Origin: Bacteroidia bacterium
GTDB lineage: Bacteria > Bacteroidota > Bacteroidia > NS11-12g > UBA9320
Assembly: GCA_965216465.1 (NCBI GenBank)
Contig: CBDCFW010000006.1
Location: forward strand, 192,001-256,000
Length of the DNA stretch: 64,000 nucleotides
Direction: 5' to 3'
Below are positions 1 through 64,000 of the stretch, piece by piece. Under the pieces are notes generated by a model. The model had not been told where the DNA came from and did no database searches. It was given only the letters and a program-made list of their open reading frames with translations. The position numbers were made by a program, and so were the translations under genes. How positions within the stretch are numbered: the stretch's first letter is position 1; every line of letters starts with the position of its first letter.

Positions 1-27
1 TCATTTGACTTTTCTTTAAAATTTAAC

Positions 28-1980
28 TTATCGTCTGCGTGACGGGCTTGAGCTTCTGCTCGGCGAACTACTTCTTGCAGGTGAACTACTCCGTGAAGGA
101 GATCTATAACTCGGAGATGAACTGCGAGAAGGCGAACTGCTTCTTGAAGGTGTTCTGTACGAATTGCTACTTCGTGATGGGGAACTGCTTCTTGAAGGTG
201 CTTTATACGTATTGCTACTTCGCGATGGAGAGCTGCTTCGTGATGGCGTTCTGTACGAATTGCTACTTCGCGATGGCGAGCTGCTTCTTGAAGGTGTTTT
301 ATACGTATTGCCACTTCGCGATGGCGAACTGCTTCGCGATGGTGTTTTATACGTATTACTACTTCGTGATGGCGAACTGTTTCGCGATGGTGTTTTATAC
401 GTATTACTACTTCGCGATGGCGAACTGCTTCTCGAAGGTGTTTTATACGTATTGCTGCTTCGTGACGGCGTACTGCTTCTTGAAGGTGTTTTATACGTAT
501 TACTACTTCGCGATGGCGTACTGCTTCTCGAAGGTGTTTTATACGTATTGCTGCTTCGTGACGGCGTACTGCTTCGCGATGGTGTTTTATACGTATTACT
601 ACTTCGCGATGGCGAACTGCTTCTCGAAGGAGTTGTATACGTATTACTGCTTCGTGAAGGTGAGCTACTACGAGTAGGAGTTTTATACGTATTGCTTGTT
701 GAAGCAGGAGTGCTAGAATTTGATTGCGTTCTATACTTTGTACTTGGAGCAGACACGTTGCTTCTGGTATTTGCACCTTGCACGGATGTAGTGTTACTTG
801 AAGTTCTATACTTCGTATTTGAGTTCACACTCGCTCTGGTATTATTTGTAGAAGTAGGAGTATTGGTACTCACTCTAGTTCCAGCACTAGACCTTGTATT
901 TGCAGGCACATTTGATACTGTAGACTGCTTAGGAGTGTTATTTACATTGGCTTGCTGACTTCGAGTTGTCATAACGCGTTCAGGATTCATTCCATTTGGA
1001 TCGATCACATCAGTGTGCACACCTCCATTTGTAGAAACGACACGTTGACCTCCAGGTCTTCGCGTTTGAGCAGGACCTCCAGAATTTGAATTATTGTTTG
1101 TGCCTATACGTTGTCTTGGACTGTTTGCTGCACGATTGTAACGGTCGCTGTTTGCAACTCCGGCTGTAGTCGATCCAGAACTATAATATCCTTGAGAACC
1201 CCATCTTCCTGTTCTTCCCCAGCGATTACGATTGTTTCCATAGTATCCCCAGTTGTTACCATACCAACCACCTCTTGAGTAATAGTTGCAATTCCAACCT
1301 CCGGTATTCCAACCATAGCCCCAAGTGTTCCAACCGTATGCTCGGTTATTCCAACAGTAGTTATTGTTCCATCCATAAGGATTTCCCCAATAAGGGTTAC
1401 CCCAGTAAGGATTCCCCCATGAATATCCAACATACCAGCCGTTCCAACTGTTCCATCCGACATTCCATCCTCTATTCCAACCGCGGTTCCAGCCACGATT
1501 CCAGCCGTTGTTCCAGCCATACCAACCATTGCCATAAAACCATGGATCATAGGCCCAATCGTTATAGTATCTGTTATATCTTCTTCCGTAACGCCAATTG
1601 TAGTCGTCACCGTCATTATATCCATCGCGATAGCCATCTACATAGCCTTGCTCATAAGAATACTCAAATTCTTCACCCCTGAAACGACGTATAGATTGTT
1701 CGTAGTCGATTCTTTCTTCTTCAACTTCAGCATAATCTTCGGTCGGGAATGTTCCTTCATCGTCAACTGGAGCTACATCATTATATTGAACTTCAGGTTG
1801 AGGAGCGGGTGCTGGCTCAGGTGTATACTTTTGAGGAGCAGGTTGTGGTGCATTTTGTACAACTACAACATCATCTTCAGGTGTGTAATACACATCGTCA
1901 TACGTGTTCGTTGTGAGCTTGTTGCTGCTGCAACTTGCTAGAAATATGGCGGCTAGCGAGAGATAATAATATATTTTCAT
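28..1980 (-). CDS. Lipoprotein with long low-complexity regions (acidic, Y/W/G/N-rich, then Ser/Arg/Pro repeats), divergent from proS
   Basis: Lipobox FLASC after MKIYYYLS (ATG at 1980 preferred to TTG at 1989); YDDVYY motif; block composition read from the translation. Confidence 0.85.
   Translation of the reverse strand: MKIYYYLSLAAIFLASCSSNKLTTNTYDDVYYTPEDDVVVVQNAPQPAPQKYTPEPAPAPQPEVQYNDVAPVDDEGTFPTEDYAEVEEERIDYEQSIRRFRGEEFEYSYEQGYVDGYRDGYNDGDDYNWRYGRRYNRYYNDWAYDPWFYGNGWYGWNNGWNRGWNRGWNRGWNVGWNSWNGWYVGYSWGNPYWGNPYWGNPYGWNNNYCWNNRAYGWNTWGYGWNTGGWNCNYYSRGGWYGNNWGYYGNNRNRWGRTGRWGSQGYYSSGSTTAGVANSDRYNRAANSPRQRIGTNNNSNSGGPAQTRRPGGQRVVSTNGGVHTDVIDPNGMNPERVMTTRSQQANVNNTPKQSTVSNVPANTRSSAGTRVSTNTPTSTNNTRASVNSNTKYRTSSNTTSVQGANTRSNVSAPSTKYRTQSNSSTPASTSNTYKTPTRSSSPSRSSNTYTTPSRSSSPSRSSNTYKTPSRSSTPSRSSNTYKTPSRSSTPSRSSNTYKTPSRSSTPSRSSNTYKTPSRSSSPSRSSNTYKTPSRNSSPSRSSNTYKTPSRSSSPSRSGNTYKTPSRSSSPSRSSNSYRTPSRSSSPSRSSNTYKAPSRSSSPSRSSNSYRTPSRSSSPSRSSSPSYRSPSRSSSPARSSSPSRSSSPSRRR
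118..693 (-). repeat. Coding tandem repeat, 12 x 48 bp (16-aa unit NTYKTPSRSS[S/T]PSRSS)
   Basis: ggtgtttt recurs at 293, 341 and 389 (period 48); 12 units counted in the translation. Confidence 0.95.
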
Positions 1981-2060
1981 CGTGTACAAATTTTAATTTA
2001 ACAGAACAGCTTAATTTTGCTGCCACTTAATAAGATTCAAAACATATACCAAATAAATTA

Positions 2061-3539
2061 ATGGCATTTGAAAAGGTAACAAGAGAGCAAGATTATTCGA
2101 AATGGTATAACAACCTGGTTGAAGGTGCAGATCTCGCACAACACAGTTCGGTTAGAGGATGTATGGTGATTAAACCATATGGTTATGCTATTTGGGAAAA
2201 AATGCAACAAGAGTTAGATCGAAGGTTTAAAGAAACAGGTCATCAGAACGCATACTTCCCCTTGTTCGTTCCCAAAAGTTTATTCGAAGCTGAAGAAAAG
2301 AATGCTGAAGGATTTGCTAAGGAATGTGCCGTTGTAACGCACTATCGATTGCAAAACGACCCAGACAATGCTGGAAAATTACGTGTTGATCCAGAGGCTC
2401 GCTTAGAGGAAGAATTAGTCGTTCGTCCAACAAGTGAGGCTATTATTTGGAATACCTACAAAGGTTGGATTCAAAGTTATCGTGACCTTCCGATTCTTGT
2501 GAACCAATGGGCTAATGTGGTACGTTGGGAAATGAGAACTCGTTTATTCTTGCGAACTGCAGAATTTCTTTGGCAAGAAGGGCATACTGCTCACGCTACA
2601 AAACAAGAAGCGATTGATGAAACCAAGCAAATGCTGGATGTATATGCCGAATTTGCGGAAACTGTTTTGGCTATTCCAACAATAAAAGGTAGAAAAACAG
2701 AGAATGAAAGGTTCGCCGGTGCAGATGACACATTGTGTATTGAAGGCTTAATGCAAGATGGTAAAGCATTGCAGATGGGTACTTCACATTTTTTAGGTCA
2801 AAATTTTGCGAAGGCTTTTGATGTTAAGTTTACTAACAGAGAAGGAAAACAAGATCACGTATGGGCAACCAGCTGGGGTGTTAGTACACGTTTAATGGGA
2901 GCTTTAATTATGACTCATAGCGATGATGAGGGTTTAGTGCTTCCACCAAACTTAGCGCCTATTCAAATTGTAATTGTGCCTATTTATAGAGGACTTGAGC
3001 AACTCAACTCCATTTATGACAAAATGGAGCCTATCATCAAAAACCTTAAAGCAAAAGGAATTTCGGTAAAATTTGATGACCGTGACACGCATAAGCCAGG
3101 ATTCAAATTTGCTGAGTGGGAACTTAAAGGAGTTCCACTGCGTGTGGCTATCGGACCAAGAGATTTGAAGAACGGAACCGTTGAAGTTGCGCGAAGAGAC
3201 ACCAAAGAAAAGCAAGTTCTGGAAATGGTGGATATTGAAAATAAGCTTGAGCATCTACTTGAAGCTATGCAAAAAGAAATCTACTTAAAGGCACTGAACT
3301 ATAGAGACAATCATATTACATTGGTTAACACCTGGGATGAGTTTACAGAAGCATTAGAAAACAAAACTGGCTTCATTTCAGCACATTGGGATGGAACAAA
3401 CGAAACAGAAGACAAAATCAAGGAGCTGACTAAGGCCACTATTCGTTGTATCCCATTTGACAATCCACAAGAAGAGGGAAAATGTGTTCTTACAGGAAAT
3501 CCGAGTAAAGAACGTGTGCTATTTGCGAAAGCTTATTAA
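2061..3539 (+). CDS. proS: Proline--tRNA ligase (archaeal/eukaryote-like type)
   Basis: [39 protein letters not shown]-terminal FAKAY. Confidence 0.98.
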
Positions 3540-3623
3540 ATCGATGCAGTTAGCATTGATGTCAATCTTTAATTCAAGATTGATCCAATTGAGAGTTCAT
3601 TATTTGCTTTAATTTTGAAGATA

Positions 3624-4256
3624 ATGACCCGCGTTATTTTTATCGATGACCACAAAATCATTACAGATGGACTTGAGTCGCTCTTAAGGGATGTTGCAAA
3701 CGTTTCAGTAGTAGGGATATTTCAAGTACCGCAAGACGCAATCGATTTTTTGGATAAAAATCAGGTCGATTTAGTATTTACCGATCAGGATATGCCGGGT
3801 TTTCGAGGCGAAGATATTCTAGCTTATTGTAAATCGAAGTTCCCACGTACCAAGGTCATCTTTCTCACCATGTACAACGAGAAAGCACTTATTCAGCACT
3901 TAATCAAACTCGGAGCGGATGGATATTTAGTAAAAAGTTCTGGGAAAGAGACGATTTTAAATGCGATTGAAACAGTTATGCATGGAGGGAAATATTTCTC
4001 TGATGAAGTCATTCGGTCTTTAGTTGCTGAACCTGCTATGAACGTACCCAGACTAGTTGATGAAACTTTAAGCAAGAGAGAAATTCAAATCATTAAGCTC
4101 ATTGCTGAGGGCAATTCGAGCAAAGAAATTGGCAATTCCTTGAACATCAGCCAGCGAACAGTTGAAACACACCGCAGAAACATACAGAAGAAACTGAATA
4201 CCAATGGAATAGCTGGGATAATTCGCTACGCATTTCATCACAATCTTATTTCATAA
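3624..4256 (+). CDS. NarL/LuxR-family response regulator
   Basis: DDH, DQDMP receiver and C-terminal HTH (LSKRE...TVETHRRNI); ATG 3624 preferred because TTG 3615 lies inside a TAATTTTG promoter element. Confidence 0.95.
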   Translation: MTRVIFIDDHKIITDGLESLLRDVANVSVVGIFQVPQDAIDFLDKNQVDLVFTDQDMPGFRGEDILAYCKSKFPRTKVIFLTMYNEKALIQHLIKLGADGYLVKSSGKETILNAIETVMHGGKYFSDEVIRSLVAEPAMNVPRLVDETLSKREIQIIKLIAEGNSSKEIGNSLNISQRTVETHRRNIQKKLNTNGIAGIIRYAFHHNLIS

Positions 4257-4284
4257 TACGTATTTATACGTACTAAATTACGTA
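4257..4284. promoter_or_regulatory. Triple TACGTA site, candidate response-regulator operator
   Basis: TACGTA at 4257, 4267 and 4279, upstream of a TAATTTTG -7 element at 4318-4325. Confidence 0.55.
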
Positions 4285-4345
4285 AGAATTGCTATTTTAG
4301 TAAGGTTTAACAGGCTCTAATTTTGAGCCATCAAAGTCTAATCGT

Positions 4346-6094
4346 ATGAAACATCTATTAACCATTGCGGTTGCATGCATTTGCTTTTTACCGCTTCAAG
4401 CCCAAACATTAAAAGACAAAGTAAAATTAAAAACACAGGGCCAAGAAAAATTTGAAAACTATAAATGTGGCTACGTTCACGAGGAGTCAGTAAAGGAGAA
4501 AATGAATCCAATGAAGGCCTTGCAAAAGAGTATGGGGTCGGCAGTATCAAGTGCTAGTAAATCTGACTTGGGAACAGCTTCAATATCTGTTTTTTATCAA
4601 GCACATCTGCATCCTCAAAACATTATGAGGTATCCAACAAAAACCCCTGGCTGGGAAACCTGTGGCGATGCTGTATTTTTAGGCTTCACCAACAAAAGTG
4701 GAATTGGACTTTGTTCAACTGACGGAGAAGTTACGGTTGAAAATCAAACTATTCCTTATGCTGGAATTGGAACTTATTTTCATGGGTTTTCTCCTGAAAA
4801 AAGAGGGAATAAAAAGGTTCTTATAACCAGTAGCAATGGAGACAATATTGAGCTAGAAATTGAACCAGCACAAAGTTTAGAAATTTTGTCGATTGATGGT
4901 TTGCCAAAGGGAGAAGTTGCTGAGCTCGATGGTTCGAAAGACATTGTTGTTGAGTTAGCCAACGGTGATGCTGATCCAAAATCTCAGCTGCATGTACAGC
5001 TGGTTTGTAAATTAATGGGAACACCTATTATTTACGACTTACTGGTCACTCAAGCAAAGAACAAGATAGTAATTCCTAAGGAGTCATTTTACAATTTTGA
5101 GGGATCTCCTAGCCCTTTTGCCAAAACAAATACCTTGATTGTAAACCGTGTAACTGAAACGTTGGTAGAGAAAACGGATGCCGGTGCACTTAGAACTATA
5201 AGTGCATATATGGATTGGGCTCCCGTAAAGGTTTCAGGAGACATCGCAAATGGCAATGTGCTAACTATGGGTTTTGATACAACCAAGAACACACAGATGA
5301 ATTTAAATGTGAAAAATGAAGGCAATTATACCCTTAATTTAAAGAAGGGTAATCCGTATACGTCTGCACCACTAACACAAATGAAATCTGTGGCAATTGC
5401 ATCTTTTGTTGTTCGAGGTAATTTATCTTCAAAGCAGGTTTCAGCTACTGAAGACTGGACCGTTGAAACGACGAAATGGTTTCCTGAACTTAGTGACCAA
5501 AATTGGCAAATGCTTTCAAATAAGATGTACGATCAATTTGTGACCCACCTTTCTAACATGGGAATTCAAGTGATAAACAGCAACGATGTTGTTAACTCTG
5601 AGGCTTATAACCATATCAAATCTATACAGGATGGAGCGACCAAAAATTTTGTTGAAGTTGGAGCATATGGCACCAAAAGAATACTCACTACGAGTGGCGA
5701 CGACATAATGGAAGATCTTAGTATTTCATTTCCCAGTGATTTTATAAGTGAGCGACTTATTAGTGAACTAGAAGTAGATGGTGTTCTTGCCGTAACCTTT
5801 GACCTTGATTTCAATTTTGAAACGGAAGGTTTAGACCCTAAAGTGAGTGTACAAGCTTTTGCTCCTAATGTGAGTTATAAAACTGCCGCGAATTACTTTA
5901 AGGTCTCAGCATATGCTGATTCAAGATCGTTAAAGGAAAGTAAAGAAATTCCAGGACCAGTTCACGACATTTTGTATGAAATGATAAAAGGGGATGCATT
6001 CTTTCGGCAATTGGAAGAGGCTATGACATCACTAATGACATTGGAAAATAAAAACCCTGCCTACATCAACATATGGAAAGCAAAATCTAATTAA
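4346..6094 (+). CDS. Exported protein of unknown function
   Basis: 582-aa ORF with Sec signal peptide (LQA-Q); no motif recognised. Confidence 0.75.
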   Translation: MKHLLTIAVACICFLPLQAQTLKDKVKLKTQGQEKFENYKCGYVHEESVKEKMNPMKALQKSMGSAVSSASKSDLGTASISVFYQAHLHPQNIMRYPTKTPGWETCGDAVFLGFTNKSGIGLCSTDGEVTVENQTIPYAGIGTYFHGFSPEKRGNKKVLITSSNGDNIELEIEPAQSLEILSIDGLPKGEVAELDGSKDIVVELANGDADPKSQLHVQLVCKLMGTPIIYDLLVTQAKNKIVIPKESFYNFEGSPSPFAKTNTLIVNRVTETLVEKTDAGALRTISAYMDWAPVKVSGDIANGNVLTMGFDTTKNTQMNLNVKNEGNYTLNLKKGNPYTSAPLTQMKSVAIASFVVRGNLSSKQVSATEDWTVETTKWFPELSDQNWQMLSNKMYDQFVTHLSNMGIQVINSNDVVNSEAYNHIKSIQDGATKNFVEVGAYGTKRILTTSGDDIMEDLSISFPSDFISERLISELEVDGVLAVTFDLDFNFETEGLDPKVSVQAFAPNVSYKTAANYFKVSAYADSRSLKESKEIPGPVHDILYEMIKGDAFFRQLEEAMTSLMTLENKNPAYINIWKAKSN

Positions 6095-6102
6095 ACAGAG
6101 AC

Positions 6103-7023
6103 ATGAAATATTTAAGCATTTTACTGATTGTAATTCCCCATTTTTTACATGGCCAAGTGGCAAAACACAAGGTTGCCTATGACGACCCTAATAAAGAAAA
6201 TTTAGCTGTATCATTTGATCTATTCACAGCAGAGTTTTATCTCGGGGATGAAGAAAAAGGAATAGAAGCCTTCGGAGGTGTCGGATATGGTTTTCAAGCC
6301 AGCTACATGAATCTTTTCAATCGTATGCAGATAGAATTAAATGGCAGAAAGAACTATACTTTTGACGGTGACTTGCCTACAAGTTATTTTGATGCTGGAT
6401 TTTCACTAGATCTATCACAAAAAAGTAAAAGCACAAAAACTACTTTGCAGTTGGGCAGTGCAGGTAACAACAAAGTAAGGGTGTTAACCGGAGTAGGCCT
6501 TACTCAAATGAACAGGTTTAGGGTTCGAGGGGGAATAACCTATACCAATGCCCGGGTTGATGTCCCAAAAGGGTTGGGTATCCTACTGGGTCAAGCTCAA
6601 GTAAAAAGAGCTGGAGTTTATGGTGGTTTAGAGTATAGTTCAAACACCAATTTTAAAACCAACGTATTTGGCTATGGAGATAGACGCGACAAAACCATGT
6701 TTCGCCTCTATGGCGATGTAATTGTTACACCTATTGGAGGATATGGAGACGAACTGGCCACTGGACTTGGTGGGCGTACCATGGTACCAATCACAGACAA
6801 TCTCAGAGAACAATTAGATTCTTCAGGAATGACAACTTCTTTTGGTTATCGCGTTGGGGTTAAATATGTTTTTTCATTTCCCAACGGTATCAATATTAAC
6901 ACCGACGGCTTTGTTGGAATAAAACCTCCATTTGTTGGCTTTTATACCTATATCGGGACCGGAATTACAATTAACATTGCTACAGCCTTTCAGAAGAACA
7001 GTGAAGCAAAACTGGAAGAATAG
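6103..7023 (+). CDS. Probable outer-membrane beta-barrel protein of unknown function
   Basis: Signal peptide; alternating Gly/aromatic beta-strand pattern throughout. Confidence 0.6.
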   Translation: MKYLSILLIVIPHFLHGQVAKHKVAYDDPNKENLAVSFDLFTAEFYLGDEEKGIEAFGGVGYGFQASYMNLFNRMQIELNGRKNYTFDGDLPTSYFDAGFSLDLSQKSKSTKTTLQLGSAGNNKVRVLTGVGLTQMNRFRVRGGITYTNARVDVPKGLGILLGQAQVKRAGVYGGLEYSSNTNFKTNVFGYGDRRDKTMFRLYGDVIVTPIGGYGDELATGLGGRTMVPITDNLREQLDSSGMTTSFGYRVGVKYVFSFPNGININTDGFVGIKPPFVGFYTYIGTGITINIATAFQKNSEAKLEE

Positions 7024-7049
7024 ACTAATTTAGTGCTTCTATAAAAGCC

Positions 7050-8873
7050 GTGAACTCCCAATTCAAATCGATTTTAATTGCATCCGTGTTGGGTATGTGG
7101 TCATTAGTTCAATCCGTTTATGCTCAATATGATTCTTCTGATGCACATCAAGATGGATTTGAGGTAAATTCATACAACACTTTCATGTTGGATAGTTTGT
7201 ATCTTCTAAACCAACAGGGAAACTGGATAGAGACTCATCGATTGTACGAATGGAGTCAAAGTTTAGATCCATCAACGTTTGACAAGAATGATTCGATCGG
7301 GTATTATCTAGCCGTAGGTGGTTACTGCTATAAAAACGGTGAAATTGAAAAGGCAAATTCATATTATGAAGCGGTTGCACATATAGCAACGCAATCAGAT
7401 GACAACAAACTTTTGGGAATCGTTCACATTGCCTTTGGTAATCTTCATTATTACTTAAAAGACATATCTACGGCCATCGAGTTTTACGACTTAGTTACTA
7501 AAAATGAGGATGCTTCTTCTTATTCCAGAGCGGCGGCAGCACACAACACAGGTGCGTTAATGTATGAATTGTTTCAATCCGACTCAACAGGGATGAATAA
7601 TCCTCAAAAACGCAATGAAATTGAGAGTTATTTAAGGCAAGCTATCCAATTGCACAAAGAAAATCAAAATGATATTGGACTTGCCGCAACATATAGTGTC
7701 ATTGTGCCGTGGTTTGGACTAATTTCGAACTTCGATAGTGCTTATAGCTATGCTGAACAAAGTATAGAACTGAGTCAATCGTTAATGATTCCTGGGAGAA
7801 CAGCGTTTGCACAGATTAATTATGCTCGTGTATTGGTATGGGACGGCAAACCAGAACGAGCCATAGCTCGGCTTGATTCGGCAATAGCCTTTTATGATTC
7901 TGTTAAAAATCTAGAACAACTAGCACATGGATTAAGAATAAAATCATGGGCTTACGATTCGCTAGGTGAATATAAAAAAGCATTCGAAGCTGTTCGCAAA
8001 GTAAATGAAATATTACGCGAAGAATGGCCTGAAAAGCTCCGTGAAAAAGTAGCGCAGAACAAAGCTAAAAATGACTATTTCAAGGTTGAAAGTCAAAATG
8101 CTCAACTTGAACTATCGAATGCGAAATCAAGACTTGTAAATCAGCGATTAAAGTTTGCTCTAATTCTAATTTCCATTGCTGTTATTCTAATCTATCTATT
8201 TTATAGAAATCGCATAAAGTCAAGAGAATTACAGCTTAAACTGGAGCGGCTGAAGCATAAAGACCAAATTATTAAGACCACCTTAGAAGCTGAAGAAAGC
8301 GAGCGAAACAGAATAGCTATGGAGCTTCACGACGGAGTTGGTCAACAACTTTCTAGTCTTATGATGAGGATTGAGGATAGTACATTTACCGACGTCGAAC
8401 GTAAAGAGAACCTCAAAAAGTTAATTTCGTCTGCCTCTTTTTCAATCCGTTCTATGAGTCACAAGATGATGCCATTTGCACTAAAACAATTTGGATTGAT
8501 ACAAGCACTCAAAGGTTTGACCGAGAATTTAAACGAGCAATATGAAGTTCAATTCTCATTCGAACATTTCAATATTGAAAATGTCAATCTGCCTGAATTT
8601 ACTCAAAGTAATTTGTACCGAATTGCACAGGAGGCAACAAACAATATTCTTAAACACGCTCAGGCTACTGAAGCCAGTATACAGCTATACAAACAAGCCG
8701 AAAATTTGATTCTTGCAATATCAGACAACGGAAGTGGTTTTGATACATCTCAAAACTCAAAAGGCATGGGGCTGTTTAGTATGATGAATCGAGCTGAAGC
8801 CTTGGATGGTTCTTTTCATATAGAGTCAAATGCCGCTGGAACGAATATCATTGTTAAAATCCCCCATCACTAG
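7050..8873 (+). CDS. Sensor histidine kinase with periplasmic TPR domain (HisKA_3/NarX type)
   Basis: TPR-like helices, one TM helix, ERNRIAMELHDGVGQ H-box, QEATNNILKHA N-box, DNGSGF and GMGL G-boxes. Confidence 0.93.
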   Translation: MNSQFKSILIASVLGMWSLVQSVYAQYDSSDAHQDGFEVNSYNTFMLDSLYLLNQQGNWIETHRLYEWSQSLDPSTFDKNDSIGYYLAVGGYCYKNGEIEKANSYYEAVAHIATQSDDNKLLGIVHIAFGNLHYYLKDISTAIEFYDLVTKNEDASSYSRAAAAHNTGALMYELFQSDSTGMNNPQKRNEIESYLRQAIQLHKENQNDIGLAATYSVIVPWFGLISNFDSAYSYAEQSIELSQSLMIPGRTAFAQINYARVLVWDGKPERAIARLDSAIAFYDSVKNLEQLAHGLRIKSWAYDSLGEYKKAFEAVRKVNEILREEWPEKLREKVAQNKAKNDYFKVESQNAQLELSNAKSRLVNQRLKFALILISIAVILIYLFYRNRIKSRELQLKLERLKHKDQIIKTTLEAEESERNRIAMELHDGVGQQLSSLMMRIEDSTFTDVERKENLKKLISSASFSIRSMSHKMMPFALKQFGLIQALKGLTENLNEQYEVQFSFEHFNIENVNLPEFTQSNLYRIAQEATNNILKHAQATEASIQLYKQAENLILAISDNGSGFDTSQNSKGMGLFSMMNRAEALDGSFHIESNAAGTNIIVKIPHH

Positions 8874-8947
8874 GAATGCATCATTTTGTAGATGCTGGTG
8901 ATTATTTCTTATTTGGTAAAGCTTTAAAGAATGTCTAAATTTGGTTC

Positions 8948-9328
8948 ATGAAACTCTATATACCTATCCTTATCCTTCTTTTAATAGCTGCTTGTAGTAA
9001 GACTAAAAAAGAAGCCCCAGAATTAAGTCATTACAAAGTGATTTTGAACGTTGATAGCTCATCAGCAGTATCATCATATAATCTTTATCGTAACGATAAG
9101 CTGATTTCGCAGAATGCTGCTCTCAGCTCAAGTTCAACACGTTTTAGTTTTATAGATGATGTAGAAAACACACAGCATGTTAGTTATCAAATTGAACCAA
9201 TTTACTACGACTCAACTGGCACTGTATTTTCGTTTACTGCAGAGCTAAAAGACAACAACAATAAACTCTATGATACACAGGAGGGTACAATTAACTTTGG
9301 ACAAGTAGTTACGCTAAACAGCAAATAA
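8948..9328 (+). CDS. Small lipoprotein of unknown function
   Basis: Lipobox LIAAC; TAAATTTG promoter at 8936-8943; terminator downstream. Confidence 0.75.
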   Translation: MKLYIPILILLLIAACSKTKKEAPELSHYKVILNVDSSSAVSSYNLYRNDKLISQNAALSSSSTRFSFIDDVENTQHVSYQIEPIYYDSTGTVFSFTAELKDNNNKLYDTQEGTINFGQVVTLNSK

Positions 9329-9365
9329 AAAAAATAGTCCCCAATGCCTTGGGGACTATTTTTTT
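9327..9365. terminator. Bidirectional intrinsic terminator
   Basis: ATAGTCCCCAA-tgcc-TTGGGGACTAT flanked by A and T runs between convergent genes. Confidence 0.92.
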
Positions 9366-9390
9366 ATAGTTTCAGTTTTTGATTTCTAGT

Positions 9391-10257
9391 TTATAATACC
9401 TCGATCATTTTCTTGCCGAGATGAGCAGGAGAGTCTACAACGTGAATACCGCATTCTCTCATGATTGCTTTTTTAGCTGAAGCTGTATCTTCAGCACCAC
9501 CAACAATTGCTCCGGCATGACCCATTGTTCTTCCTGCAGGTGCAGTTTCACCAGCAATAAACCCAACTACTGGTTTAGTTCCATTTTCTTTTATCCAACG
9601 AGCTGCTTCTGCCTCCATGCTTCCACCAATCTCACCAATCATAACGATACCTTCAGTTTCGTCATCTGCCATTAGTAACTCAATTGCATCTTTCATAGAA
9701 GTTCCGATAATTGGATCACCACCAATTCCGATTGCAGTGGTTTGACCTAATCCTGCTTTTGTAATTTGATCAACAGCTTCGTAGGTTAAAGTCCCTGATT
9801 TAGAAACGATTCCGATTTTACCTTTTTGAAAGATAAAGCCTGGCATAATTCCCACTTTTGCTTCTTCAGCTGTAATTATTCCAGGGCAGTTTGGACCGAT
9901 AAGTCTGCTATCTCTATCGGCAAGGTAAGATTTTACCTTTACCATGTCTGCAACAGGGATTCCTTCAGTAATACAAACAATCACTTTAATTCCTGCTTCT
10001 GCAGCTTCCATAATCGCATCTGCAGCGAATGGAGGTGGAACAAAAATGATTGAAACGTCTGCACCTGTGGTCGAAACCGCTTCTGCAACAGTGTTAAATA
10101 CAGGTTTATCAAGATGTGTTTGACCTCCTTTTCCTGGAGTTACACCACCTACTACATTCGTTCCATATTCAATCATCTGGCCAGCGTGAAATGTTCCTTC
10201 GCTACCAGTAAATCCTTGTACGATAATTTTTGAATCCTTGTTTACTAAAACTGACAT
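9391..10257 (-). CDS. sucD: Succinate--CoA ligase alpha subunit
   Basis: [27 protein letters not shown] phospho-His motif. Confidence 0.98.
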
Positions 10258-10404
10258 TTATTAATTCGTTTTTTCGGGTGGCAAATGTATGTTTTTTAAC
10301 GAGAAGTTCTATGCAAACATTTGGTTAGTATTTATAAGTTAAGAACACGCTAATACATAGCCTATTTATTGGCCAACCAAACCAATGAAAACCAACGAAT
10401 TACT

Positions 10405-10872
10405 TTAGTTCAAGTAGGCACTATACATCCATACCAACTTTTCTCCTTCACGGATATAATCGCTCATTAGAGCATTTGTTCCTTCATCATCAGCTTTGTC
10501 TGATACGTCCAAAATTACTCGTTGTTTGATTAGAAGAATTTTATACGCTTCGAGTATTGATGCTATGGCTTCTTTACCGTCGGTAACATCAGATGTTTCT
10601 TTAATCTCTGATTCATTAAGGTAAGAAGTAAATTGATGAACCGGTGAGTGCCCTAAAGTCAAAATTCGCTCAGCAACCTCATCAATCTTAATAAATAGGT
10701 CGTTATACAACTCTTCAAACTTAGTATGTAATTCAAAGAACTTATCTCCGCGGATTTTCCAATGAAACCCTCTAGCATTTTGGTAGAAGATTGAATAATT
10801 AGCCAATAAATCGTTTAAAAGGGCAGATAATGTGTCAACTTTTTTTGCGTCTAATCCTATGTGATTTGTCAT
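10405..10872 (-). CDS. dps: Dps DNA-protection / ferritin-like protein
   Basis: FHW..G..FFELH..FEELY....DEVAERI signature. Confidence 0.95.
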   Translation of the reverse strand: MTNHIGLDAKKVDTLSALLNDLLANYSIFYQNARGFHWKIRGDKFFELHTKFEELYNDLFIKIDEVAERILTLGHSPVHQFTSYLNESEIKETSDVTDGKEAIASILEAYKILLIKQRVILDVSDKADDEGTNALMSDYIREGEKLVWMYSAYLN

Positions 10873-10953
10873 GCTTCAAAGGTACAAAGAGACCCATGCA
10901 AGATGCCATTCTAAATGCTTATAAGCCTAGAGGAAATGCGTATATTTACAGCC

Positions 10954-13002
10954 ATGAAAATCCTTCTTGAGGTTAAAGGATTTGTGCTAATAGGATTTTT
11001 GATGAGCCTGTTTAATTATTCGTCAGGTCAAACCTATTACGCAAACGGAGATGCCAAAAGTGTGGGTGGTGATTGTTATCAATTAACCAACAGCACCAAC
11101 TGGCAAAACGGATCGGTATGGTATGCCTCAAAAATTGACCTTCAGTCGGATTTTGATCTCGAGTTCTATCTCAATTTTGGGAGTTCAGACTATGGTGCCG
11201 ATGGAATAATGTTTGTGCTTCAAGACCGCGGCAATCAAGCAATTGGCCAAAGTGGAGGTGGTTTAGGCTACGAAGGATTCTCTCCCAGCTTAGGCGTTGA
11301 ATTTGATAACTTTCAAAACACCGCAATTGGAGATCCGAGCTACGACCATATAGCTGTATTTCAAGATGGAAACATCTCACACTCCAATGGTCAAGCGTTG
11401 CATGCTCCGGTGCCCAGCAGAACCAATAGCGGAAATGTTGAAGACGGTCAAGATCATTTAATTAGAGTTAAGTGGACATCTAGTACTCAGGCGTTGGAAG
11501 TTTACTTTGACTGTGTAAAACGAATTTCATTGCAGTATGACATTCAAAAGCTCATATTTAATGACGAACGTTATGTTTACTGGGGTTTTACCGCCGCTAC
11601 CGGTTCATTAAATAATAAACAAACGGCATGCTTAAGGAAAGACATCCTTGTTAAGGATACTGTTCCAATTTGTAAAGGAGATGCCGTACCAATAAATTCT
11701 AGAAAAAGTGAAGATGATGTATATAAATGGTGGCCAAATGTAGATCTGAGTGATGCTACCATTAAAAATCCTATATGCTCATCGATCGTTCAAAGAACCT
11801 ACTACGTAGAATACACAGATTTATGCGGAGATAAGCTTATCGATACCGTTGAGGTTGTAATCCACCAACCGTTTACGATGGATGAGGCTCAAGATTCTTT
11901 CTTGTGTGACTTGAGAAGTTACGAACTTGATCTTCGTGTTAAATATGATTCGATATTGTGGAATGATGGCTTGAAGCTACAACGGCGATTCCTAACTCAA
12001 CCCGGATACTACAAATTTAGAGCTTGGCAAGGTGTATGCTGGGATGATGATTCACTCACTATAACCACCGATATTACCCCGCAACTCAGTATTGAAGGCG
12101 ATTCTTTTTTCTGTGAGGGAGATACAAGTATTTTACAGCTTCTAATAGAACCTTCCTCAGCAGTGTTTCAATGGCAAAATGGAAGCACCGATAGCTTTTA
12201 TACCAGCACAGAGACTGAAACCGTATTTGTGGAAGCCAGCAATCGCTGTGGGGACAATCAAGCAAGTTATAGTACGAGAGAAATAATAATTCCGGAAATT
12301 GAGATTATTGGTGATTCTATTTTTTGTCCTGATGACAGTGCTGTTTTGTTCGCTTCAAACTATGAACCTTATTTACCAAAATGGAGCAACGGCTTCTCCG
12401 GTATTATGCAATCTGTTGGTCCTGGATCGTACCAAGTTCGAATTGAAGATCAACATTGTTTTGATGAAGACAATTTCGAAGTTGAGTTTCGACCCCTCCC
12501 TCAAATTGCTGTAGATCCCTTCATAAAACATTGCGAATTTGAAGCTTTAACCTTACAAACCGACTCCCAAGACTTAGTTAGCTACTTGTGGTCAAATAGT
12601 TCTAAAAAACACTGGGCAGATTATTCCGACTACAGTGGCAATCATTGGGCCAAGGCTTATAATGCATGTGGAACAGATTCGGTAAACTTTTTTCTCGAAC
12701 GGCCATATTGCACGTGTGATATATGGACACCCAACGCATTTACCCCCAACTTTGATGACCGTAACGAAGTTTTCCGCTTTATACCCAATTGCAATAAGAT
12801 GCTTTCATTTAGTTATGTAATCTATAATCGATGGGGAGAGCAAATATTTGATGCTAATAGTATTGATCAAGCTTGGGATGGGACCTTCAACGAACAACCT
12901 TGTCCTACAGGAGTCTATTTTTGGATTGTAAACTACAGCGGAATTGAAGGCCGTTCAGCTGTTCGAAAGACGCAAGACGGAATTATTCATTTGATTAGAT
13001 AG
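10954..13002 (+). CDS. T9SS cargo with L-type lectin-like domain and type B (gliding-motility-associated) CTD
   Basis: GADG..F, VEFD, WGFTAATG lectin motifs; C-terminal PNAFTPN...YNRWG...WDG...GVYF; ATG 10954 preferred start. Confidence 0.88.
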   Translation: MKILLEVKGFVLIGFLMSLFNYSSGQTYYANGDAKSVGGDCYQLTNSTNWQNGSVWYASKIDLQSDFDLEFYLNFGSSDYGADGIMFVLQDRGNQAIGQSGGGLGYEGFSPSLGVEFDNFQNTAIGDPSYDHIAVFQDGNISHSNGQALHAPVPSRTNSGNVEDGQDHLIRVKWTSSTQALEVYFDCVKRISLQYDIQKLIFNDERYVYWGFTAATGSLNNKQTACLRKDILVKDTVPICKGDAVPINSRKSEDDVYKWWPNVDLSDATIKNPICSSIVQRTYYVEYTDLCGDKLIDTVEVVIHQPFTMDEAQDSFLCDLRSYELDLRVKYDSILWNDGLKLQRRFLTQPGYYKFRAWQGVCWDDDSLTITTDITPQLSIEGDSFFCEGDTSILQLLIEPSSAVFQWQNGSTDSFYTSTETETVFVEASNRCGDNQASYSTREIIIPEIEIIGDSIFCPDDSAVLFASNYEPYLPKWSNGFSGIMQSVGPGSYQVRIEDQHCFDEDNFEVEFRPLPQIAVDPFIKHCEFEALTLQTDSQDLVSYLWSNSSKKHWADYSDYSGNHWAKAYNACGTDSVNFFLERPYCTCDIWTPNAFTPNFDDRNEVFRFIPNCNKMLSFSYVIYNRWGEQIFDANSIDQAWDGTFNEQPCPTGVYFWIVNYSGIEGRSAVRKTQDGIIHLIR

Positions 13003-13090
13003 AGTAATTCTCATTCCACACTTTTCTTAAATCATTTACTTTCAAATTGCAATTTCATGCCTAAAACATGGCCGTTCATCTAAAAATATA

Positions 13091-13132
13091 GTACTTTGTT
13101 TTGCATAGTACCTTTTTTAAGATATATATTTG
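13091..13132 (+). promoter_or_regulatory. Candidate PadR operator GTACT-N11-AGTAC plus TATATTTG -7 element
   Basis: Inverted repeat 13091-13111 directly upstream of the PadR gene; -7 element at 13125-13132. Confidence 0.6.
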
Positions 13133-13148
13133 CATTACAATTTAGAAG

Positions 13149-13478
13149 ATGAATGTAGAAAACACACAATCACAAATGCGTAAAGGTATTCTCGAATACT
13201 GCATCCTTTCTTCCATAAGCAAAGGAGAAGTTTACGCGTCAGATATTATTACAGAGCTCAAAGAAGCCAAGTTAATTGTTGTTGAAGGCACCCTTTACCC
13301 GCTGCTAACTCGACTCAAGAATGCCGGTTTATTGAAATATGAATGGAAAGAAAGCGACCAAGGTCCTCCTAGAAAATACTATTCACTTACCGAACTTGGA
13401 CAAAAGTTTAAAGAAGAACTTTATAAAACCTGGAACGAACTAACTACATCAGTCAACAAGATCACACAAACAAAATGA
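13149..13478 (+). CDS. PadR-family transcriptional regulator
   Basis: MRKGILE, EGTLYPLLTRL, GPPRKYY. Confidence 0.95.
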   Translation: MNVENTQSQMRKGILEYCILSSISKGEVYASDIITELKEAKLIVVEGTLYPLLTRLKNAGLLKYEWKESDQGPPRKYYSLTELGQKFKEELYKTWNELTTSVNKITQTK

Positions 13479-14554
13479 ACAAAATAATACAAATCAACCT
13501 TGCCGGACAGGCTATTTCAATTGATGAAAGTGCTTATGAGATACTCAAAAAGTACCTCAAAACCCTCGAAAAACACTTTAAAAATACCGAAAGTGGAGAT
13601 GAGATTCTCAGCGATATAGAAGCTAGAATGTCTGAACTATTTCACACAAAACTGAAAGGAAATCACACCTTTATCAGCGAAAAAGATGTTGAGGAAGCGA
13701 CTGAATTAATGGGCAGCTTATCCGACATGGGCATTGATGATGAAGAAGAAGAAAAAGCAAAGTCTCAAGGAAGTCAGCAACAACAGTACTCTTCTACTTA
13801 TCAAGCTCGCAGTAAAAAACTTTTCAGAGACCCAGACGATAAAATTTTAGGAGGTGTTTGCTCAGGTATAGCAGCTTACCTCGGTATTGACACCAGTTTA
13901 ATGCGTTTAATTACCTTACTTTTTGTGTTGTTTGGTGGATTGTCATTAATCCCTTATATAATCCTCTGGATGGTTATTCCAGAGGCTAAAACGGCTCAAG
14001 ACAAGTACCGTATGCATGGGCAAACTCCTGATTTGAACGAGATTGTTGACAATGTTAGAAAAGAGGCCAACAACGTTGCAGACAACTTAAAAAAAAACTC
14101 TAAACTGAACTCAGGCCTAAATGGAATAAGCCAAGTTGTCGAAAACATCGTTCGATTTTTCTCCAAAGTGCTAGGTGCTGGAGCCCTTGCTGTGCTTGTG
14201 GTGGTGGTCGTCTCGCTTACAATAGCCCTGCTTGCCAATGCAACTGGAAATGCCGATGTTACTATAAATGGTGAAACATTTATTGCACCACAAATTTTCA
14301 ACTCGGTGGCCCTCAACTGGGTTTTTAGCGTCTCATTGCTAGCCGTAATTCTAATTCCCGTAGGTACTTTGATCTATGCATTGGTTCAGTTTATTTTCAA
14401 CTTAGGGAACATCATCAACCTAAAAGCTATTTTCCTGGCATGGTTGTTAAGTTTAGCCGTATTTATTGGTGTATCAATCTATGCCAGTGGTGAGATTAAC
14501 TTTGATGAAATGCGAGATTTCCATTACAAAATTGAAGAGACAACTACCGTTTAA
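13475..14554 (+). CDS. PspC-domain membrane protein
   Basis: KKLFRDPDDKILGGVCSGIAAY PspC motif; DIEARMSELF N-terminus; ATGA overlap with padR. Confidence 0.9.
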   Translation: MNKIIQINLAGQAISIDESAYEILKKYLKTLEKHFKNTESGDEILSDIEARMSELFHTKLKGNHTFISEKDVEEATELMGSLSDMGIDDEEEEKAKSQGSQQQQYSSTYQARSKKLFRDPDDKILGGVCSGIAAYLGIDTSLMRLITLLFVLFGGLSLIPYIILWMVIPEAKTAQDKYRMHGQTPDLNEIVDNVRKEANNVADNLKKNSKLNSGLNGISQVVENIVRFFSKVLGAGALAVLVVVVVSLTIALLANATGNADVTINGETFIAPQIFNSVALNWVFSVSLLAVILIPVGTLIYALVQFIFNLGNIINLKAIFLAWLLSLAVFIGVSIYASGEINFDEMRDFHYKIEETTTV

Positions 14555-14577
14555 TTCAAAGTGTATACATTTGTTTT

Positions 14578-15243
14578 ATGAACGGGTTCAAACCTTACAT
14601 TCAACACAATAAAGTTACATCTGACCAAGATATTATTCAACGAATTGCAGAACACAATTCTGACATGCAGCACCGCAGATCGGTTCGTGAATTTTCAGAT
14701 AAACCTATCCCCTATGAGGTTATCGAAAATTTAGTACGCATAGCATCAAGTGCTCCAAGTGGAGCACACAAACAACCATGGACTTTTTGTGTGGTTTCAA
14801 GTGCTGATTTTAAGAAAAAAATACGGGAAGCCGCAGAAAAGGAAGAATATGAAAACTACCATGGTCGAATGACAGCTGAGTGGCTTAAAGACCTAGAACC
14901 CTTTGGAACAGATTGGAACAAAGAATTCTTAGAAATCGCACCCTATTTGATTGTAGTGTTTAAGAAATCTTACGACATAAACCCCGATGGCACAACTTCA
15001 AAAAACTATTACGTTAATGAAAGTGTTGGCATTGCTTGCGGATTTCTCTTGCAAGCCATTCATGAAGCGGGCTTGGTTAGTCTAACGCATACACCCAGCC
15101 CGATGAATTTCTTGGCCCAACTTTTAGAGCGGCCTAAGAATGAAAAGGCTTTTCTTTTAATTCCTGTTGGTTATGCTGCAGATGATGCTGAAGTTCCGGT
15201 GTTGAGACGCAAATCTTTGGATGAAGTATTGGTAAAATATTAG
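14578..15243 (+). CDS. Nitroreductase-superfamily flavoprotein, iodotyrosine deiodinase (IYD)-like
   Basis: RRSVREFS, APSGAHKQPW, EEYENY...W...L...TDWNKEFL lid, LTHTP. Confidence 0.88.
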   Translation: MNGFKPYIQHNKVTSDQDIIQRIAEHNSDMQHRRSVREFSDKPIPYEVIENLVRIASSAPSGAHKQPWTFCVVSSADFKKKIREAAEKEEYENYHGRMTAEWLKDLEPFGTDWNKEFLEIAPYLIVVFKKSYDINPDGTTSKNYYVNESVGIACGFLLQAIHEAGLVSLTHTPSPMNFLAQLLERPKNEKAFLLIPVGYAADDAEVPVLRRKSLDEVLVKY

Positions 15244-15259
15244 TAACATTGCACTGCAA

Positions 15260-15754
15260 ATGGCTAAAATCGAAGTAAACCATAATTCATTTTCTGTTAG
15301 TAGGGAAAACGACCAACTTACCCTCGATAACATCCCTGTAGAATACGACATTATTCAACTTCCTGATGGCAGGTACAGTCTTGTGATGGATAACAACTCG
15401 TACATGGTTGAGATTGTCAATAAAGAAACTGCTTCTGGAAAACTTACACTTCGAATAGACAATCGCTTAGTTGAAACAACCTTGCATAACAAGCTGGCAG
15501 AATTACTTAAGTCTATGGGTATGGAATCTGGCAAGAAAAAGTTAAAAGACCTTAAAGCTCCAATGCCAGGACTAGTTCTTGATGTTCTTGTTGGAAGCGG
15601 TGAACAAGTTTCTGAAGGTCAAGACCTACTTGTTCTTGAAGCCATGAAAATGGAAAATGCAATAAAATCTCCTCAAGACGGAGTAATTGATACTATTTCT
15701 GTACAAAAACAAGACAAAGTTGATAAAAACCAAGTCTTAGTTTCTTTTCAATAA
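15260..15754 (+). CDS. Biotin carboxyl carrier protein (acyl-CoA carboxylase)
   Basis: APMPG and EAMKMEN biotinylation motif. Confidence 0.93.
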   Translation: MAKIEVNHNSFSVSRENDQLTLDNIPVEYDIIQLPDGRYSLVMDNNSYMVEIVNKETASGKLTLRIDNRLVETTLHNKLAELLKSMGMESGKKKLKDLKAPMPGLVLDVLVGSGEQVSEGQDLLVLEAMKMENAIKSPQDGVIDTISVQKQDKVDKNQVLVSFQ

Positions 15755-15819
15755 GCGTTCAATTCTTTCCTTTGTGGTCACTTAAATTAAGCTGACCCTC
15801 CATTAAATTTTTATAAAAA

Positions 15820-16851
15820 ATGAAGAATACAATTCTTGCTGCATTTCTTGTGGCTCTATCTGTGGCAAGCTTTGCCCAAGACAATTCTCTAGAAGAAAAA
15901 CAAAAAGAACTTGCTGCGGCTGAAGAAAAATTAAAGCAGGCACAGCAACAAGTAGATTTGTTGAAATCTGAGGTCGACGCTTTAAAACCAAAAGAGTATT
16001 GGAAAAAAGGTGGCTTTACTGCACTTAATTTCAACTCACTGGGATTAACAAATTGGGCAGCTGGGGGTGTACAATCCAACTCTGTAACTGCGTTAGGAAA
16101 TCTTTATCTCAATTACAATAAGGACAAAATTGACTGGACAAATAATCTTGACCTTGCCTATGGATTAATTCAGAATCAAGGTGAAGACATCCGTAAAAAT
16201 GAAGATAAGATTGACTACTTAACTAAGTTTGGGCGACAGGCTACAAAGAAGTTAAACTACGCCGCTTTATTCAATTTTAAATCACAATTTGCTCCTGGTT
16301 TTGACTTTAGTGATCCGGACGAGAACCGTCCTGCCATTTCAAAATTTCTTGCACCAGCATTCGTGATTACTTCTTTAGGAGTTGATTACAAGGTAACAGA
16401 TTATTTCTCGGTCTTCGTTTCTCCAGCTACGGGTAAATTTACCATTGTAAATGATGATAGTATTGCTGCAATGAATGCTTATATCCCAGCAACAGTAGAC
16501 GACGATGGAATTCAGTTCTATAACGACAACTTCAGAGCTGAGTTTGGTGCTTTGATTAATGCAATAGTTTCGAAGGACCTTACCAAAAAAATAAACTTAA
16601 AATCGACACTAAACCTGTTTAACAACTACACGGATAAAAACATCGCAAACCGAAAAAATATTGATGTGAACTGGGAAACCATGATTAACATGAAACTCAC
16701 CGATTATATCGGCGTTTCAGTCTTCACGTACCTCATTTACGATGACGATGTTGACATCTCAATCTTTGACGACAATGGCATTGAAATTGGGATGGGACCA
16801 AGAACTCAGTTTAAGCGCGTTTTAGGTGTAGGATTTTCTTACAAATTTTAG
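15820..16851 (+). CDS. DUF3078-like outer-membrane protein
   Basis: Signal peptide, NWAAGG, RKNED, FLAPA, C-terminal GVGFSYKF. Confidence 0.8.
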   Translation: MKNTILAAFLVALSVASFAQDNSLEEKQKELAAAEEKLKQAQQQVDLLKSEVDALKPKEYWKKGGFTALNFNSLGLTNWAAGGVQSNSVTALGNLYLNYNKDKIDWTNNLDLAYGLIQNQGEDIRKNEDKIDYLTKFGRQATKKLNYAALFNFKSQFAPGFDFSDPDENRPAISKFLAPAFVITSLGVDYKVTDYFSVFVSPATGKFTIVNDDSIAAMNAYIPATVDDDGIQFYNDNFRAEFGALINAIVSKDLTKKINLKSTLNLFNNYTDKNIANRKNIDVNWETMINMKLTDYIGVSVFTYLIYDDDVDISIFDDNGIEIGMGPRTQFKRVLGVGFSYKF

Positions 16852-16920
16852 GGTTTAATCATCTCACTGTATTGTAAAAATTAGAAGAGCCTTAGTTATG
16901 TTCTAAGAAAACTTTTAATT

Positions 16921-17361
16921 TTGTCACTTCTGAAAAACAGGTCTGAACATATTAAGTCATTGATAGCTGGTGCCTTTGCATTAGTTGTTTTGTTCAGTAG
17001 TTTTGGAATGAGCTTTGGTTTTCATTTATGTAAGAATGAAATCAAAGACTTTAGTTTCTTAGGAAACGTTGAAGAATGTTCAAGCGACGGAATTTCATGT
17101 CAGGAAGAACCTATTCCTCTAAACTCAATTACTAGGACCCCATGTTGTCAAAATCAAAATATATACAGTCAATCTGTATTTTTTGATGATGCTCCTGTAC
17201 TTCTCGTTTCAAATTCTGACTTTGAAATGAAGCCAGCATTTAGTTTGCTTGAATTGAATCCATCAATTAATGCAGCTTCAAAGTATGATTTCGACCTCAG
17301 ACCTCCTCCCGACATTTATGCTCCTGAGCTAAATATTCTTATTCAATCATTTCTAATTTAG
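16921..17361 (+). CDS. HYC_CC_PP-type Cys-rich leader protein, copy 1
   Basis: Hydrophobic N-terminus, HLC, CC, RPPP; start uncertain because TTG 16921 overlaps TAATTTTG at 16916-16923 (CTG 16930 possible). Confidence 0.75.
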   Translation: MSLLKNRSEHIKSLIAGAFALVVLFSSFGMSFGFHLCKNEIKDFSFLGNVEECSSDGISCQEEPIPLNSITRTPCCQNQNIYSQSVFFDDAPVLLVSNSDFEMKPAFSLLELNPSINAASKYDFDLRPPPDIYAPELNILIQSFLI

Positions 17362-17425
17362 GATTACTAGTGACCTAGTTTAATGACCATGCTATGTTTG
17401 GTCAAGTTATTATATAATCCAAATT
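17355..17425 (+). promoter_or_regulatory. Predicted mRNA hairpin overlapping the leader-1 stop codon and the next gene's initiation region
   Basis: AATTT/AAATT, GGATTA/TAATCC, TAGTGAC/GTTATTA (G-U pairs) and TGACCA/TGGTCA nested arms; no U-tail; ATG at 17429. Confidence 0.6.
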
Positions 17426-17428
17426 GAA

Positions 17429-17650
17429 ATGAAAAAAAACATATTAATCTTAGTAATAATCGCATTTGCAGGAATATCGTATACAGCCTGCAGTTCAAAT
17501 CAAGAAAAAGAAGTTGACCGTACAGGCGTAGAATACACCTCGTCTTACATCTGCCCCATGCACTGTGAGGGTAGCGGAAGTGAGCACCCTGGCAACTGTC
17601 CTGATTGTGGAATGAAATATGTTGAAAATCCCGATAGCACTTCACATTGA
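17429..17650 (+). CDS. Small lipoprotein with heavy-metal-binding domain
   Basis: Lipobox YTAC; YICPMHC...PGNCPDCGM. Confidence 0.88.
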   Translation: MKKNILILVIIAFAGISYTACSSNQEKEVDRTGVEYTSSYICPMHCEGSGSEHPGNCPDCGMKYVENPDSTSH

Positions 17651-18660
17651 AATGTAGGACACACATATCGATTCTAATTACATGCATAATACTGCTCTCT
17701 GCATGCGAACATGATCCTGCTTTGGATATAAACAGCAAGCTTTTTGATACTCCTGACCACTTTGCTCCTATGAAGTTTCCTGAAGATAACGCGTATACTT
17801 CAGACCGTTGGGAGCTAGGGAAAATGCTATTTTTTGACAATCGATTGTCAAAAGACTCAACTTTGAACTGCGGGAGCTGTCATAAACCGGAATTATCATT
17901 CAGCGATGATGTGGCTTTTAGCCCGGGTGTTGAAAACAGGCCTGGTGTTCGTAACTCTCCGAGTCTTGCAAACATTGGATACCACCCATATTTTACCCGC
18001 GAGGGTGGTGTAGCAACACTCGAAATGCAAGTACTAGTACCCGTGCAAGAGCACAACGAATTTGACTTCAACATAGTTGAGATAGAAAAACGACTTTCGT
18101 CTGATTCTGCCTATCAACAAAAAAGTAGAAAAGCGTATAACCGTAATTTAGATTACTATGTAATTACGCGAGCCATATCAAATTTTGAACGTAGCTTAAT
18201 CAGTGCATCAAGTACTTACGACCAATTCTTAACAGACGACCTGACATTAACTGGTGAAGAAATCGCTGGCATGGACTTATTTTTTAGCTCCAAAACCAAC
18301 TGTTCATCATGTCACAGTGGATTTAATTTTACAAACTACAACTTCACGAATAATGGCCTTTATAATGACTATAACGATGAAGGCAGAAAACGTCTTACCG
18401 GATTAGACAAAGATGACGCAGTCTTTAAAGTGCCAAGCTTACGCAACGTTGAGCTAACCGCTCCTTACATGCACGATGGGTCACTACCTTCACTTGAAGC
18501 GGTAATTAATCATTATAATTCTGGAGGGATGAGTCATGCAAACAAACATGAATTGATAAAACCTCTTCACTTAACACAAAAAGAACAAGAACAGCTGATC
18601 GCATTCTTAAAAACATTAACAGATCATAAATTTATTAATAATCCAATATTTAAACCATGA
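17647..18660 (+). CDS. Di-heme cytochrome c peroxidase/MauG-family enzyme, MbnH-like, paralog 1 (lipoprotein)
   Basis: CGSCH, CSSCH, FKVPSLRN, PYMHDG...HY; lipobox LSAC. Confidence 0.9.
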   Translation: MKCRTHISILITCIILLSACEHDPALDINSKLFDTPDHFAPMKFPEDNAYTSDRWELGKMLFFDNRLSKDSTLNCGSCHKPELSFSDDVAFSPGVENRPGVRNSPSLANIGYHPYFTREGGVATLEMQVLVPVQEHNEFDFNIVEIEKRLSSDSAYQQKSRKAYNRNLDYYVITRAISNFERSLISASSTYDQFLTDDLTLTGEEIAGMDLFFSSKTNCSSCHSGFNFTNYNFTNNGLYNDYNDEGRKRLTGLDKDDAVFKVPSLRNVELTAPYMHDGSLPSLEAVINHYNSGGMSHANKHELIKPLHLTQKEQEQLIAFLKTLTDHKFINNPIFKP

Positions 18661-19622
18661 AAAAAATCACAACAAAAATGCTTTTTGCGCTCGCATTAAG
18701 CCTAATTCTGGGAGCTCCTACTCAAGCTCAAACCAATATAAAATTAAAAGTGAATCACTTACTGGGATCCGAAGACTTTGGCTTCCAAAAAATAGCAAAA
18801 AATGATATAGGCAATGAATTCGTAGCCCTACGACTTGAATATTACATTTCTGGCATCACTTTGATTCATGATGGAGGACAAGAAACAACCTTGAACACTT
18901 ATATACTTCAAGATGCAGCCGATGACGACACTGTATCAATAGGTTCAGCAAATATTTCTTCTTTAGAATCTCTTAGCTTTTTCATCGGAGTTGATAAAAC
19001 AAACAATCATGCAGACCCATCAAAGTGGCCATCAAGCCATGCTTTGGCTCCAAAATCTCCATCAATGCACTGGGGTTGGGCTTCGGGCTACCGTTTTGTT
19101 GCTCTTGAAGGTGCTACAGGTGCCAACATGAACAACAAATTTGCAATTCACGCTTTAGGTGATAAAAACTATTTCGAAATGAACATTCCTACCACAGGTG
19201 AAATGATAAATAACAATTTAGTCATTGTATTGAATGCAGATTACACCAAATTGCTTTCTCAAATTAATTTGTCAACTGGCGTATTTAATCATGGAGAAGA
19301 TGATGAAGCGGCTGAATTACTTAGAAACTTCCAAACTAAGGTATTTACAAATATGTCAGGAGAAGGAAACACACTAAGTGTTGAACCTGTCAAAATCACT
19401 AATGCTTTTAGCATCAATCCAAATCCTAGCCATGGAAACTTCAATATTCAAGTTTTAGATTCTCGCTTGCTTAACGCAGAAGTTGAAATCAGAGATCTAA
19501 CTGGCAGAATAGTTTCTGAAAACACCTATTTAAACAATCTTCCTACACTTTCTGCAGGGGTGTATCTTGTAGCTGTTAAGAGTGAAAATATTATTAGCAC
19601 CCAAAAATTAATTGTGAACTAA
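18657..19622 (+). CDS. MbnP-like WxW protein with T9SS type A C-terminal domain
   Basis: LEYYIS, GVD...NH.DP, MHWGWASGYRF; C-terminal NPNPS...DLTGR...GVY...QKLIV. Confidence 0.82.
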   Translation: MKKITTKMLFALALSLILGAPTQAQTNIKLKVNHLLGSEDFGFQKIAKNDIGNEFVALRLEYYISGITLIHDGGQETTLNTYILQDAADDDTVSIGSANISSLESLSFFIGVDKTNNHADPSKWPSSHALAPKSPSMHWGWASGYRFVALEGATGANMNNKFAIHALGDKNYFEMNIPTTGEMINNNLVIVLNADYTKLLSQINLSTGVFNHGEDDEAAELLRNFQTKVFTNMSGEGNTLSVEPVKITNAFSINPNPSHGNFNIQVLDSRLLNAEVEIRDLTGRIVSENTYLNNLPTLSAGVYLVAVKSENIISTQKLIVN

Positions 19623-19623
19623 T

Positions 19624-20709
19624 ATGAAAGTAAGAATATTATCAATTATCCTAGCACTTATTGCTATCGGAATTTGGAGTTGCAAAGACGACGAACCTGC
19701 TGAAGCTATCGTTCACGATACAACCCCATACGAGTTAGATTATGGAAGCTTTCTTCCACCATCCATTGCTGAAGACAACCCACTAACGATACAAGGGGTT
19801 AAACTAGGTCGAATGCTATTTCACGAGAAGATGTTATCGAAAGATGAGTCGCAATCCTGTGCAACATGTCACATTCAAGAATTTGCGTTTAGTGACACTG
19901 CAACGCTGTCTATTGGAGTTCAAGGTCTTCCTGGTAAGCGACAGGCTATGGCTGTCTTTAATATGGCATGGAATATCAATGAATTCTTTTGGGATGGCAG
20001 AGCTCACCTTCTGCGTGACCAATCATTACTCCCCATACAAGACGAACTTGAGATGGATGAAACATTAGATGGGGTAATCGCAAAACTGAATGGTAGCCAG
20101 ATGTATAAAGACCAATTTATGCGTGCTTTTGGAAGTGAGGAAATTACTTCAGAGAAAATGTCACTTGCCATGGAGCAGTTTATGAATTCTATCGTATCAA
20201 CTAATTCAAGGTACGACGAGTTCTTAGAAGATTCTGCGGTCTTTACTGCAAGCGAGAAGAGAGGTCATGATTTATTTTTCCAAGAATACAATGAATTTTT
20301 TCCTGATGAAAGTGGTGCAGATTGTGCTCATTGTCATTCTGGTTTAAATTTTGAGAACGACGAATACATGAATAATGGTCTAGATGCAGGAGCTGATCAA
20401 ACTGATATTGGCAGAGAAAGCGTAACTTCCAATGCTCTCGATAAGGCTAAGTTTAAAGTTACCTCACTTAGAAATATTGAAGTAACAGCACCTTATATGC
20501 ACGATGGTCGATTTAAAACTTTAGAAGAAGTTGTAGAACACTACAATTCTGGTCTTAAAGGTTCTGCATCATTAGATCCAGCACTTGAAGCAACACGGGC
20601 AACTGGACTCATGCTAACTGAGCAAGACAAGGCCGATTTAGTGGCGTTTCTTAAAACTTTGACAGACCAATCATTGTTAAATAATAATAATTACACTGAT
20701 CCGTTTTAA
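19624..20709 (+). CDS. Di-heme MbnH/MauG-like enzyme, paralog 2 (lipoprotein)
   Basis: CATCH, FFWDGRA, CAHCH, PYMHDG...HY; lipobox WSC-KDDE. Confidence 0.9.
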   Translation: MKVRILSIILALIAIGIWSCKDDEPAEAIVHDTTPYELDYGSFLPPSIAEDNPLTIQGVKLGRMLFHEKMLSKDESQSCATCHIQEFAFSDTATLSIGVQGLPGKRQAMAVFNMAWNINEFFWDGRAHLLRDQSLLPIQDELEMDETLDGVIAKLNGSQMYKDQFMRAFGSEEITSEKMSLAMEQFMNSIVSTNSRYDEFLEDSAVFTASEKRGHDLFFQEYNEFFPDESGADCAHCHSGLNFENDEYMNNGLDAGADQTDIGRESVTSNALDKAKFKVTSLRNIEVTAPYMHDGRFKTLEEVVEHYNSGLKGSASLDPALEATRATGLMLTEQDKADLVAFLKTLTDQSLLNNNNYTDPF

Positions 20710-20721
20710 ATTTGCAGTTCA

Positions 20722-21102
20722 ATGAGCAAGGTTTTATCCATATTGTTAAGCTTTTTATTCTTGATCACATCTACTGGTGTTCATCTTGATTTCGCTTATT
20801 GCGGAGATGAGCTGATGCATATTGAATTCTCGCACAGCGATGATATGCAAGAGTCTTGCTGTTTGGCAGATACGCAATATGACTGCTGTGAAACACAAGA
20901 GATTGTTCAAGACCCTCAATTGTTGGACTATATCCCGGTTTCTTCATTTGAGTTTGGATCTGTTCCTTTTGCTATTCTTGATTACCAAGACGTCAGTGTT
21001 AATGTCTTATCAGCTCAAGAGATTTCTCTTGATCATCTACCTAGACCACCTGACTTAGTTCAGGAACACTCCGCTCCTTTCTTGCAACGTTTTATTTGTT
21101 AG
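20722..21102 (+). CDS. HYC_CC_PP-type Cys-rich leader protein, copy 2
   Basis: Hydrophobic N-terminus, AYCG, SCC, DCC, PRPP; own TAAATTTG -7 element at 20707-20714. Confidence 0.8.
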   Translation: MSKVLSILLSFLFLITSTGVHLDFAYCGDELMHIEFSHSDDMQESCCLADTQYDCCETQEIVQDPQLLDYIPVSSFEFGSVPFAILDYQDVSVNVLSAQEISLDHLPRPPDLVQEHSAPFLQRFIC

Positions 21103-21147
21103 TACCTGATTACTGCATTGGCTTTAATCATACATTAACAAATAAAA
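21090..21147 (+). promoter_or_regulatory. Predicted mRNA hairpin overlapping the leader-2 stop codon and the receptor's A-rich initiation region
   Basis: TTTTATTTGTTAGT (21090-21103) pairs with ATTAACAAATAAAA (21134-21147); inner TGATTA/TAATCA stem; TTG start at 21154. Confidence 0.72.
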
Positions 21148-21153
21148 AAACAC

Positions 21154-23406
21154 TTGAAAAAAATATTAATATTCATGGTTGTTACGCTCGTAAGCGTAGT
21201 AACCGTTGCACAAGACCAACATAAATATGTAAACGGTGTTGTGTTATCGATTGATGGAGATCAAAAAACTCCTATTCCAGGTGCGTTCGTACGCTGGATA
21301 GACAAGAAAGCAGGAGTATTTACCAACGACCAAGGTAAATTCTCAATTATGCACATGGGTGAAAGCCCTTCTTTAGTTGTATCGTATGTATCATTTAAAT
21401 CTGATACTATTGCGATTGATGACATTTCAAAACAATACACTGTTATCCTTCAGGATGAAACTGAAATTGGTCCAGCAATTGTGCTTGGAAGAAGAATTAG
21501 TTACGGACTTTCTCGGTTAAGCCCACGAACAACTGTTCTTTTAGGTGAAAGAGAATTTCAAAAGGCAGCATGTTGTAACCTTTCTGAAAGCTTTGAAAAT
21601 GCCCCTGCAATTGATGTAAGCTTTTCGGATGCTGTAACTGGTACTAAGCAGATTAAGATGCTTGGGTTAGATGGTTTTTATACCTTAATCGGAAGAGAAT
21701 ACATGCCCGCAGTTAGAACGTTAAACTCCTATTACGGCTTAAGTCTGATTCCTGCAGCGTGGGTTGAAGGTATTCAAATCACAAAAGGAGCAGGAAGTGT
21801 TGTAAACGGACATGAAAGCATGGCTGGACAAATCAATATTGAAATGAAAAAGCCATTCGGAAACACCAATTTCTTGCTCGACCAATTTGTTTCGCAGGGA
21901 GGAAGAGCCGAAACAGACTTTGTGTACCGAAAAGACCTAAATAAGCATTTAGCTACTTCAATTCTTGCTCGATACTCTTTTCAGCAAATTGAAAACGACA
22001 GAAACAACGATGGTTTCTTAGATATGCCAAAAGGAAATCAGTTTCAAATCATGAACAGATGGCAATTCGCAACTGACAACGGATTTGAAGGTATTGCAAC
22101 TGTTTCATACAATCAAGATGAGAAACTAGCCGGCCAGAAAGAGTTTTACCACGAAAACGACAGTTCATATGGCGTAGAACTCAACACTAAACAATTTGAT
22201 GCAATTGCTAAGATTGGTAAGACCTTTAAAAACAAACCACTTACAAGTCTAGGTAGCCAGTTTTCATTTAATAAAACCTTGTTTGATGGAAATTATGGTA
22301 GTCGATTTAATCCTAACGAGTATCGTGGAGAGTCCTCAACCTTTTACATGAACTTGTTGTATCAGTCGATCATCAAAAACAGCTTTCATCAGTTTCAAAC
22401 AGGTATATCGTTAACTTCAGATCAAATTGAAGAATCTTACCAAGATTTTCGTTTTTCAAGAACAGAAACAGTTCCAGGGGCATTTTTTGAATATACCTAC
22501 AAACCAAAAGAAACGTTTAGCTTGGTTGGAGGAATTCGGACCGATTACAACTTATTATATGGTTGGTCTGTAACACCTCGTATTCATTCAAAATACAGAT
22601 TTAACAAGGAGAAAACTGTGATTCGGGTATCAACAGGAATGGGACGAAGAACTTCAAATCCATTGGCTCAAAGTCAACAGATTTTCACCAGTAGCAGAAA
22701 CATCAATTTCTCTATATCTGATATAAATCTACCCTACGGACTTGAACAAGAAGTTTCGCTAAACTCTGGATTAAGCTTCGAACACGATTTCCATCTGACC
22801 TATATGCCCGCTACCATAGGCCTTGATTACTTCAATACTACATTCTTTAATGAAGTAGTGGTTGACCGTGAAGTGCCAGGCGAGGCCAGCTTCTACAACA
22901 TGAAGAATGGAACGCGTGCAAATAGTTTTCAAACTCAACTCGATTTAAAACCTGCACGAAGAACTGAAGTTCGACTAGCTTATAGAATGTTTGATGTTCA
23001 AACAAAATATAACAACCTGGGTTATCTAGCTAAACCTTTTATTTCAAAGCATCGTTCTTTCATTAATGTAACACAAAGAACGCGTTCTGGGTGGCAGTTT
23101 AGCAGCACAGGAACTTGGTACGGTCCTCAACGAATAGCTGGCAGCTATGAGCAAGCAGGAGACAATAAAATTGTTCAGAACGAATCTCCAAGCTTTGTTC
23201 TGGTAAATGCTCAAGTGAGTAAGACCATTAAAAAACAATTTGAAATCTATACCGGAGTTGAGAATATGTTAGACTACAGACAAGACGATCCTATACAGGA
23301 TGCTGTTGATCCATTTGGATCAAATTTCGATGCAGGGTTAGTCTGGGGACCTGTCTTTGGCCGAATGATTTATGGTGGCTTTAGATGGAGAATTCATGGA
23401 GAATAA
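21154..23406 (+). CDS. TonB-dependent receptor with CC motif in plug (metal uptake)
   Basis: Carboxypeptidase-regulatory-like N-domain, KAACCNLSESF, ITKGAGSV...AGQIN plug, C-terminal GRMIYGGFRW. Confidence 0.92.
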   Translation: MKKILIFMVVTLVSVVTVAQDQHKYVNGVVLSIDGDQKTPIPGAFVRWIDKKAGVFTNDQGKFSIMHMGESPSLVVSYVSFKSDTIAIDDISKQYTVILQDETEIGPAIVLGRRISYGLSRLSPRTTVLLGEREFQKAACCNLSESFENAPAIDVSFSDAVTGTKQIKMLGLDGFYTLIGREYMPAVRTLNSYYGLSLIPAAWVEGIQITKGAGSVVNGHESMAGQINIEMKKPFGNTNFLLDQFVSQGGRAETDFVYRKDLNKHLATSILARYSFQQIENDRNNDGFLDMPKGNQFQIMNRWQFATDNGFEGIATVSYNQDEKLAGQKEFYHENDSSYGVELNTKQFDAIAKIGKTFKNKPLTSLGSQFSFNKTLFDGNYGSRFNPNEYRGESSTFYMNLLYQSIIKNSFHQFQTGISLTSDQIEESYQDFRFSRTETVPGAFFEYTYKPKETFSLVGGIRTDYNLLYGWSVTPRIHSKYRFNKEKTVIRVSTGMGRRTSNPLAQSQQIFTSSRNINFSISDINLPYGLEQEVSLNSGLSFEHDFHLTYMPATIGLDYFNTTFFNEVVVDREVPGEASFYNMKNGTRANSFQTQLDLKPARRTEVRLAYRMFDVQTKYNNLGYLAKPFISKHRSFINVTQRTRSGWQFSSTGTWYGPQRIAGSYEQAGDNKIVQNESPSFVLVNAQVSKTIKKQFEIYTGVENMLDYRQDDPIQDAVDPFGSNFDAGLVWGPVFGRMIYGGFRWRIHGE

Positions 23407-23408
23407 AA

Positions 23409-24119
23409 ATGGAAAAGATTCAATTTAATATATCAGGAATTTCGTGCATGTCTTGTGTAAGCAAGCTTGAAAAAGCCTTTTATGGCAATGCCAACATTAA
23501 GCAAGTTGCGATTGACCAAGAATCTGGAAACACAAACTTACAATTTGAGGGTGAGCTAAATACTGATGAAATAGAATCGATAATAAAAAGTGCTGGCGAC
23601 TACGCATATCATGCAACAGAAGTTGAAGAGAAACGGTCTAGTAAATGGGTAACATACCGGCCGTTAATTTTAATCGTTGGCTACCTATTATTGGTTACGT
23701 TAACATTAGAATTTAGCTCGGGAATGTTCTTAATGGAAACCTGGATGGCAAACTTTATGGCAGGTTTCTTTATTGTTTTTTCGTTCTTTAAATTTTTAGA
23801 TTTAGGTGGATTTGCAAAAGCCTACAGAAGCTATGACATCATAGCTAAAAAAGTAAAATTTTATGGTTATGCATTTCCATTTGTTGAGTTAGCATTGGGT
23901 ATCTCATACCTTTTGTTTTCTGACTTAGCTATAACACATCTCATTACAGCAATTATTATGTTTGTAAGTCTCGTAGGTGTGGTTAATTCAGTGCTCAACA
24001 AATCTGAAATTCAGTGTGCTTGTTTAGGCACGGTCTTCAACTTGCCCATGAGTTATGTAACCATAATCGAAGACACCGTAATGCTTGTTATGGCACTATT
24101 TATGTACTTTAGAATATAG
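23409..24119 (+). CDS. HMA domain fused to MauE/DoxX-like membrane domain
   Basis: GISCMSCV HMA motif; several TM helices; IQCACLG; ATG 23409 preferred start. Confidence 0.87.
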   Translation: MEKIQFNISGISCMSCVSKLEKAFYGNANIKQVAIDQESGNTNLQFEGELNTDEIESIIKSAGDYAYHATEVEEKRSSKWVTYRPLILIVGYLLLVTLTLEFSSGMFLMETWMANFMAGFFIVFSFFKFLDLGGFAKAYRSYDIIAKKVKFYGYAFPFVELALGISYLLFSDLAITHLITAIIMFVSLVGVVNSVLNKSEIQCACLGTVFNLPMSYVTIIEDTVMLVMALFMYFRI

Positions 24120-24123
24120 ACAC

Positions 24124-24876
24124 GTGAAAAAAATATTAATAATAACAACAGTACTTGCATTCTTTGCATCATCGTGCGGGCCAGAAACTGTAGATCCTCC
24201 AGTTGAACCGCAGGAAGTTCAAGAAATGACGCTAAACTTCGCTCCAAAATTTGATGGAGGAAGTTTTGAGCTGCTTTCTAGCACTTACACTTTAGCCAGT
24301 GGCGAAGAGGTAGAATTCAAACGATTTGCGGCATTGTTTAGCAACTTTTATCTGATTAATGAAGATGGGTCGAAACTGATGCTTGACGACCAATACGCTT
24401 TTCTAAACCTTAATAAAAATCAGATGTCAGTAACACTGACTGAGATTCCAAAAGGAAATTATAAAGGTGTTGGATTTATGTACGGATTGGATTCAGCAAT
24501 CAATCATGGTCCGACTAACCAATATCCTATCGACCATCCATTAAACACATTCAACAATTCGTTGTATTGGGATTGGGCAGGCGGATACATATTCTCAGCC
24601 ATCGAAGGAGGAGTAGCAAATTCTAATGAAAAATTTGTGTTTCACTTGGCAGGAAGCATGAATACAATCAATTATGAGCTTCCTATGGTCTTTACTAAAG
24701 ACAATAAAGCACTTCAAGCAGAGATTGATTTGCATATGGATGAAATCTTCAAGAACCCTGAGGTTTATAGCCTTGAGAATGACGGAACGAGTGTGCACAA
24801 TGCCCTTGATGCCGTGACCACAAAGTTAATTGGCAACATGGGTGATATATTTAGTTTAATGAGTGTTTCAGAATGA
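24124..24876 (+). CDS. MbnP-like WxW lipoprotein
   Basis: GTG 24124 start gives MKKILIITTVLAFFASSC lipoprotein signal; GLD..INH, HPL, LYWDWAGGYIF, FHLAG. Confidence 0.82.
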   Translation: MKKILIITTVLAFFASSCGPETVDPPVEPQEVQEMTLNFAPKFDGGSFELLSSTYTLASGEEVEFKRFAALFSNFYLINEDGSKLMLDDQYAFLNLNKNQMSVTLTEIPKGNYKGVGFMYGLDSAINHGPTNQYPIDHPLNTFNNSLYWDWAGGYIFSAIEGGVANSNEKFVFHLAGSMNTINYELPMVFTKDNKALQAEIDLHMDEIFKNPEVYSLENDGTSVHNALDAVTTKLIGNMGDIFSLMSVSE

Positions 24877-25982
24877 AGCTAGGAAAGTATTCCATATTAC
24901 TCTTAATAGTTCTGGGAATCTGGGCTTGTAAGGATGTTGTAAACGAACTTCCAGATACACCGTTCGAAACAACGCCCTATAGCATTGAAATTCCTGGAGG
25001 ACTATTTAAAGCAAGTTTTCCCCCTGATAATAGACCTACTGAGGAAGGTGTTTATCTCGGGAGGATGCTGTTCTACGATCCAATTTTGAGTGCTGATAGC
25101 ACCCAGAGCTGTGCGTCTTGTCACAATCAAGAATTTGCATTTACAGACAATGAGAAGCAGTTTAGCGAAGGAATTAGAGGACTCGAAGGCAAACGAAACT
25201 CAATGCCTATTTTTAATCTAATGTGGCATATGGATGGTTTCTTTTGGGATGGACGGGCTGAGTTGTTAAGACATCAATCTTTGCTTCCAATTCAAGATCC
25301 TTTGGAAATGGATGAAACTTTGGGCAACATGCTGGTTAAGCTTAACGCTTCCGATATGTACAAAGAGCACTTTAAGAAAGCTTTTAACATCGACGAAATT
25401 GATGAAGAACATGTGAGCATGGCCTTAGAGCAATTCATGATGATTATCATTAGCGGTGATTCTAAGTTTGATCGCGTAAACGCTGGTCTCGAAACATTAA
25501 CTGGTCAAGAAGAGGTAGGGAGAATTGTTTTTGGAGAAGAAGCTATTCCTCTAAAACTAGAGCCAGATCCAGATAATCCACAAAACTTTGGGGCTGATTG
25601 CTTCCATTGCCATGGCAACCCGTTGTTCATGCGCCGCGAGTTTGGAAATAATGGACTCGATTCTGTGCTTACAGACAAAGGTTTAGGAGATGTAACCGGC
25701 TTGGCTACCGACGATGGCAAATTCAAGACTCCTAGCTTAAGAAATATCGAAAAAACAGCTCCATATATGCATGATGGACGATTTAATACGTTAGAAGAAG
25801 TAGTGGAGTTTTATTTGAATGGAGCACACGCTAACTCTCCAAACATAGACCCCAACATGCATGCTCTTCAAGATTCCGTATATTTGAGCCCTGAACATAA
25901 AGCGGCTTTAATTGCGTTCTTAAAGACATTAACAGACGACAATTATTTAACAAACCCTGAATATTCAAACCCTTTTAAATAA
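24873..25982 (+). CDS. Di-heme MbnH/MauG-like enzyme, paralog 3 (lipoprotein)
   Basis: CASCH, FFWDGRA, CFHCH, PYMHDG...FY; lipobox WAC; ATGA overlap. Confidence 0.9.
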   Translation: MKLGKYSILLLIVLGIWACKDVVNELPDTPFETTPYSIEIPGGLFKASFPPDNRPTEEGVYLGRMLFYDPILSADSTQSCASCHNQEFAFTDNEKQFSEGIRGLEGKRNSMPIFNLMWHMDGFFWDGRAELLRHQSLLPIQDPLEMDETLGNMLVKLNASDMYKEHFKKAFNIDEIDEEHVSMALEQFMMIIISGDSKFDRVNAGLETLTGQEEVGRIVFGEEAIPLKLEPDPDNPQNFGADCFHCHGNPLFMRREFGNNGLDSVLTDKGLGDVTGLATDDGKFKTPSLRNIEKTAPYMHDGRFNTLEEVVEFYLNGAHANSPNIDPNMHALQDSVYLSPEHKAALIAFLKTLTDDNYLTNPEYSNPFK

Positions 25983-25990
25983 AAGAAATT

Positions 25991-26347
25991 ATGAAAAAAA
26001 TACTTTTAGCACTATTAATGGTAAGTACAGTAGCTGTATTTGCTAAATCCGTGACCAAAAAAATAGAGGTTAAAGGAGAATGCGACATGTGCAAAGAAAA
26101 AATTGAAGCAGCTTTAGACATTCCTGGTGTATCATTTGCCGAATGGGATATTGAATCTAAAATGCTAACTGTTCGCTATAACGACAAAAAAGTAACTGAA
26201 GATCAAATTCATACTGTAATGTCGGAACTTGGTTATGCTACCAGTAAAATGGCGGCAAATAAAGAGGCACAAAACAAGTTAGATGACTGCTGTAAACCAC
26301 AAGAGAAAAAAGGCTGTTGTTCGAGTAAGAGCAGCTGTAAAAAATAA
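25991..26347 (+). CDS. Exported HMA-domain metal chaperone with Cys-rich tail
   Basis: Signal peptide, VKGECDMCKEKIE, tail DDCC...GCCSSKSSC. Confidence 0.9.
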   Translation: MKKILLALLMVSTVAVFAKSVTKKIEVKGECDMCKEKIEAALDIPGVSFAEWDIESKMLTVRYNDKKVTEDQIHTVMSELGYATSKMAANKEAQNKLDDCCKPQEKKGCCSSKSSCKK

Positions 26348-26352
26348 ACTTT

Positions 26353-26380
26353 AAAGACCGGCTAAGCCGGTCTTTTTTTT
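26353..26380 (+). terminator. Intrinsic terminator closing the metal locus
   Basis: AAAGACCGGC-taa-GCCGGTCTTT followed by a T run. Confidence 0.9.
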
Positions 26381-26392
26381 GATTATCGAAAA

Positions 26393-27070
26393 ATGCGTTA
26401 CTCGACAATTTTATTATTATCCGTTTTTGCTATCACCTTTAGTGGTTTCACACATAAGGAGATTAAGCCAAAGGCTGTGGTATACACATCCGAGATGAAT
26501 GTAATCTACCACGACATGCCAAACCCATTAATTGTTCATCTTTATGGAGTCAGCTATGACGATATTTCTGTCTCTGCCAGCGGTGCAACTGTAGAAGCTT
26601 CCAAAAAGAAAAGAGGATACTACACCATTAGGCCAACAACCGGATCTAGAGAAGTAAGAGTATTGGTCGCTGGTAAAAATAGTAAAGGCAAAATGGTGGT
26701 CTTGAGCAAGCCTATGTTTAAGGCTAGGAGAATCCCAACCTTTCCTGCTAGAATTGGAGCTTTAGCAAATAACGGCAAACCAGTTTCTCACCAAGCCATT
26801 CATGCACAACGAAGAATGACAATTGATGTATCTGGATTCCCATATTATTTAGAAACAGAAATTGCTTCGTTTAAAGTTACCGTGTATGACCACAATGGGA
26901 AAACTGAATATTTTCATGATAAGAACAATTTCACTAAAGAATTCAGAAATCATTTAAAATTCTTAAGAACAGGCAACGCCGTTGCCGTTTCAGAAATTAA
27001 ATACACAATTAAGGGTAGTGATTCAAAAATGGTTTACAATGCACCTTCGGTCTATGTACCGATAAGATAA
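26393..27070 (+). CDS. Stand-alone GldM/PorM C-terminal-domain-like exported protein
   Basis: MNVIY...NPL.V...GV and FKARRIP resemble GldM distal domains; signal peptide. Confidence 0.65.
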   Translation: MRYSTILLLSVFAITFSGFTHKEIKPKAVVYTSEMNVIYHDMPNPLIVHLYGVSYDDISVSASGATVEASKKKRGYYTIRPTTGSREVRVLVAGKNSKGKMVVLSKPMFKARRIPTFPARIGALANNGKPVSHQAIHAQRRMTIDVSGFPYYLETEIASFKVTVYDHNGKTEYFHDKNNFTKEFRNHLKFLRTGNAVAVSEIKYTIKGSDSKMVYNAPSVYVPIR

Positions 27071-27112
27071 TACTCGTTTGGAATATGACAATTCAAATTC
27101 GATATTTGAATC

Positions 27113-27790
27113 ATGGCATATTTCAACCAACAATTTATTGATTTCTTTAAAGGATTAGCAGCGAATAACAGCAAAGACTACTTCGATGAAAACCGTAAGA
27201 TTTATCAGAAAGAAGTTAAGGATCCATTCTATCAACTTGTTGCTGATTGCATCGCAGAAACCGGTAAGATCGATTCCAATATCAAATCGCTGGAGGTTAA
27301 AAATGCCGTTTTTAGAATTAACCGAGACATTCGTTTTTCTAAAGACAAAACACCATACAATTTGCATGTGAGTGCTGCCATTGGTCCACAAGGCCGCAAA
27401 AACATGGAGTATCCAGGCTTATATCTTCAACTCAATATTGATCAATGTCACTTCGGAGGAGGGTGTTATATGCCAAGTAAAGAGAACCTTTCTCGCATCC
27501 GTCAATACATTATTGACCAGCCTAAAGCAGTTGAAAAAGCGTTGGCTAACAAAGACTTTAAAAGGGTTTATGGAAACCTAAGCGAAGGAGATAAAAACAA
27601 GATTCTACCTAAAGAATTTAAAGCCTTTGGAGACCAGTATCCTTTACTCTACAACAAACAGTTTTTTTATATGGCCCAGCACGACAATGGGGAAAACATT
27701 ATTTTGAAAGATGATCTGTTAGATTTTATAATTGATCATTATAAAGCAGGTCAATCCTGGAATAATGTTCTCAAAGCTGCCATGTTATGA
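27113..27790 (+). CDS. DUF2461 (TIGR02453) family protein
   Basis: NNSKDYF, FRINRDIRFSKDKTPY. Confidence 0.9.
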   Translation: MAYFNQQFIDFFKGLAANNSKDYFDENRKIYQKEVKDPFYQLVADCIAETGKIDSNIKSLEVKNAVFRINRDIRFSKDKTPYNLHVSAAIGPQGRKNMEYPGLYLQLNIDQCHFGGGCYMPSKENLSRIRQYIIDQPKAVEKALANKDFKRVYGNLSEGDKNKILPKEFKAFGDQYPLLYNKQFFYMAQHDNGENIILKDDLLDFIIDHYKAGQSWNNVLKAAML

Positions 27791-28356
27791 AAAAATTAGC
27801 ACTACTATTAACCGTATCACTAGCCTCCTGTTCAGTACTTAATCTCAATCTTTCAAAAGACCTATACAAGCCTACACAATTTGTATCTGTTGAAGCATTA
27901 GACTTAAGCGAAGATGCCACTGAATTATCGACTAAAAACGATGAAGTTATGGTCTCTGTTTACTTCTGCCACAAGGACGCACCAGAGTACGTCACCAGTC
28001 AATGGCATTCAGAAATTAAAGTGTTTGAAGTAAACACTTCGCACGACTACAACCGTACACTTATGATACCGGATAGTGGTATTGTTTACATCTGCCTAAG
28101 TGAAATTGACGACGAAGAGATCTTAGATCGAACAAAGGTTCAATTGACTGAATATCTGAAGTATCGAAAAGATATGGCCTTTGACTCAAAAGCGACCATC
28201 GATGCTATGATCAAAGACAATGACTTTTTAGGGTTTGTTAAACTTCATCACCAAGCAAATAATGCAGATACTTCATTAAGCATTATAGGAGTTGACTTGT
28301 TAGACAAATTCCGTTACGAGGTAAAAGTGAAGAAAGAGATGATTCCACAAGCATAA
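27787..28356 (+). CDS. Hypothetical lipoprotein
   Basis: Lipobox LASC; ATGA overlap. Confidence 0.7.
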   Translation: MKKLALLLTVSLASCSVLNLNLSKDLYKPTQFVSVEALDLSEDATELSTKNDEVMVSVYFCHKDAPEYVTSQWHSEIKVFEVNTSHDYNRTLMIPDSGIVYICLSEIDDEEILDRTKVQLTEYLKYRKDMAFDSKATIDAMIKDNDFLGFVKLHHQANNADTSLSIIGVDLLDKFRYEVKVKKEMIPQA

Positions 28357-28385
28357 TTAGAAATCTGCTTTCGCGTTATTAGACT

Positions 28386-29705
28386 ATGAAACCCTTACTG
28401 ATCGCTGTAATTGTATTGCAAAGTTTTTGGCTTTCGGCCCAGAATGTAGCTTTTGAGTTGAGCGAAATGAATTTGGCCTACATCGGACTAGAAAATCCCC
28501 TCAATGTTGCCATAAGCGGTGTAGACCAAGAAGATGTAATTGTAAAAACCTCAGAAGGATGCAGCTATGCAAATGGCAAGCTTAAAGTTACACGTAAAGC
28601 TCGATTGTGTAAGGTGCATGCCGGCTACCTCGATCAGGGTGATACGGTTTGGGTAGATTCTACTATTTTTCGTGTAAGACGGCTGCCGATGCCTAGAGCA
28701 CAACTGGGGGCAATACCAAATGACGGCCAACCAAAAGGGAAAGCGGCAATCATGACACAACAAAAACTGTTAATTTCAATGGGAGCTGGATTTGCTTATA
28801 ATTTCAGTTACTCCGTTACTGCCTATAATCTCATCGTGGTCTATAAGGATGCACCACCAGAGATGCATAGTGCTAGCAGTTCAAGATTAACCGGAGCAAT
28901 GAGAACTTCAATCCAAAAAATTAAGCCAGGCGACAAGTTAATTTTTGAGGGAATTAAGGTGGTTCAGGATAACTTTGGAACCCGTCATAATCTTTCTCCT
29001 ATCATTATTGAGGTAGCAGGAAGTTCATTAATTAATCAGTCGCATTTCGACCAATATGCCATTTTTTACAATGGTCATCAAATTGACACCCTGACGATTG
29101 GAACATTTGGTATAAATAAACGACTTCGAGAGTTTAAAACGGGAGAAGTACATTTTTTCACGTCCGATGAGTTTGGGTATCACAGAATAGAGAAAAAGTA
29201 TAAAAAGGGCATTGAAATTAGTAATGAAAGGTTTGATCACTACGGTAGAAAAGTTTCAAGTTTGATCCGAATTGACAGCAATACTTGGAATTACAGGAAT
29301 TACTATCCCAATGGAAACATAAAAATTGAAACCCTTCACAAAGAAGGTATAGTACTGAGGGCTTCAGACTCCTTATTTCACTGCAAATTTTCAGGTCATT
29401 TGGCTTATTACGAAGAAAGTTGTGAGTTCTTCGAGCAATTCAGAGAATTGGGTTTGCTTCACTTCAAACACTCAATTAACCCATCCAATTTTTTTAAGCT
29501 ATATCATGAGAATGGTGTTTTGGCTCAGGAAGGAGAACTCGCCATTATTGAAGGCGAAGATTTGCCCGATGGAATAATATGTGGGACTGGTATGACTTAC
29601 TATACCTACACCGACCACACTGTCTGTGATGGAAAATGGAAATTCTATGCCCAAGATGGTAGCTTGATCGAAGTCAAGAAATACCGCCTGGGCACAGAAC
29701 TCTAA
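28386..29705 (+). CDS. GldM C-terminal-like domains fused to MORN-variant repeat region
   Basis: MNLAYIGLENPLNVAISGV, FRVRRLP; YYPNGNIK, YHENG, GKWKFY..DG repeats. Confidence 0.65.
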   Translation: MKPLLIAVIVLQSFWLSAQNVAFELSEMNLAYIGLENPLNVAISGVDQEDVIVKTSEGCSYANGKLKVTRKARLCKVHAGYLDQGDTVWVDSTIFRVRRLPMPRAQLGAIPNDGQPKGKAAIMTQQKLLISMGAGFAYNFSYSVTAYNLIVVYKDAPPEMHSASSSRLTGAMRTSIQKIKPGDKLIFEGIKVVQDNFGTRHNLSPIIIEVAGSSLINQSHFDQYAIFYNGHQIDTLTIGTFGINKRLREFKTGEVHFFTSDEFGYHRIEKKYKKGIEISNERFDHYGRKVSSLIRIDSNTWNYRNYYPNGNIKIETLHKEGIVLRASDSLFHCKFSGHLAYYEESCEFFEQFRELGLLHFKHSINPSNFFKLYHENGVLAQEGELAIIEGEDLPDGIICGTGMTYYTYTDHTVCDGKWKFYAQDGSLIEVKKYRLGTEL

Positions 29706-29707
29706 TT

Positions 29708-31642
29708 CTAATCTCGCAGTAAGACCACTTTACCACTTACCCACTTCTGTCCTACGGGATATCGAATCAAGTAGATTCCACTTGCATACCCGCTCAAGTC
29801 AGCTCTCACTGGCTCTTCGGGTTGAATGTCTTTGATTATCTGCAATACCTTCCCACTCAAATCGGTAATGTACAGTTCTTTAATATTTGTGCTTGCCTTG
29901 ATGTTCACTATTCCTCTTGTTGGATTTGGATAAAAACTCCAGCTGATTGTCTCTGGTTCTACCTTGCCACTATCCTTTGGTGCGGTTAGCGTAGTATCTA
30001 CTTTCGGTGTGAAGCTTACTGATGAATCAGAATAAGATAAGCCTAAATCTGGTACGGTTTGATCACAATCTGGCAAGTAGGTATAACTCTTCACAATACG
30101 AACGAGCATTTCATTCAGCGTCTCAACTTTGTACGCATCTGTACTTGGTTCTAAATGGTCTCCTCCTATCCCACTGTGATTGGTCAAGAAGGCATATGTC
30201 CCGTTGGTAGTGAGCGCCATGCTTCTCAACAAGTATTCTGCACTTTTGTTAATTCCACTTGATACAAGAGGTACAATTCTTATTCCTTTTTCGGCGGCTT
30301 GCTCGCCTAGAACTCTTAGTTTTTCTCGAATTGCTGGATTGTTATGCGGTGGTGCATCAAGTACCAAGAAAATGATTCTCGAGCGTGCATATTCACTCCA
30401 TTCCAACCCATTAATTGCTGAATCTAATGCAACTTCAACAGCCTCTTCGTAGTCTCCTCCTCCGCCAGCACTTTGTTTCGAAATAAATGAAACAGATTCT
30501 GACAATACACGTGTGAAGTTTTGAATTCGGGTCACATATTCATCACCATGATCTCTATAGAAAACATTAGCAAAACTGAAATTCAATTCAGTGCTAATCT
30601 CTTTTGATTTGTAAATGATATCGTTTAACTCCGCCAATAAATAACGCATTTCATCAGACATACTTCCAGTAGCATCTACTACAAAAGCAATATCTACTTT
30701 CTGCGATTGATCGCATTTTGAATCTAACTTCAATTTATTGCTTCCTTTTCCAAAAGGTTTCGCATTCTTAATCGTGCGAATCTTTCCGTTATAGAAAACA
30801 TTGATTCTTAGGTTTTTTACTTGAAGGCTGTCTGCATGTTTTAACGATTGCCATAATTCAGCCTTTCCTGTATTATCTGTTCTTGAAGTAAAAAGCACCT
30901 GATTAGAAGCATCAACCAGTTGTACGGTTAGATCAATTAGTGGCAAACCATTATCCCCCATAACTTGGACCATATACCGATTTCGAGGTGCGAGTTGCCA
31001 TCCTGTTTGATATTGGTTAAGTTCTCCTTCACTTAGATCAGTCCACAGGTCCCATTTACTAAAATCGTTGATTTCGCCAGAAGTCAATCTTCCCGCTGAA
31101 ACATCACCGTCAGGAGCAACAATACTTTTCTCTTCCATAGAATAGGAATCAGCAGCAATACTAAAGTAAGCCGCTTTCGTACGGACACGACTATCAGCAG
31201 CTCCATAACCGGCCATATCATAGCTTACGGCATCTTCTTCGAGATCATCGAGGTCGACCGCTTCATACTTGCTTTCTTTATCTTTTTTAAGGCTAAAATC
31301 TTCTTTTTCATCTGTTTTTATATGAACCTCCTTGGTAATCTTCTTATGACCTGCATAGTTAATTTCACAGGTATAAACCCCGGTATCTAAGCTCACATTA
31401 AAATTTCCATCTCGGTCGGCAATTACTGAAGCTATCAAATCATCGCCTTTGTAAATATCAACGTTAGCAAACCCAAGGTCTCCTGAAGTTCCAAATGAAT
31501 TCACATTGCCGCTAAGTGACTGAGCATTTGTGTTTAACGAAGTAAATAAGCTAGCTAAAAGTAAAATAAAGAATAGTGTTAAATTGTTTTTCATAATAAA
31601 TCGGTATTGGATAAAACTATTGCTTAATACCACTTGTATCAA
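29708..31642 (-). CDS. VWA-domain T9SS cargo protein
   Basis: DIAFVVDATGSM MIDAS, GGGDYEE, DAPPH; C-terminal YPNP...DLSGK...GIY; true start probably at MKNNLT. Confidence 0.88.
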   Translation of the reverse strand: MIQVVLSNSFIQYRFIMKNNLTLFFILLLASLFTSLNTNAQSLSGNVNSFGTSGDLGFANVDIYKGDDLIASVIADRDGNFNVSLDTGVYTCEINYAGHKKITKEVHIKTDEKEDFSLKKDKESKYEAVDLDDLEEDAVSYDMAGYGAADSRVRTKAAYFSIAADSYSMEEKSIVAPDGDVSAGRLTSGEINDFSKWDLWTDLSEGELNQYQTGWQLAPRNRYMVQVMGDNGLPLIDLTVQLVDASNQVLFTSRTDNTGKAELWQSLKHADSLQVKNLRINVFYNGKIRTIKNAKPFGKGSNKLKLDSKCDQSQKVDIAFVVDATGSMSDEMRYLLAELNDIIYKSKEISTELNFSFANVFYRDHGDEYVTRIQNFTRVLSESVSFISKQSAGGGGDYEEAVEVALDSAINGLEWSEYARSRIIFLVLDAPPHNNPAIREKLRVLGEQAAEKGIRIVPLVSSGINKSAEYLLRSMALTTNGTYAFLTNHSGIGGDHLEPSTDAYKVETLNEMLVRIVKSYTYLPDCDQTVPDLGLSYSDSSVSFTPKVDTTLTAPKDSGKVEPETISWSFYPNPTRGIVNIKASTNIKELYITDLSGKVLQIIKDIQPEEPVRADLSGYASGIYLIRYPVGQKWVSGKVVLLRD

Positions 31643-31713
31643 ATAGGTAAACGGTAATTAACTATGATTCGGGTAATTGCTTATTTTTGCTCCCCGAAAA
31701 TTGGACACAAAGC

Positions 31714-32694
31714 ATGGCAAGACAACTGCAAATACGTGAAGCTCTTCGTGAAGCAATGAACGAGGAAATGAGAAAAGATCCTAGCATCCTATTAATTGGT
31801 GAAGAGGTAGCTGAATACAACGGTGCTTATAAAGTGAGTCAAGGTATGCTTGACGAGTTTGGTGAGAAACGTGTAATCGATACACCAATTGCCGAGTTAG
31901 GTTTTGCGGGTATTGCAACAGGTGCTGCCATGAACGGACTTAAACCAATTGTAGAGTTCATGACGTTCAACTTTAGTTTGGTTGCAATTGATCAAGTTAT
32001 CAATGCTGCAGCTAAAATGAATAGTATGAGTGGTGGTGAATTTACTTGCCCAATGGTATTTAGAGGTCCAACCGGTAGTGCAGGTCAATTGGGTGCACAG
32101 CATAGCCAGGCTTTTGAAAACTGGTATGCAAACACTCCAGGATTAAAAGTAGCGGTTTTATCTAATGCATATAACGCTAAAGGTCTTTTAAAATCTGCGA
32201 TTTTAGATCCTAATCCTGTAATCTTTATGGAGAGTGAGCAGATGTACGGTCTGAAGCACGAAGTACCAGAAGAAGAATACTACATTCCATTAGGTCAAGC
32301 AAACATTCAAAAAGCAGGTTCTGATGTAACTATTGTTTCTTTTGGTAAAATGATGCGTGTTTGTGAACAAGCTGTTACAGCCTTAGAAGAAAAAGGTATT
32401 GATGCTGAGCTCATTGACCTTCAATCTGTTCGTCCGATTGATTATGAAACTGTTGCAAACAGTATCAAGAAAACAAACAGATGTATTGTAGTAGAAGAAG
32501 CATGGCCACTAGCTTCAATCTCTTCAGAAATCAGCTATATGATGAGCCAAATGGTATTTGACTACCTTGATGCTCCTATCAAGAGAGTTACTACAGCAGA
32601 TACTCCTCTTCCGTATGCAGTAACATTGGTTGAAGCATTTCTTCCAAATGTAAAACGGGTAGTAGAGGCTGTCGAGTCAGTAATGTACAAGTAA
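31714..32694 (+). CDS. pdhB: Pyruvate dehydrogenase E1 beta subunit
   Basis: GEEVAEYNGAYKVS, DTPIAE, EFMTFNF, AQHSQ; ATG 31714 preferred start. Confidence 0.96.
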   Translation: MARQLQIREALREAMNEEMRKDPSILLIGEEVAEYNGAYKVSQGMLDEFGEKRVIDTPIAELGFAGIATGAAMNGLKPIVEFMTFNFSLVAIDQVINAAAKMNSMSGGEFTCPMVFRGPTGSAGQLGAQHSQAFENWYANTPGLKVAVLSNAYNAKGLLKSAILDPNPVIFMESEQMYGLKHEVPEEEYYIPLGQANIQKAGSDVTIVSFGKMMRVCEQAVTALEEKGIDAELIDLQSVRPIDYETVANSIKKTNRCIVVEEAWPLASISSEISYMMSQMVFDYLDAPIKRVTTADTPLPYAVTLVEAFLPNVKRVVEAVESVMYK

Positions 32695-35600
32695 CTACTG
32701 TTTGATTAATCGCCTTTCGATTACTTCATTTTCTGTAATTATCTTAAGCGTATAAACCCCTGCGTTTAACGTTTTAGGCACTTTGACTATCTGATCTTGG
32801 TCTGTGATTGCCTCATTCAGCACCCGTCTTCCAAGCAAGTCGTAAAGCTCGATGCTATAAACGCTAAACTCTTCGCTATTTACTCTAATTTCTGTTGTAA
32901 ATGGATTCGGTGACACTGCAATTCTGTTCTTATCTTGCAAAACTACCACCTGAGAATATGAAGATTGGCCGTCGAAGTCAACTTGTCGAATTCGATAGAA
33001 CGTTTTACCGCTAATTTGTTCGGCATCGATGAATTGATAATTCGATTGAGAAGACACCGTTCCATTTCCATGTATGCGACCTATTGATTGAAAATCTTTA
33101 CCAAGATAGCCCTTCTCAATTTCATAATACGCACAATTAAGCTCACTAGCTGTCGCCCACTTCAAATGTGCTAAACCGTTAACAACAGCTCCTTCAAAAT
33201 AGAGCCAATTAACCGGCACAGGGACATTATTATTTGATGGATTAAATACCGGAATAAAATTTGAGAACGAGGAAACCGTAAATTCTGCTATTACAATTGA
33301 ATCTCTAACCAAGGTAACCGTTGGCACGAGCTGAACGGGGTCAGCTCCATCAAATTGATTAAGATCTGCTCCACCAATCTTCGATATTCGGATACTGTCT
33401 TGATAAAATTCTTCTAAACTACTTCCTACTGAAACTCCTCGAGCGGCAATTGAATCTCTCCAAATAGACAATTCTCGTTCAGTAAAATATAATCTTATCG
33501 AAGATCCTATACCACTTCCCTGGGGATCAATAAAAAAGTTTCTTGGACCCACAAACGCCATGTTACCCAATGTATCCAAGGCCGTTCTGATGTTAGCCGA
33601 AGAGTCCTGAATATTTATTCCAAAACAAGTTTGACCTAAGAAGCTACTATTAGGATCGATGCTCATTACCAACTTACCCGTAGAGTCAACAATGTCAAAC
33701 CAACCATCACCATATATGCTTTGGCAGCTAGTTGTTCTTTCGTATTGGCCTACTTCAGTTCGCAGAGGTGGTAAGACCGTATCTTTAACACATAAACCAA
33801 AACTATCTCCGTCCGTACTAGTAAACTCACGATATACATGTAACCAAACTGTATCTCCAGCGAGTCCTAAATTTCTTAAGCTAAGGTCCGGATAATTTCC
33901 TGAGGAACTACAATCTTCTTCTACAAGACTTGCACAAGAACCACTAAAAGCTGTAATTCTAAATGCTTTATTATTCAAGCCACCTTGTGTCATTTCAACT
34001 TGTGCATCATCGGATGAAGGCATCACAAAACTGAACCATGCGTCTGCACCAAAAAAGCCACCACATGTTCCAGAAGGCACTACTGAATATGTGGTATTTT
34101 GATTATGGAACGTATCCGTTATGCAACTGCCTTGATTTACATTCAAGTTTTGGGCATTAGTACAATCATCATTTTCAGGCAGATCATTATCAAGAATTGA
34201 TCGAACACCTATAGAAAAATCACCTGCATAACCGTCAAACTGCTGTTTAACTTTCAGATATACCGTATCTCCGGCCAGCGATGTATCTCTTACCAAAAGT
34301 TGATTACCGCATGTATTTGAAGCATTGTAAAAATTGCAATTGCTTGAACAATTGTATGTCGTTAAGCTTCCACAAATACCCGTATAAAGCTGCATGTAAA
34401 CACTATGCTGATTATCAATCTTAAACGTTTGAACTTCAAATGCTCCATTAGCCGGAACTTCAAACTTAAACCAGACGTCTTCGTCATCTCCGCAGCTAGA
34501 TGATTCTTCAACTAGTGCATTTGCCAATGAAAAAGTATCGTAGTCAACAGTTAAGTTGGTAGTCAAACCAATAGCCGTGGCACATTTATCATTTGTAATA
34601 ATATCATCGGCAAGAATTTCTGTCAGTTCAAGCTCAAAACTATCGCGCAAGTCCGTATTAAATCGATTTGAAATACGCATCCAAAGCGTGTCTCCTGCCG
34701 TACTCGTATCAACGAAAGTAATTCCACTTCCACAATTGGTTGAGCTTAGGTAATTGCAATTTCCAAGGTTACAACCATACACCGAAAGTGCATCACAGCC
34801 CCCAGTATAAATTCTGAAATAAGGATTAAAACCACCATTCATATCATAGGTCTGAGCACTGAATGCTCCGCTTGTAGGCACCTCAAATTTTACCCAGATA
34901 TCTTCATCATTACCACAACCACTGAGATTTGCATCATTTGTTGCATTTTCAAGAGTAAGCGTATCACGCATGCCATACAAATTGGCCGAAATTTCTTTAG
35001 CACTTTCACAAGAATCGTGAACGCTAAAAGCACTTGTTGCAATTTCTGTAATGTTTATTCTGAAACTGTCTCTTAAGTCGGTACTGAATCGATTAGAAAT
35101 TCGGACCCAAACTGTATCTCCAGCAATAGCAGGATTAATTACTTGCAAATAGGGTCCACAATTTGAGGAACTGTAATAATCACACGTACCCGAACAATCA
35201 TAAATACTCAAAGCTCCACATCCTCCTTCATACATTCTAAAATAAGGTGCAAACCCGCCATTAAGATCGTACGTTTGAATCTTAAACCCGCCGCTTGACG
35301 GCACTTCAAACTTGGCCCAAACATCTTCATCAATACCGCACGATGCAAGAGAAATATCCGCAAGTGCGTGTTCTAGAGTTAAGGTGTCTCCATCATCTGC
35401 AAATGAAGTGGTTATATCTCGAGCGGCAGCACAAGAATCATGAGCATTGAAGTCGGCTGTTGGTATTTCAGCAAGGTCGATGCTGAAGCTATCTCGAAGG
35501 TCTGTTCCAAACCGATTCGTGATTTTAACCCATACCGTATCTGAGGCGAGGTCTGGATCTATAACTTTCAAACTTGCTCCGCAATTTGATCCAAGATAGT

Positions 35601-36372
35601 AATCACAATTTCCCTGGCATGAATACTCAGTAAGGGTAGCACATCCTCCAGTGAAAATTTTAAAATAAGGACTGAACCCTCCATTTAAATCGTATGTTCT
35701 TACATCAAATCCTCCGCTTGTAGGCACCTCAAATTTGACCCAAACGTCTTCATCATTTCCGCAAGACGGAAGTGAGGCTTCAACTAATGAATTTTCTAAT
35801 GTAAAAGTATCTCTTGCAGAAGTAAGATTCGCGGTTACATCAGTGGCGGCACCACATGAATCATTCAACGGGAAATCGGCATCAGGAATTGATTGAACTG
35901 AAACTGCTGCATTAGAACCTGTATGACTGAACCGCATACTAACTCTTAGGTAGAGTGTGTCTCCAATCAATCCTGTATCTTTTAACAATCGACTGTCTCC
36001 ACAATTCGAACCAGAATAGTAGTCACATGTACCTAAGCATGCATACTGGGTTAGACTTCCGCACGAACCTGTATAAATACTAACATAGGGTGCAAAGTTC
36101 AGATCCACTTTCTGGGTCCTGATTCTAATCCCCCCAGAATTGGGATAGGCAAATTTGAACCATACGTCGTTACTTATACCACATCCTGTCTTATCAGATG
36201 TTGCATTAAGAATTTGGAAAGTATCATACTGAGCAGTCGCATTAACTGTAAGAAGTTGAGCTGCATTGCATGAATCATTTGAGGGAGCTTGGGCAAACGC
36301 AAATACGCTAAACGCAAGCAAAAGACAGAGAGAAATTTGTCGCTTCATAAGAAATAAGGTTAGATTTCCCAA
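32695..36372 (-). CDS. Large Cys-rich repeat T9SS cargo protein (adhesin-like)
   Basis: Six repeats starting [N/H]D.C..A with D[V/I/A]W.[K/S]F; PVPVNW linker; type A CTD; true start probably MKRQIS. Confidence 0.85.
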   Translation of the reverse strand: MGNLTLFLMKRQISLCLLLAFSVFAFAQAPSNDSCNAAQLLTVNATAQYDTFQILNATSDKTGCGISNDVWFKFAYPNSGGIRIRTQKVDLNFAPYVSIYTGSCGSLTQYACLGTCDYYSGSNCGDSRLLKDTGLIGDTLYLRVSMRFSHTGSNAAVSVQSIPDADFPLNDSCGAATDVTANLTSARDTFTLENSLVEASLPSCGNDEDVWVKFEVPTSGGFDVRTYDLNGGFSPYFKIFTGGCATLTEYSCQGNCDYYLGSNCGASLKVIDPDLASDTVWVKITNRFGTDLRDSFSIDLAEIPTADFNAHDSCAAARDITTSFADDGDTLTLEHALADISLASCGIDEDVWAKFEVPSSGGFKIQTYDLNGGFAPYFRMYEGGCGALSIYDCSGTCDYYSSSNCGPYLQVINPAIAGDTVWVRISNRFSTDLRDSFRINITEIATSAFSVHDSCESAKEISANLYGMRDTLTLENATNDANLSGCGNDEDIWVKFEVPTSGAFSAQTYDMNGGFNPYFRIYTGGCDALSVYGCNLGNCNYLSSTNCGSGITFVDTSTAGDTLWMRISNRFNTDLRDSFELELTEILADDIITNDKCATAIGLTTNLTVDYDTFSLANALVEESSSCGDDEDVWFKFEVPANGAFEVQTFKIDNQHSVYMQLYTGICGSLTTYNCSSNCNFYNASNTCGNQLLVRDTSLAGDTVYLKVKQQFDGYAGDFSIGVRSILDNDLPENDDCTNAQNLNVNQGSCITDTFHNQNTTYSVVPSGTCGGFFGADAWFSFVMPSSDDAQVEMTQGGLNNKAFRITAFSGSCASLVEEDCSSSGNYPDLSLRNLGLAGDTVWLHVYREFTSTDGDSFGLCVKDTVLPPLRTEVGQYERTTSCQSIYGDGWFDIVDSTGKLVMSIDPNSSFLGQTCFGINIQDSSANIRTALDTLGNMAFVGPRNFFIDPQGSGIGSSIRLYFTERELSIWRDSIAARGVSVGSSLEEFYQDSIRISKIGGADLNQFDGADPVQLVPTVTLVRDSIVIAEFTVSSFSNFIPVFNPSNNNVPVPVNWLYFEGAVVNGLAHLKWATASELNCAYYEIEKGYLGKDFQSIGRIHGNGTVSSQSNYQFIDAEQISGKTFYRIRQVDFDGQSSYSQVVVLQDKNRIAVSPNPFTTEIRVNSEEFSVYSIELYDLLGRRVLNEAITDQDQIVKVPKTLNAGVYTLKIITENEVIERRLIKQ

Positions 36373-36419
36373 ATTTAGCGTACAAATGCTCCAAATGAAA
36401 GAAGCTTTAGGCTTTTTTG

Positions 36420-37433
36420 TTACTTTTTAAATCTTCCTTTGCTGAAAATACGTACTCCTGTATCTTTTCCTTTTCGCAATTCGCGCTGTTCTTCTTCTGG
36501 AAGTGCTGCAATGGTCTGACATTCTTCAGAGCAACATCCTGAATATTTCTCTGCACATTTAGGACACTGAATAAATAACAAATTACATGCTTTGTTCTTG
36601 CAATTTACATGATCATCAAACGGTTCTCCGCATTGATGGCAATTTGCAATAATGTCGTCTGTAATACGCTCATTTATTCGCTCATCAAACACAAAGTTTT
36701 TACCAATAAATTTGTTCGGCAAGCCTTGAGCCTCAGCGTCTCTACTGTATTTGATTATACCACCTTCGAGGTGATATACATCTTCAAAACCTTTATGCTT
36801 TAAAAACGCACTGGCTTTTTCGCATCTAATTCCTCCAGTACAGTACATAATTACAGGCTTATCTTTCTGATCTTTCAATTCATCAACCACCATTGGAAGC
36901 TGTTCTCTGAACGTATCTACATCTGGGCACCATGCTCCTTCAAAATGACCCACTTCGCTTTCGTAGTGGTTTCTCATATCAATAATGATGGTATCTGGAT
37001 TCTCAGAAAGTTTGTTGAATTCTTTCACGTTGAGGTATTCAGCTGGACCCGTTATATCGAAGATATCTTCTTCAAGTCCGTCGGCAACAATCTTGTTCTT
37101 GACTTTGATTGCTAATTTGAAAAACGACTTTCCATCATCTTCAACTGCATAGTTTAGTCTAATTCCATCCAGAAAATCGATTTCAGACATTGATGCTTTA
37201 AGCTTTTCAAGATTTGAAGTTGGAACGCTAATTTGAGCATTAATTCCTTCAGTTGCTACGTAGATTCTTCCTAGAACTCCTAGTTCGTTCCAGTTGAGGT
37301 AAATGTGGTCTCTAAACAGTTGGGGATTGCCAATTTTGGCATATTTGTAGAAAGAAATAGTCGTACGCTTAACACGGCTATTTTGAATCTTCTTTTTTAA
37401 CTCTTCCCCATTAATAGTATTATGCAATTTCAT
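36420..37433 (-). CDS. trhO: Rhodanese-domain tRNA uridine(34) hydroxylase (YceA/TrhO)
   Basis: SFYKY, EGINAQ, DMRNHYESEVGHF, YCTGGIRCEKA, Cys-rich C-terminus. Confidence 0.93.
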   Translation of the reverse strand: MKLHNTINGEELKKKIQNSRVKRTTISFYKYAKIGNPQLFRDHIYLNWNELGVLGRIYVATEGINAQISVPTSNLEKLKASMSEIDFLDGIRLNYAVEDDGKSFFKLAIKVKNKIVADGLEEDIFDITGPAEYLNVKEFNKLSENPDTIIIDMRNHYESEVGHFEGAWCPDVDTFREQLPMVVDELKDQKDKPVIMYCTGGIRCEKASAFLKHKGFEDVYHLEGGIIKYSRDAEAQGLPNKFIGKNFVFDERINERITDDIIANCHQCGEPFDDHVNCKNKACNLLFIQCPKCAEKYSGCCSEECQTIAALPEEEQRELRKGKDTGVRIFSKGRFKK

Positions 37434-37510
37434 GTTACACCCTTTTTAATGGTGCGGCAAAGATAACATCCTGTTCTAACTACTACAATTTATCTATTTT
37501 TACATCCGAA

Positions 37511-39487
37511 ATGAAAAGGGTATTGGCGATTACCGCACTGGCAATAATTGTGCTGTTAACTGGATTTCTTGCTTATGTAAAATACATCAAGCAAAATGTA
37601 ACAACAGAAGCCTTTAGCCTAATTCCGAGCGATGCTATTTACATTCTTGAAGCAGACGACCCCATAGAAAACTGGAATGAATTTAGTTCCAGTCCATTTT
37701 GGAATTACCTCGCCCAACATGCCTATTTCAAAGAGTTAAGTGGCGATGCAGATTACCTAGATAGTTTAGTGAATGCCAATCAATTTCTGTTAGACCACTT
37801 GGGCAAACGAAATCTCTTTATGTCTGCTCACATGATCTCCAATTCAGACTACGATTTTTTCTTTCTAGTCGACCTTAAAGACGCTGGTAAATTTCAATTT
37901 ACAACAAAATTGATCGAAGCAATTATGGAAGGAGATGACTACACCGTTTTCACTGAAAAGTACTTTGGAATAGCCATTTCAAGCATTAAAGATAAAGTCT
38001 CTGGCGAAGTTCTACACCTTGCTCAAATAGATAATTTCTTAGCATTGAGCTACACTAAAGACATCATTACAAACTGCATTGACGAAAAAGAAAGTCCGTC
38101 ATTTTCCAAGTCAGCCAAATTTACTGAGGTGAAAGACAATGTCTCGCAAAACGGTTTAGCAAGAATCTATTTTCAATACGATTTGCTGGAAGAATACATG
38201 AGTCTCTACTACAGTGATACTCAAGGTTTGTTAAAAGAACTTGAAACTTCATTTTCGTTTTCTGGTTTAGCGATGAGCCTTTCAGATAACACCTTGTTAA
38301 TGAATGGATTCACTTCTATACCAGACAGCATAACATCCTATACATCATTGCTCGCTAAACATGGAAATTCGTCCGTTAATTTCGATAAAATTCTGAGTAG
38401 CAGAATTGCTTACGCTCAGTTTGTGGGTTTGGCAGACTTTAATTCTTTCTACAATGAGTTAATACAGCTTAGAAGTGAAACTGATGTGAAACACTACAAC
38501 CGAATGGTTAATAAGGTTGAGAAAGTTTTAGGTCTGTCTCTCGAAGAGGATTTTTTAAGTTGGATTGGCAGTGAAGTAGTAATTGCTCAGAATTTACCTA
38601 GCAAACTGCACAACAATCAAGACGATTTGATCATAGCCATTAAGGCAAATGATATTGAACTTGCAACTGAAAAACTGGCGAACATTCAAAAGATGATAAA
38701 GCGCCGAACACCCGCACAATTCAGAAAATACGAGTACAAGAATTTTCCGATTTACTATCTCGATGTAAATAACATGTTTGAGTTGTTTTTTGGCAAAGCA
38801 TTTGCCAAACTAACAAAACCGTACTACACCATAATTGAAGACTATGTTGTTTTTAGCAACAACCCAAAAACTATAGTTTCAACGCTTGAAGACTATGAAA
38901 ACGGTTATACCCTTTCAAATTCAGAAACCTTCAAATCAGTGAAAGATGAAATGGATAATAAGTCTGCATTGTTTACTTATATCAACGGAGAATTAGCCTA
39001 TGAGGTTTATCAAAAAAATGTCTCTCCAAAATCTCGATCGGCTTATCACAAGAACAAAAAATACATCGCCTATTTCAAGGGAATTGGCATAGCCTATACA
39101 GCAGACCATGGAGGTTTTTCGAATGATATTTATCTGGCTTTTTCAGAAGAAAATATTTTAGAAGTTAACCCCGTACAAAATATGGATAGCCTCTTCAACT
39201 TGTACTACACCGACTTTTCAAAAGACCTTGCAAATCTTAGTGAATCTGAATCATTTGTTCTGAGCAATTTACAGAACAATACTTTTATCAAGTACTACAA
39301 GGGCACTAGTGTCATACAATTCAAATGCCCCACTAAAAATGGACTTCTGCATGGAAAAGCAAACGAATATTACCTCAATGGTAATTTAAAAGCGGAAGGA
39401 CGCTACAGAAAAGGAAAAAAGAGCGGGGTTTGGAAATATTATGATACACAAGGCAAGGTTGAAAAGAAAAAATGGAATGGTCTTTAA
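37511..39487 (+). CDS. DUF3352-like membrane-anchored protein with C-terminal MORN-variant repeat
   Basis: N-terminal TM, IPSDA, SWIGSE, KPYYT; C-terminal YYLNG...GVWKYY. Confidence 0.7.
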   Translation: MKRVLAITALAIIVLLTGFLAYVKYIKQNVTTEAFSLIPSDAIYILEADDPIENWNEFSSSPFWNYLAQHAYFKELSGDADYLDSLVNANQFLLDHLGKRNLFMSAHMISNSDYDFFFLVDLKDAGKFQFTTKLIEAIMEGDDYTVFTEKYFGIAISSIKDKVSGEVLHLAQIDNFLALSYTKDIITNCIDEKESPSFSKSAKFTEVKDNVSQNGLARIYFQYDLLEEYMSLYYSDTQGLLKELETSFSFSGLAMSLSDNTLLMNGFTSIPDSITSYTSLLAKHGNSSVNFDKILSSRIAYAQFVGLADFNSFYNELIQLRSETDVKHYNRMVNKVEKVLGLSLEEDFLSWIGSEVVIAQNLPSKLHNNQDDLIIAIKANDIELATEKLANIQKMIKRRTPAQFRKYEYKNFPIYYLDVNNMFELFFGKAFAKLTKPYYTIIEDYVVFSNNPKTIVSTLEDYENGYTLSNSETFKSVKDEMDNKSALFTYINGELAYEVYQKNVSPKSRSAYHKNKKYIAYFKGIGIAYTADHGGFSNDIYLAFSEENILEVNPVQNMDSLFNLYYTDFSKDLANLSESESFVLSNLQNNTFIKYYKGTSVIQFKCPTKNGLLHGKANEYYLNGNLKAEGRYRKGKKSGVWKYYDTQGKVEKKKWNGL

Positions 39488-39550
39488 TCATATTTTAATT
39501 CAACGAAGCAATCTAAAAAAGGAATTGGATTGTTGTTCGTTATATAGAAT

Positions 39551-40573
39551 ATGAGGTCATTATATTATTTGTGCTGTTTGTTAATTTTGGGTGCTTGTAG
39601 TGCTCAAACTGACAGCTCAAGCGACTTAAAATCAATGAAATACAACACATTAACAGAAGAAGAGCAAAGGATTATTCTGAACAAAGGAACAGAGTATCCT
39701 AACACTGGAGAGTACACCGATTACAAGTTAGATGGAACTTACATCTGTCGACAATGTAACAGTCCGCTTTATGAATCAAAAGACAAGTTTGATAGTCATT
39801 GCGGTTGGCCAAGCTTCGACGACGAAATTGATGGTGCCGTAAAACGAGTGCCTGATGCAGATGGAAGGAGAACAGAAATCATTTGTAACAATTGTCAGGG
39901 GCATCTTGGACACGTATTTCTTGGAGAAGGATTTACAGATAAAGACACACGTCATTGTGTAAATAGTCTTTCGATGCAATTTATAAAGTCTGGCGAAGAA
40001 CTGCCTGAGCCAATCGTAATAAAAAAAGATCCTAGTACCTTAGACACAGCTACATTAGGAGCAGGTTGTTTTTGGTGTGTTGAAGCTATTTTTCAGCAGT
40101 TAAAAGGTGTTGAATTAGTTGAAAGCGGTTATGCTGGAGGTAAGATAAAAAATCCAACCTATAAAATGGTTTGTGCGGGGGGTACTGGAGCCGTGGAAGT
40201 TGCTAAAATTGTATTTGACCCGAGCATTATATCTTACGAGAATCTGCTCGATATTTTCTTTCATACACACAATCCAACAACCTTAAACAAGCAAGGAAAC
40301 GATGTCGGTGATCAATATCGCTCAGTGATTTTTTATCATAATGAAGAGCAAAAGATTATTGCCGAAAGAGTACTTAAAGATGTAGATGAGTCTGATTTAT
40401 GGGACGATCCAATTGTAACAGCAGTTGAAGAAATTTATAATTACTCGGTTGCTGAAGACTACCATCAGAACTACTTTAACGATAATCGAAACTCTAACAA
40501 TTACTGCAGTTTTGTTATTGCTCCTAAGGTTACAAAGTTCAGGTTAAAATATCCTGAATTATTAAAAGATTAA
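39551..40573 (+). CDS. msrAB: Bifunctional methionine sulfoxide reductase MsrB-MsrA (lipoprotein)
   Basis: GWPSF, HLGHVF, RHCVNS (MsrB); GCFWCVE, GYAGG, QYRS, EDYHQNY (MsrA); lipobox LGAC. Confidence 0.95.
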   Translation: MRSLYYLCCLLILGACSAQTDSSSDLKSMKYNTLTEEEQRIILNKGTEYPNTGEYTDYKLDGTYICRQCNSPLYESKDKFDSHCGWPSFDDEIDGAVKRVPDADGRRTEIICNNCQGHLGHVFLGEGFTDKDTRHCVNSLSMQFIKSGEELPEPIVIKKDPSTLDTATLGAGCFWCVEAIFQQLKGVELVESGYAGGKIKNPTYKMVCAGGTGAVEVAKIVFDPSIISYENLLDIFFHTHNPTTLNKQGNDVGDQYRSVIFYHNEEQKIIAERVLKDVDESDLWDDPIVTAVEEIYNYSVAEDYHQNYFNDNRNSNNYCSFVIAPKVTKFRLKYPELLKD

Positions 40574-40626
40574 TATTGGAAAATCTCCAATAACATTCAT
40601 ATCTTTTTCGTTATTATTGAAGGTAT

Positions 40627-43002
40627 ATGATGAGAGTATGGGGATTAATCTTCTTGTTTATTGGTTGCGGAGTACTTTATTTCTTCAACAGTTCTTGGAA
40701 CATAAACAATTCACCGGTTCCTCCGTTGGGTAAACTGCTCAATCCGTTTACGGGTATTTGGCAAAACGCAGAAGATTCTACTGATTTTCAAGACATTAAT
40801 TTAGAATCTCCTTTCGTAAATGACGAGATCAAAATTGTTTTTGATGATCGGATGGTACCGCACATTTACGCGAATTCTTTAGAAGATGCCTTATTTGCTC
40901 AAGGCTATGTAGAAGCTTATCACCGTCTATTTCAGATGGATCTTTCGGCACGAGCTACCGATGGCAAACTTTCAGAAATTCTTGGAGAAGATGTTTTAGC
41001 CTACGATCAGAAACAATTAAGGCTAGGTCTAGGCTATGCTGCTGACAATGCAATCGAAGGATGGAATAAGCATACAGAAGAATTGAAATACATGACTAGC
41101 TATGTTCAAGGTATTAATCACTACATCTCGTCATTGAACACAGCAGATTACCCAATGGAGTATAAGCTTCTCGATTTCGAACCTGAAGAATGGACAATGC
41201 GTCATAGTGCTCTAATTTTAAAAGCCATGTCTTTAACTCTTGCGGGTTACGAAGAAGATGTTGAGTTGAGTAACGCGTTGAAATTGCTCGGCAATGAAGA
41301 TTTTAAATTGATATTTCCCGAATACAATCCGAAAGATATCCCAGTGATACAATCGCAATACGTTCCGACCAGCACAGACGAAGTTTCTCCATTGTTAAGT
41401 TGGCAGTATAACCCATCGATTGATAGACAACGTTCACCAGAAGGTGTTGGCAGCAACAACTGGGCGATATCGGCGGAAAGAACTAAAAATGGCTATCCCA
41501 TCTTAGCCAATGACCCTCACTTGGGACTAAGTTTACCTTCTGTATGGTACGAGATTGCAATTTACACTCCTGAATTTTCGGCCCGCGGGGCAACGTTGTT
41601 AGGGATGCCTGGAATAATGATTGGCTTTAATGAGCACATTGCTTGGGGAGAAACAAACGTAGGTCATGACGTGATGGACTACCACCTTATCGATTGGGCA
41701 AATGATGAAAAAACAAAATATTACATCGACAACCAAGTGCACATGGTTGAGTATCGAGAAGAAAAATTTAACGTAAAAGGTGCAGAGCCAGTTGTTGACT
41801 CCGTTAAATATACCATTTGGGGACCTGTAGTCGATAACGATAAAGACCTTGCGCTAAGATGGCTTGCACATGACGAGGCCCCAGGGTTAGAACACCTCGT
41901 TTTTGTTCTTGGTATGACGTGCAAGAACTACGACGAGTACCTTGAAGCTACGGGTAATTTTTACTGCCCTGCTCAAAACTTCGTATATGCCGACAAACAC
42001 GGTGAAATTGGATTAAGAGTTAATGGAAATATTCCCATAAAGAAAAAAGGTCAAGGAAGAATGGTTTCAAGCGGCTCCAAATCAACAGACGGCTGGAATG
42101 GATTCGTACCACGTGAAGAGAATCCCCATGAACGAAATCCCGAGAGAGGATATGTTTCAAGTGCAAATCAATGGAGTACATCACCAGACTATCCCTATTA
42201 CTACAACGGTGGCTTCGAACCATACCGAGGAAGAATAGCAAACGAATATTTAGCTCAGCTTGACAGTGCAACAGTACAAGATGCCATTAAGATGCAACAA
42301 AGCACTATAAGCATTGAAGCGAGAGAAGCACTTCCAATAATGCTCGACAATATCGATTCTAACTTTTTGAGACTACCTGAAATCATAGAACTTCAGAACT
42401 GGGACTATGGTTATCGAGCTAATTCTATATCTGCCAGTTTGTACAATGAATGGTTTGCCAAACTGCATCGACTGATGTGGGATGAAGTCTATGATCATTC
42501 TGACACACTTTCGTTGCCCTCTCCTGATACTTGGGTGACCATTCAATTCATGGAGCGTTATACATCGCATCGCTTGTATGATATAAAAAGAACTAAAAAA
42601 ACAGAAGCTCTTGAGGATCTTATCATGCTTAGTTTAGAGCAAACTTTAAGTGATACAAGCAAATTGAAGGCTTGGGGCAAGGTTAAGCCAGTTTACATTC
42701 CTCACCTAACTCGATTACCTGTGTTTTCTTCTGATTCAATTAACATGAATGGCCACAAATACAGCTTAAATGCTATGCAAGTTAGCTTTGGTCCTAGTTG
42801 GAGAATGGTGGTAGAACTTGCGGACGAACCAAGAGCTTTGGGAATATACCCTGGTGGTCAAAGCGGCAACCCTGGATCCTATTTTTATAAGAACACAATC
42901 AACGATTGGGCAGTTGGCAATTATGTTAACTTACAACTTGCTCAGTCCGACTCATCCATTAACAATCCATTATTTCAGATTACCATAAAACATGAAGAAT
43001 AG
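40627..43002 (+). CDS. Penicillin acylase / AHL-acylase family Ntn hydrolase
   Basis: VPHIYA, RLFQMD, GSNNWA, LANDPHL, PGGQSG. Confidence 0.93.
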   Translation: MMRVWGLIFLFIGCGVLYFFNSSWNINNSPVPPLGKLLNPFTGIWQNAEDSTDFQDINLESPFVNDEIKIVFDDRMVPHIYANSLEDALFAQGYVEAYHRLFQMDLSARATDGKLSEILGEDVLAYDQKQLRLGLGYAADNAIEGWNKHTEELKYMTSYVQGINHYISSLNTADYPMEYKLLDFEPEEWTMRHSALILKAMSLTLAGYEEDVELSNALKLLGNEDFKLIFPEYNPKDIPVIQSQYVPTSTDEVSPLLSWQYNPSIDRQRSPEGVGSNNWAISAERTKNGYPILANDPHLGLSLPSVWYEIAIYTPEFSARGATLLGMPGIMIGFNEHIAWGETNVGHDVMDYHLIDWANDEKTKYYIDNQVHMVEYREEKFNVKGAEPVVDSVKYTIWGPVVDNDKDLALRWLAHDEAPGLEHLVFVLGMTCKNYDEYLEATGNFYCPAQNFVYADKHGEIGLRVNGNIPIKKKGQGRMVSSGSKSTDGWNGFVPREENPHERNPERGYVSSANQWSTSPDYPYYYNGGFEPYRGRIANEYLAQLDSATVQDAIKMQQSTISIEAREALPIMLDNIDSNFLRLPEIIELQNWDYGYRANSISASLYNEWFAKLHRLMWDEVYDHSDTLSLPSPDTWVTIQFMERYTSHRLYDIKRTKKTEALEDLIMLSLEQTLSDTSKLKAWGKVKPVYIPHLTRLPVFSSDSINMNGHKYSLNAMQVSFGPSWRMVVELADEPRALGIYPGGQSGNPGSYFYKNTINDWAVGNYVNLQLAQSDSSINNPLFQITIKHEE

Positions 43003-43333
43003 CCTTTACATACTAAGCATGGTTGCATTCACTTATGGGTTGGCATTTGCTGCACCATGGTGGGTTATTGCCGTTATCAGTTTTGGGCTAGCATATATCA
43101 TGCGGGTTAAGCCCATAATTTCTTTTATCGTGTCATTAGTTGGAGTTTATGCCGTATGGGTATTTGCAATATGGTACTATGACAATACCATTGTTTCGAA
43201 TCTCGCGGCAGAACTTCTGGATGTATCCCCCGCTGCAGTTGCACATCTATCTGCACTTATTGGAGGAATTTGTGCCAGTTTCTTTGGAGTTTCTGGTTCT
43301 CTACTTGGAACACGAAATAAATCAGAATCCTAA
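42992..43333 (+). CDS. Hypothetical membrane protein
   Basis: Hydrophobic helices, PWW motif; coupled to the acylase gene. Confidence 0.7.
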   Translation: MKNSLYILSMVAFTYGLAFAAPWWVIAVISFGLAYIMRVKPIISFIVSLVGVYAVWVFAIWYYDNTIVSNLAAELLDVSPAAVAHLSALIGGICASFFGVSGSLLGTRNKSES

Positions 43334-43995
43334 AAATGTTTGAGGGCCTCACGCTCACTTAAGCCTTGCAGTTTGTGGGATCGAACAAAGTCTAAAACCC
43401 AATCCGCATTCGTTTTGGCATACTCTCTTAGTGCCCATCCAATTGCTTTCTTAATAAAGAACTCTTTATTAGTTATATGAGGAAGAATTAACGCCTTGAG
43501 CAGGTCTGCATCTGTGTCTTTCTTGTACTTCAATTGAAATAAGATACTCGTTCTAATAAGCCAAATGTCCTCACTCGCGTTCCACTTTTCGAGGAATTCC
43601 ATTTTTTGCTCGGGAAATTTCTTAAAAAATGGTCCTGCCAGATTGGAAGCGATAAAATCGACCGTATCCCACCAAGATTTAGTAACTACCAACCATTCAA
43701 TATCGTTAATGGTGTTGGCAGTCCAGTTTCTTTTATTCTTTTGAACCATTTCTTGAGCAACGTAGTGAAGTTCGCGATAAGGTTGATTGAAAAGTTCTCG
43801 AATTACAATCGATACCTCTGATGGCACTCCTAACTCTTTAAATAACTGCCTTGTCAATTCTCTTCGCGGGGTGGCCATTATCCCCAAGTACTCGAATTGC
43901 CCCTTCATGTATTGCTTCATCTTAGCGGCACGTTCAACGTCGATGTAATTCTCAAATATGCTTAAGGCCTTCTCGGACCAAGTATAGTCATTCAT
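43330..43995 (-). CDS. DNA alkylation repair protein (AlkD-like)
   Basis: MKQYMK, SWWDTVD, EFFIKKAIGWALREY. Confidence 0.92.
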   Translation of the reverse strand: MNDYTWSEKALSIFENYIDVERAAKMKQYMKGQFEYLGIMATPRRELTRQLFKELGVPSEVSIVIRELFNQPYRELHYVAQEMVQKNKRNWTANTINDIEWLVVTKSWWDTVDFIASNLAGPFFKKFPEQKMEFLEKWNASEDIWLIRTSILFQLKYKKDTDADLLKALILPHITNKEFFIKKAIGWALREYAKTNADWVLDFVRSHKLQGLSEREALKHF

Positions 43996-44055
43996 TACAA
44001 TTCAAATTTAATTCGAATCAATTACAAGTTGCGAAAATTTAAATAGATTCGTATT

Positions 44056-44466
44056 ATGGAAGACTCATCAAAGTACGCCCTTGTTTCCGACCGCTATAAG
44101 GCAGTTTTTGTAGATGGAATGGTTATGATACTGTTAGCATTTATTTTTTCTGTAATTCTTGATCAATTTACCAATGTACCTGAAGAAGTGGATATGGTAT
44201 TGTATGTGCTTGCTTTCTTCTTATATGAGCCTATTTGTGTTTCAACATTTGGTGCGAGTGTAGGACACTATTCCGGAAACATGAAAGTTGTAAGAGAAAG
44301 TGATGAATCGCGAAAATTAAACTTCTTTATGGCCGTAATTCGCTATGCATTAAAAGTGGTTTTAGGAATAATCTCTCTATTTACAGTCACTAAACAAAAT
44401 AAGGGCCAAGCAATTCATGACATGGCAGCTCAGAGTGTTGTAATTTTTAATGAAGAAGCGAAATAA
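44056..44466 (+). CDS. RDD-family membrane protein
   Basis: R..A..VD N-terminus and QAIHDMAA C-terminus. Confidence 0.85.
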   Translation: MEDSSKYALVSDRYKAVFVDGMVMILLAFIFSVILDQFTNVPEEVDMVLYVLAFFLYEPICVSTFGASVGHYSGNMKVVRESDESRKLNFFMAVIRYALKVVLGIISLFTVTKQNKGQAIHDMAAQSVVIFNEEAK

Positions 44467-44473
44467 GTTTTGC

Positions 44474-45559
44474 CTATCTCGTTGGATTAATTGCTGCTTT
44501 GATGCTAAAAACGTGTGAGTATAAAGCAGCACTTTGATCACCTATATCAGACAAAGCATAATCTATTGTGATCTTTTTTAAGTCCATACCGATCCCAATA
44601 TTGGGCTGGAAGGTCCAAATTGATTCGTTGCTTAAATTGAGCTCTTCCTGAAAGTTTCCAATTCCTGCTCGTAGGTAAATGATGTCTTTGTACGAACCTT
44701 CAAGACCTAAAACTGGGTCTAAGCTCACAAAGTCAGATTGCAAAACAGTATTTCTTCTACCATCTGTGTTCACCACGGTGTTTAACTCTGCTAATAGGCT
44801 AAAATCATTATTAAACTCAAACTTTCTTGCCGCTCCAAGAATCAGTTTTGGCAGCGTAATTTCCAGTGAATTTACCGGAATGTCATTATCTGTTTGGGCA
44901 AACACCGCTTTTTCTTCATCAGTGAAGTTATAATTCCACGCGTTGAATGTTGAGGTTACATCACGAGCTACGGCTGCGAAAGTCCAATTCTCAGTTTCGT
45001 ACCGCGAGCTAATATCAAGGCCAAATCCCCATGCAGTAGTAAACTCTCCTGCTCTTCTGTGGATTATCTTAGCACTTCCCCCAAAACTAAGCCCATCCGT
45101 TATTGCCTTTTGAGCATAACTAACAAAAAAACCGTAGTCGATAGCACTAAACTCCGTAACTCGATTGTAGTTAATTTGGCCGTTTTGAATCAAATCAAGT
45201 GTATTGGGTATACCATCAACACCAAATCTAACCATTGAGAAAGCTAGTGCTCCTTTATCTTTTACCTGAGTGCTTAATCCGAGGTAATCGTAATTAGCAA
45301 TGCCCGCTAAGTAAGCAGAATGCATAAATGAAAGCTGAAGTTTATCTTTTTGCTTAACCATGCCTGAAGGATTCCAATACCCTCCAGTTACATCATCTGT
45401 TGAAGCTATAACTGCATTCGACATACCAAATGCCCTTGCTCCAACACCAATTGATAAAAACTCGTTGCTGTATTTGGCCGTTGACTGACCGTAAACCACA
45501 TGACTTCCGCAGATGATTGCGGCAAGCATCATAAGTGATTTAAGTTTATTTCGTTTCAT
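44474..45559 (-). CDS. PorV-family outer-membrane protein (T9SS shuttle paralog)
   Basis: KYSNEFLSIGVGARAFGM, YWNPSG, GFGLD, YLRAG, IDYA. Confidence 0.85.
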   Translation of the reverse strand: MKRNKLKSLMMLAAIICGSHVVYGQSTAKYSNEFLSIGVGARAFGMSNAVIASTDDVTGGYWNPSGMVKQKDKLQLSFMHSAYLAGIANYDYLGLSTQVKDKGALAFSMVRFGVDGIPNTLDLIQNGQINYNRVTEFSAIDYGFFVSYAQKAITDGLSFGGSAKIIHRRAGEFTTAWGFGLDISSRYETENWTFAAVARDVTSTFNAWNYNFTDEEKAVFAQTDNDIPVNSLEITLPKLILGAARKFEFNNDFSLLAELNTVVNTDGRRNTVLQSDFVSLDPVLGLEGSYKDIIYLRAGIGNFQEELNLSNESIWTFQPNIGIGMDLKKITIDYALSDIGDQSAALYSHVFSIKAAINPTR

Positions 45560-45565
45560 ATAAGT

Positions 45566-46222
45566 TTAGAGAAGCTGTATTTCTAAAGCATCAATAGAAC
45601 GTTCGAGTTCGGGTTCTATTGTCTCACAAATTTCAATTAATAAATCTCGTTGATCCTGATTCAGCTCAACAAGACCGGTCTTTATTGCAACTTGTTCTAC
45701 AGCATTCACTACATTTTCTATGCTCGTATAGTTCCGCATAAATGCTGCTTTCATGAACCGTCTATGCATTCCTTTCCACAATTCGTCGTCTTGCAGACCT
45801 GCATAGCGCATGTATTTCAACACCCACTCTTGTTCTACGCTTTCAATCATAGCGTAAAAATCGTCAGGAAGCGAAGGGTTTTTATCAACTAAAACCTTGT
45901 CAAGAAGTACTTCCACAAGAATGTGTGTAATAAAGTAGTCTCTATTTATGTCTTTATCTCCATTTTCACGGATCATGTCTGTAGCTCGTGTAGTTAGATC
46001 TACAAACACCATCCAATTATGGAACTTTCGATCGCTGGCAAAGTGTTTATTACACCCGTTGTTGATTGAAGCAATCTCGTGTGTTGTAAACTCAATATTT
46101 CTATAAGGATTGATTCGAAGTTTGGAAATATAACTTCTCGCCAAATCAGGTAATATTAAACCAATGTTATAATATTTATTCTCCTCGTCCCTATCAAAAT
46201 AAAAATGACTTAAATAATTCAC
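45566..46222 (-). CDS. AcpH (ACP phosphodiesterase)-like metal-dependent hydrolase
   Basis: MNYLSH, LPDL, H...D..FH, HILVEVLLD. Confidence 0.65.
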   Translation of the reverse strand: MNYLSHFYFDRDEENKYYNIGLILPDLARSYISKLRINPYRNIEFTTHEIASINNGCNKHFASDRKFHNWMVFVDLTTRATDMIRENGDKDINRDYFITHILVEVLLDKVLVDKNPSLPDDFYAMIESVEQEWVLKYMRYAGLQDDELWKGMHRRFMKAAFMRNYTSIENVVNAVEQVAIKTGLVELNQDQRDLLIEICETIEPELERSIDALEIQLL

Positions 46223-46312
46223 TACTGCAAAGAAAATAAATTGTTAACAATAAAAATAATCAAGCTTTGCTAACGTTGTAATTTGCGACACTTATTTTAG
46301 ACTATCACAATT

Positions 46313-46849
46313 ATGAGAATTAAATACACCATACTCCTTTTAGCATTCGGAATTGTATCGTTTGCACAAGATAATGTAATACCCACAAATGAAAAAACTG
46401 GCAATGCTGAGTACGCTGATGTAGTTAACGTTTCAGGTGCTTCTTCTGGCGACTTGTATGAGCGAACTATGCTTTGGATTAACGACTTTTATCCAAACCC
46501 AACAGGAACAGTCAAATCAAAAGATTCAGCTAGTCAGGTAACCTGTAAAGGTCGATTTAAAATTAAATTAGTTGACAAGAAAGGAAACACTATAGGTCAG
46601 GGATTTGTATCTTATAACTTAAAGTTTGAGTTTAAGGAAGGAAAATACCGTTATGTTGTTTCTAAAATTGCTTGGCAGCGTTCTTCATACTACGATGTAA
46701 GCAAGTGGGAAGATAAAGACGACCCTCGCTATGAGCCTAAAGTATATCCTGGTTATGTCACTCAAACACATGAGTATATAGAAGACATGATATCTAAATT
46801 TGAAGAAGCAATTGCTACTCCTATTGAAGAAGAGTCTTCTGATTGGTAG
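46313..46849 (+). CDS. DUF4468-like exported protein
   Basis: Signal peptide, LYER...W, FKEGKYRY, C-terminal DW. Confidence 0.7.
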   Translation: MRIKYTILLLAFGIVSFAQDNVIPTNEKTGNAEYADVVNVSGASSGDLYERTMLWINDFYPNPTGTVKSKDSASQVTCKGRFKIKLVDKKGNTIGQGFVSYNLKFEFKEGKYRYVVSKIAWQRSSYYDVSKWEDKDDPRYEPKVYPGYVTQTHEYIEDMISKFEEAIATPIEEESSDW

Positions 46850-46977
46850 ATTATACCCTTTCTTAATAACGCTATTGAATTAAAGAATCTAGTTGCGGGT
46901 AGATTTAAAATACCTTTGCTAGCGAAATATTGAATTGGCCTATTCATGGCTTGTTCGGTTACTTTCGCAGCTTTTAA

Positions 46978-48366
46978 ATGTCGTCCTCAAGAAATACATC
47001 AGGAAAATTAGGAACCGAACCGATCGGCAAATTGCTTTTAAAGCAAAGTGTTCCGGCTGCAATGGGTTTCTTAGTGATGTCATTCTACCAAATGGTTGAC
47101 ACCTTCTTCGTGAGCAAGTTTATAGGCGAAACTGCAATCGGAGCTATAACTGTTGTGCTTCCCATCACATTCCTAATTTCATCTTTTGGGATGGCAATCG
47201 GCGTAGGTGGATCAAGCATTATATCTAGGGCTTTAGGTAACGACGACAAAGAACGAGCAGAACAAACCTTTGGAAATCAACTCCTGCTTACTTTTAGCTT
47301 GGTTGTTCTCTTTGTGATTATCGGCTTTGTCTTTAATGAGCAAATTCTGAAACTGTTTGGAGCAAATAAATTCATCCTTCCAGAAGCAAAGACCTACTTC
47401 AATATTCTGTTGCTTGGAATTCCATTTTTAGGATGGGCAATGATGAGTAACAATGTAATTCGAGCCGAAGGAAAGCCCAAGGTTGCCATGTTGACGTTAG
47501 TAATTCCAGCGGTGGTAAATATCGTGCTCGATCCCATATTGATCTACTATCTCGATATGGGTATCGCAGGTGCTGCATGGGCTACAACATTGGGGTATTT
47601 GTTTAGTGGAGCTTACACTGCATGGTTCTTTTTAACAGGCAAAAGCGAGTTAAACTTTAAGACCAAGTATCTGCGATTGAAGAATAACATCGTTCGTGAA
47701 ATGAGTTCAATTGGATCGGTAACACTTGTTAGACAAGGAAGCTTTAGCATTTTGGCTATTGTTTTAAACAACTCATTAAACAAATACGGACTTATTGAGT
47801 ACACCGACACGCTTGGTGAAGAAGGCGGTGCGCATGCCATTGCTGTATATGGACTTATTCGAACCTTCACGCTCTTTGTAGCGTTCCCAAATATTGGAAT
47901 TATGCAAGGCCTTATGCCTATTGTTGGATTCAATTACGGTGCAAAACTTTGGAAGAGGCTAAAAGATAGCATACGCTTGTCGATACAATGGACAACCATA
48001 TCTTCAACTGTAATGTTCGTATTGATATTAGTTTTTGCTCAGCAGTTAATTAATTTCTTTACCGAAGACCCTGAGCTTCAGGCTTCAACACCGCGAGCAC
48101 TTATAATCGTCTTTCTTTCTCTCCCGTTGATGGGGCTGGGTTTTATTGGAAGTGCTTATTTCCAAGCAATAGGAAAAACCCGACCGGCAATGTTTTTAAC
48201 GCTAGCCAGACAAGGATTATTCATGGTTCCTCTTGTTCTAATTCTACCCATTTTCTTTAGCTTGGATGGAATTTGGTACGCAATACCAATTGGTGAATTC
48301 TTAGCCACCATTGTAAGTGCAATTTGGCTTTGGAAGGAAGTTTTTCGAAAAGACTTTGAAGCTTAG
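46978..48366 (+). CDS. MATE-family efflux transporter
   Basis: VDTFFV, IRAEG, NIVLDPILI, GIAGAAWAT, FNYGAK. Confidence 0.95.
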   Translation: MSSSRNTSGKLGTEPIGKLLLKQSVPAAMGFLVMSFYQMVDTFFVSKFIGETAIGAITVVLPITFLISSFGMAIGVGGSSIISRALGNDDKERAEQTFGNQLLLTFSLVVLFVIIGFVFNEQILKLFGANKFILPEAKTYFNILLLGIPFLGWAMMSNNVIRAEGKPKVAMLTLVIPAVVNIVLDPILIYYLDMGIAGAAWATTLGYLFSGAYTAWFFLTGKSELNFKTKYLRLKNNIVREMSSIGSVTLVRQGSFSILAIVLNNSLNKYGLIEYTDTLGEEGGAHAIAVYGLIRTFTLFVAFPNIGIMQGLMPIVGFNYGAKLWKRLKDSIRLSIQWTTISSTVMFVLILVFAQQLINFFTEDPELQASTPRALIIVFLSLPLMGLGFIGSAYFQAIGKTRPAMFLTLARQGLFMVPLVLILPIFFSLDGIWYAIPIGEFLATIVSAIWLWKEVFRKDFEA

Positions 48367-51083
48367 ATTTCAAAAGCCTTTGCCACAATAGCTTCTTGCT
48401 CATTCTTGTGCACAGTTGCGTAACCTGTAGCAGGACTTGCACTGCTTCTACGCGTAATGCACGTAAAGTTGTGTGCCCAATCATAACGCAATAGATGCAT
48501 CCATGCTCCCATGTTCTTTGGCTCTTCTTGAACCCAAGTAAATTGAGCATTTTTGTATTTCTTGAACAACGCTTCGATCTGCTTTTCTGGCATTGGATAA
48601 AGTTGCTCCAGTCGTACTATAGCAACATCTTTTCTATTATCGTTTTGCTGCTTCTCAAACAAATCGTAATACACCTTGCCAGAACATATGTTTACTTTCT
48701 TGACTTTTTTAACATCTACAAAAGAATCATCAATTACTTCTTGAAACTCGTTCTTTGTGAAGTCGTCAGTTGTACTCACACATTTAGGATGACGCAACAA
48801 GCTCTTAGGACTCATAATAACCAATGGCTTTCTAAAGTCTCTATTAATTTGACGTCTAAAAGCATGAAACAAGTTTGCAGGTGTAGATATGTTCATTACT
48901 TGCATATTGGCAGAAGCACATAGCTGCAAATAGCGCTCTAAACGAGCCGAACTGTGTTCTGGTCCTTGACCCTCATATCCGTGAGGCAATAGCATTACAA
49001 GTCCACTATATCTTCCCCATTTTGTTTCTCCACTGGCTACAAACTGATCAATCATAACCTGTGCACCGTTTGAGAAATCGCCAAACTGAGCTTCCCAAAT
49101 AGTAAGTCCGTATGGTCGAGCAGTTGAATAACCGTACTCGAATCCAAGAACAGCAAACTCTGAAAGCAATGAATTGTAAATCGAAAATTCAGCTTGCTTC
49201 TCACTAATATGGTTTAAAGGAATGTGCTCTTTAGCTCCAGCTTCAGTTTTAATTACGGCATGGCGATGAGAGAAGGTTCCTCTTTCTACATCTTGTCCAG
49301 TAATTCTAACTGGAATTTCTTCTTCAAGTAAAGAACCATAAGCCATTAACTCGCCCATAGCCCAGTCATATACCCCATTTTCTACCATTTGCTTACGATC
49401 GTTATACAACTTCGTAATCTTTCGAATGGGCAAATGATTCTCAGGTATTTCAGTAACAGCTTGTGCAATTTTCTTAAGTGCTCGAGCAGAAATTGAGGTT
49501 TTTGATTTTTTATCAAAATCTTCCTTTGTTCCACTTTTAAACTTGCTCCAGGTGGTTTTTGGTAGGTTGTTGTCTTCCGGAATTTTATTGTTTCGAACAT
49601 CTTCAAGATTCTTTTGAAGCATTGCTTTAAACTCTTTTTCTAAGTTCTTGGCAAGATTGGCCTCAATACTTCCTTGGCTAGTTAACTTTTGAGAATAGAT
49701 TTCTCTTGGATTGGGATGTTTAGAAATAGCCTTATACAATACCGGCTGAGTAAACTTAGGTTCATCACCTTCGTTATGACCATATTTTCTATAGCCTAAG
49801 ATATCTACAAAAACATCTGTTTTGAAGGTATGGCGGTACTCTAGGGCTAATTTGATTGTATAAACCAAAGCTTCAACATCGTCTCCATTTACATGGAATA
49901 CTGGGCATTTAGTTGTCTTAGCAACATCAGTACAATAAATAGAAGTACGTCCATCAATATAATTAGTCGTAAAGCCAATTTGATTGTTGGTAATCAAATG
50001 CAAGGTTCCTCCAACATTGTAGCCGTCTAATCCTGCCATTTGGATTACTTCATATACAATTCCCTGGCCGGCTACAGCTGCATCTCCATGAATCAATATC
50101 GGTGTAACTTTTGAAGTATCACTGTTGTAGTCGCGGTCTAATTTAGCTCTGGTTATACCTTGAACTACTGGATTAACCGCCTCCAAGTGAGATGGGTTTG
50201 GACTCAAATTCAGTTTAACATCCTTACCCAAGCTGGTCTTAACCATGCTGGTATAACCCAAATGATATTTTACATCGCCTTCAAAAATTGCTTCTTCGTA
50301 TGCTTTACCTTCAAACTCGCTAAAAATCTCGGCGTAGCTCTTTTTCATGATGTTGGCCAAGACGTTTAATCTTCCACGATGTGCCATTCCTATCACAAAT
50401 TCCTGCACTCCATGAGATGCTCCTAATTCAATTGCAGAATCAAGAGCAGGAATTAAGCTTTCTAAACCTTCGAGCGAAAACCTTTTTTGTCCAACATATT
50501 TCGTATGCAAGAAATTTTCAAATGCAACAGCCTGATTTAACTTTTCTAAAGTCAATCGCTTTTGTTCCATCGTAAAATCTGGAGTATTCTTACGTTGCTC
50601 CATCCTTTTCTGCAACCATTCTTTACGTTCTGGATAAGGAATGTACATGTATTCAACCCCAATGCTTCCGCAGTAGGTTTGCTCACAATGTGCAATTATA
50701 TCTTTCAATTTTGCTGGGCCAATACCCAACTCTACACCCGCATTGAATGTTTTGTCGAGGTCGGCTTTTGTCAATCCAAAATTCTCAATTGATAAATCTG
50801 GAGTGTATGTTCGACGCTCTCTAACTGGGTTCGTTTTAGTGAATAAGTGACCTCTTGTTCTGTACCCATTGTTAATGAGATTAAGAACATTGATCTCCTT
50901 CATCATGTCTTCTGAGACAACGCCTCCTTCTCCACCTAAACCTAAATCTCCATAGGCTAGATCGAAGCCTTCGAAGAATCTTTGCCAGCTTTCGTCAACT
51001 GAATTTTTGTCGTTTTTATATTGGTCGTAGAGATGTTCTATTGAATCAACATCTGCATTGCTTAAATACGAATGATTTAACAT
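48363..51083 (-). CDS. sucA: 2-oxoglutarate dehydrogenase E1 component
   Basis: KRFSLEG, GMAHRGRLN, HGDAA, WEAQFGDF, GPEHSSAR; start placed at MLNHSY. Confidence 0.98.
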   Translation of the reverse strand: MLNHSYLSNADVDSIEHLYDQYKNDKNSVDESWQRFFEGFDLAYGDLGLGGEGGVVSEDMMKEINVLNLINNGYRTRGHLFTKTNPVRERRTYTPDLSIENFGLTKADLDKTFNAGVELGIGPAKLKDIIAHCEQTYCGSIGVEYMYIPYPERKEWLQKRMEQRKNTPDFTMEQKRLTLEKLNQAVAFENFLHTKYVGQKRFSLEGLESLIPALDSAIELGASHGVQEFVIGMAHRGRLNVLANIMKKSYAEIFSEFEGKAYEEAIFEGDVKYHLGYTSMVKTSLGKDVKLNLSPNPSHLEAVNPVVQGITRAKLDRDYNSDTSKVTPILIHGDAAVAGQGIVYEVIQMAGLDGYNVGGTLHLITNNQIGFTTNYIDGRTSIYCTDVAKTTKCPVFHVNGDDVEALVYTIKLALEYRHTFKTDVFVDILGYRKYGHNEGDEPKFTQPVLYKAISKHPNPREIYSQKLTSQGSIEANLAKNLEKEFKAMLQKNLEDVRNNKIPEDNNLPKTTWSKFKSGTKEDFDKKSKTSISARALKKIAQAVTEIPENHLPIRKITKLYNDRKQMVENGVYDWAMGELMAYGSLLEEEIPVRITGQDVERGTFSHRHAVIKTEAGAKEHIPLNHISEKQAEFSIYNSLLSEFAVLGFEYGYSTARPYGLTIWEAQFGDFSNGAQVMIDQFVASGETKWGRYSGLVMLLPHGYEGQGPEHSSARLERYLQLCASANMQVMNISTPANLFHAFRRQINRDFRKPLVIMSPKSLLRHPKCVSTTDDFTKNEFQEVIDDSFVDVKKVKKVNICSGKVYYDLFEKQQNDNRKDVAIVRLEQLYPMPEKQIEALFKKYKNAQFTWVQEEPKNMGAWMHLLRYDWAHNFTCITRRSSASPATGYATVHKNEQEAIVAKAFEI

Positions 51084-51312
51084 TTTTTGAAATAGAAAGG
51101 CAAAGATAGAAGACTCTAAGTCAAAGCATATAGGAAAAAGCATGTTTTATCAATTCTTTTCCCAAAGTTTTCCAAAATATTAAGCAATTGTAAGTATGTA
51201 CTCACTCATTATTTACATCTATTGAAGATTGTAGTACGTCTAAAATTGAAGCATTCGGTATGAGTCAATATAAAATTATTGGTATATTACGACAAAATCA
51301 AATCACAACAAT

Positions 51313-51846
51313 ATGGAAGAAACTAACGAAACCGAACAAACAAATCAATTTAACCAATTTGACACTCCTCCTAAAGTGAGACCCACCTTTTTAACCATTC
51401 TCTGCATTCTTACTTTTATTGGAAGTGGCTATGGCATTATTGATGCAATAACCAACTACACTGCGGCAGATACAGCCGGCGAAATGGTTGAACTTGTTGA
51501 CGAACAGATCGACGAAGAAATGGACAATGATAACATGTCTGATTCTGAGAAAAGAATGGTCGAAAACCTCATGGGAGGCTTTTCAGAATCACTAACTGCA
51601 GATAACATCAGAATGATGTCTATACTAAAAATAATTTCTTGTATCATGACATTAGCAGGTGCCATACTTATGTGGAACCTTCGAAAACCTGGATATTACT
51701 TGTATATCGCTGGAATCGCGACCCTCGTTATTGGCTACATTGCCATTTTTGGTGGGCTTGTTGGAGCTATCGCAGCTGGTGCATCTGGATTTTTTGGCGT
51801 TCTCTTTATTATCCTTTACGGACTTAATGTTAAACACATGAATTAA
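51313..51846 (+). CDS. Hypothetical membrane protein
   Basis: RPTFLTILCILTFIGSG and further TM helices. Confidence 0.75.
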   Translation: MEETNETEQTNQFNQFDTPPKVRPTFLTILCILTFIGSGYGIIDAITNYTAADTAGEMVELVDEQIDEEMDNDNMSDSEKRMVENLMGGFSESLTADNIRMMSILKIISCIMTLAGAILMWNLRKPGYYLYIAGIATLVIGYIAIFGGLVGAIAAGASGFFGVLFIILYGLNVKHMN

Positions 51847-51865
51847 AACAACATTATCTTATAAT

Positions 51866-51901
51866 AAAAGGGATGCGGAATTATATTCGCATCCCTTTTT
51901 T
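51866..51901 (+). terminator. Intrinsic terminator
   Basis: AAAAGGGATGCG...CGCATCCCTTTTTT. Confidence 0.88.
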
Positions 51902-51922
51902 AGTTGTTGAGCGCAACATTGA

Positions 51923-54900
51923 ATGAACAGTAGAGAATTTGTACAGCTCTTTAATGAATATCCGATTTTTTCTGAATTGGAGCAGGAGCTTATTGCCGGA
52001 AAAACCAGGATTGGCATTTCTGGAAGCATTGGATCACATAAAGCACTTCTTTTTAACCACCTCTTTTCGCGATTGAATAAAAGCATCATCGTCGTTTGCG
52101 ATGATGAAGAAAAGGCAGAATACTTGTACGCCGACATTTGTGTTTTTACTGACCACAACTATGTATTTCTTTGGAGAGACTCTTTTAGAAAAAGTTTTAA
52201 CCTTACATCTTCAGACGCCTCCAAATTGCAAGCAAATGCCAGCGTACTGGATCACCTGGCCGACCTTGACAAACCTAAGATTGTAGTAACTTACCCTGAG
52301 GCTATTGCTGAAAAAATCATCAAACAAGAAGATTTTGAGCGAAGCAAGCTAGTGTTTAAAGTAGGAGAAGAAGTCGATCTAGATTTTTTAATCGAAGTAC
52401 TAAACGAATATGGTTTTTATCGCGAAGACTTTGTTTATGAGCCGGGTCAATTCTCAATTCGTGGGGGCATTATTGACTTATTTTCTTATGCGAGCGACTT
52501 CCCCTTTAGACTTGAACTCGACGGGCGGTCGATTGAATCTATACGTGAGTTCGACCCCATCAGTCAGCTTTCAACAAAAAAACTTATTCGCGCAACGGTC
52601 GTTCCTAATGTTCAAGAAAGCATCCAAAGCACCTCGCAAACTTCAATTTTTAGCTATCTAGGTAAAAAACCAATACTTGTAGGCATCAACCTACCACTTG
52701 TTTTTGACAAGATTAACAAAGGTTTGCTAAAGGCTGCTGATACCGAAACTGAAGAATTAACATTAGAGAAAGTATACTTTGAAGAAGAACAGATTGCCAA
52801 TTTAATTCATAAGCTTCAGGTTGTTGAATTTAGCAGCCAAACGTTCTTTCGGCCATCAGTAAAGTTACAGTTTAACCAAGTTCCGCAACCCCCAGTCAAT
52901 AAGAACTTTAATCTACTAATTGACACCCTTAAATCTCAGAAAGAAAAGGGATATGAAACCTTAATATTTTCAGAAAGCAGCAAACAAATTGAACGTCTCG
53001 AAAGCATATTTGATGACCTGAATGCGGGATACAATATAAATCCCATTTACAAGAATCTGAGCGAAGGATTCATTGATCACGATTTAAAAGTTGCGGCCTA
53101 CACCGAACACCAGATATTTAACAGATATTACCTAGCTAAGTCCGGAAAACGTGTCTCAACCTCAGGCGCTTTATCTTTAAAAGAAATTAAAGACCTCAAC
53201 CCAGGTGACTATGTCGTTCATATTGATCACGGAATCGGGCAATTCAAAGGTCTACAACGAATGGAGATGGGTGGAAAGATGCAAGAAGCAGTTCGTTTAG
53301 AATATAAAAATGGAGATCTACTCTATTTGAACATCGGATCACTCTATAAGATTTCAAAGTTTAAAGGCAAAGATGGCCAGGAACCTAAAATCAACAAACT
53401 GGGTAGCGATGCATGGACCAACCTCAAACGTAAAACTAAAAAACAGGTTAAAGACATTGCTCGTGACTTGATAAAGCTTTATGCAAAAAGAAAAGCTGAA
53501 AAAGGATTTCAATATTCTCCTGACTCCTATTTGCAGACAGAACTAGAAGCCAGCTTCATGTACGAAGATACTCCCGACCAGGCAACAGCAACTGAAGATG
53601 TTAAGAGAGACATGGAGGGCGAAAACCCAATGGATCGCTTAGTCTGTGGCGATGTAGGTTTTGGTAAAACAGAGGTCGCTATTAGAGCAGCCTTTAAAGC
53701 AGTCTGCGACAGCAAGCAGGTAGCCATTCTAGTACCCACAACCATCTTGGCCCAACAGCATTATCACACATTCAGAGATCGATTACGTGACTTTCCTTGT
53801 ACTGTTGACTACATCAACAGATTCCGCTCGGCTAAACAACAAACCGAAACTTTAAAGAAACTTAAAGAAGGAAAAGTTGATATCATAATTGGAACGCACA
53901 AACTGCTCAATAAGAAAACGGAGTTTAATGATCTTGGACTGCTTATTATTGACGAAGAACAGAAATTTGGGGTAAGTGCAAAAGAGAGATTGAAGGAATT
54001 TAGAGCCAATGTAGACAGCTTAACACTAACCGCAACACCAATTCCACGGACGCTCCATTTCTCATTGATGGGTGCTCGAGATTTGAGCATCATTCAAACA
54101 CCACCAGCAAATAGAAGGCCCGTACAAACCGAAGTACAAGTTTGGAATAATGACATCATTGAGGAAGCTGTGAGCAATGAACTTGCTCGAGGAGGGCAAG
54201 CTTTTGTTATTCATAATCGTGTTAAAGACATCAACGAAGTTGCTCATAAAATTAGAGAGCTCGTACCCCATGCTCGTGTAATAGTTGGTCACGGCCAAAT
54301 GAAAGGTCACGAGCTTGAAGAAGTAATGGTTCAATTCATAGAAGGTGAATACGATGTATTAGTGGCTACTACAATTATTGAAAGTGGACTCGACATTCCA
54401 AATGCAAATACCATTATCATCAATAACGCCCACATGTTTGGCTTGAGCGATCTTCATCAAATGAGAGGACGAGTTGGGCGTAGCAATGTGAAAGCCTATT
54501 GCTACCTGCTGGCTCCTCCTGTTTATACCTTACCTGAAGATGGGCGAAGAAGGTTGCAAGCCATTGAAGAATTTTCTGACCTTGGAAGTGGATTCAATGT
54601 AGCAATGCGCGACTTGGATATTCGTGGTGCAGGAAATCTCCTTGGAGCTGAGCAAAGCGGATTTATTTCTGAAATTGGATTTCAGATGTACCACAAAATT
54701 CTCGACGAAGCCATTGCCGAACTTAGAGAAACTGAATTCAAAGGAGTACTCGATGATGAGCCAGAGCCAGAATTATTTATTGAATGTACGGTTGAACCTG
54801 ATTTTGTTGCTCTTTTACCTGACAGCTACGTTAATAATGTTGCTGAACGTATTAATCTTTATACCCGACTATCAGAAATAAACGACCTTGATAGACTATA

Positions 54901-55228
54901 CACCTTTAGAAAGCAGCTTGAAGATCGCTTCGGAGAAATGCCCAAACAGGTGCAAGATTTAATGTTTACCGTTGAACTAAAAATCTATGCTCAACGACTT
55001 TTTGCTGAAAAAGTGAAGACTAAAGAAAGTGAGATTTACTTATTCTTTAACAACGATCTTGGTGAAAAATTCTATCAAGCTCCAATTTTTAATACCATTT
55101 TGCAGAAAGTGAACACCGAGCCTCGAAATTTCAGCTTTAAACAAGGAAAACAGCACTTAATCCTTGCTATCAAAGGGTTTAACAGCATCAAAGAAAGCCT
55201 AAACAACCTCAAACAAATCAGAGAATAG
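51923..55228 (+). CDS. mfd: Transcription-repair coupling factor
   Basis: VVHIDHGIG, GDVGFGKTEVA, DEEQKFG, TATPIPRTL, QMRGRVGR, RGAGNLLG. Confidence 0.98.
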   Translation: MNSREFVQLFNEYPIFSELEQELIAGKTRIGISGSIGSHKALLFNHLFSRLNKSIIVVCDDEEKAEYLYADICVFTDHNYVFLWRDSFRKSFNLTSSDASKLQANASVLDHLADLDKPKIVVTYPEAIAEKIIKQEDFERSKLVFKVGEEVDLDFLIEVLNEYGFYREDFVYEPGQFSIRGGIIDLFSYASDFPFRLELDGRSIESIREFDPISQLSTKKLIRATVVPNVQESIQSTSQTSIFSYLGKKPILVGINLPLVFDKINKGLLKAADTETEELTLEKVYFEEEQIANLIHKLQVVEFSSQTFFRPSVKLQFNQVPQPPVNKNFNLLIDTLKSQKEKGYETLIFSESSKQIERLESIFDDLNAGYNINPIYKNLSEGFIDHDLKVAAYTEHQIFNRYYLAKSGKRVSTSGALSLKEIKDLNPGDYVVHIDHGIGQFKGLQRMEMGGKMQEAVRLEYKNGDLLYLNIGSLYKISKFKGKDGQEPKINKLGSDAWTNLKRKTKKQVKDIARDLIKLYAKRKAEKGFQYSPDSYLQTELEASFMYEDTPDQATATEDVKRDMEGENPMDRLVCGDVGFGKTEVAIRAAFKAVCDSKQVAILVPTTILAQQHYHTFRDRLRDFPCTVDYINRFRSAKQQTETLKKLKEGKVDIIIGTHKLLNKKTEFNDLGLLIIDEEQKFGVSAKERLKEFRANVDSLTLTATPIPRTLHFSLMGARDLSIIQTPPANRRPVQTEVQVWNNDIIEEAVSNELARGGQAFVIHNRVKDINEVAHKIRELVPHARVIVGHGQMKGHELEEVMVQFIEGEYDVLVATTIIESGLDIPNANTIIINNAHMFGLSDLHQMRGRVGRSNVKAYCYLLAPPVYTLPEDGRRRLQAIEEFSDLGSGFNVAMRDLDIRGAGNLLGAEQSGFISEIGFQMYHKILDEAIAELRETEFKGVLDDEPEPELFIECTVEPDFVALLPDSYVNNVAERINLYTRLSEINDLDRLYTFRKQLEDRFGEMPKQVQDLMFTVELKIYAQRLFAEKVKTKESEIYLFFNNDLGEKFYQAPIFNTILQKVNTEPRNFSFKQGKQHLILAIKGFNSIKESLNNLKQIRE

Positions 55229-55371
55229 TCCCATTTTGGGAATATTTTTATTCATTTTGAGACTTTTTACAATAAAAATTTGGTTTTATCGTATTAGTCG
55301 TTTTTACTTTGTAGTAAGAATTTAACGGTACATATATTGTACTAAACTACTACTACTTAAAACTACTGCCG

Positions 55372-55518
55372 ATGAAAGCACTTCGAAAAATACTACTTGT
55401 CCAGCTATTTTTTATGACAGTGTTATTTACCGCAAACATTCTGATCTCAATGAAGATGAAATCAGAATCTCAATTAATCGTAAAGACTGAGAAAATTTTT
55501 ACAAACCCTGATTACTAA
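55372..55518 (+). CDS. Unannotated 48-aa small hydrophobic protein
   Basis: Hand translation MKALRKILLVQLFFMTVLFTANILISMKMKSESQLIVKTEKIFTNPDY*; A/C-rich leader; ends in terminator. Confidence 0.5.
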   Translation: MKALRKILLVQLFFMTVLFTANILISMKMKSESQLIVKTEKIFTNPDY

Positions 55519-55531
55519 GTCAGGGTTTTTT
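55503..55531. terminator. Bidirectional intrinsic terminator
   Basis: AAACCCTGA...TCAGGGTTTTTT between the small ORF and kynU. Confidence 0.82.
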
Positions 55532-56793
55532 TATGAAAAGGATTTTAGCAGTTGGCCAAATTCCCAAACATCCATAAAAGAATTGTATAATGGAACGGGA
55601 GCTAAGCGTATAACATTCGGTTCTCTCCAATCGGCTATCACGTCGTTTTCAGTTAGATAATCAAACAACGCTTTGCCATTATCAGCAACCAACATTGATA
55701 GTTGGCATCCTCGCTCTTCTGGAGTGATGATTTCAAACTCTAATTTAGGATTAGACTCTTGAGCATCACGAACAACAAATTCAAGGAAACTATTAAGCTT
55801 CTTACCTTTTTCGACAAGAGCATCCATTCCTACTTCATCAAATATTTCTAACGAAGCTTTATGTGCTGCCATCGGAAGCACTGGTGCATTACTTAGTTGC
55901 CAACCCGCAGCCCCTGGCTCAGGAATATAGCCACGCTTCATTTGAAAACGTTCTGACTCCTTGTGTCCCCACCAACCTGCAAATCGAGGTGTGTCAGGAT
56001 TGTTTCCATGTTTCTCGTGAACAAATACCCCGGATACGCCTCCTGGGCCTGAATTCATGTATTTATACGTACACCATGCTGCAAAATCAACACCCCAATT
56101 GTGGAGCTCCATCTTAATGTTACCTGCTGCATGTGCACAATCAAACCCTGCAATCGCTCCAACTTTATGCGCGGCTTCCGTTAGGGCTGGTATGTTAAAA
56201 GCTTGACCTGTATAGTATTGAACTCCACTAAAGAACAATAACGCTAACTCATCTCCTACCTCATCAATTTTTGCTAAAATATCCTCGGTACGCAATGCAT
56301 GCTCCCCTTCACGTGGTGTCATTTCAATAACCGCATCGTCGTAATCAAAACCATGATGCTTAACTTGACTTTCGATAACATACATATCACTTGGGAAGGC
56401 TCCGGCTTCCATGATAATCTTGTATCGCTTTTCTGTGGGTCTGTAGAAACTAACCAAAAGTAGATGAAGATTTACAGTAAGGTTATTCATCACTACCACT
56501 TCCTCAGGCTTGGCTCCAACAACATTTGCTTCTTGTTTGAAAAAATGATGGTATGAGAACCATGGATTCTTACCATGAAAATGACCTTCGACACCAAATT
56601 TTCGCCAATCTTCCAATTCCTGATTCAAAAAATCGCTTACTGATTTCGGCTGTAATCCCAAAGAATTCCCAGTGAAATACAACTGCTCAGAACGCGTTTT
56701 TCCTGGAGGCATATAAAACTTACTTCGGTAAGCTTTTAATGGATCCTGATGATCTAAATTTTCAGCGAATTCTCTTTGATTGGTCATTTGCAT
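55531..56793 (-). CDS. kynU: Kynureninase
   Basis: FTGNSLGLQP, FPSD.Y, D.AHAAGN, WCTYKYMNSGPG, GWWGH, RLAPVPLYN; start MQMTN approximate. Confidence 0.96.
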   Translation of the reverse strand: MQMTNQREFAENLDHQDPLKAYRSKFYMPPGKTRSEQLYFTGNSLGLQPKSVSDFLNQELEDWRKFGVEGHFHGKNPWFSYHHFFKQEANVVGAKPEEVVVMNNLTVNLHLLLVSFYRPTEKRYKIIMEAGAFPSDMYVIESQVKHHGFDYDDAVIEMTPREGEHALRTEDILAKIDEVGDELALLFFSGVQYYTGQAFNIPALTEAAHKVGAIAGFDCAHAAGNIKMELHNWGVDFAAWCTYKYMNSGPGGVSGVFVHEKHGNNPDTPRFAGWWGHKESERFQMKRGYIPEPGAAGWQLSNAPVLPMAAHKASLEIFDEVGMDALVEKGKKLNSFLEFVVRDAQESNPKLEFEIITPEERGCQLSMLVADNGKALFDYLTENDVIADWREPNVIRLAPVPLYNSFMDVWEFGQLLKSFS

Positions 56794-56830
56794 ATGCAAA
56801 TAAAGCGACACCTCCTTCAATTCAAAAATA

Positions 56831-57442
56831 TTATTGAAATAGCCTTAGATATTTTCCGCTTCGGTAGGCAAGACCGTCTGAAGTTATGTATTGATACGAG
56901 CAATTGAACACAACTTCATGGCAATCGTTGATCACTCCATATTGATCATTTTTTCGAACAATAATTCGTTCTAAACTTAAGATTCTTGGTGGCAAGTCAT
57001 AAATACATGGCACACGTTGATCACCAAACGTATCGTATATACCCCAAAGACCTTCATGCGATTGAACAAGGATGAGGCCCAATTTTGGTAACCGAACTTG
57101 AAAGAAAGCTAGTGGAACAACCAATTGCATTTTGGCATTTATTATACTCCGATGCGTGCTATCTCCAACCAGAGCATACCCATCTTTAAAGTTTCCTGCC
57201 TCAACAAACACGTAAGGACTTAAGTCATTTCCATTTTCATCGATATATGCGTACAAATCACCCTTAGCAACAAAGGCTTTGCCTTCAGAAAGTTCACTAA
57301 TCTCAGAGTAGACAAAATCTGTAATGACTGCAGAATCTTTGACAATAGCCATTTTGCCATTGTTGGGATGTTTCTTCATATCCCAAACTTGACTATATCC
57401 ATAAATGGCAAGAAAACATGCTATGAAACTAATAATTCTCAA
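56831..57442 (-). CDS. WG-repeat-containing exported protein
   Basis: AYIDENG, FKDGYALV, LWGIYD, YGVIN repeats. Confidence 0.8.
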   Translation of the reverse strand: MRIISFIACFLAIYGYSQVWDMKKHPNNGKMAIVKDSAVITDFVYSEISELSEGKAFVAKGDLYAYIDENGNDLSPYVFVEAGNFKDGYALVGDSTHRSIINAKMQLVVPLAFFQVRLPKLGLILVQSHEGLWGIYDTFGDQRVPCIYDLPPRILSLERIIVRKNDQYGVINDCHEVVFNCSYQYITSDGLAYRSGKYLRLFQ

Positions 57443-57966
57443 TCTACTCGCTCAAATTCAAGTTTATCACCAATAAACCACTTGTCTATTAAGACTATGG
57501 CTATATACCTCATCTCGTACTCCTTTTTCCGCTTTTTCAGGTGCATGGTCACATAACAAAAACGATTGCCCTCTTCATCTTCACCAAAGTCATACTCGGT
57601 AGACTCGAGGTTTAAATGCCGGAACTTGACCTTCGCTTTTTCGTTCTTTTTTAGAATTTTACGGTAGTCTTTTTGAAGTCCACGAAGTAACATCTGCTGC
57701 CGAACCAAAACCTTATTGTCAGTATACTCAACATCGAGCGTATCGAATGTTGCTTTTAGATACCTCATAGTCGGCACAAACTTTTTCATAGATGAAATGT
57801 CTTGTAATTTTATCTCGCTGTAAAAAGAATCAACAAGTACCGGAAGTGAATCATATAACAATGGCTGACCCACATTGCTATCCGGTCGATGATCTTGCAA
57901 AACATAAAGCTGTGCGAAAGATAAATTGGAGACTAACAACAACGCTATGTAAAGAAATCGTTTCAC
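57439..57966 (-). CDS. Hypothetical exported protein
   Basis: GTG start, signal peptide (SFA-Q), TAAATTTG promoter upstream on the minus strand. Confidence 0.7.
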   Translation of the reverse strand: MKRFLYIALLLVSNLSFAQLYVLQDHRPDSNVGQPLLYDSLPVLVDSFYSEIKLQDISSMKKFVPTMRYLKATFDTLDVEYTDNKVLVRQQMLLRGLQKDYRKILKKNEKAKVKFRHLNLESTEYDFGEDEEGNRFCYVTMHLKKRKKEYEMRYIAIVLIDKWFIGDKLEFERVD

Positions 57967-58094
57967 TGTTCTAATAACGCAAATTTAAAACCATTTGTAC
58001 CTCGAAACACAATATTCGACCAAACAAGAGCTTCGTGCATCTTTTTTACAAATTCATGAGTCCATTATATGTACTGTTTTTTAGTATTTAAATT

Positions 58095-58126
58095 GGGGAG
58101 TGAGTGAAACAACTCACCCCCTTTTT
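58095..58126 (+). terminator. Orphan terminator-like hairpin in a divergent intergenic region
   Basis: GGGG(A)GTGAGT-gaaaca-ACTCACCCCC followed by TTTTT; no + strand CDS upstream. Confidence 0.7.
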
Positions 58127-58219
58127 AGGCTCTACATAACTAACCCCCGAATTAATCCCCACAATCTGCCTTTTGTTGTCTCTATGATGATTTAAGTAAT
58201 AGTTCGCTAAGTTTGCCAT

Positions 58220-59125
58220 ATGAGAAAATTCGCATTAATTCTTCTCGCCGTTGTATTTAGCTTTGTTTCATGTCAGAAAACTGAGGACGACGGTCGAATT
58301 ACGATTGTAACCACAACAGGAATAATTGGAGATTGCGTAGAACAAATAGTTGGGGACAAAGCCGAAGTCGTTTCGCTAATGGGAGCAGGCGTCGACCCGC
58401 ATTTATACAAAGCATCACAAGGAGATATCGTAAAATTATCATCAGCAGATGTTATAATCTACAATGGGCTACATCTTGAGGGCAAAATGGCTCAGATGTT
58501 AGAAAATTACAGCGAATCAAAACCAACCTTCGCAATTGGGAATTATGTGCACCAAGATCAACTTAAAAAAGTAGATAATACATCAGATTTAGTTGACCCT
58601 CACATTTGGTTTAATCCACAATTATGGCTCCAAGGTCTTGGAGGCATCGCTAAAGAACTTGACAAAATTGAAGGTCTAGATAGCATTTATGAAAACTACA
58701 TGGTCTACGCCCAGCAAATTCTAGAAATAGAGCAAGGACTAAAAGAGCAACTCAATACGACACTGCGTGAAGAAAGCAGAATATTAATTACTTCACATGA
58801 TGCTTTTGCTTACTTTGGTGACGCATTTTCGTTTAAAGTGAGAGGACTACAAGGAATCAGCACCGCTGCAGAATATGGAGCCAAAGATGTAAAAGACCTC
58901 ATTGATTTCATTGTTGAGAATAACATAAAATCTGTATTTGTGGAGACCAGCGTATCAAATAAAAATCTTGAAGCCGTGCTGGAAGGAGCGAATGCAAGAG
59001 GGTATTCGCTTCAAATTGGTGGAACGTTATTCAGTGATGCTTTAGGCGAACAAGGCAAGCCGGCAGGAACCTACAAAGGCATGCTTGAACAGAATATAAA
59101 AACTATAATAAACGGACTCAAATGA
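58220..59125 (+). CDS. Mn/Zn/Fe ABC transporter substrate-binding lipoprotein (TroA/MntA type)
   Basis: GVDPHLY, NGLHLE, DPHIW, SHDAFAYF, SDALG. Confidence 0.95.
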   Translation: MRKFALILLAVVFSFVSCQKTEDDGRITIVTTTGIIGDCVEQIVGDKAEVVSLMGAGVDPHLYKASQGDIVKLSSADVIIYNGLHLEGKMAQMLENYSESKPTFAIGNYVHQDQLKKVDNTSDLVDPHIWFNPQLWLQGLGGIAKELDKIEGLDSIYENYMVYAQQILEIEQGLKEQLNTTLREESRILITSHDAFAYFGDAFSFKVRGLQGISTAAEYGAKDVKDLIDFIVENNIKSVFVETSVSNKNLEAVLEGANARGYSLQIGGTLFSDALGEQGKPAGTYKGMLEQNIKTIINGLK

Positions 59126-59904
59126 CAAAGCGATCTCCTATAGTTGAAGCCCATAACCTTACCGTTTTGTATGGTAGAAAGCCTGCATTGTGGAATGTAG
59201 ATTTCAGCCTCCCGCACCAGCAAGTAATAGGTATTATGGGACCTAACGGAAGTGGCAAAAGCACATTACTTAAATCGATTATGGGTGTTGTTGAACCAAC
59301 ATCAGGATTCACTAAGGTCTACGACCAAGAATTAGATCAAGTTCGAGAAAAAGTAAGCTATGTTCCTCAGCGGCAAGACATCGATTGGGATTTTCCTGCT
59401 AGCGTTTGGGAAATTGTCGCCATGGGCCGATATCAAAAAAGAGGATTGCTCAATAAACTTACCTCTGAAGACAAAGACATTGTAGCCCAGAGTCTTGAAA
59501 AAGTAAACATGTTAGGCTATAGCAAACGTCAAATATCACAGCTTTCGGGTGGACAACAACAACGTGTATTTTTAGCCAGGGCACTCGCTCAACAAGGCGA
59601 TTTATTCTTAATGGATGAACCATTTGCAGGAGTAGATATTGCAACAGAAGAAATGATAGTAGACTTGCTAAAAGAAATGAAAACAGCAGGTAAAACATTG
59701 ATCATTGTTCACCACGATTTACATACCGCTCAATCTTATTTCGATTGGCTGGTCTTATTGAATACGCGATTGGTTGCGTGCGGACCGATTCAAGATGTTT
59801 TCACTGATAAAATCCTCACAGACACATACGGCGGTAAGCTAACTACCATTGCAAAAATCAGTCAAGAATTAGAAAACAAAGACTTTCCAATTCGCCATAA
59901 ATGA
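59122..59904 (+). CDS. Metal ABC transporter ATP-binding protein (TroB type)
   Basis: GPNGSGKST, LSGGQQQR, DEPF, VHHDL. Confidence 0.96.
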   Translation: MTKRSPIVEAHNLTVLYGRKPALWNVDFSLPHQQVIGIMGPNGSGKSTLLKSIMGVVEPTSGFTKVYDQELDQVREKVSYVPQRQDIDWDFPASVWEIVAMGRYQKRGLLNKLTSEDKDIVAQSLEKVNMLGYSKRQISQLSGGQQQRVFLARALAQQGDLFLMDEPFAGVDIATEEMIVDLLKEMKTAGKTLIIVHHDLHTAQSYFDWLVLLNTRLVACGPIQDVFTDKILTDTYGGKLTTIAKISQELENKDFPIRHK

Positions 59905-61187
59905 GCATTTGGACCGACATATCAACCTTCTTTTCTTCAGAAAATTACAACCTCTTTGTAATCAGCATCGGTTCAGGGATTTTGTGTTTTGCAGCTGGGG
60001 TCGTTGGCACCTATACGTACTTGAGAAAAAGAGCTCTTATTGGAGACGTAATTTCACATTCGGTTTTACCCGGCGTCGCGGTTGCCTTTATGTTAAGTGG
60101 GGTTAAAAACCCAGTATACTTTTTAATTGGAGCTATCATTTCGGGCTTACTATCAATAGGCATTGTAGATTATGTTCAAGCACGTTCGAAACTCAAGCCT
60201 GACACTATTTTAGCTTTGACGCTAAGCGTGTTTTTTGGTGTCGGAATTGTCTTATTAACTAAAATTCAGCATTCGGGCAATGCTGCACAAAGTGGCTTAG
60301 ATAGTTTTCTCTTTGGGAAAGCTGCTTCCATGAGCTTACTTGACGTGAAGGTATTTAGCGTTATTGCAATTCTGAACATTGCGTGCATAGCCATTTTGAA
60401 AAGAGGGTTTAACTTAATAAGCTTTGACGAATACTACGCCAAAAGCCTAGGGTTTAAAGTCCCATGGCTAAAGTCATTACTAGCATTGCTCACAGTAGTA
60501 ACGGTAGCAATTGGGGTGCAGGCAGTAGGTGTTGTGCTCATGGCTGCACTGCTAATAACGCCTGCCGCTGGAGCTAGATACTTGACAAATTCTATAACCA
60601 AAATGCTGGCTTATTCTGGCATTTTTGGATTTGCGAGCGGCTGGATTGGCGTTTTCATTAGCTACACTGGCTCTGGTATGCCAACCGGACCGTGGATTGT
60701 TGTAGTTCTATCAGCATTTACCCTCGTGGCCTTACTTTTTGGAAAACGCAGAGGAGTGTTTGCACGTATGCGATTACGCCAAGCCAACAATATAAAAATC
60801 AACAACGAAAATGTGCTAAAAGACATCTATAAACTGTCTGAAAATGGCACAAAGACCATCACATTTCAAGAGTTGATGGAAAAGGAAAAATACCCCAACA
60901 ATATGTTGAAAGTGGTACTTAAGCGGCTTGAAAAGCAAGATTTCGTAGACCTTATTCGAGGTATGGTTGTGCTTAACGCAAAAGGAAATTTAGCCGCCAG
61001 AGAAGTGGTTAGAAAACACCGATTGTGGGAGATTTATTTATCAAAATACTTTCAACTTGAGTCCGACCATTTGCATGATGATGCGGAAGGAATAGAACAC
61101 ATTATTACTCCAGAAATAGAGAAAGAACTTATACAATTATTAGAACATCCTGACAAGGATCCACACGAAAGCGAGATTCCATACTAA
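59901..61187 (+). CDS. Metal ABC permease fused to C-terminal DtxR/MntR-like repressor domain
   Basis: GDVISHSVLPG permease motif; C-terminal VRKHRLWEIYL...HDDAEGIEH...DPH. Confidence 0.92.
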   Translation: MSIWTDISTFFSSENYNLFVISIGSGILCFAAGVVGTYTYLRKRALIGDVISHSVLPGVAVAFMLSGVKNPVYFLIGAIISGLLSIGIVDYVQARSKLKPDTILALTLSVFFGVGIVLLTKIQHSGNAAQSGLDSFLFGKAASMSLLDVKVFSVIAILNIACIAILKRGFNLISFDEYYAKSLGFKVPWLKSLLALLTVVTVAIGVQAVGVVLMAALLITPAAGARYLTNSITKMLAYSGIFGFASGWIGVFISYTGSGMPTGPWIVVVLSAFTLVALLFGKRRGVFARMRLRQANNIKINNENVLKDIYKLSENGTKTITFQELMEKEKYPNNMLKVVLKRLEKQDFVDLIRGMVVLNAKGNLAAREVVRKHRLWEIYLSKYFQLESDHLHDDAEGIEHIITPEIEKELIQLLEHPDKDPHESEIPY

Positions 61188-61191
61188 GAAA

Positions 61192-62052
61192 ATGAATGAT
61201 TTTTACATCATATTAACAGCGAGTTTAGTGGCAATCAATTGTGCATTGATGGGTAGCTTTTTAGTAATGCGTAGAATGGTAATGCTTGGAGATGCAATCT
61301 CTCATGCCGTATTGCCAGGAATATTTGTGGCTTACCTACTTGCAGGAAGTACCGGCAGCTTACCGATGCTAATTGGAGCAGCATTTAGCGGAATATTAGC
61401 AACGTTACTTATCGAATGGTTTACCAAAAAAGCAAGAATGCAAAGTGATGCAGCCATTGGCGTGTCTTATACATTTTTGTTTGCAGTTGGAATAATTCTA
61501 ATATCCAAGTTTGGCCAAAACGCAGACCTTGACCAGCAATGTGTTCTGTATGGCGAAATTGAATACGTTTCACTTTGGCTCAAACCTATTTTTGGACTAT
61601 TCTACCTTCCCAAACAATCGATAATACTTTTGACTGTTTGTGTGGTTTTAATCGCAGTTGTTATCTGGGGGTTTAAAGGTCTGTTTATAACGACTTTCGA
61701 CCCGAGTTATGCCATCTCCACAGGGGTTGCAGTAACTTTCTGGCACTACTTATTGATGAGCGGGGTCTCGCTTACAACTGTTGTATCTTTTGAGTCAGTT
61801 GGTGCTATTCTAGTTATTGCATTTCTCTCAGGACCTCCTGCAATTGCCTACTTGCTTACTGAAGATTTTAAGAAAATGCTGGTACTGGCTTGTCTCATTG
61901 GAATTTTCTGCTCAGCTGGAGGCTATTATCTCGCAAAATGGCTCGATGTTTCGGTTGCTGGAGCGATCTCAACATTTATTGGAATAGTTTTCGTTGTTGC
62001 ATTTCTATTTACTCAACTGAAAAAACGTAAAGTAGATGTAATTTCTGCCTAA
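61192..62052 (+). CDS. Metal ABC transporter permease (TroD type)
   Basis: GDAISHAVLPG, FDP, FESVGAILV. Confidence 0.95.
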   Translation: MNDFYIILTASLVAINCALMGSFLVMRRMVMLGDAISHAVLPGIFVAYLLAGSTGSLPMLIGAAFSGILATLLIEWFTKKARMQSDAAIGVSYTFLFAVGIILISKFGQNADLDQQCVLYGEIEYVSLWLKPIFGLFYLPKQSIILLTVCVVLIAVVIWGFKGLFITTFDPSYAISTGVAVTFWHYLLMSGVSLTTVVSFESVGAILVIAFLSGPPAIAYLLTEDFKKMLVLACLIGIFCSAGGYYLAKWLDVSVAGAISTFIGIVFVVAFLFTQLKKRKVDVISA

Positions 62053-62129
62053 AATTATTGTCACGAATCTCCAATTGTTCAAAGAAAATCGGCTTATCAA
62101 CGTATCATTGTATTGAGTAATTCTCCCTC

Positions 62130-63998
62130 TTGTTTCGCCTAAAAACCATATTAACAGCAATTGGACTTTTCTTGTGTCAACTTTCATCAGCACAAGATAG
62201 TAGTGCATTTTTTAGTTTTGACCGTCTAGACTTAGATGCGATTAACGCACAAAACTTAAACGATGTGCTCAAGACCATCCCTATGTTAAACACTGTATTT
62301 GTTGATGGATGGGATGCCAACTCTGGCGGAATAGCCATTCAATCAATTAGCCTATATCGTGATGGATTTCCATTAGCGATGGATCAGAACATCTCATTCG
62401 ATTACACTACAATTGGACTTTGGGACATTGAAAGGATTGAAGTTAGTATAACCAAAATCAATACTATAGAAAAAAACAACAATGGTGTAATTATCGAGCT
62501 GTACTCGCAAGAACAAGGCACCGAACCCCTACGTGTTTCGGCCGTGTCTTCAATGACGTCGCTGGTTGACAATTACACCAACGCATCAGTATCTGTAAGC
62601 AATGCTCGACACAATTTAATGATTGGCGGAAATCGTGCATTCACATCGGCATTGGAAAATGAATCATCGCGCGAAGACATCATGGGTGCGAAACTGAGGC
62701 AAGAGCTCAACCTCAGATACAGTTACAACATACTTTCAACTGTAAAACTGAATATACACTCAACCAATGCGTGGCAAACCAATGAAAACAGAGGTGAACA
62801 AATTGAAGGTACAACTCGGGTCATTGACCAAAGTACTAATTTTAGAATGAACACACTATACGGTTCGGTAGTTAGTGCTCTTTCAAAAAACCACAACTTT
62901 GAATTAAAGGGCAAGTTCAATCACTACAGCAACAGTCGAGCTACAATTGACCGCGATCTTCATTCGCAAAGAGAAGAAGTCAGGTCAGGTTTTGCCCCTT
63001 TAGACACTTTAGCGTACAATCAGGTTTTTATGCAACTTGCACTTAAAGGCCAATTGTCGAATTATGGCTATAATGTTGGAATTGACATAAGCAATTTAAG
63101 AGATAGACGCTATCCGAGTATAAATGCAATTCAAACCTCATATTCTGATTATTCTGTTTTTGGACTTTTTAACTACCAATACAAAAAATCATTTCAAGTT
63201 GAGGCTGGAGCTAAATTATTAAGCAATAGTTTAACGGGAAATTTCTTTCTTCCTCAAGCGAAGTTAATTATCGCTCCAAATAATATAATTCAATTAAAGA
63301 GTGCATTCTTGACATCGATTTCTTATCCATTCTTTAACTACACCTTCTATCCTCAGAACATTGCCGGTTTACACGGCAACAACATTTTGCTTGAACCCAT
63401 CAAACTGTCATCGTTCAATCTTCAAATTGATATCAAAAAGAATGACTTTTATTTCAAATCTGGATTCTTAGCCAGCCAACAAAACAACATCCCTAAAATT
63501 AACAATTTCAATGTGCCTATTAATGTGGCTAAAAGCACTAGCAACATGGCGTATTTTGGATTTGAATTTTTACGAAATGAAAGCAAGTATAGACCGAGTT
63601 TTGTATTGCATAGTATCAATCCTTCAAGAGATACCATTAACCAATCCTTCTTCTATCCTGAATTCAATTTACATGTAAGTCATGAATTTAAGAAACTGGG
63701 TGTTAATGCAATCCTGAATTCGAGATGGTTAGGGAAATATAGCAGCTTGCAAGTAAGCAATATTGCAATTCTACATGAATTAGAGACTCAACCTATCGTG
63801 AATTTTGCTGTAGCTAAACAGTTGTTTAAAAACAGGGTGAACTTGATGGCAGGTATTAACGACTTATTGGATGTGAATGTTTTAGAGAGAGCAACATTTG
63901 CCCTAGATGAATTTAATAAAACACTAATTAGAAATTCAAGCGTTTATAATGGTAGAGGCCGCTATTATTTTGTTAGAATTAAAATAGATATTCGATGA
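62130..63998 (+). CDS. Divergent TonB-dependent receptor-like outer-membrane protein
   Basis: Signal peptide; plug-like NLNDVLK.IP, DIERIEV, GVI; C-terminal GRYYF strand. Confidence 0.7.
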   Translation: MFRLKTILTAIGLFLCQLSSAQDSSAFFSFDRLDLDAINAQNLNDVLKTIPMLNTVFVDGWDANSGGIAIQSISLYRDGFPLAMDQNISFDYTTIGLWDIERIEVSITKINTIEKNNNGVIIELYSQEQGTEPLRVSAVSSMTSLVDNYTNASVSVSNARHNLMIGGNRAFTSALENESSREDIMGAKLRQELNLRYSYNILSTVKLNIHSTNAWQTNENRGEQIEGTTRVIDQSTNFRMNTLYGSVVSALSKNHNFELKGKFNHYSNSRATIDRDLHSQREEVRSGFAPLDTLAYNQVFMQLALKGQLSNYGYNVGIDISNLRDRRYPSINAIQTSYSDYSVFGLFNYQYKKSFQVEAGAKLLSNSLTGNFFLPQAKLIIAPNNIIQLKSAFLTSISYPFFNYTFYPQNIAGLHGNNILLEPIKLSSFNLQIDIKKNDFYFKSGFLASQQNNIPKINNFNVPINVAKSTSNMAYFGFEFLRNESKYRPSFVLHSINPSRDTINQSFFYPEFNLHVSHEFKKLGVNAILNSRWLGKYSSLQVSNIAILHELETQPIVNFAVAKQLFKNRVNLMAGINDLLDVNVLERATFALDEFNKTLIRNSSVYNGRGRYYFVRIKIDIR

Positions 63999-64000
63999 GG

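Follow-up and report, generated by a model that had tools for sequence, protein, structure and literature searches.

What might three MbnH-like di-haem enzymes and two MbnP proteins be doing, in one row of genes with a TonB-dependent transporter (TBDT), in a genome with no match to methanobactin biosynthesis genes? The question arises from a 64,000-nucleotide stretch of contig CBDCFW010000006.1 of a Bacteroidia bacterium (the window). The initial annotation had found no such genes in the window; extending the search for MbnB and MbnC to the whole genome (100% complete) gave no match to either.

An eleven-gene row and its three modules

The ORF read-out of the window gives eleven co-oriented plus-strand open reading frames spanning 16921-26347, followed by a hairpin:

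16921-17361, +, g1: HYC_CC_PP / DUF8199, small membrane-anchored Cys protein (NCBIfam NF047658, 42.5 bits, cut-off 28)
17429-17650, +, g2: HMBD lipoprotein with CPMHC...CxxC (Pfam PF19335, 33.9 bits, cut-off 23.6)
17647-18660, +, g3: MbnH-like di-haem enzyme H1, lipoprotein (CCP_MauG, E 9.6e-46)
18657-19622, +, g4: MbnP1 with M137-H-W139-G-W141, Sec signal and C-terminal T9SS sorting domain (PF20243, 95.9 bits)
19624-20709, +, g5: MbnH-like di-haem enzyme H2, lipoprotein (CCP_MauG, E 4.1e-50)
20722-21102, +, g6: second HYC_CC_PP / DUF8199 gene (NF047658, 41.1 bits)
21154-23406, +, g7: TBDT (Pfam CarbopepD_reg_2, 36.5 bits, and Plug, 26 bits, both above cut-offs)
23385-24119 (probable start ATG 23409), +, g8: inner-membrane HMA-MauE protein (PF07291, 51.8 bits; PF00403, 25.6 bits)
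24085-24876 (probable start GTG 24124), +, g9: MbnP2 lipoprotein with W162-D-W164 and His187 (PF20243, 116 bits)
24873-25982, +, g10: MbnH-like di-haem enzyme H3, lipoprotein (CCP_MauG, E 5.1e-51)
25991-26347, +, g11: exported HMA protein with CxxC and a Cys-rich tail (PF00403, 30.4 bits)
26353-26375, +: intrinsic-terminator-like hairpin closing the row (10-pair stem with 6 G-C, loop 3, T run)

The tight coupling and single terminator described in the initial annotation are borne out: a TTGA overlap lies at 17647-17650, ATGA overlaps lie at 18657-18660 and 24873-24876, and one strong hairpin stands directly behind g11. The remaining intergenic distances range from -35 to +67 nt; on our reading the two larger overlaps would vanish with starts at ATG 23409 for g8 and GTG 24124 for g9. 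The sole other plus-strand terminator candidate is a 5-pair stem within g5. Terminator-like sites total 8, against 7.1 +/- 3.1 in shuffles, and since this count is at shuffle level only the position and strength of the 26353-26375 hairpin are informative. The family calls of the initial inventory stood; the two genes it had left unnamed (16921-17361 and 20722-21102) belong to the HYC_CC_PP family.

The layout comprises three modules, each of which also occurs separately in Bacteroidota. Module A (g1-g5) joins an HYC_CC_PP gene and the HMBD lipoprotein to a triad of T9SS-tailed MbnP1, H1 and H2; module B (g6-g8) consists of the second HYC_CC_PP gene, the TBDT with a Cys-Cys plug and the inner-membrane HMA-MauE protein; module C (g9-g11) brings together MbnP2, a lipoprotein, its enzyme H3 and the exported HMA protein with a Cys-Cys tail. 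The triad of a T9SS-tailed MbnP, an Arg-type enzyme and a Trp-type enzyme is conserved. The three-enzyme, two-substrate architecture, which the initial annotation did not recognise as characterised, is not one new unit but this triad plus an ordinary MbnP/MbnH pair, and the full layout is not confined to the window: the MAG contig L126 has counterparts of all 11 genes, at 28-66% identity. MbnPH genes lie beside HMA and TBDT genes in 5 of 80 loci (L126, L142, L158, L160 and L162); like the other locus counts given here, this one comes from a set picked by the very features counted, and from related genomes that are not independent. A TBDT is found at most 7 kb away in L093, L094 and L102, and in L102 a multicopper oxidase separates H2 from the TBDT. 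As early as 2013, MbnPH pairs had been described that lie beyond Mbn operons and adjoin TBDTs (PMC3621798).

Di-haem enzymes and MbnP proteins

Each of the three enzymes carries two CxxCH motifs and the sequence PYMHDG, followed by HY in H1, HY in H2 and FY in H3. The claim that this Tyr replaces the Met of peroxidases holds in alignment: it falls on a Tyr of PDB 6e1c, the best PDB match for all three, at a position where the canonical peroxidases 1nml and 2c1u have Met. PMC11892367 describes the His/Tyr ligand set as the mark of MauG-type enzymes as against canonical peroxidases. H2, the canonical enzyme of the triad (8.4e-50 against 6e1c, Tyr aligned with Tyr), has CKDDE after its lipobox Cys and retains FFWDGRA; H3 (9.3e-42) retains the inter-haem Trp and groups with H2 in the Trp-type clade of the tree.

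H1 (8.7e-50) has Tyr at the distal-ligand position and Arg118 where the inter-haem Trp is expected, aligned with the Trp of 6e1c. This Arg is kept throughout the H1 clade. The substitution, missed by the initial annotation, is one of the features we count against copper uptake. The inter-haem Trp is described as thought to relay electrons between the haems, and BthA, which like H1 lacks it, as having 'cryptic' activity (PMC11892367).

That the two WxW proteins are MbnP proteins, as first annotated, is upheld by matches of both to the Pfam family. A profile of 66 MbnP-type proteins matches PDB 7l6g (MbnP; E 5.5e-10), both M-x-W-x-W and the His falling in register, and the AF2 model of g9 (pLDDT 91) returned in Foldseek, at E<=0.001, only the six chains of 7l6g (5e-11 to 7e-10, TM 0.49-0.57). 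Across the 66 proteins the first Trp is invariant (66/66) and the His nearly so (65/66); the second Trp occurs in 62 and the Met in 49. Met is also present in the solved MbnP, whereas g9 has Leu at the equivalent position. The solved protein has four Cys; 32 of the 66 relatives have none after residue 35 and 4 have at least four. Scores against the NCBIfam equivalogs lie far under cut-off, at 36-45 bits against 140 for MbnP and 219-271 bits against 363 for MbnH (TIGR04039; H1 271, H3 219). The Leu of g9, the scarcity of four-Cys relatives and the sub-threshold scores likewise count against copper uptake.

MbnP1 stands apart through its tail. It matches Por_Secre_tail in Pfam at 43 bits, and T9SS-type CTD-like tails occur in 28 of 31 P1-type proteins, compared with 7 among 80 MbnP-like proteins of other types; export to the cell surface or the medium is predicted. 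M137, H138, W139, W141, H165 and H212 are kept in 31/31 members of its clade.

Transporter, thiolate carriers and HYC_CC_PP proteins

Family models agree with the initial identification of a TonB receptor and of HMA, HMBD and MauE proteins, and CxxC and Cys-Cys motifs occur in four proteins of the row. The TBDT consists of a CarboxypepD_reg-like domain, plug and barrel; among 16 sequences (g7 and 15 relatives taken in at E<1e-100) the plug Cys140-Cys141 and His478 are invariant. It matched no solved structure at E<=0.001, none of the curated models for siderophore or chalkophore receptors scored above its cut-off, and searches of NCBIfam and PDB gave no close characterised relative, which also counts against copper uptake. 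Among relatives of the HMBD lipoprotein, C42, M44, C57, C60 and M62 are kept in 7/7, and H45, C46 and the candidate lipobox C21 in 6/7. The HMA-MauE protein lacks a signal peptide and carries an HMA domain (CxxC) at its N-terminus, together with a membrane domain of the MauE/DoxX type that has C211-A-C213 and seven conserved Met; CxxC and CxC are both kept in 9/9 sequences. In g11 the tail holds C100-C101 and further Cys, and C31, C34, C100 and C101 are kept in 22/22. Weak NCBIfam matches to MerP (31 bits) and a MerTP fusion (25-26 bits) fall below cut-offs.

The HYC_CC_PP family alignment has H35, C37, C53, C75, C76 and P130 each at 90% or more. In g1 the motifs are HxC, CC at residues 75-76 and RPPP at 128-131, with FLI at the C-terminal end; its AF2 model (mean pLDDT 67.8) has an N-terminal helix (3-27) and a small hairpin (32-46), the rest being of low confidence. 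For the second gene, g6, precomputed annotation gives the domain PF26622 and the atlas gives DUF8199 clusters of Bacteroidota; it lies 12 nt downstream of g5 and 51 nt upstream of the TBDT gene. Elsewhere an ORF of 1214-1282 aa follows 14 of 57 HYC_CC_PP genes (ACR_tran in 2/2 of those scanned), and a 431-aa ACR_tran fragment follows one more; family members also precede DUF3347, HMA and HMBD genes, and His-rich variants exist. In 12 of 40 loci centred on HYC genes, this TBDT is kept beside the HMA proteins. MbnP or MbnH was found within 10 kb in 0 of these 40, so the link between modules is occasional, a further count against copper uptake.

Proposed copper uptake and the alternatives

The row is most likely a protein-based copper uptake operon of a kind not yet studied in Bacteroidota. 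That it is a metal-handling MbnPH system we regard as very probable. That the metal is copper appears likely, given MbnP family membership with conserved first Trp and His, the multicopper oxidase between enzymes and TBDT in L102, and the CxxC and Cys-Cys motifs of four proteins. For net direction the balance tips modestly towards uptake, and a Bacteroidota copper-acquisition operon built from three modules is, by a similarly slight preference, the reading we adopt.

By analogy with Methylosinus MbnH/MbnP, the di-haem enzymes and peroxide would convert the first WxW tryptophan of MbnP, which is invariant, to kynurenine; a Cu(I) site would then be complete, made up with the invariant His and, in MbnP1, also Met. 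MbnP1, exported by the T9SS, would capture extracellular copper; the TBDT would carry the metal over the outer membrane, to be received in the periplasm or at the surface by MbnP2 and the HMA protein, and HMA-MauE would deliver it to or over the inner membrane. The sequence 'modify, bind, import, chaperone' may describe the pathway, with the Trp modification, the order of hand-over and any role for HYC_CC_PP all conjectural. A review describes kynurenine formation in MbnP as MbnH-dependent and MbnP as binding Cu (PMC11951088). CorA and MopE, described as Cu(I) proteins of the cell surface that contain kynurenine and are co-transcribed with di-haem peroxidases (PMC3912023), provide a precedent for such a pairing.

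The same proteins could instead confer tolerance to copper or another soft metal, a reading we consider unlikely: surplus metal in the envelope would be bound and buffered by the MbnP, HMA, HMBD and HYC_CC_PP proteins, HMA-MauE would serve thiol redox and the TBDT-like protein would do something other than net import. HMA and HMBD are domains characteristic of resistance determinants, and HYC_CC_PP genes are found ahead of RND efflux pumps as well, so tolerance is conceivable and the non-MbnPH half of the row fits it equally. The other contexts of HYC_CC_PP genes and their His-rich variants point the same way, as do the AhpC/TSA-type redoxins that adjoin HMA-MauE in L075 and L076. Against it, TonB-dependent transporters are energised importers, and this one is kept beside the HMA proteins in the HYC-centred loci noted above; family-model scans of the 11-gene row matched no efflux pump, P-type ATPase or multicopper oxidase. 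Methanotroph MbnPH, CorA and MopE are, moreover, tied to copper acquisition in the accounts of PMC13729199 and PMC3912023, with CorA copper-repressed.

Rather less probable is piracy, in which the TBDT imports a chelate from neighbours (a methanobactin-like chalkophore or another metallophore) and MbnP and MbnH strip its copper. It would suit a genome without MbnB and MbnC. MbnPH adjoin the importer MbnT in Mbn operons (PMC3621798), and deletion of mbnP or mbnH is described as leaving Cu-bound methanobactin in the medium, an effect that the authors take to mean that the two proteins help either to free the copper or to bring in the loaded chelator (PMC13729199). In the TBDT, however, Cys-Cys and His are invariant, which suggests direct hand-over of metal, or from protein to protein, rather than chelate recognition; an MbnP with predicted T9SS export would be the cell's own extracellular binder; the row has no periplasmic binding protein or ABC importer in family-model scans; and none of the curated receptor models noted above matched the TBDT beyond its cut-off. 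We give as little credence to another thiophilic metal (Hg, Cd, Zn or Ag; compare MerP/MerT), or to enzymes that install a different protein-derived cofactor or merely remove peroxide. Paired Cys motifs with an HMA domain do also define mercury transport proteins, to which the weak MerP and MerTP matches belong, and both the Met missing from g9 and the Trp missing from H1, as from BthA, leave room for other chemistry. Yet the row scans matched no MerA-like or other metal reductase, the His/Tyr ligand pattern speaks against a plain peroxidase (PMC11892367), the near-invariant first Trp and His are those of the MbnP copper site, and L102 includes a multicopper oxidase.

As to copper use, MbnP is not enriched among NosZ-carrying genomes (36/98, against 135/401 overall), which we again count against copper uptake. 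In favour of uptake, the genome studied here encodes a copper demand of its own: NosZ, two haem-copper oxidase subunits I and one multicopper oxidase.

The gene row and its families

The forward strand from 16921 to 26347 holds eleven consecutive open reading frames, here g1 to g11. Pfam, NCBIfam and genome-wide MbnB and MbnC searches bear out the eleven-gene row and the family contents described in the initial annotation, to which two genes that it had left unnamed can be added: g1 and g6 are members of the HYC_CC_PP family, which is DUF8199 in Pfam and has clusters only in Bacteroidota. The assignments are given below, with scores in bits set against the family cut-offs.

16921-26347, + strand: the whole row, made up of
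g1 and g6, + strand: HYC_CC_PP proteins (NF047658), 42.5 and 41.1 against 28
g2, + strand: lipoprotein with an HMBD domain, 33.9 against 23.6, Cys motifs conserved
g3 (H1), g5 (H2) and g10 (H3), + strand: MbnH-like di-haem enzymes, CCP_MauG in Pfam, best NCBIfam model 'MbnH family di-heme enzyme'
g4 (MbnP1, P1) and g9 (MbnP2, P2), + strand: MbnP proteins (PF20243), 95.9 and 116.1 against 27; g4 additionally with a T9SS sorting domain, g9 a lipoprotein
g7, + strand: TonB-dependent transporter (TBDT) with a CarboxypepD_reg-like domain and a plug (Plug, 26 against 23.9; CarbopepD_reg_2, 36.5 against 32.2)
g8, + strand: HMA domain fused to MauE (HMA, 25.6 against 24.8; MauE, 51.8 against 27)
g11, + strand: exported HMA protein, 30.4 against 24.8

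The overlaps reported earlier are present (TTGA at 17647, ATGA at 18657 and at 24873), and the remaining intergenic gaps run from -35 to +67 nt. On our reading both larger overlaps disappear if g8 starts at ATG 23409 and g9 at GTG 24124; with these starts the HMA N-terminus of g8 and the lipoprotein signal of g9 are both normal. The single terminator said to close the row corresponds to a hairpin at 26353-26375, after g11, that has a G+C-rich stem of 10 pairs and a T run. Across the region, sites resembling terminators or promoters are about as numerous as in shuffled sequence (27 promoter sites against 35.6 expected, from a scan model that differs from the Bacteroidota promoter type), so that weight rests only on the placement and strength of this hairpin. 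Base composition is even throughout the window. A 157-aa reading frame antisense to g2 and g3 (17367-17840, - strand) was taken as spurious, its richness in Cys and His being a chance of frame.

The flanks are unrelated to g1-g11: upstream lie genes for a PspC protein, a nitroreductase, a biotin-lipoyl protein and a DUF3078 protein, and downstream GldM-like and DUF2461 genes. The DUF3078 gene (15820-16851) is on the same strand as g1, 69 nt upstream of it. Beside the DUF2461 gene are two short GldM-like paralogues (26393-27070 and 28386-29705) with the third and fourth GldM domains only, the second additionally with MORN repeats.

The absence of methanobactin biosynthesis genes, first noted for the window, extends to the whole genome for MbnB and MbnC: the 3.23 Mb, 100%-complete genome gave no match to models TIGR04159 and TIGR04160, the MbnC search being the weaker of the two, with no match in any control genome either.

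MbnP proteins and their di-haem partners

The identification of the WxW proteins g4 and g9 as MbnP stands on Pfam PF20243, on the fold of g9 and on a profile match to PDB entry 7l6g; it does not extend to the NCBIfam equivalog TIGR04052, for which g4 and g9 score 36.3 and 44.9 bits against a cut-off of 140. PF20243 is matched by all 66 of 66 aligned relatives. On its own, g9 returned only chance plastocyanin matches from the PDB (phmmer, E 0.15 or worse), so a 66-sequence profile was needed; made from g9, g4 and locus relatives, it retrieved 7l6g, labelled 'MbnP from Methylosinus trichosporium', at E 5.5e-10. For the AlphaFold model of g9 (pLDDT 91), the only Foldseek matches at E<=0.001 were the six chains of 7l6g (E 5e-11 to 7e-10, probability 1.0, TM 0.49-0.57), the next match lying at 1.4e-2.

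The M-x-W-x-W motif of these proteins aligns with M-A-W-N-W of 7l6g, and the near-invariant His of the family with a His of 7l6g. Conservation among the 66 is highest for the first Trp (66/66) and the His (65/66), followed by the second Trp (62/66) and the Met (49/66); the Met position is Met in g4 and Leu in g9. According to excerpts of a review, kynurenine 174, which forms from the Trp of the WxW motif in an MbnH-assisted reaction, shares the copper site of MbnP with a His, a Met and a solvent ligand (PMC11951088). The ligand identities given here for g4 and g9 follow from those excerpts and from our own residue counting, rather than from coordinates. The depositors' name for 7l6g is 'four-Cys motif protein'. 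At least four Cys after residue 35 occur in 4 of the 66 relatives and none in 32; g4 has no Cys, and g9 only C7 and the lipobox C31. This absence may help explain the low equivalog scores. We place g4 and g9 in the MbnP family in the Pfam sense, on a branch distinct from the methanotroph MbnP proteins.

The three enzymes likewise score below a hypothetical equivalog, TIGR04039 (g3 271.3, g5 242.9 and g10 219 bits against 362.85), which is still their best NCBIfam model. Their top match in the PDB is 6e1c, an entry titled 'Di-heme enzyme' (E 8.7e-50, 8.4e-50 and 9.3e-42 for g3, g5 and g10); canonical peroxidases follow at 1e-37 to 1e-30, and MauG also ranks behind. We take 6e1c to be MbnH of Methylosinus trichosporium OB3b. 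All three proteins have two CxxCH haem motifs and a Tyr after PYMHDG, and this Tyr is indeed at the ligand position claimed for it: in the aligned column 6e1c has a Tyr, 1nml and 2c1u a Met. Coordination of the E haem by His/Tyr, as opposed to His/Met, sets MauG-type enzymes apart from canonical ones in the text available from PMC11892367, and the combination of two CxxCH motifs with His/Tyr that characterizes MauG-type bCcPs (MbnH, MauG, BthA) is found in each. Of 154 distinct MbnH-like proteins from collected loci, 147 have Tyr at the ligand position and 7 have Phe. A plain-peroxidase identity was rejected for the three enzymes on account of the Tyr ligand position and their fixed pairing with MbnP.

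A second position divides the enzymes. Where g5 and g10 read FFWDGRA, g3 reads YFTREGG, and Arg118 of g3 aligns with the inter-haem Trp of 6e1c, which g5 and g10 retain. Across the same 154 proteins, 101 have Trp here, 35 have Arg and 18 another residue. A FastTree phylogeny, quick and unrooted and with rows from searches biased towards these enzymes, places g3 in a 20-row group with support, Arg being found in 19 of its rows, and g5 together with g10 in a supported Trp-only group of 28. The exchange of Trp for Arg is a clade trait and no peculiarity of a single gene. BthA of Burkholderia, also a MauG-type enzyme, likewise has no inter-haem Trp, yet forms the bis-Fe(IV) state (PMC11892367, in the sections available), so the Trp is not obligatory and its loss need not mean inactivity. 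The H1 clade keeps the Tyr ligand position; H1 itself is much nearer to 6e1c (8.7e-50) than to BthA (6nx0, 9.5e-13), and carries a conserved Arg at the Trp position.

Acidic residues after the lipobox Cys are common in these proteins: two or more at +2 to +7 occur in 24/26 H2-type, 19/25 H3-type, 14/28 H1-type and 27/40 MbnP2-type sequences, and the strict K-(D/E)2 lipoprotein export motif of Bacteroidota (PMC5080379) in 9, 4, 6 and 5, respectively. Counted without a periplasmic control set, they provide a lead that hints at surface exposure of the enzymes. In many relatives of H2, H3 and MbnP2 these residues resemble the lipoprotein export signal of Bacteroidota, and such export would place the whole of the MbnPH chemistry on the cell surface.

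Modular loci and the HYC_CC_PP family

In a sample of 401 genomes of the phylum Bacteroidota, HYC_CC_PP (hereafter HYC) is found in 116 and MbnP in 98, both being absent from all 87 members of one large family. The two co-occur in 62/401, a figure that is confounded by shared ancestry and was set aside. Loci were collected around HYC (40), around MbnP (40, chosen by us and enriched for double matches and HYC proximity) and with a profile of g3-type enzymes (80), and were annotated with the proteins of the window. HMM searches and this neighbourhood comparison confirm the families named in the initial annotation and show that both the full layout and its constituent units recur.

Three units can be recognized. 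The first is a triad: an MbnP with a T9SS tail, one enzyme of the Arg type (Arg at the inter-haem position) and one of the Trp type. A CTD-like tail is present in 28/31 g4-type MbnPs, as against 7/80 other MbnP-like proteins; outside the window a tailed MbnP lies within 2.5 kb of 26/34 Arg-type enzymes, as does a Trp-type enzyme (26/34), some loci being cut off by the end of a contig. P1-H1-H2 is the usual order, compared with H1-P1-H2 in the window. In the second unit a g7-like TBDT comes after HYC, accompanied by HMA and in some cases by HMA-MauE: the 40 HYC-centred loci contain a TBDT in 12, HMA in 16, HMA-MauE in 7, and MbnP or MbnH in none. The third, a plain MbnP-MbnH pair, occurs in many loci. 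Combinations vary, for example [HYC]-P-H-HMA-TBDT (L158, L160, L162), HMA-TBDT-HYC divergent from P-H1-H2 (L142), and HYC-P2-H2-P1-H1 (L083, L086, L088).

One contig from a Bacteroidia MAG (L126) has all eleven genes at identities of 28-66%, with the same upstream flank, in the order HYC, HMBD, P1, H1, H2, HYC, TBDT, HMA-MauE, P2, H3, HMA. The whole layout is conserved over considerable divergence. The three-enzyme, two-substrate architecture originally proposed thus holds in so far as it is conserved as a whole; it is no single unit, the recurring units resolving it into a conserved triad plus a pair. In L126 the upstream DUF3078 gene (L126:5739-6794, 60% identity) is separated from the locus by one extra gene of 375 aa.

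The genome of the window encodes seven CCP_MauG-type genes in total, and a third MbnP-MbnH pair at G000:C6:1099030-1100762 (L103:10030-11762), outside the window, with no TBDT, HMA, HMBD or HYC match within ~9 kb. A g4-type MbnP together with an enzyme of the H1 or H2 type (P1 and H2 only in L198) is also encoded on four MAG contigs labelled Alphaproteobacteria (L124), Phycisphaerales (L129), Didemnitutus (L139) and Comamonadaceae (L198), and HYC lies upstream in all but L139; these contigs are probably mis-binned.

HYC proteins are ~125-160 aa long and have an N-terminal membrane helix, an HxC motif, a Cys, and CC and PP motifs, usually ending in FLI or similar. The alignment that places g1 and g6 in the family includes the HxC, CC and PP motifs, g6 having AYC for HxC. 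The spacing from CC to PP is fairly constant (median 56 residues), and in 57/70 proteins 12-16 residues follow PP. The predicted structure shows a helix and a small hairpin, the rest being of low confidence (pLDDT 67.8). Used as the query of a word-based search for homologues, g6 retrieved no protein other than itself, and the literature searched mentions neither HYC_CC_PP nor DUF8199. A His-rich sub-type, with a long stretch before CC and ending in FQI, was seen at L072:6954-7415, L073:77-550, L073:18380-18817, L074:160-606 and L082:13784-14191; in the last, the one scanned downstream, a DUF3347 gene follows.

A same-strand gene lies downstream of 67 of the 70 distinct HYC genes, within 200 nt in 59 (median gap 86 nt). 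With 28 closely following another same-strand gene and 13 having a divergent upstream neighbour, HYC is not always first. What comes next varies: TBDT, HMA, HMA-MauE, MbnP, DUF3347 or a long reading frame. The last, of 1214-1282 aa and ~60-150 nt after HYC, occurs in 14/57 (L045-L054, L063-L065, L077, L080), and both of the two scanned encode AcrB-type RND pumps. HYC therefore also marks probable metal efflux operons, and its presence signals 'metal operon' and not 'uptake'.

These features invite comparison with CruR (DUF2946), described in excerpts of PMC9426467 as a copper-sensing upstream reading frame that controls a TBDT operon in Bordetella, with CruR-like frames heading operons that contain TBDT, MbnPH-like and AhpC_TSA genes. 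As in the bp2923-bfrG-bp2921 operon of Bordetella pertussis, a small exported protein with a Cys motif and Pro-Pro near the C-terminus precedes a TBDT, and the accessory repertoire of the proteobacterial operons (TBDT, MbnPH-like, AhpC_TSA) is shared with HYC loci (same excerpts); in L075 and L076, genes for AhpC/TSA-type redoxins and an AraC-type regulator are interspersed with those for HYC, HMA and HMA-MauE. However, the Cys motif is CC in HYC and CXXC in CruR, PP of HYC is 12-16 residues away from the C-terminus and RAPP of CruR 3 residues away, and the CC-to-PP median of 56 residues in HYC compares with a CruR spacing criterion of 45; HYC genes differ further in their short intergenic gaps and in preceding efflux pumps as well. 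PF11162 (DUF2946) matches neither g1 nor g6 and is touched by 2/64 HYC members at E 0.081 or worse, and a pattern search for CxxC with R[AG]PP near the C-terminus found nothing among the reading frames of 80 loci. Homology between HYC and CruR is, at the level of sequence, unsupported, the motifs being different. The mismatch lowers the prospect that HYC is a CruR and leaves that it may act like one: a CruR-like regulatory role is an analogy, not a finding.

A proposed route for copper

Copper acquisition is the best-supported reading of the operon. The di-haem enzymes would mature the MbnPs by Trp oxidation; MbnP1 would leave through the T9SS and bind copper outside; the copper would be imported by the TBDT and received by MbnP2 and HMA, and HMA-MauE would provide the link to the inner membrane. 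In excerpts of PMC13729199, mutants in mbnP and mbnH leave Cu-bound methanobactin outside the cell. The genome encodes NosZ, two haem-copper oxidases and a multicopper oxidase, and MbnP is not enriched in genomes with NosZ (36/98, compared with 135/401 in the sample).

Conserved cysteines recur along the proposed route. The barrel of g7, which has no PDB match at E<=0.001, is visible only through weak NCBIfam receptor matches (residues 438-718), and in its clade the plug residues Cys140-Cys141 and His478 are invariant (16/16). HMA-MauE proteins have CxxC and a membrane CxC in 9/9, with seven Met conserved; CxxC is combined with a Cys-Cys tail in 22/22 exported HMA proteins, and HYC, too, has an invariant Cys-Cys. 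Paired thiolates in every compartment would fit the hand-over of a soft metal ion. The MerP/MerT mercury uptake pair, in which CxxC sits in an exported HMA protein and paired Cys in a membrane protein, offers an analogy that suggests a thiolate relay across the inner membrane; here, however, the membrane domain is of MauE/DoxX type and not MerT, the NCBIfam matches are far below cut-off, and there is no MerA.

The occurrence of HYC genes before efflux pumps speaks for a role in metal tolerance, which we nevertheless regard as unlikely for this operon; were it correct, the locus would still define partners of the DUF8199 family. Longer odds attach to the piracy of copper chelators made by other organisms, and it is just as improbable that the operon handles another metal or performs other chemistry. 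Copper acquisition can also be drawn more sharply, as a protein-based 'chalkophore' system of Bacteroidota: a T9SS-exported MbnP, matured by a dedicated MauG-like pair of which one member has Arg for the inter-haem Trp, would capture copper at the surface and feed the TBDT, the metal passing via the plug Cys-Cys, the HMA Cys-Cys tail and the CxC of HMA-MauE, while DUF8199/HYC_CC_PP genes before each module would act as metal-sensing leaders of uptake and efflux operons, as CruR (DUF2946) does in Proteobacteria. In all its particulars this picture is unlikely.

The closest known relative is the MbnP/MbnH system of M. trichosporium OB3b (7l6g; 6e1c), with which the window proteins have in common the MbnP fold, M-x-W-x-W and the His, and a di-haem His/Tyr-type partner encoded next door. 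A TBDT is often near Mbn systems (PMC3621798, in part), as here. In contrast to M. trichosporium, the window has no methanobactin operon, the equivalog scores are below cut-off and the four Cys are mostly missing; moreover, one MbnP has a T9SS export domain and two enzymes, the other proteins being lipoproteins. For the exported MbnP1 the best functional analogue is MopE/CorA of gammaproteobacterial methanotrophs. These Cu(I) proteins are secreted or sit on the surface, are repressible by copper and have kynurenine as a ligand; their genes are transcribed together with that of a di-haem peroxidase (SACCP/CorB), SACCP itself being on the cell surface (excerpts of PMC3912023). The fold of MopE and CorA differs from that of MbnP (PMC11951088, likewise in excerpt), their secretion route is another, and the portions available describe no TBDT or HMA genes alongside.

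MbnPH pairs far from methanobactin operons and beside TBDTs are already in print (PMC3621798 and PMC9426467, in the portions available), so this kind of system is known. Within the literature searched, a scope outside which the primary MbnP/MbnH papers of 2021 and 2023 fall, four elements are new: an MbnP that has a T9SS tail and comes with a set of two enzymes, a clade of enzymes with Arg in place of Trp, a clade of Cys-Cys TBDTs accompanied by HMA-MauE, and DUF8199 genes as metal-operon markers. The bioinformatic sections of those papers (PNAS 2021; Biochemistry 2023) may cover Bacteroidota MbnP groups already. The same search, again with the 2021 MbnP paper outside it, returned no description of copper acquisition in Bacteroidota. 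Members of the phylum are abundant in soils, waters and animals, and the copper-rich nitrous oxide reductase is encoded in 135 of the sampled genomes; the locus offers a concrete gene set for an envelope copper route that would join kynurenine-based MbnP chemistry to phylum-specific export (T9SS, lipoproteins). It also presents a natural two-enzyme MauG/MbnH variant that bears on the workings of bis-Fe(IV) chemistry, since one member lacks the Trp presumed to connect the haems. DUF8199, for its part, is widespread, marks metal operons and may be regulatory.

One relative's locus, L102 (G207:C2:377000-396999), contains a further copper protein; the stretch G207:C2:372657-374465 was considered with it. 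In L102, a P1-H1-H2 triad locus, a multicopper oxidase gene lies between H2 and the g7-like TBDT. The nosZ gene of this genome is ~12 kb upstream of the triad-TBDT locus, between it and a second MbnP-MbnH pair at C2:361263.

What the first reader, a model, noticed from the sequence alone, without database searches (positions are those of the whole stretch)
16921..21154. Twin Cys-rich leader ORFs with R-P-P motif and stop-codon hairpin: candidate metal-sensing ribosome-stalling switches
Seen: each half of the locus begins with a TAnnTTTG promoter (16916, 20707) followed by a short exported Cys-rich ORF. These end RPPP-DIYAPELNILIQSFLI* (17299-17361) and PRPP-DLVQEHSAPFLQRFIC* (21040-21102): exactly 16 residues after the last Pro in both, despite low identity elsewhere. 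In both, the stop codon lies in the 5' arm of a hairpin (17355-17425; 21090-21147) whose 3' arm is the A-rich initiation region of the next gene. Known: Bordetella CruR and Rhodobacter CutF (DUF2946) are Cu-responsive uORFs with Cys motifs and Pro-rich arrest motifs, and Bacteroidota initiate translation on A-rich leaders rather than SD sequences. Inference: stalling at the Pro motif would leave the hairpin closed, while translation to the stop would melt it. That would give HYC_CC_PP proteins a cis-regulatory function.
Basis: partly seen in the sequence, partly recalled or inferred. Interest (0 to 1): 0.85.

Follow-up and report, generated by a model that had tools for sequence, protein, structure and literature searches.

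The report
Copper-operon leader genes with start-masking hairpins
Two small exported cysteine-rich genes each sit at the head of a copper-handling gene cluster, and their conserved tail plus an RNA hairpin that hides the next gene's start suggest a built-in copper-sensing switch like those recently found in other bacteria.

Summary
Both ORFs (16921/16930-17361 and 20722-21102) are HYC_CC_PP proteins (NF047658). Both hairpins are real (z -4.9 and -5.7).

The features are family-wide.
- In 110 homologous loci the last CC lies 70-80 residues from the C-terminus in all of them.
- The last ~19 residues are the best-conserved part (PP, about 15 residues, then F-L-I-stop).
- In 86 of 96 junctions a helix joins the stop region to the next gene's start region. 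The rate is 37-38% in shuffles and in ordinary junctions of the same genome.
- The pairing is locus-specific: cognate duplex -11.0 versus -6.8 kcal/mol, 0 of 20000 permutations.
- Downstream genes are copper-related: RND pumps, TonB receptors, HMA, HMBD and MbnP proteins.

My reading: these are cis-acting leader ORFs, a non-homologous Bacteroidota analogue of CutF/CruR (hhalign probability 2.7%).

A regulated stall is inferred, not shown. Conservation points to the ORF end rather than the PP codons as the stall site.

The general idea is partly in print (Ozturk 2023 lists CutF-like proteins in Bacteroidota). I rate it a new variant of a known kind.

The parts
16916..16923 (+). TAnnTTTG promoter-like -7 box in front of HYC_CC_PP gene 1
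   Evidence: One search lists the site. In 69 of 109 homologous loci the box lies 5-60 nt before the start, against 4 of 107 control windows. The offset peaks at 12-16 nt.
16921..17361 (+). HYC_CC_PP gene 1. It is 146 aa from TTG 16921; the likelier start is CTG 16930, giving 143 aa. It has an N-terminal hydrophobic helix, H35-x-C37, C53, C60 and C75-C76. The CC lies 72 aa from the end.
17299..17358 (+). Conserved C-terminal module of gene 1: RPPP, then 16 residues ending Q-S-F-L-I.
17347..17432 (+). Helix 1. The 5' arm is the last four codons plus the stop of gene 1. The 3' arm is the A-rich leader plus the ATG of the next gene.
   Evidence: -25 kcal/mol, z -4.88. (24 cross pairs). (cognate duplex -17.3 kcal/mol, ranked 1 of 96).
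17429..17650 (+). HMBD (heavy-metal-binding domain) lipoprotein gene, the first gene controlled by helix 1.
   Evidence: PF19335, E 3e-8. Orthologues are shown.
17647..20709 (+). MbnH-like di-haem enzyme (17647-18660), MbnP with a T9SS tail (18657-19622), and a second MbnH-like enzyme (19624-20709).
20707..20714 (+). TAnnTTTG box 15 nt before the ATG of gene 2, inside the end of the preceding gene.
20722..21102 (+). HYC_CC_PP gene 2 (126 aa). The last CC lies 72 aa from the end. The tail is PRPP plus 16 residues ending R-F-I-C.
   Evidence: Orthologues L102-L107 end in Q-V-F-L-C or similar.
21090..21147 (+). Helix 2. The 5' arm is the last codons plus the stop TAG of gene 2. The 3' arm is the A-rich leader of the TonB-dependent receptor gene.
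   Evidence: -17.6 kcal/mol alone, z -5.74. On my visual reading of the RNA strings printed, equivalent arms are seen in five orthologous junctions. No tool confirmed this: the consensus fold of these six sequences returned no pairs.
21154..23406 (+). TonB-dependent receptor. The TTG start is set by alignment with orthologues that begin M-K-N-I.
23385..26375 (+). Rest of the second unit: HMA-MauE fusion, MbnP, MbnH-like enzyme, HMA protein, then a terminator-like hairpin at 26353-26375.

Best explanation
Each HYC_CC_PP gene is the promoter-proximal leader cistron of a copper-homeostasis operon and controls the next gene in cis.

Shown (from sequence and folding):
- The end of the ORF, roughly -12 to +12 nt around its stop codon, pairs with the A-rich, Shine-Dalgarno-less initiation region of the next gene. 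That region spans about -17 to +3 and often includes the start codon.
- That start is therefore masked unless a ribosome occupies the last codons or the stop of the leader.

Inferred:
- The time the ribosome spends there is set by the nascent chain. The conserved C-terminal ~19 residues (Y-x-P-P, about 15 residues, F-L-I-stop) would act as an arrest or slow-termination peptide in the exit tunnel.
- The fixed ~72-residue distance back to the CC motif would place the small His/Cys beta-sheet domain just outside the Sec translocon at that moment.
- Copper binding, or oxidation of the cysteines, in the periplasm would then change the pull on the chain and so the dwell time.
- The polarity (copper on or off) is unknown. 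It may differ between efflux-type and uptake-type operons.
For: 1. Family membership of both ORFs. The family is large: 9408 representative clusters at E<=1e-3.

2. C-terminal module. In the best 150 representatives, 14-17 residues follow the last PP in 137, the last three residues are FLI or FLL in 115, and positions -17, -16, -11, -7, -5, -3 and -2 are each dominated by one residue (103-137 of 150). All but one of the 150 matches end at or within three residues of the protein's last residue (my count from the table).

3. Ruler. The last CC lies 70-75 residues from the end in 145 of 150 representatives and 70-80 in 110 of 110 loci. The stretch in between has almost no consensus and is predicted as low-confidence coil. 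By contrast HxC to CC varies from 29 to 62 residues.

4. Helix. 86 of 96 junctions have at least 6 bp between stop-18..+22 and start-22..+12 in the minimum-energy fold, and 69 of 96 have at least 10 bp. Shuffles give 38% and 23%. Own-genome junctions give 166 and 105 of 444. Mean MFE z is -2.86. After collapsing at 50% protein identity, 65 of 75 representatives keep the helix.

5. Register. Coverage of the 5' arm peaks from -12 to +12 around the stop. Coverage of the 3' arm peaks from -17 to +3 around the start.

6. Locus-specific complementarity. Cognate duplex -11.03 versus non-cognate -6.78 kcal/mol, 0 of 20000 permutations.

7. Context. The -7 box lies directly upstream in 69 of 109 loci. 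Downstream genes are RND pumps, HMA, HMBD, TonB receptors and MbnP.

8. Precedent. [quoted passage not shown] CruR acts similarly (PMC9426467).
Against: - No experiment: no ribosome profiling, no RNA data for this organism (see Tried and rejected), no copper response.
- The helix alone is equally explained by plain translational coupling.
- Raw stop-by-start duplex energy in the first 26 loci (-8.84) was no better than ordinary junctions of the own genome (-8.16). The signal appears only in the structure-based measure and in the larger set.
- The background control uses crude ORF calls (first ATG of long ORFs).
- 10 of 96 junctions lack the helix. A further 14 of 110 loci were left out because the gap exceeded 200 nt or the downstream start was ambiguous or missing.
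- The start codon itself is fully paired in only 31 of 87 junctions.
- The conserved tail could instead be a protein-level motif, such as a C-terminal ligand or a degradation tag.
- The same sensor design precedes both efflux-type and uptake-type genes, so a single polarity cannot hold everywhere.
- I know of no arrest peptide ending in F-L-I-stop (from my own knowledge, not searched).
Confidence: 0.5

Rival explanations
1. HYC_CC_PP is an ordinary exported or membrane-tethered copper-binding protein, such as a metallochaperone or accessory factor. The helix only couples translation of the next gene to it, or stabilises the mRNA. There is no regulated stalling.
For: Invariant Cys and His residues form a small predicted beta-sheet next to an N-terminal helix. 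Every neighbour handles copper. Helices spanning a junction also occur in 37% of ordinary junctions of this genome. The conserved tail could be a binding or degradation motif.
Against: The linker of about 55 residues is conserved in length but not in sequence, and is predicted as coil. The tail must end exactly at the stop. The downstream partner class varies (pump, receptor, HMA, HMBD, MbnP), which argues against one fixed protein partner. The gene is almost always first and promoter-proximal. The helix is anchored on its stop codon in 90% of junctions, against a 37% background.
Confidence: 0.3
2. A metal-dependent stall at the Pro-Pro codons, 48-51 nt before the stop, keeps ribosomes away from the hairpin, so it stays closed (off). 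Read-through to the stop opens it (on).
For: The geometry is consistent. A ribosome at the last Pro codon would reach only to about 38 nt before the stop, and the 5' arm starts at about -12 (ribosome footprint from general knowledge). The window's RPPPD and RPPD are strong poly-Pro contexts (general knowledge of EF-P-dependent motifs). In CutF the stall is at PPP (bioRxiv 2025.02.05.636593).
Against: 15 of 110 homologues have only a single Pro. The 15-16 residues after PP, and their exact number, are as conserved as PP. A stall at PP gives no reason for that, because those residues would not yet have been made.
Confidence: 0.15
3. The ORFs are precursors or substrates of the neighbouring MbnH/MbnP-type enzymes, i.e. 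a modified copper-binding peptide.
For: Three MbnP/MbnH pairs lie in the same locus.
Against: About a quarter of the junctions examined (25 of 87 by motif rules; two checked by Pfam) are followed directly by an RND pump gene, and many others by HMA or HMBD genes rather than MbnP. Only about 1.4 kb downstream was examined. This model gives no reason for the stop-anchored helix.
Confidence: 0.03

Closest known systems
CutF of Rhodobacter capsulatus (cutFOG; DUF2946)
   Same: A small Sec-exported Cys-motif protein encoded first in a copper operon, with a Pro motif near the C-terminus. A stem-loop between it and the next gene shields that gene's initiation region and is opened by the ribosome on the leader (PMC9973294; bioRxiv 2025.02.05.636593).
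   Different: No detectable homology. The motifs are HxC and CC rather than CxxxC. PP lies about 15-16 residues before the stop, not at the very end, and a further conserved peptide runs up to the stop. The helix masks an A-rich, SD-less leader and often the start codon itself, rather than an SD. Downstream genes are pumps, receptors, HMA, HMBD or MbnP, not a multicopper oxidase.
CruR (Bp2923) of Bordetella pertussis (DUF2946)
   Same: An upstream ORF heading an operon with a TonB-dependent transporter. MbnPH-like genes are listed among its synteny partners. The spacing between the Cys motif and the Pro motif is conserved (45 residues) (PMC9426467, sections 9 and 10).
   Different: In CruR the RAPP motif lies 3 residues before the end, the mechanism is Rho-dependent termination, and the spacer is long (162 nt). 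Here the ruler is about 72 residues to the stop, the spacers are mostly 50-130 nt, and a start-masking helix is present. True RAPP-type DUF2946 ORFs do exist in a few other Bacteroidota families and look quite different.
Classical secretion-monitor arrest peptides (SecM, MifM, VemP) and TnaC
   Same: A conserved C-terminal peptide of about 17-20 residues on an exported leader, and a downstream initiation region held in a helix that a ribosome at the arrest point would open (general knowledge; cited in the discussion of PMC9973294).
   Different: There is no sequence resemblance and no demonstration of arrest. The proposed signal here is periplasmic metal, not secretion activity or tryptophan.
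'CutF-like proteins' list D of Ozturk et al. 2023
   Same: Small proteins with a signal peptide and a PP motif upstream of metal genes. 19% of the 5334 entries are from Bacteroidota. The neighbours reported include ACR_tran and TonB-like genes (PMC9973294, sections 10 and 11).
   Different: Their filter asks for PP within 15 residues of the C-terminus. Most HYC_CC_PP tails place PP at -17 and -16. I could not see whether the family is in the list, because the supplements are closed. No Bacteroidota member was analysed further in the text I read.

Membership tests
HYC_CC_PP (NCBIfam NF047658; Pfam 38.1 DUF8199 according to the Atlas) | Score above the curated cut-off of the family model | tested here: met
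   42.5 and 41.1 bits against a cut-off of 28. For ORF2, the nearest Atlas clusters are 100% DUF8199.
HYC_CC_PP (NCBIfam NF047658; Pfam 38.1 DUF8199 according to the Atlas) | The three name-giving motifs: H-x-C after the N-terminal hydrophobic segment, CC in the middle, PP near the C-terminus | tested here: met
   ORF1 has H35-L-C37, C75-C76 and PPP. ORF2 has A-Y-C (no His), CC and PP.
DUF2946 (PF11162; CruR/CutF) | Match to the Pfam model, or profile-level homology | tested here: not met
   0 of 29 family members hit PF11162 at E<=1. The best hit in the own genome has E 0.7 and lies elsewhere. hhalign of the 150-sequence profile against six Bacteroidota DUF2946 ORFs gives probability 2.7%.
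DUF2946 (PF11162; CruR/CutF) | CXXC or CxxxC copper motif, and a Pro motif (RAPP/PPP) within a few residues of the C-terminus | tested here: not met
   The motifs here are HxC and CC. In the window, 16 residues follow the Pro motif. Genuine members found end in R-A-P-P plus 2-3 residues (one in R-G-P-P plus 4).
DUF2946 (PF11162; CruR/CutF) | Copper-dependent, cis-acting control of the downstream gene | not testable with these tools
   This needs reporter, toeprint or Ribo-seq experiments.
CutF-like proteins as defined by rules (Ozturk 2023, list D) | [quoted passage not shown] | tested here: met
   146 (or 143) aa and 126 aa; gaps of 67 and 51 nt.
CutF-like proteins as defined by rules (Ozturk 2023, list D) | PP within 15 residues of the C-terminus; Sec signal peptide predicted by SignalP | tested here: inconclusive
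   PP ends 16 residues from the end in both ORFs, just outside the rule. 91 of the 150 best representatives have 15 residues after PP. No signal-peptide predictor was available; there is only a predicted N-terminal helix at residues 3-27.
Arrest-peptide leader with a start-masking helix (functional class) | The downstream initiation region is paired with sequence that a ribosome at the end of the leader would occupy | tested here: met
Arrest-peptide leader with a start-masking helix (functional class) | Demonstrated elongation or termination arrest | not testable with these tools
   No ribosome profiling or RNA data were available.

The most novel reading that the evidence does not exclude
The conserved C-terminal ~19-mer of HYC_CC_PP/DUF8199 is a new, DUF2946-unrelated arrest peptide that acts at or next to the stop codon. 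A ~72-residue ruler spans the ribosome tunnel plus the Sec channel. As a result, copper binding by a tiny periplasmic His/Cys domain tunes how long the ribosome holds open a helix that masks the SD-less start of the next gene. This would be a transmembrane, nascent-chain copper switch governing thousands of efflux and uptake operons across Bacteroidota.
Probability: 0.35. Interest if true: 0.8.

Novelty: new variant of a known kind. Interest (0 to 1): 0.62.

Why it matters
- It would assign a function to a very large uncharacterised family: 9408 clusters at 50% identity, present in 74 of 301 sampled Bacteroidota genomes.
- It would extend nascent-chain, across-the-membrane metal sensing from Pseudomonadota to a phylum that does not use Shine-Dalgarno sequences. 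In that phylum, masking the start region by RNA structure is the natural control point.
- It would supply a new candidate arrest peptide with a built-in molecular ruler for ribosome and Sec-translocon studies.
- It makes clear, cheap predictions: tail recoding, stop displacement and helix compensation in a tractable Flavobacterium.

Tried and rejected
- Consensus folding failed. RNAalifold on MAFFT alignments of the orthologous junctions returned no consensus pairs. The arms sit in different registers and the interiors are unalignable. I replaced this with per-sequence folds and a cognate versus non-cognate duplex test.
- Raw duplex energy in the first 26 loci did not beat ordinary junctions of the own genome. 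I therefore did not use it alone.
- Chance hairpins are rejected.
- DUF2946 membership is rejected.
- Solved structures: no PDB relative of the family profile at E<=1.
- Structure prediction gave only a moderate model (pLDDT 69). I ran no fold search on it.
- Complex prediction of the mature part of ORF1 with the downstream HMBD lipoprotein returned 'no answer'. This is not evidence either way.
- No RNA holder was listed for the region.
- Literature: 'HYC_CC_PP' gave 0 papers. 'DUF8199' gave 0. 'arrest peptide' with 'Flavobacterium' and 'copper' gave 0. 'CutF' with 'Bacteroidota' gave only the Ozturk paper as relevant, judging by titles among the 10 of 64 hits listed.
- For PMC6847099 I saw only the search listing and the start of the abstract.
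- Supplements (list D, File S1 of PMC9973294; Table S1 of PMC9426467) are closed. They may already contain HYC_CC_PP members.
- Rows dropped:
  - L017 (ORF runs off the contig) and L027 (frame not recovered) were dropped from all counts.
  - L011 has no downstream DNA.
  - L007, L031, L045, L063, L065, L086 and L097 have an ambiguous downstream start.
  - L026, L042, L092, L093, L103 and L108 have gaps over 200 nt.
- Four downstream starts were set by hand after inspection: L002, L021, L022 and L024.
- Downstream classes come from simple motif rules. Only ten were checked by Pfam. One of them, labelled HMA, had no hit.


Full report
**What is there.**
The region carries two transcription-unit-like halves on the + strand.

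- Half 1: a small ORF (16921 or 16930 to 17361), then an HMBD lipoprotein gene (17429-17650), an MbnH-like di-haem enzyme, an MbnP with a T9SS tail, and a second MbnH-like enzyme.
- Half 2: a second small ORF (20722-21102), then a TonB-dependent receptor (21154-23406), an HMA-MauE fusion, MbnP, an MbnH-like enzyme and an HMA protein. It ends at a terminator-like hairpin at 26353-26375.

Both small ORFs pass the NCBIfam model HYC_CC_PP: 42.5 and 41.1 bits against a cut-off of 28. Neither hits the local Pfam copy. The Atlas places ORF2 among clusters labelled DUF8199 in Pfam 38.1. These are the only two copies in the genome.

**Check of the observation.**
- The tails are as described, with 16 residues after RPPP and after PRPP.
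- Hairpin 1 folds at -25.0 kcal/mol (z -4.88, 0 of 200 shuffles as good). It spans 17347-17432 and contains both the stop codon and the ATG of the next gene.
- Hairpin 2 folds at -20.7 kcal/mol (z -5.68). Its stem, 21090-21147, contains the stop and ends 7 nt before the TTG start of the receptor gene. That start is fixed by alignment with orthologues.
- The TAnnTTTG boxes are present but the motif is not enriched in the window: 69 seen, 76 expected.
- The boxes gain meaning from comparison. 69 of 109 homologous loci have the box 5-60 nt before the start, against 4 of 107 control windows. The offset peaks at 12-16 nt, seen in 43 of 109.
- The same short offset is common in this genome: 184 of 2778 crude ORFs. 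The architecture is therefore normal for the organism. What matters is that HYC_CC_PP genes usually carry their own promoter.
- The first box overlaps TTG 16921. CTG 16930 aligns with the GTG/TTG starts of orthologues and is the likelier start.

**The protein family.**
- I found it in 34 of 61 close relatives and in 74 of 301 evenly sampled Bacteroidota genomes.
- It is nearly universal in some families (15 of 16; 21 of 22). It was not found in two large ones (0 of 63; 0 of 49).
- A profile search of 1.84 billion representatives gave 9408 hits at E<=1e-3 and 3001 at E<=1e-10.
- In the best 150:
  - The last CC lies 70-75 residues from the end in 145.
  - 14-17 residues follow the last PP in 137, and exactly 15 in 91.
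  - The last three residues are FLI in 89 and FLL in 26.
  - The tail reads roughly Y-[KP]-P-P-[LI]-x-x-[RQK]-D-[IL]-x-[VI]-L-x-Q-[ST]-F-L-[IL]-stop.
- In 110 complete ORFs from the fetched loci:
  - CC to end is 70-80 in all 110 and 70-75 in 94.
  - PP to stop is 12-17 in 77.
  - 15 have no PP, nearly all keeping a single Pro.
- The distance from HxC to CC varies from 29 to 62 residues.
- Between CC and the tail there is almost no consensus.
- AlphaFold2 with 150 sequences gave mean pLDDT 69. It predicts:
  - an N-terminal helix (residues 3-27);
  - a three-stranded sheet built from the HxC hairpin and the strand after CC;
  - low-confidence coil from 84 to 136;
  - a short C-terminal helix.

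The best-conserved parts are therefore a small metal-ligand domain and the extreme C-terminus. They are joined by a spacer conserved in length only.

**The RNA.**
I took each junction from 24 nt before the end of the leader to 12 nt into the next gene. I counted base pairs in the minimum-energy fold between stop-18..+22 and start-22..+12.

| Set | n | at least 6 bp | at least 10 bp |
|---|---|---|---|
| HYC_CC_PP junctions (gap 40-200 nt) | 96 | 86 (90%) | 69 (72%) |
| Dinucleotide shuffles | 2880 | 38% | 23% |
| Same-strand junctions of the own genome (crude ORF calls) | 444 | 166 (37%) | 105 (24%) |

- Mean MFE z is -2.86, with z<=-2 in 74 of 96.
- Collapsing the leaders at 50% protein identity leaves 65 of 75 representatives with the helix.
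- The 5' arm is centred on the stop codon, with coverage highest from -12 to +12.
- The 3' arm sits on -17 to +3 of the downstream start.
- At least one stop base is in the helix in 54 of 86 junctions. At least one start base is in it in 56 of 86.
- The complementarity is locus-specific:
  - Cognate arm pairs average -11.03 kcal/mol, against -6.78 for non-cognate pairs.
  - 0 of 20000 permutations reach the observed mean.
  - The cognate partner ranks in the top 5 of 96 in 46 cases.
- In several relatives the triplet CAU that pairs with the next AUG lies 2-7 nt after the leader's stop.
- Five orthologues of the window's second unit appear to keep arms built from the last codons and the receptor's leader. 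Their base differences look compensatory. This is my visual reading of the sequences printed, not a formal count, and no tool confirmed it.

**Results that weaken the case.**
- The first 26-locus duplex test was no stronger than ordinary own-genome junctions: -8.84 against -8.16.
- Consensus folding of MAFFT alignments failed.
- The start codon is fully paired in only 31 of 87 junctions.
- 14 of 110 loci were outside the analysis. They are listed under Tried and rejected.

**Context.**
Motif rules applied to 87 junctions gave these downstream classes: RND pumps of the CusA type (25), HMA proteins (25), HMBD proteins (15), TonB-dependent receptors (11) and others (11). Pfam checks on ten of them confirmed ACR_tran (2), Plug, HMA, MbnP (2) and HMBD. 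They also found DUF3347 and a beta-propeller. One protein labelled HMA had no hit. The leader thus precedes both efflux-type and uptake-type copper genes.

**How it most likely works.**
Shown: the leader's last codons and stop are paired with the next gene's initiation region. From general knowledge, a ribosome covers roughly 12-15 nt on either side of its P site. A ribosome decoding the end of the leader must therefore open that helix. In Bacteroidia, initiation does not use Shine-Dalgarno pairing and is tuned by mRNA structure (PMC6847099; I saw the listing and the start of the abstract only).

Inferred: three features fit a nascent peptide that acts while the ribosome is at the ORF end.
- The tail always ends at the stop.
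- The number of residues from PP to the stop is nearly fixed.
- The number of residues from CC to the stop is fixed at about 72, although the sequence between them is free.

With about 30-40 residues in the tunnel and about 20 or more across the Sec channel (my estimate from general knowledge), the CC strand would just have emerged into the periplasm at that point. Folding, oxidation or copper loading of the small domain could then alter the pull on the chain and so the dwell time. This is the logic shown for CutF (PMC9973294; bioRxiv 2025.02.05.636593) and is related to CruR, which has a conserved 45-residue spacing (PMC9426467, section 9).

It is geometrically possible. It does not explain why the 15-16 residues after PP are conserved, or why 15 of 110 members lack PP.

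**Comparison with what is known.**
- The family works like CutF/CruR but is not DUF2946.
  - 0 of 29 members hit PF11162 at E<=1.
  - The own genome has no copy.
  - Only 4 of 301 sampled Bacteroidota genomes have a hit over the cut-off, all in other families.
  - Those ORFs end in R-A-P-P plus 2-3 residues, or R-G-P-P plus 4 in one.
  - hhalign between the two profiles gives probability 2.7%.
- No solved structure matches the family profile.
- No paper in the searched library names HYC_CC_PP or DUF8199.
- Ozturk et al. 2023 report a rule-based list of 5334 'CutF-like' proteins, 19% from Bacteroidota. ACR_tran and TonB-like genes are among the neighbours (sections 10, 11 and 25). Their rule, PP within 15 residues of the end, would just miss most HYC_CC_PP tails. 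The closed supplements prevent a check.

**Verdict.**
- The cis-regulatory reading is well supported at the level of RNA anatomy and conservation.
- The metal-sensing stall is a reasoned inference with strong precedent but no direct evidence here.
- I rate it a new variant of a known kind.

- No RNA data were available.
- The one complex prediction gave no answer.

Noticed in passing
whole genome G000: Among 2778 crude ORFs, 184 have a TAnnTTTG box whose first base is 12-16 nt before the first ATG. This is the commonest offset. It suggests that leaderless or near-leaderless mRNAs are frequent in this organism.
   Followed up: partly
window 17647-25982: Three MbnP/MbnH-like pairs lie in one locus. 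One MbnP (18657-19622) carries a T9SS C-terminal sorting domain, so it is probably surface-exposed or secreted.
   Followed up: no
window 23385-24119: An HMA domain is fused to a MauE-like membrane domain. Its start overlaps the end of the TonB-dependent receptor gene by 22 nt.
   Followed up: no
L114, L116-L120 (other Bacteroidota families): These loci hold genuine DUF2946/CruR-like ORFs of 108-130 aa. They have His-rich and CxxC-like centres and end in R-A-P-P plus 2-3 residues (one in R-G-P-P plus 4). Both leader types therefore exist in the phylum, but they were not found in the same taxonomic families of the sample.
   Followed up: partly
L005, L009, L013 junctions: Inside the stop-to-start helix there are one or two G+C-rich inner hairpins, the second followed by a run of U. 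These could be a transcription attenuator layered on the translational control.
   Followed up: no
G020:C4:35355-35516: An HYC_CC_PP match with an in-frame TAA inside it; possibly a broken second copy.
   Followed up: no
L102-L107 and window 21088-21102: The leaders in front of TonB-dependent receptors in this genus all end in Cys (F-L-C, F-K-C or F-I-C) instead of the usual Ile. The receptor-linked leaders of another family (L032-L038, L041, L042, L045) end in I-F-Y, V-F-Y or I-L-Y followed by A or S. The tail may therefore differ by operon type.
   Followed up: no
L021/L102 (G004) and L024/L103 (G016): The twin arrangement is kept in at least two relatives: an HMBD-type unit followed about 3.8-3.9 kb later by a receptor-type unit.
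   Followed up: partly
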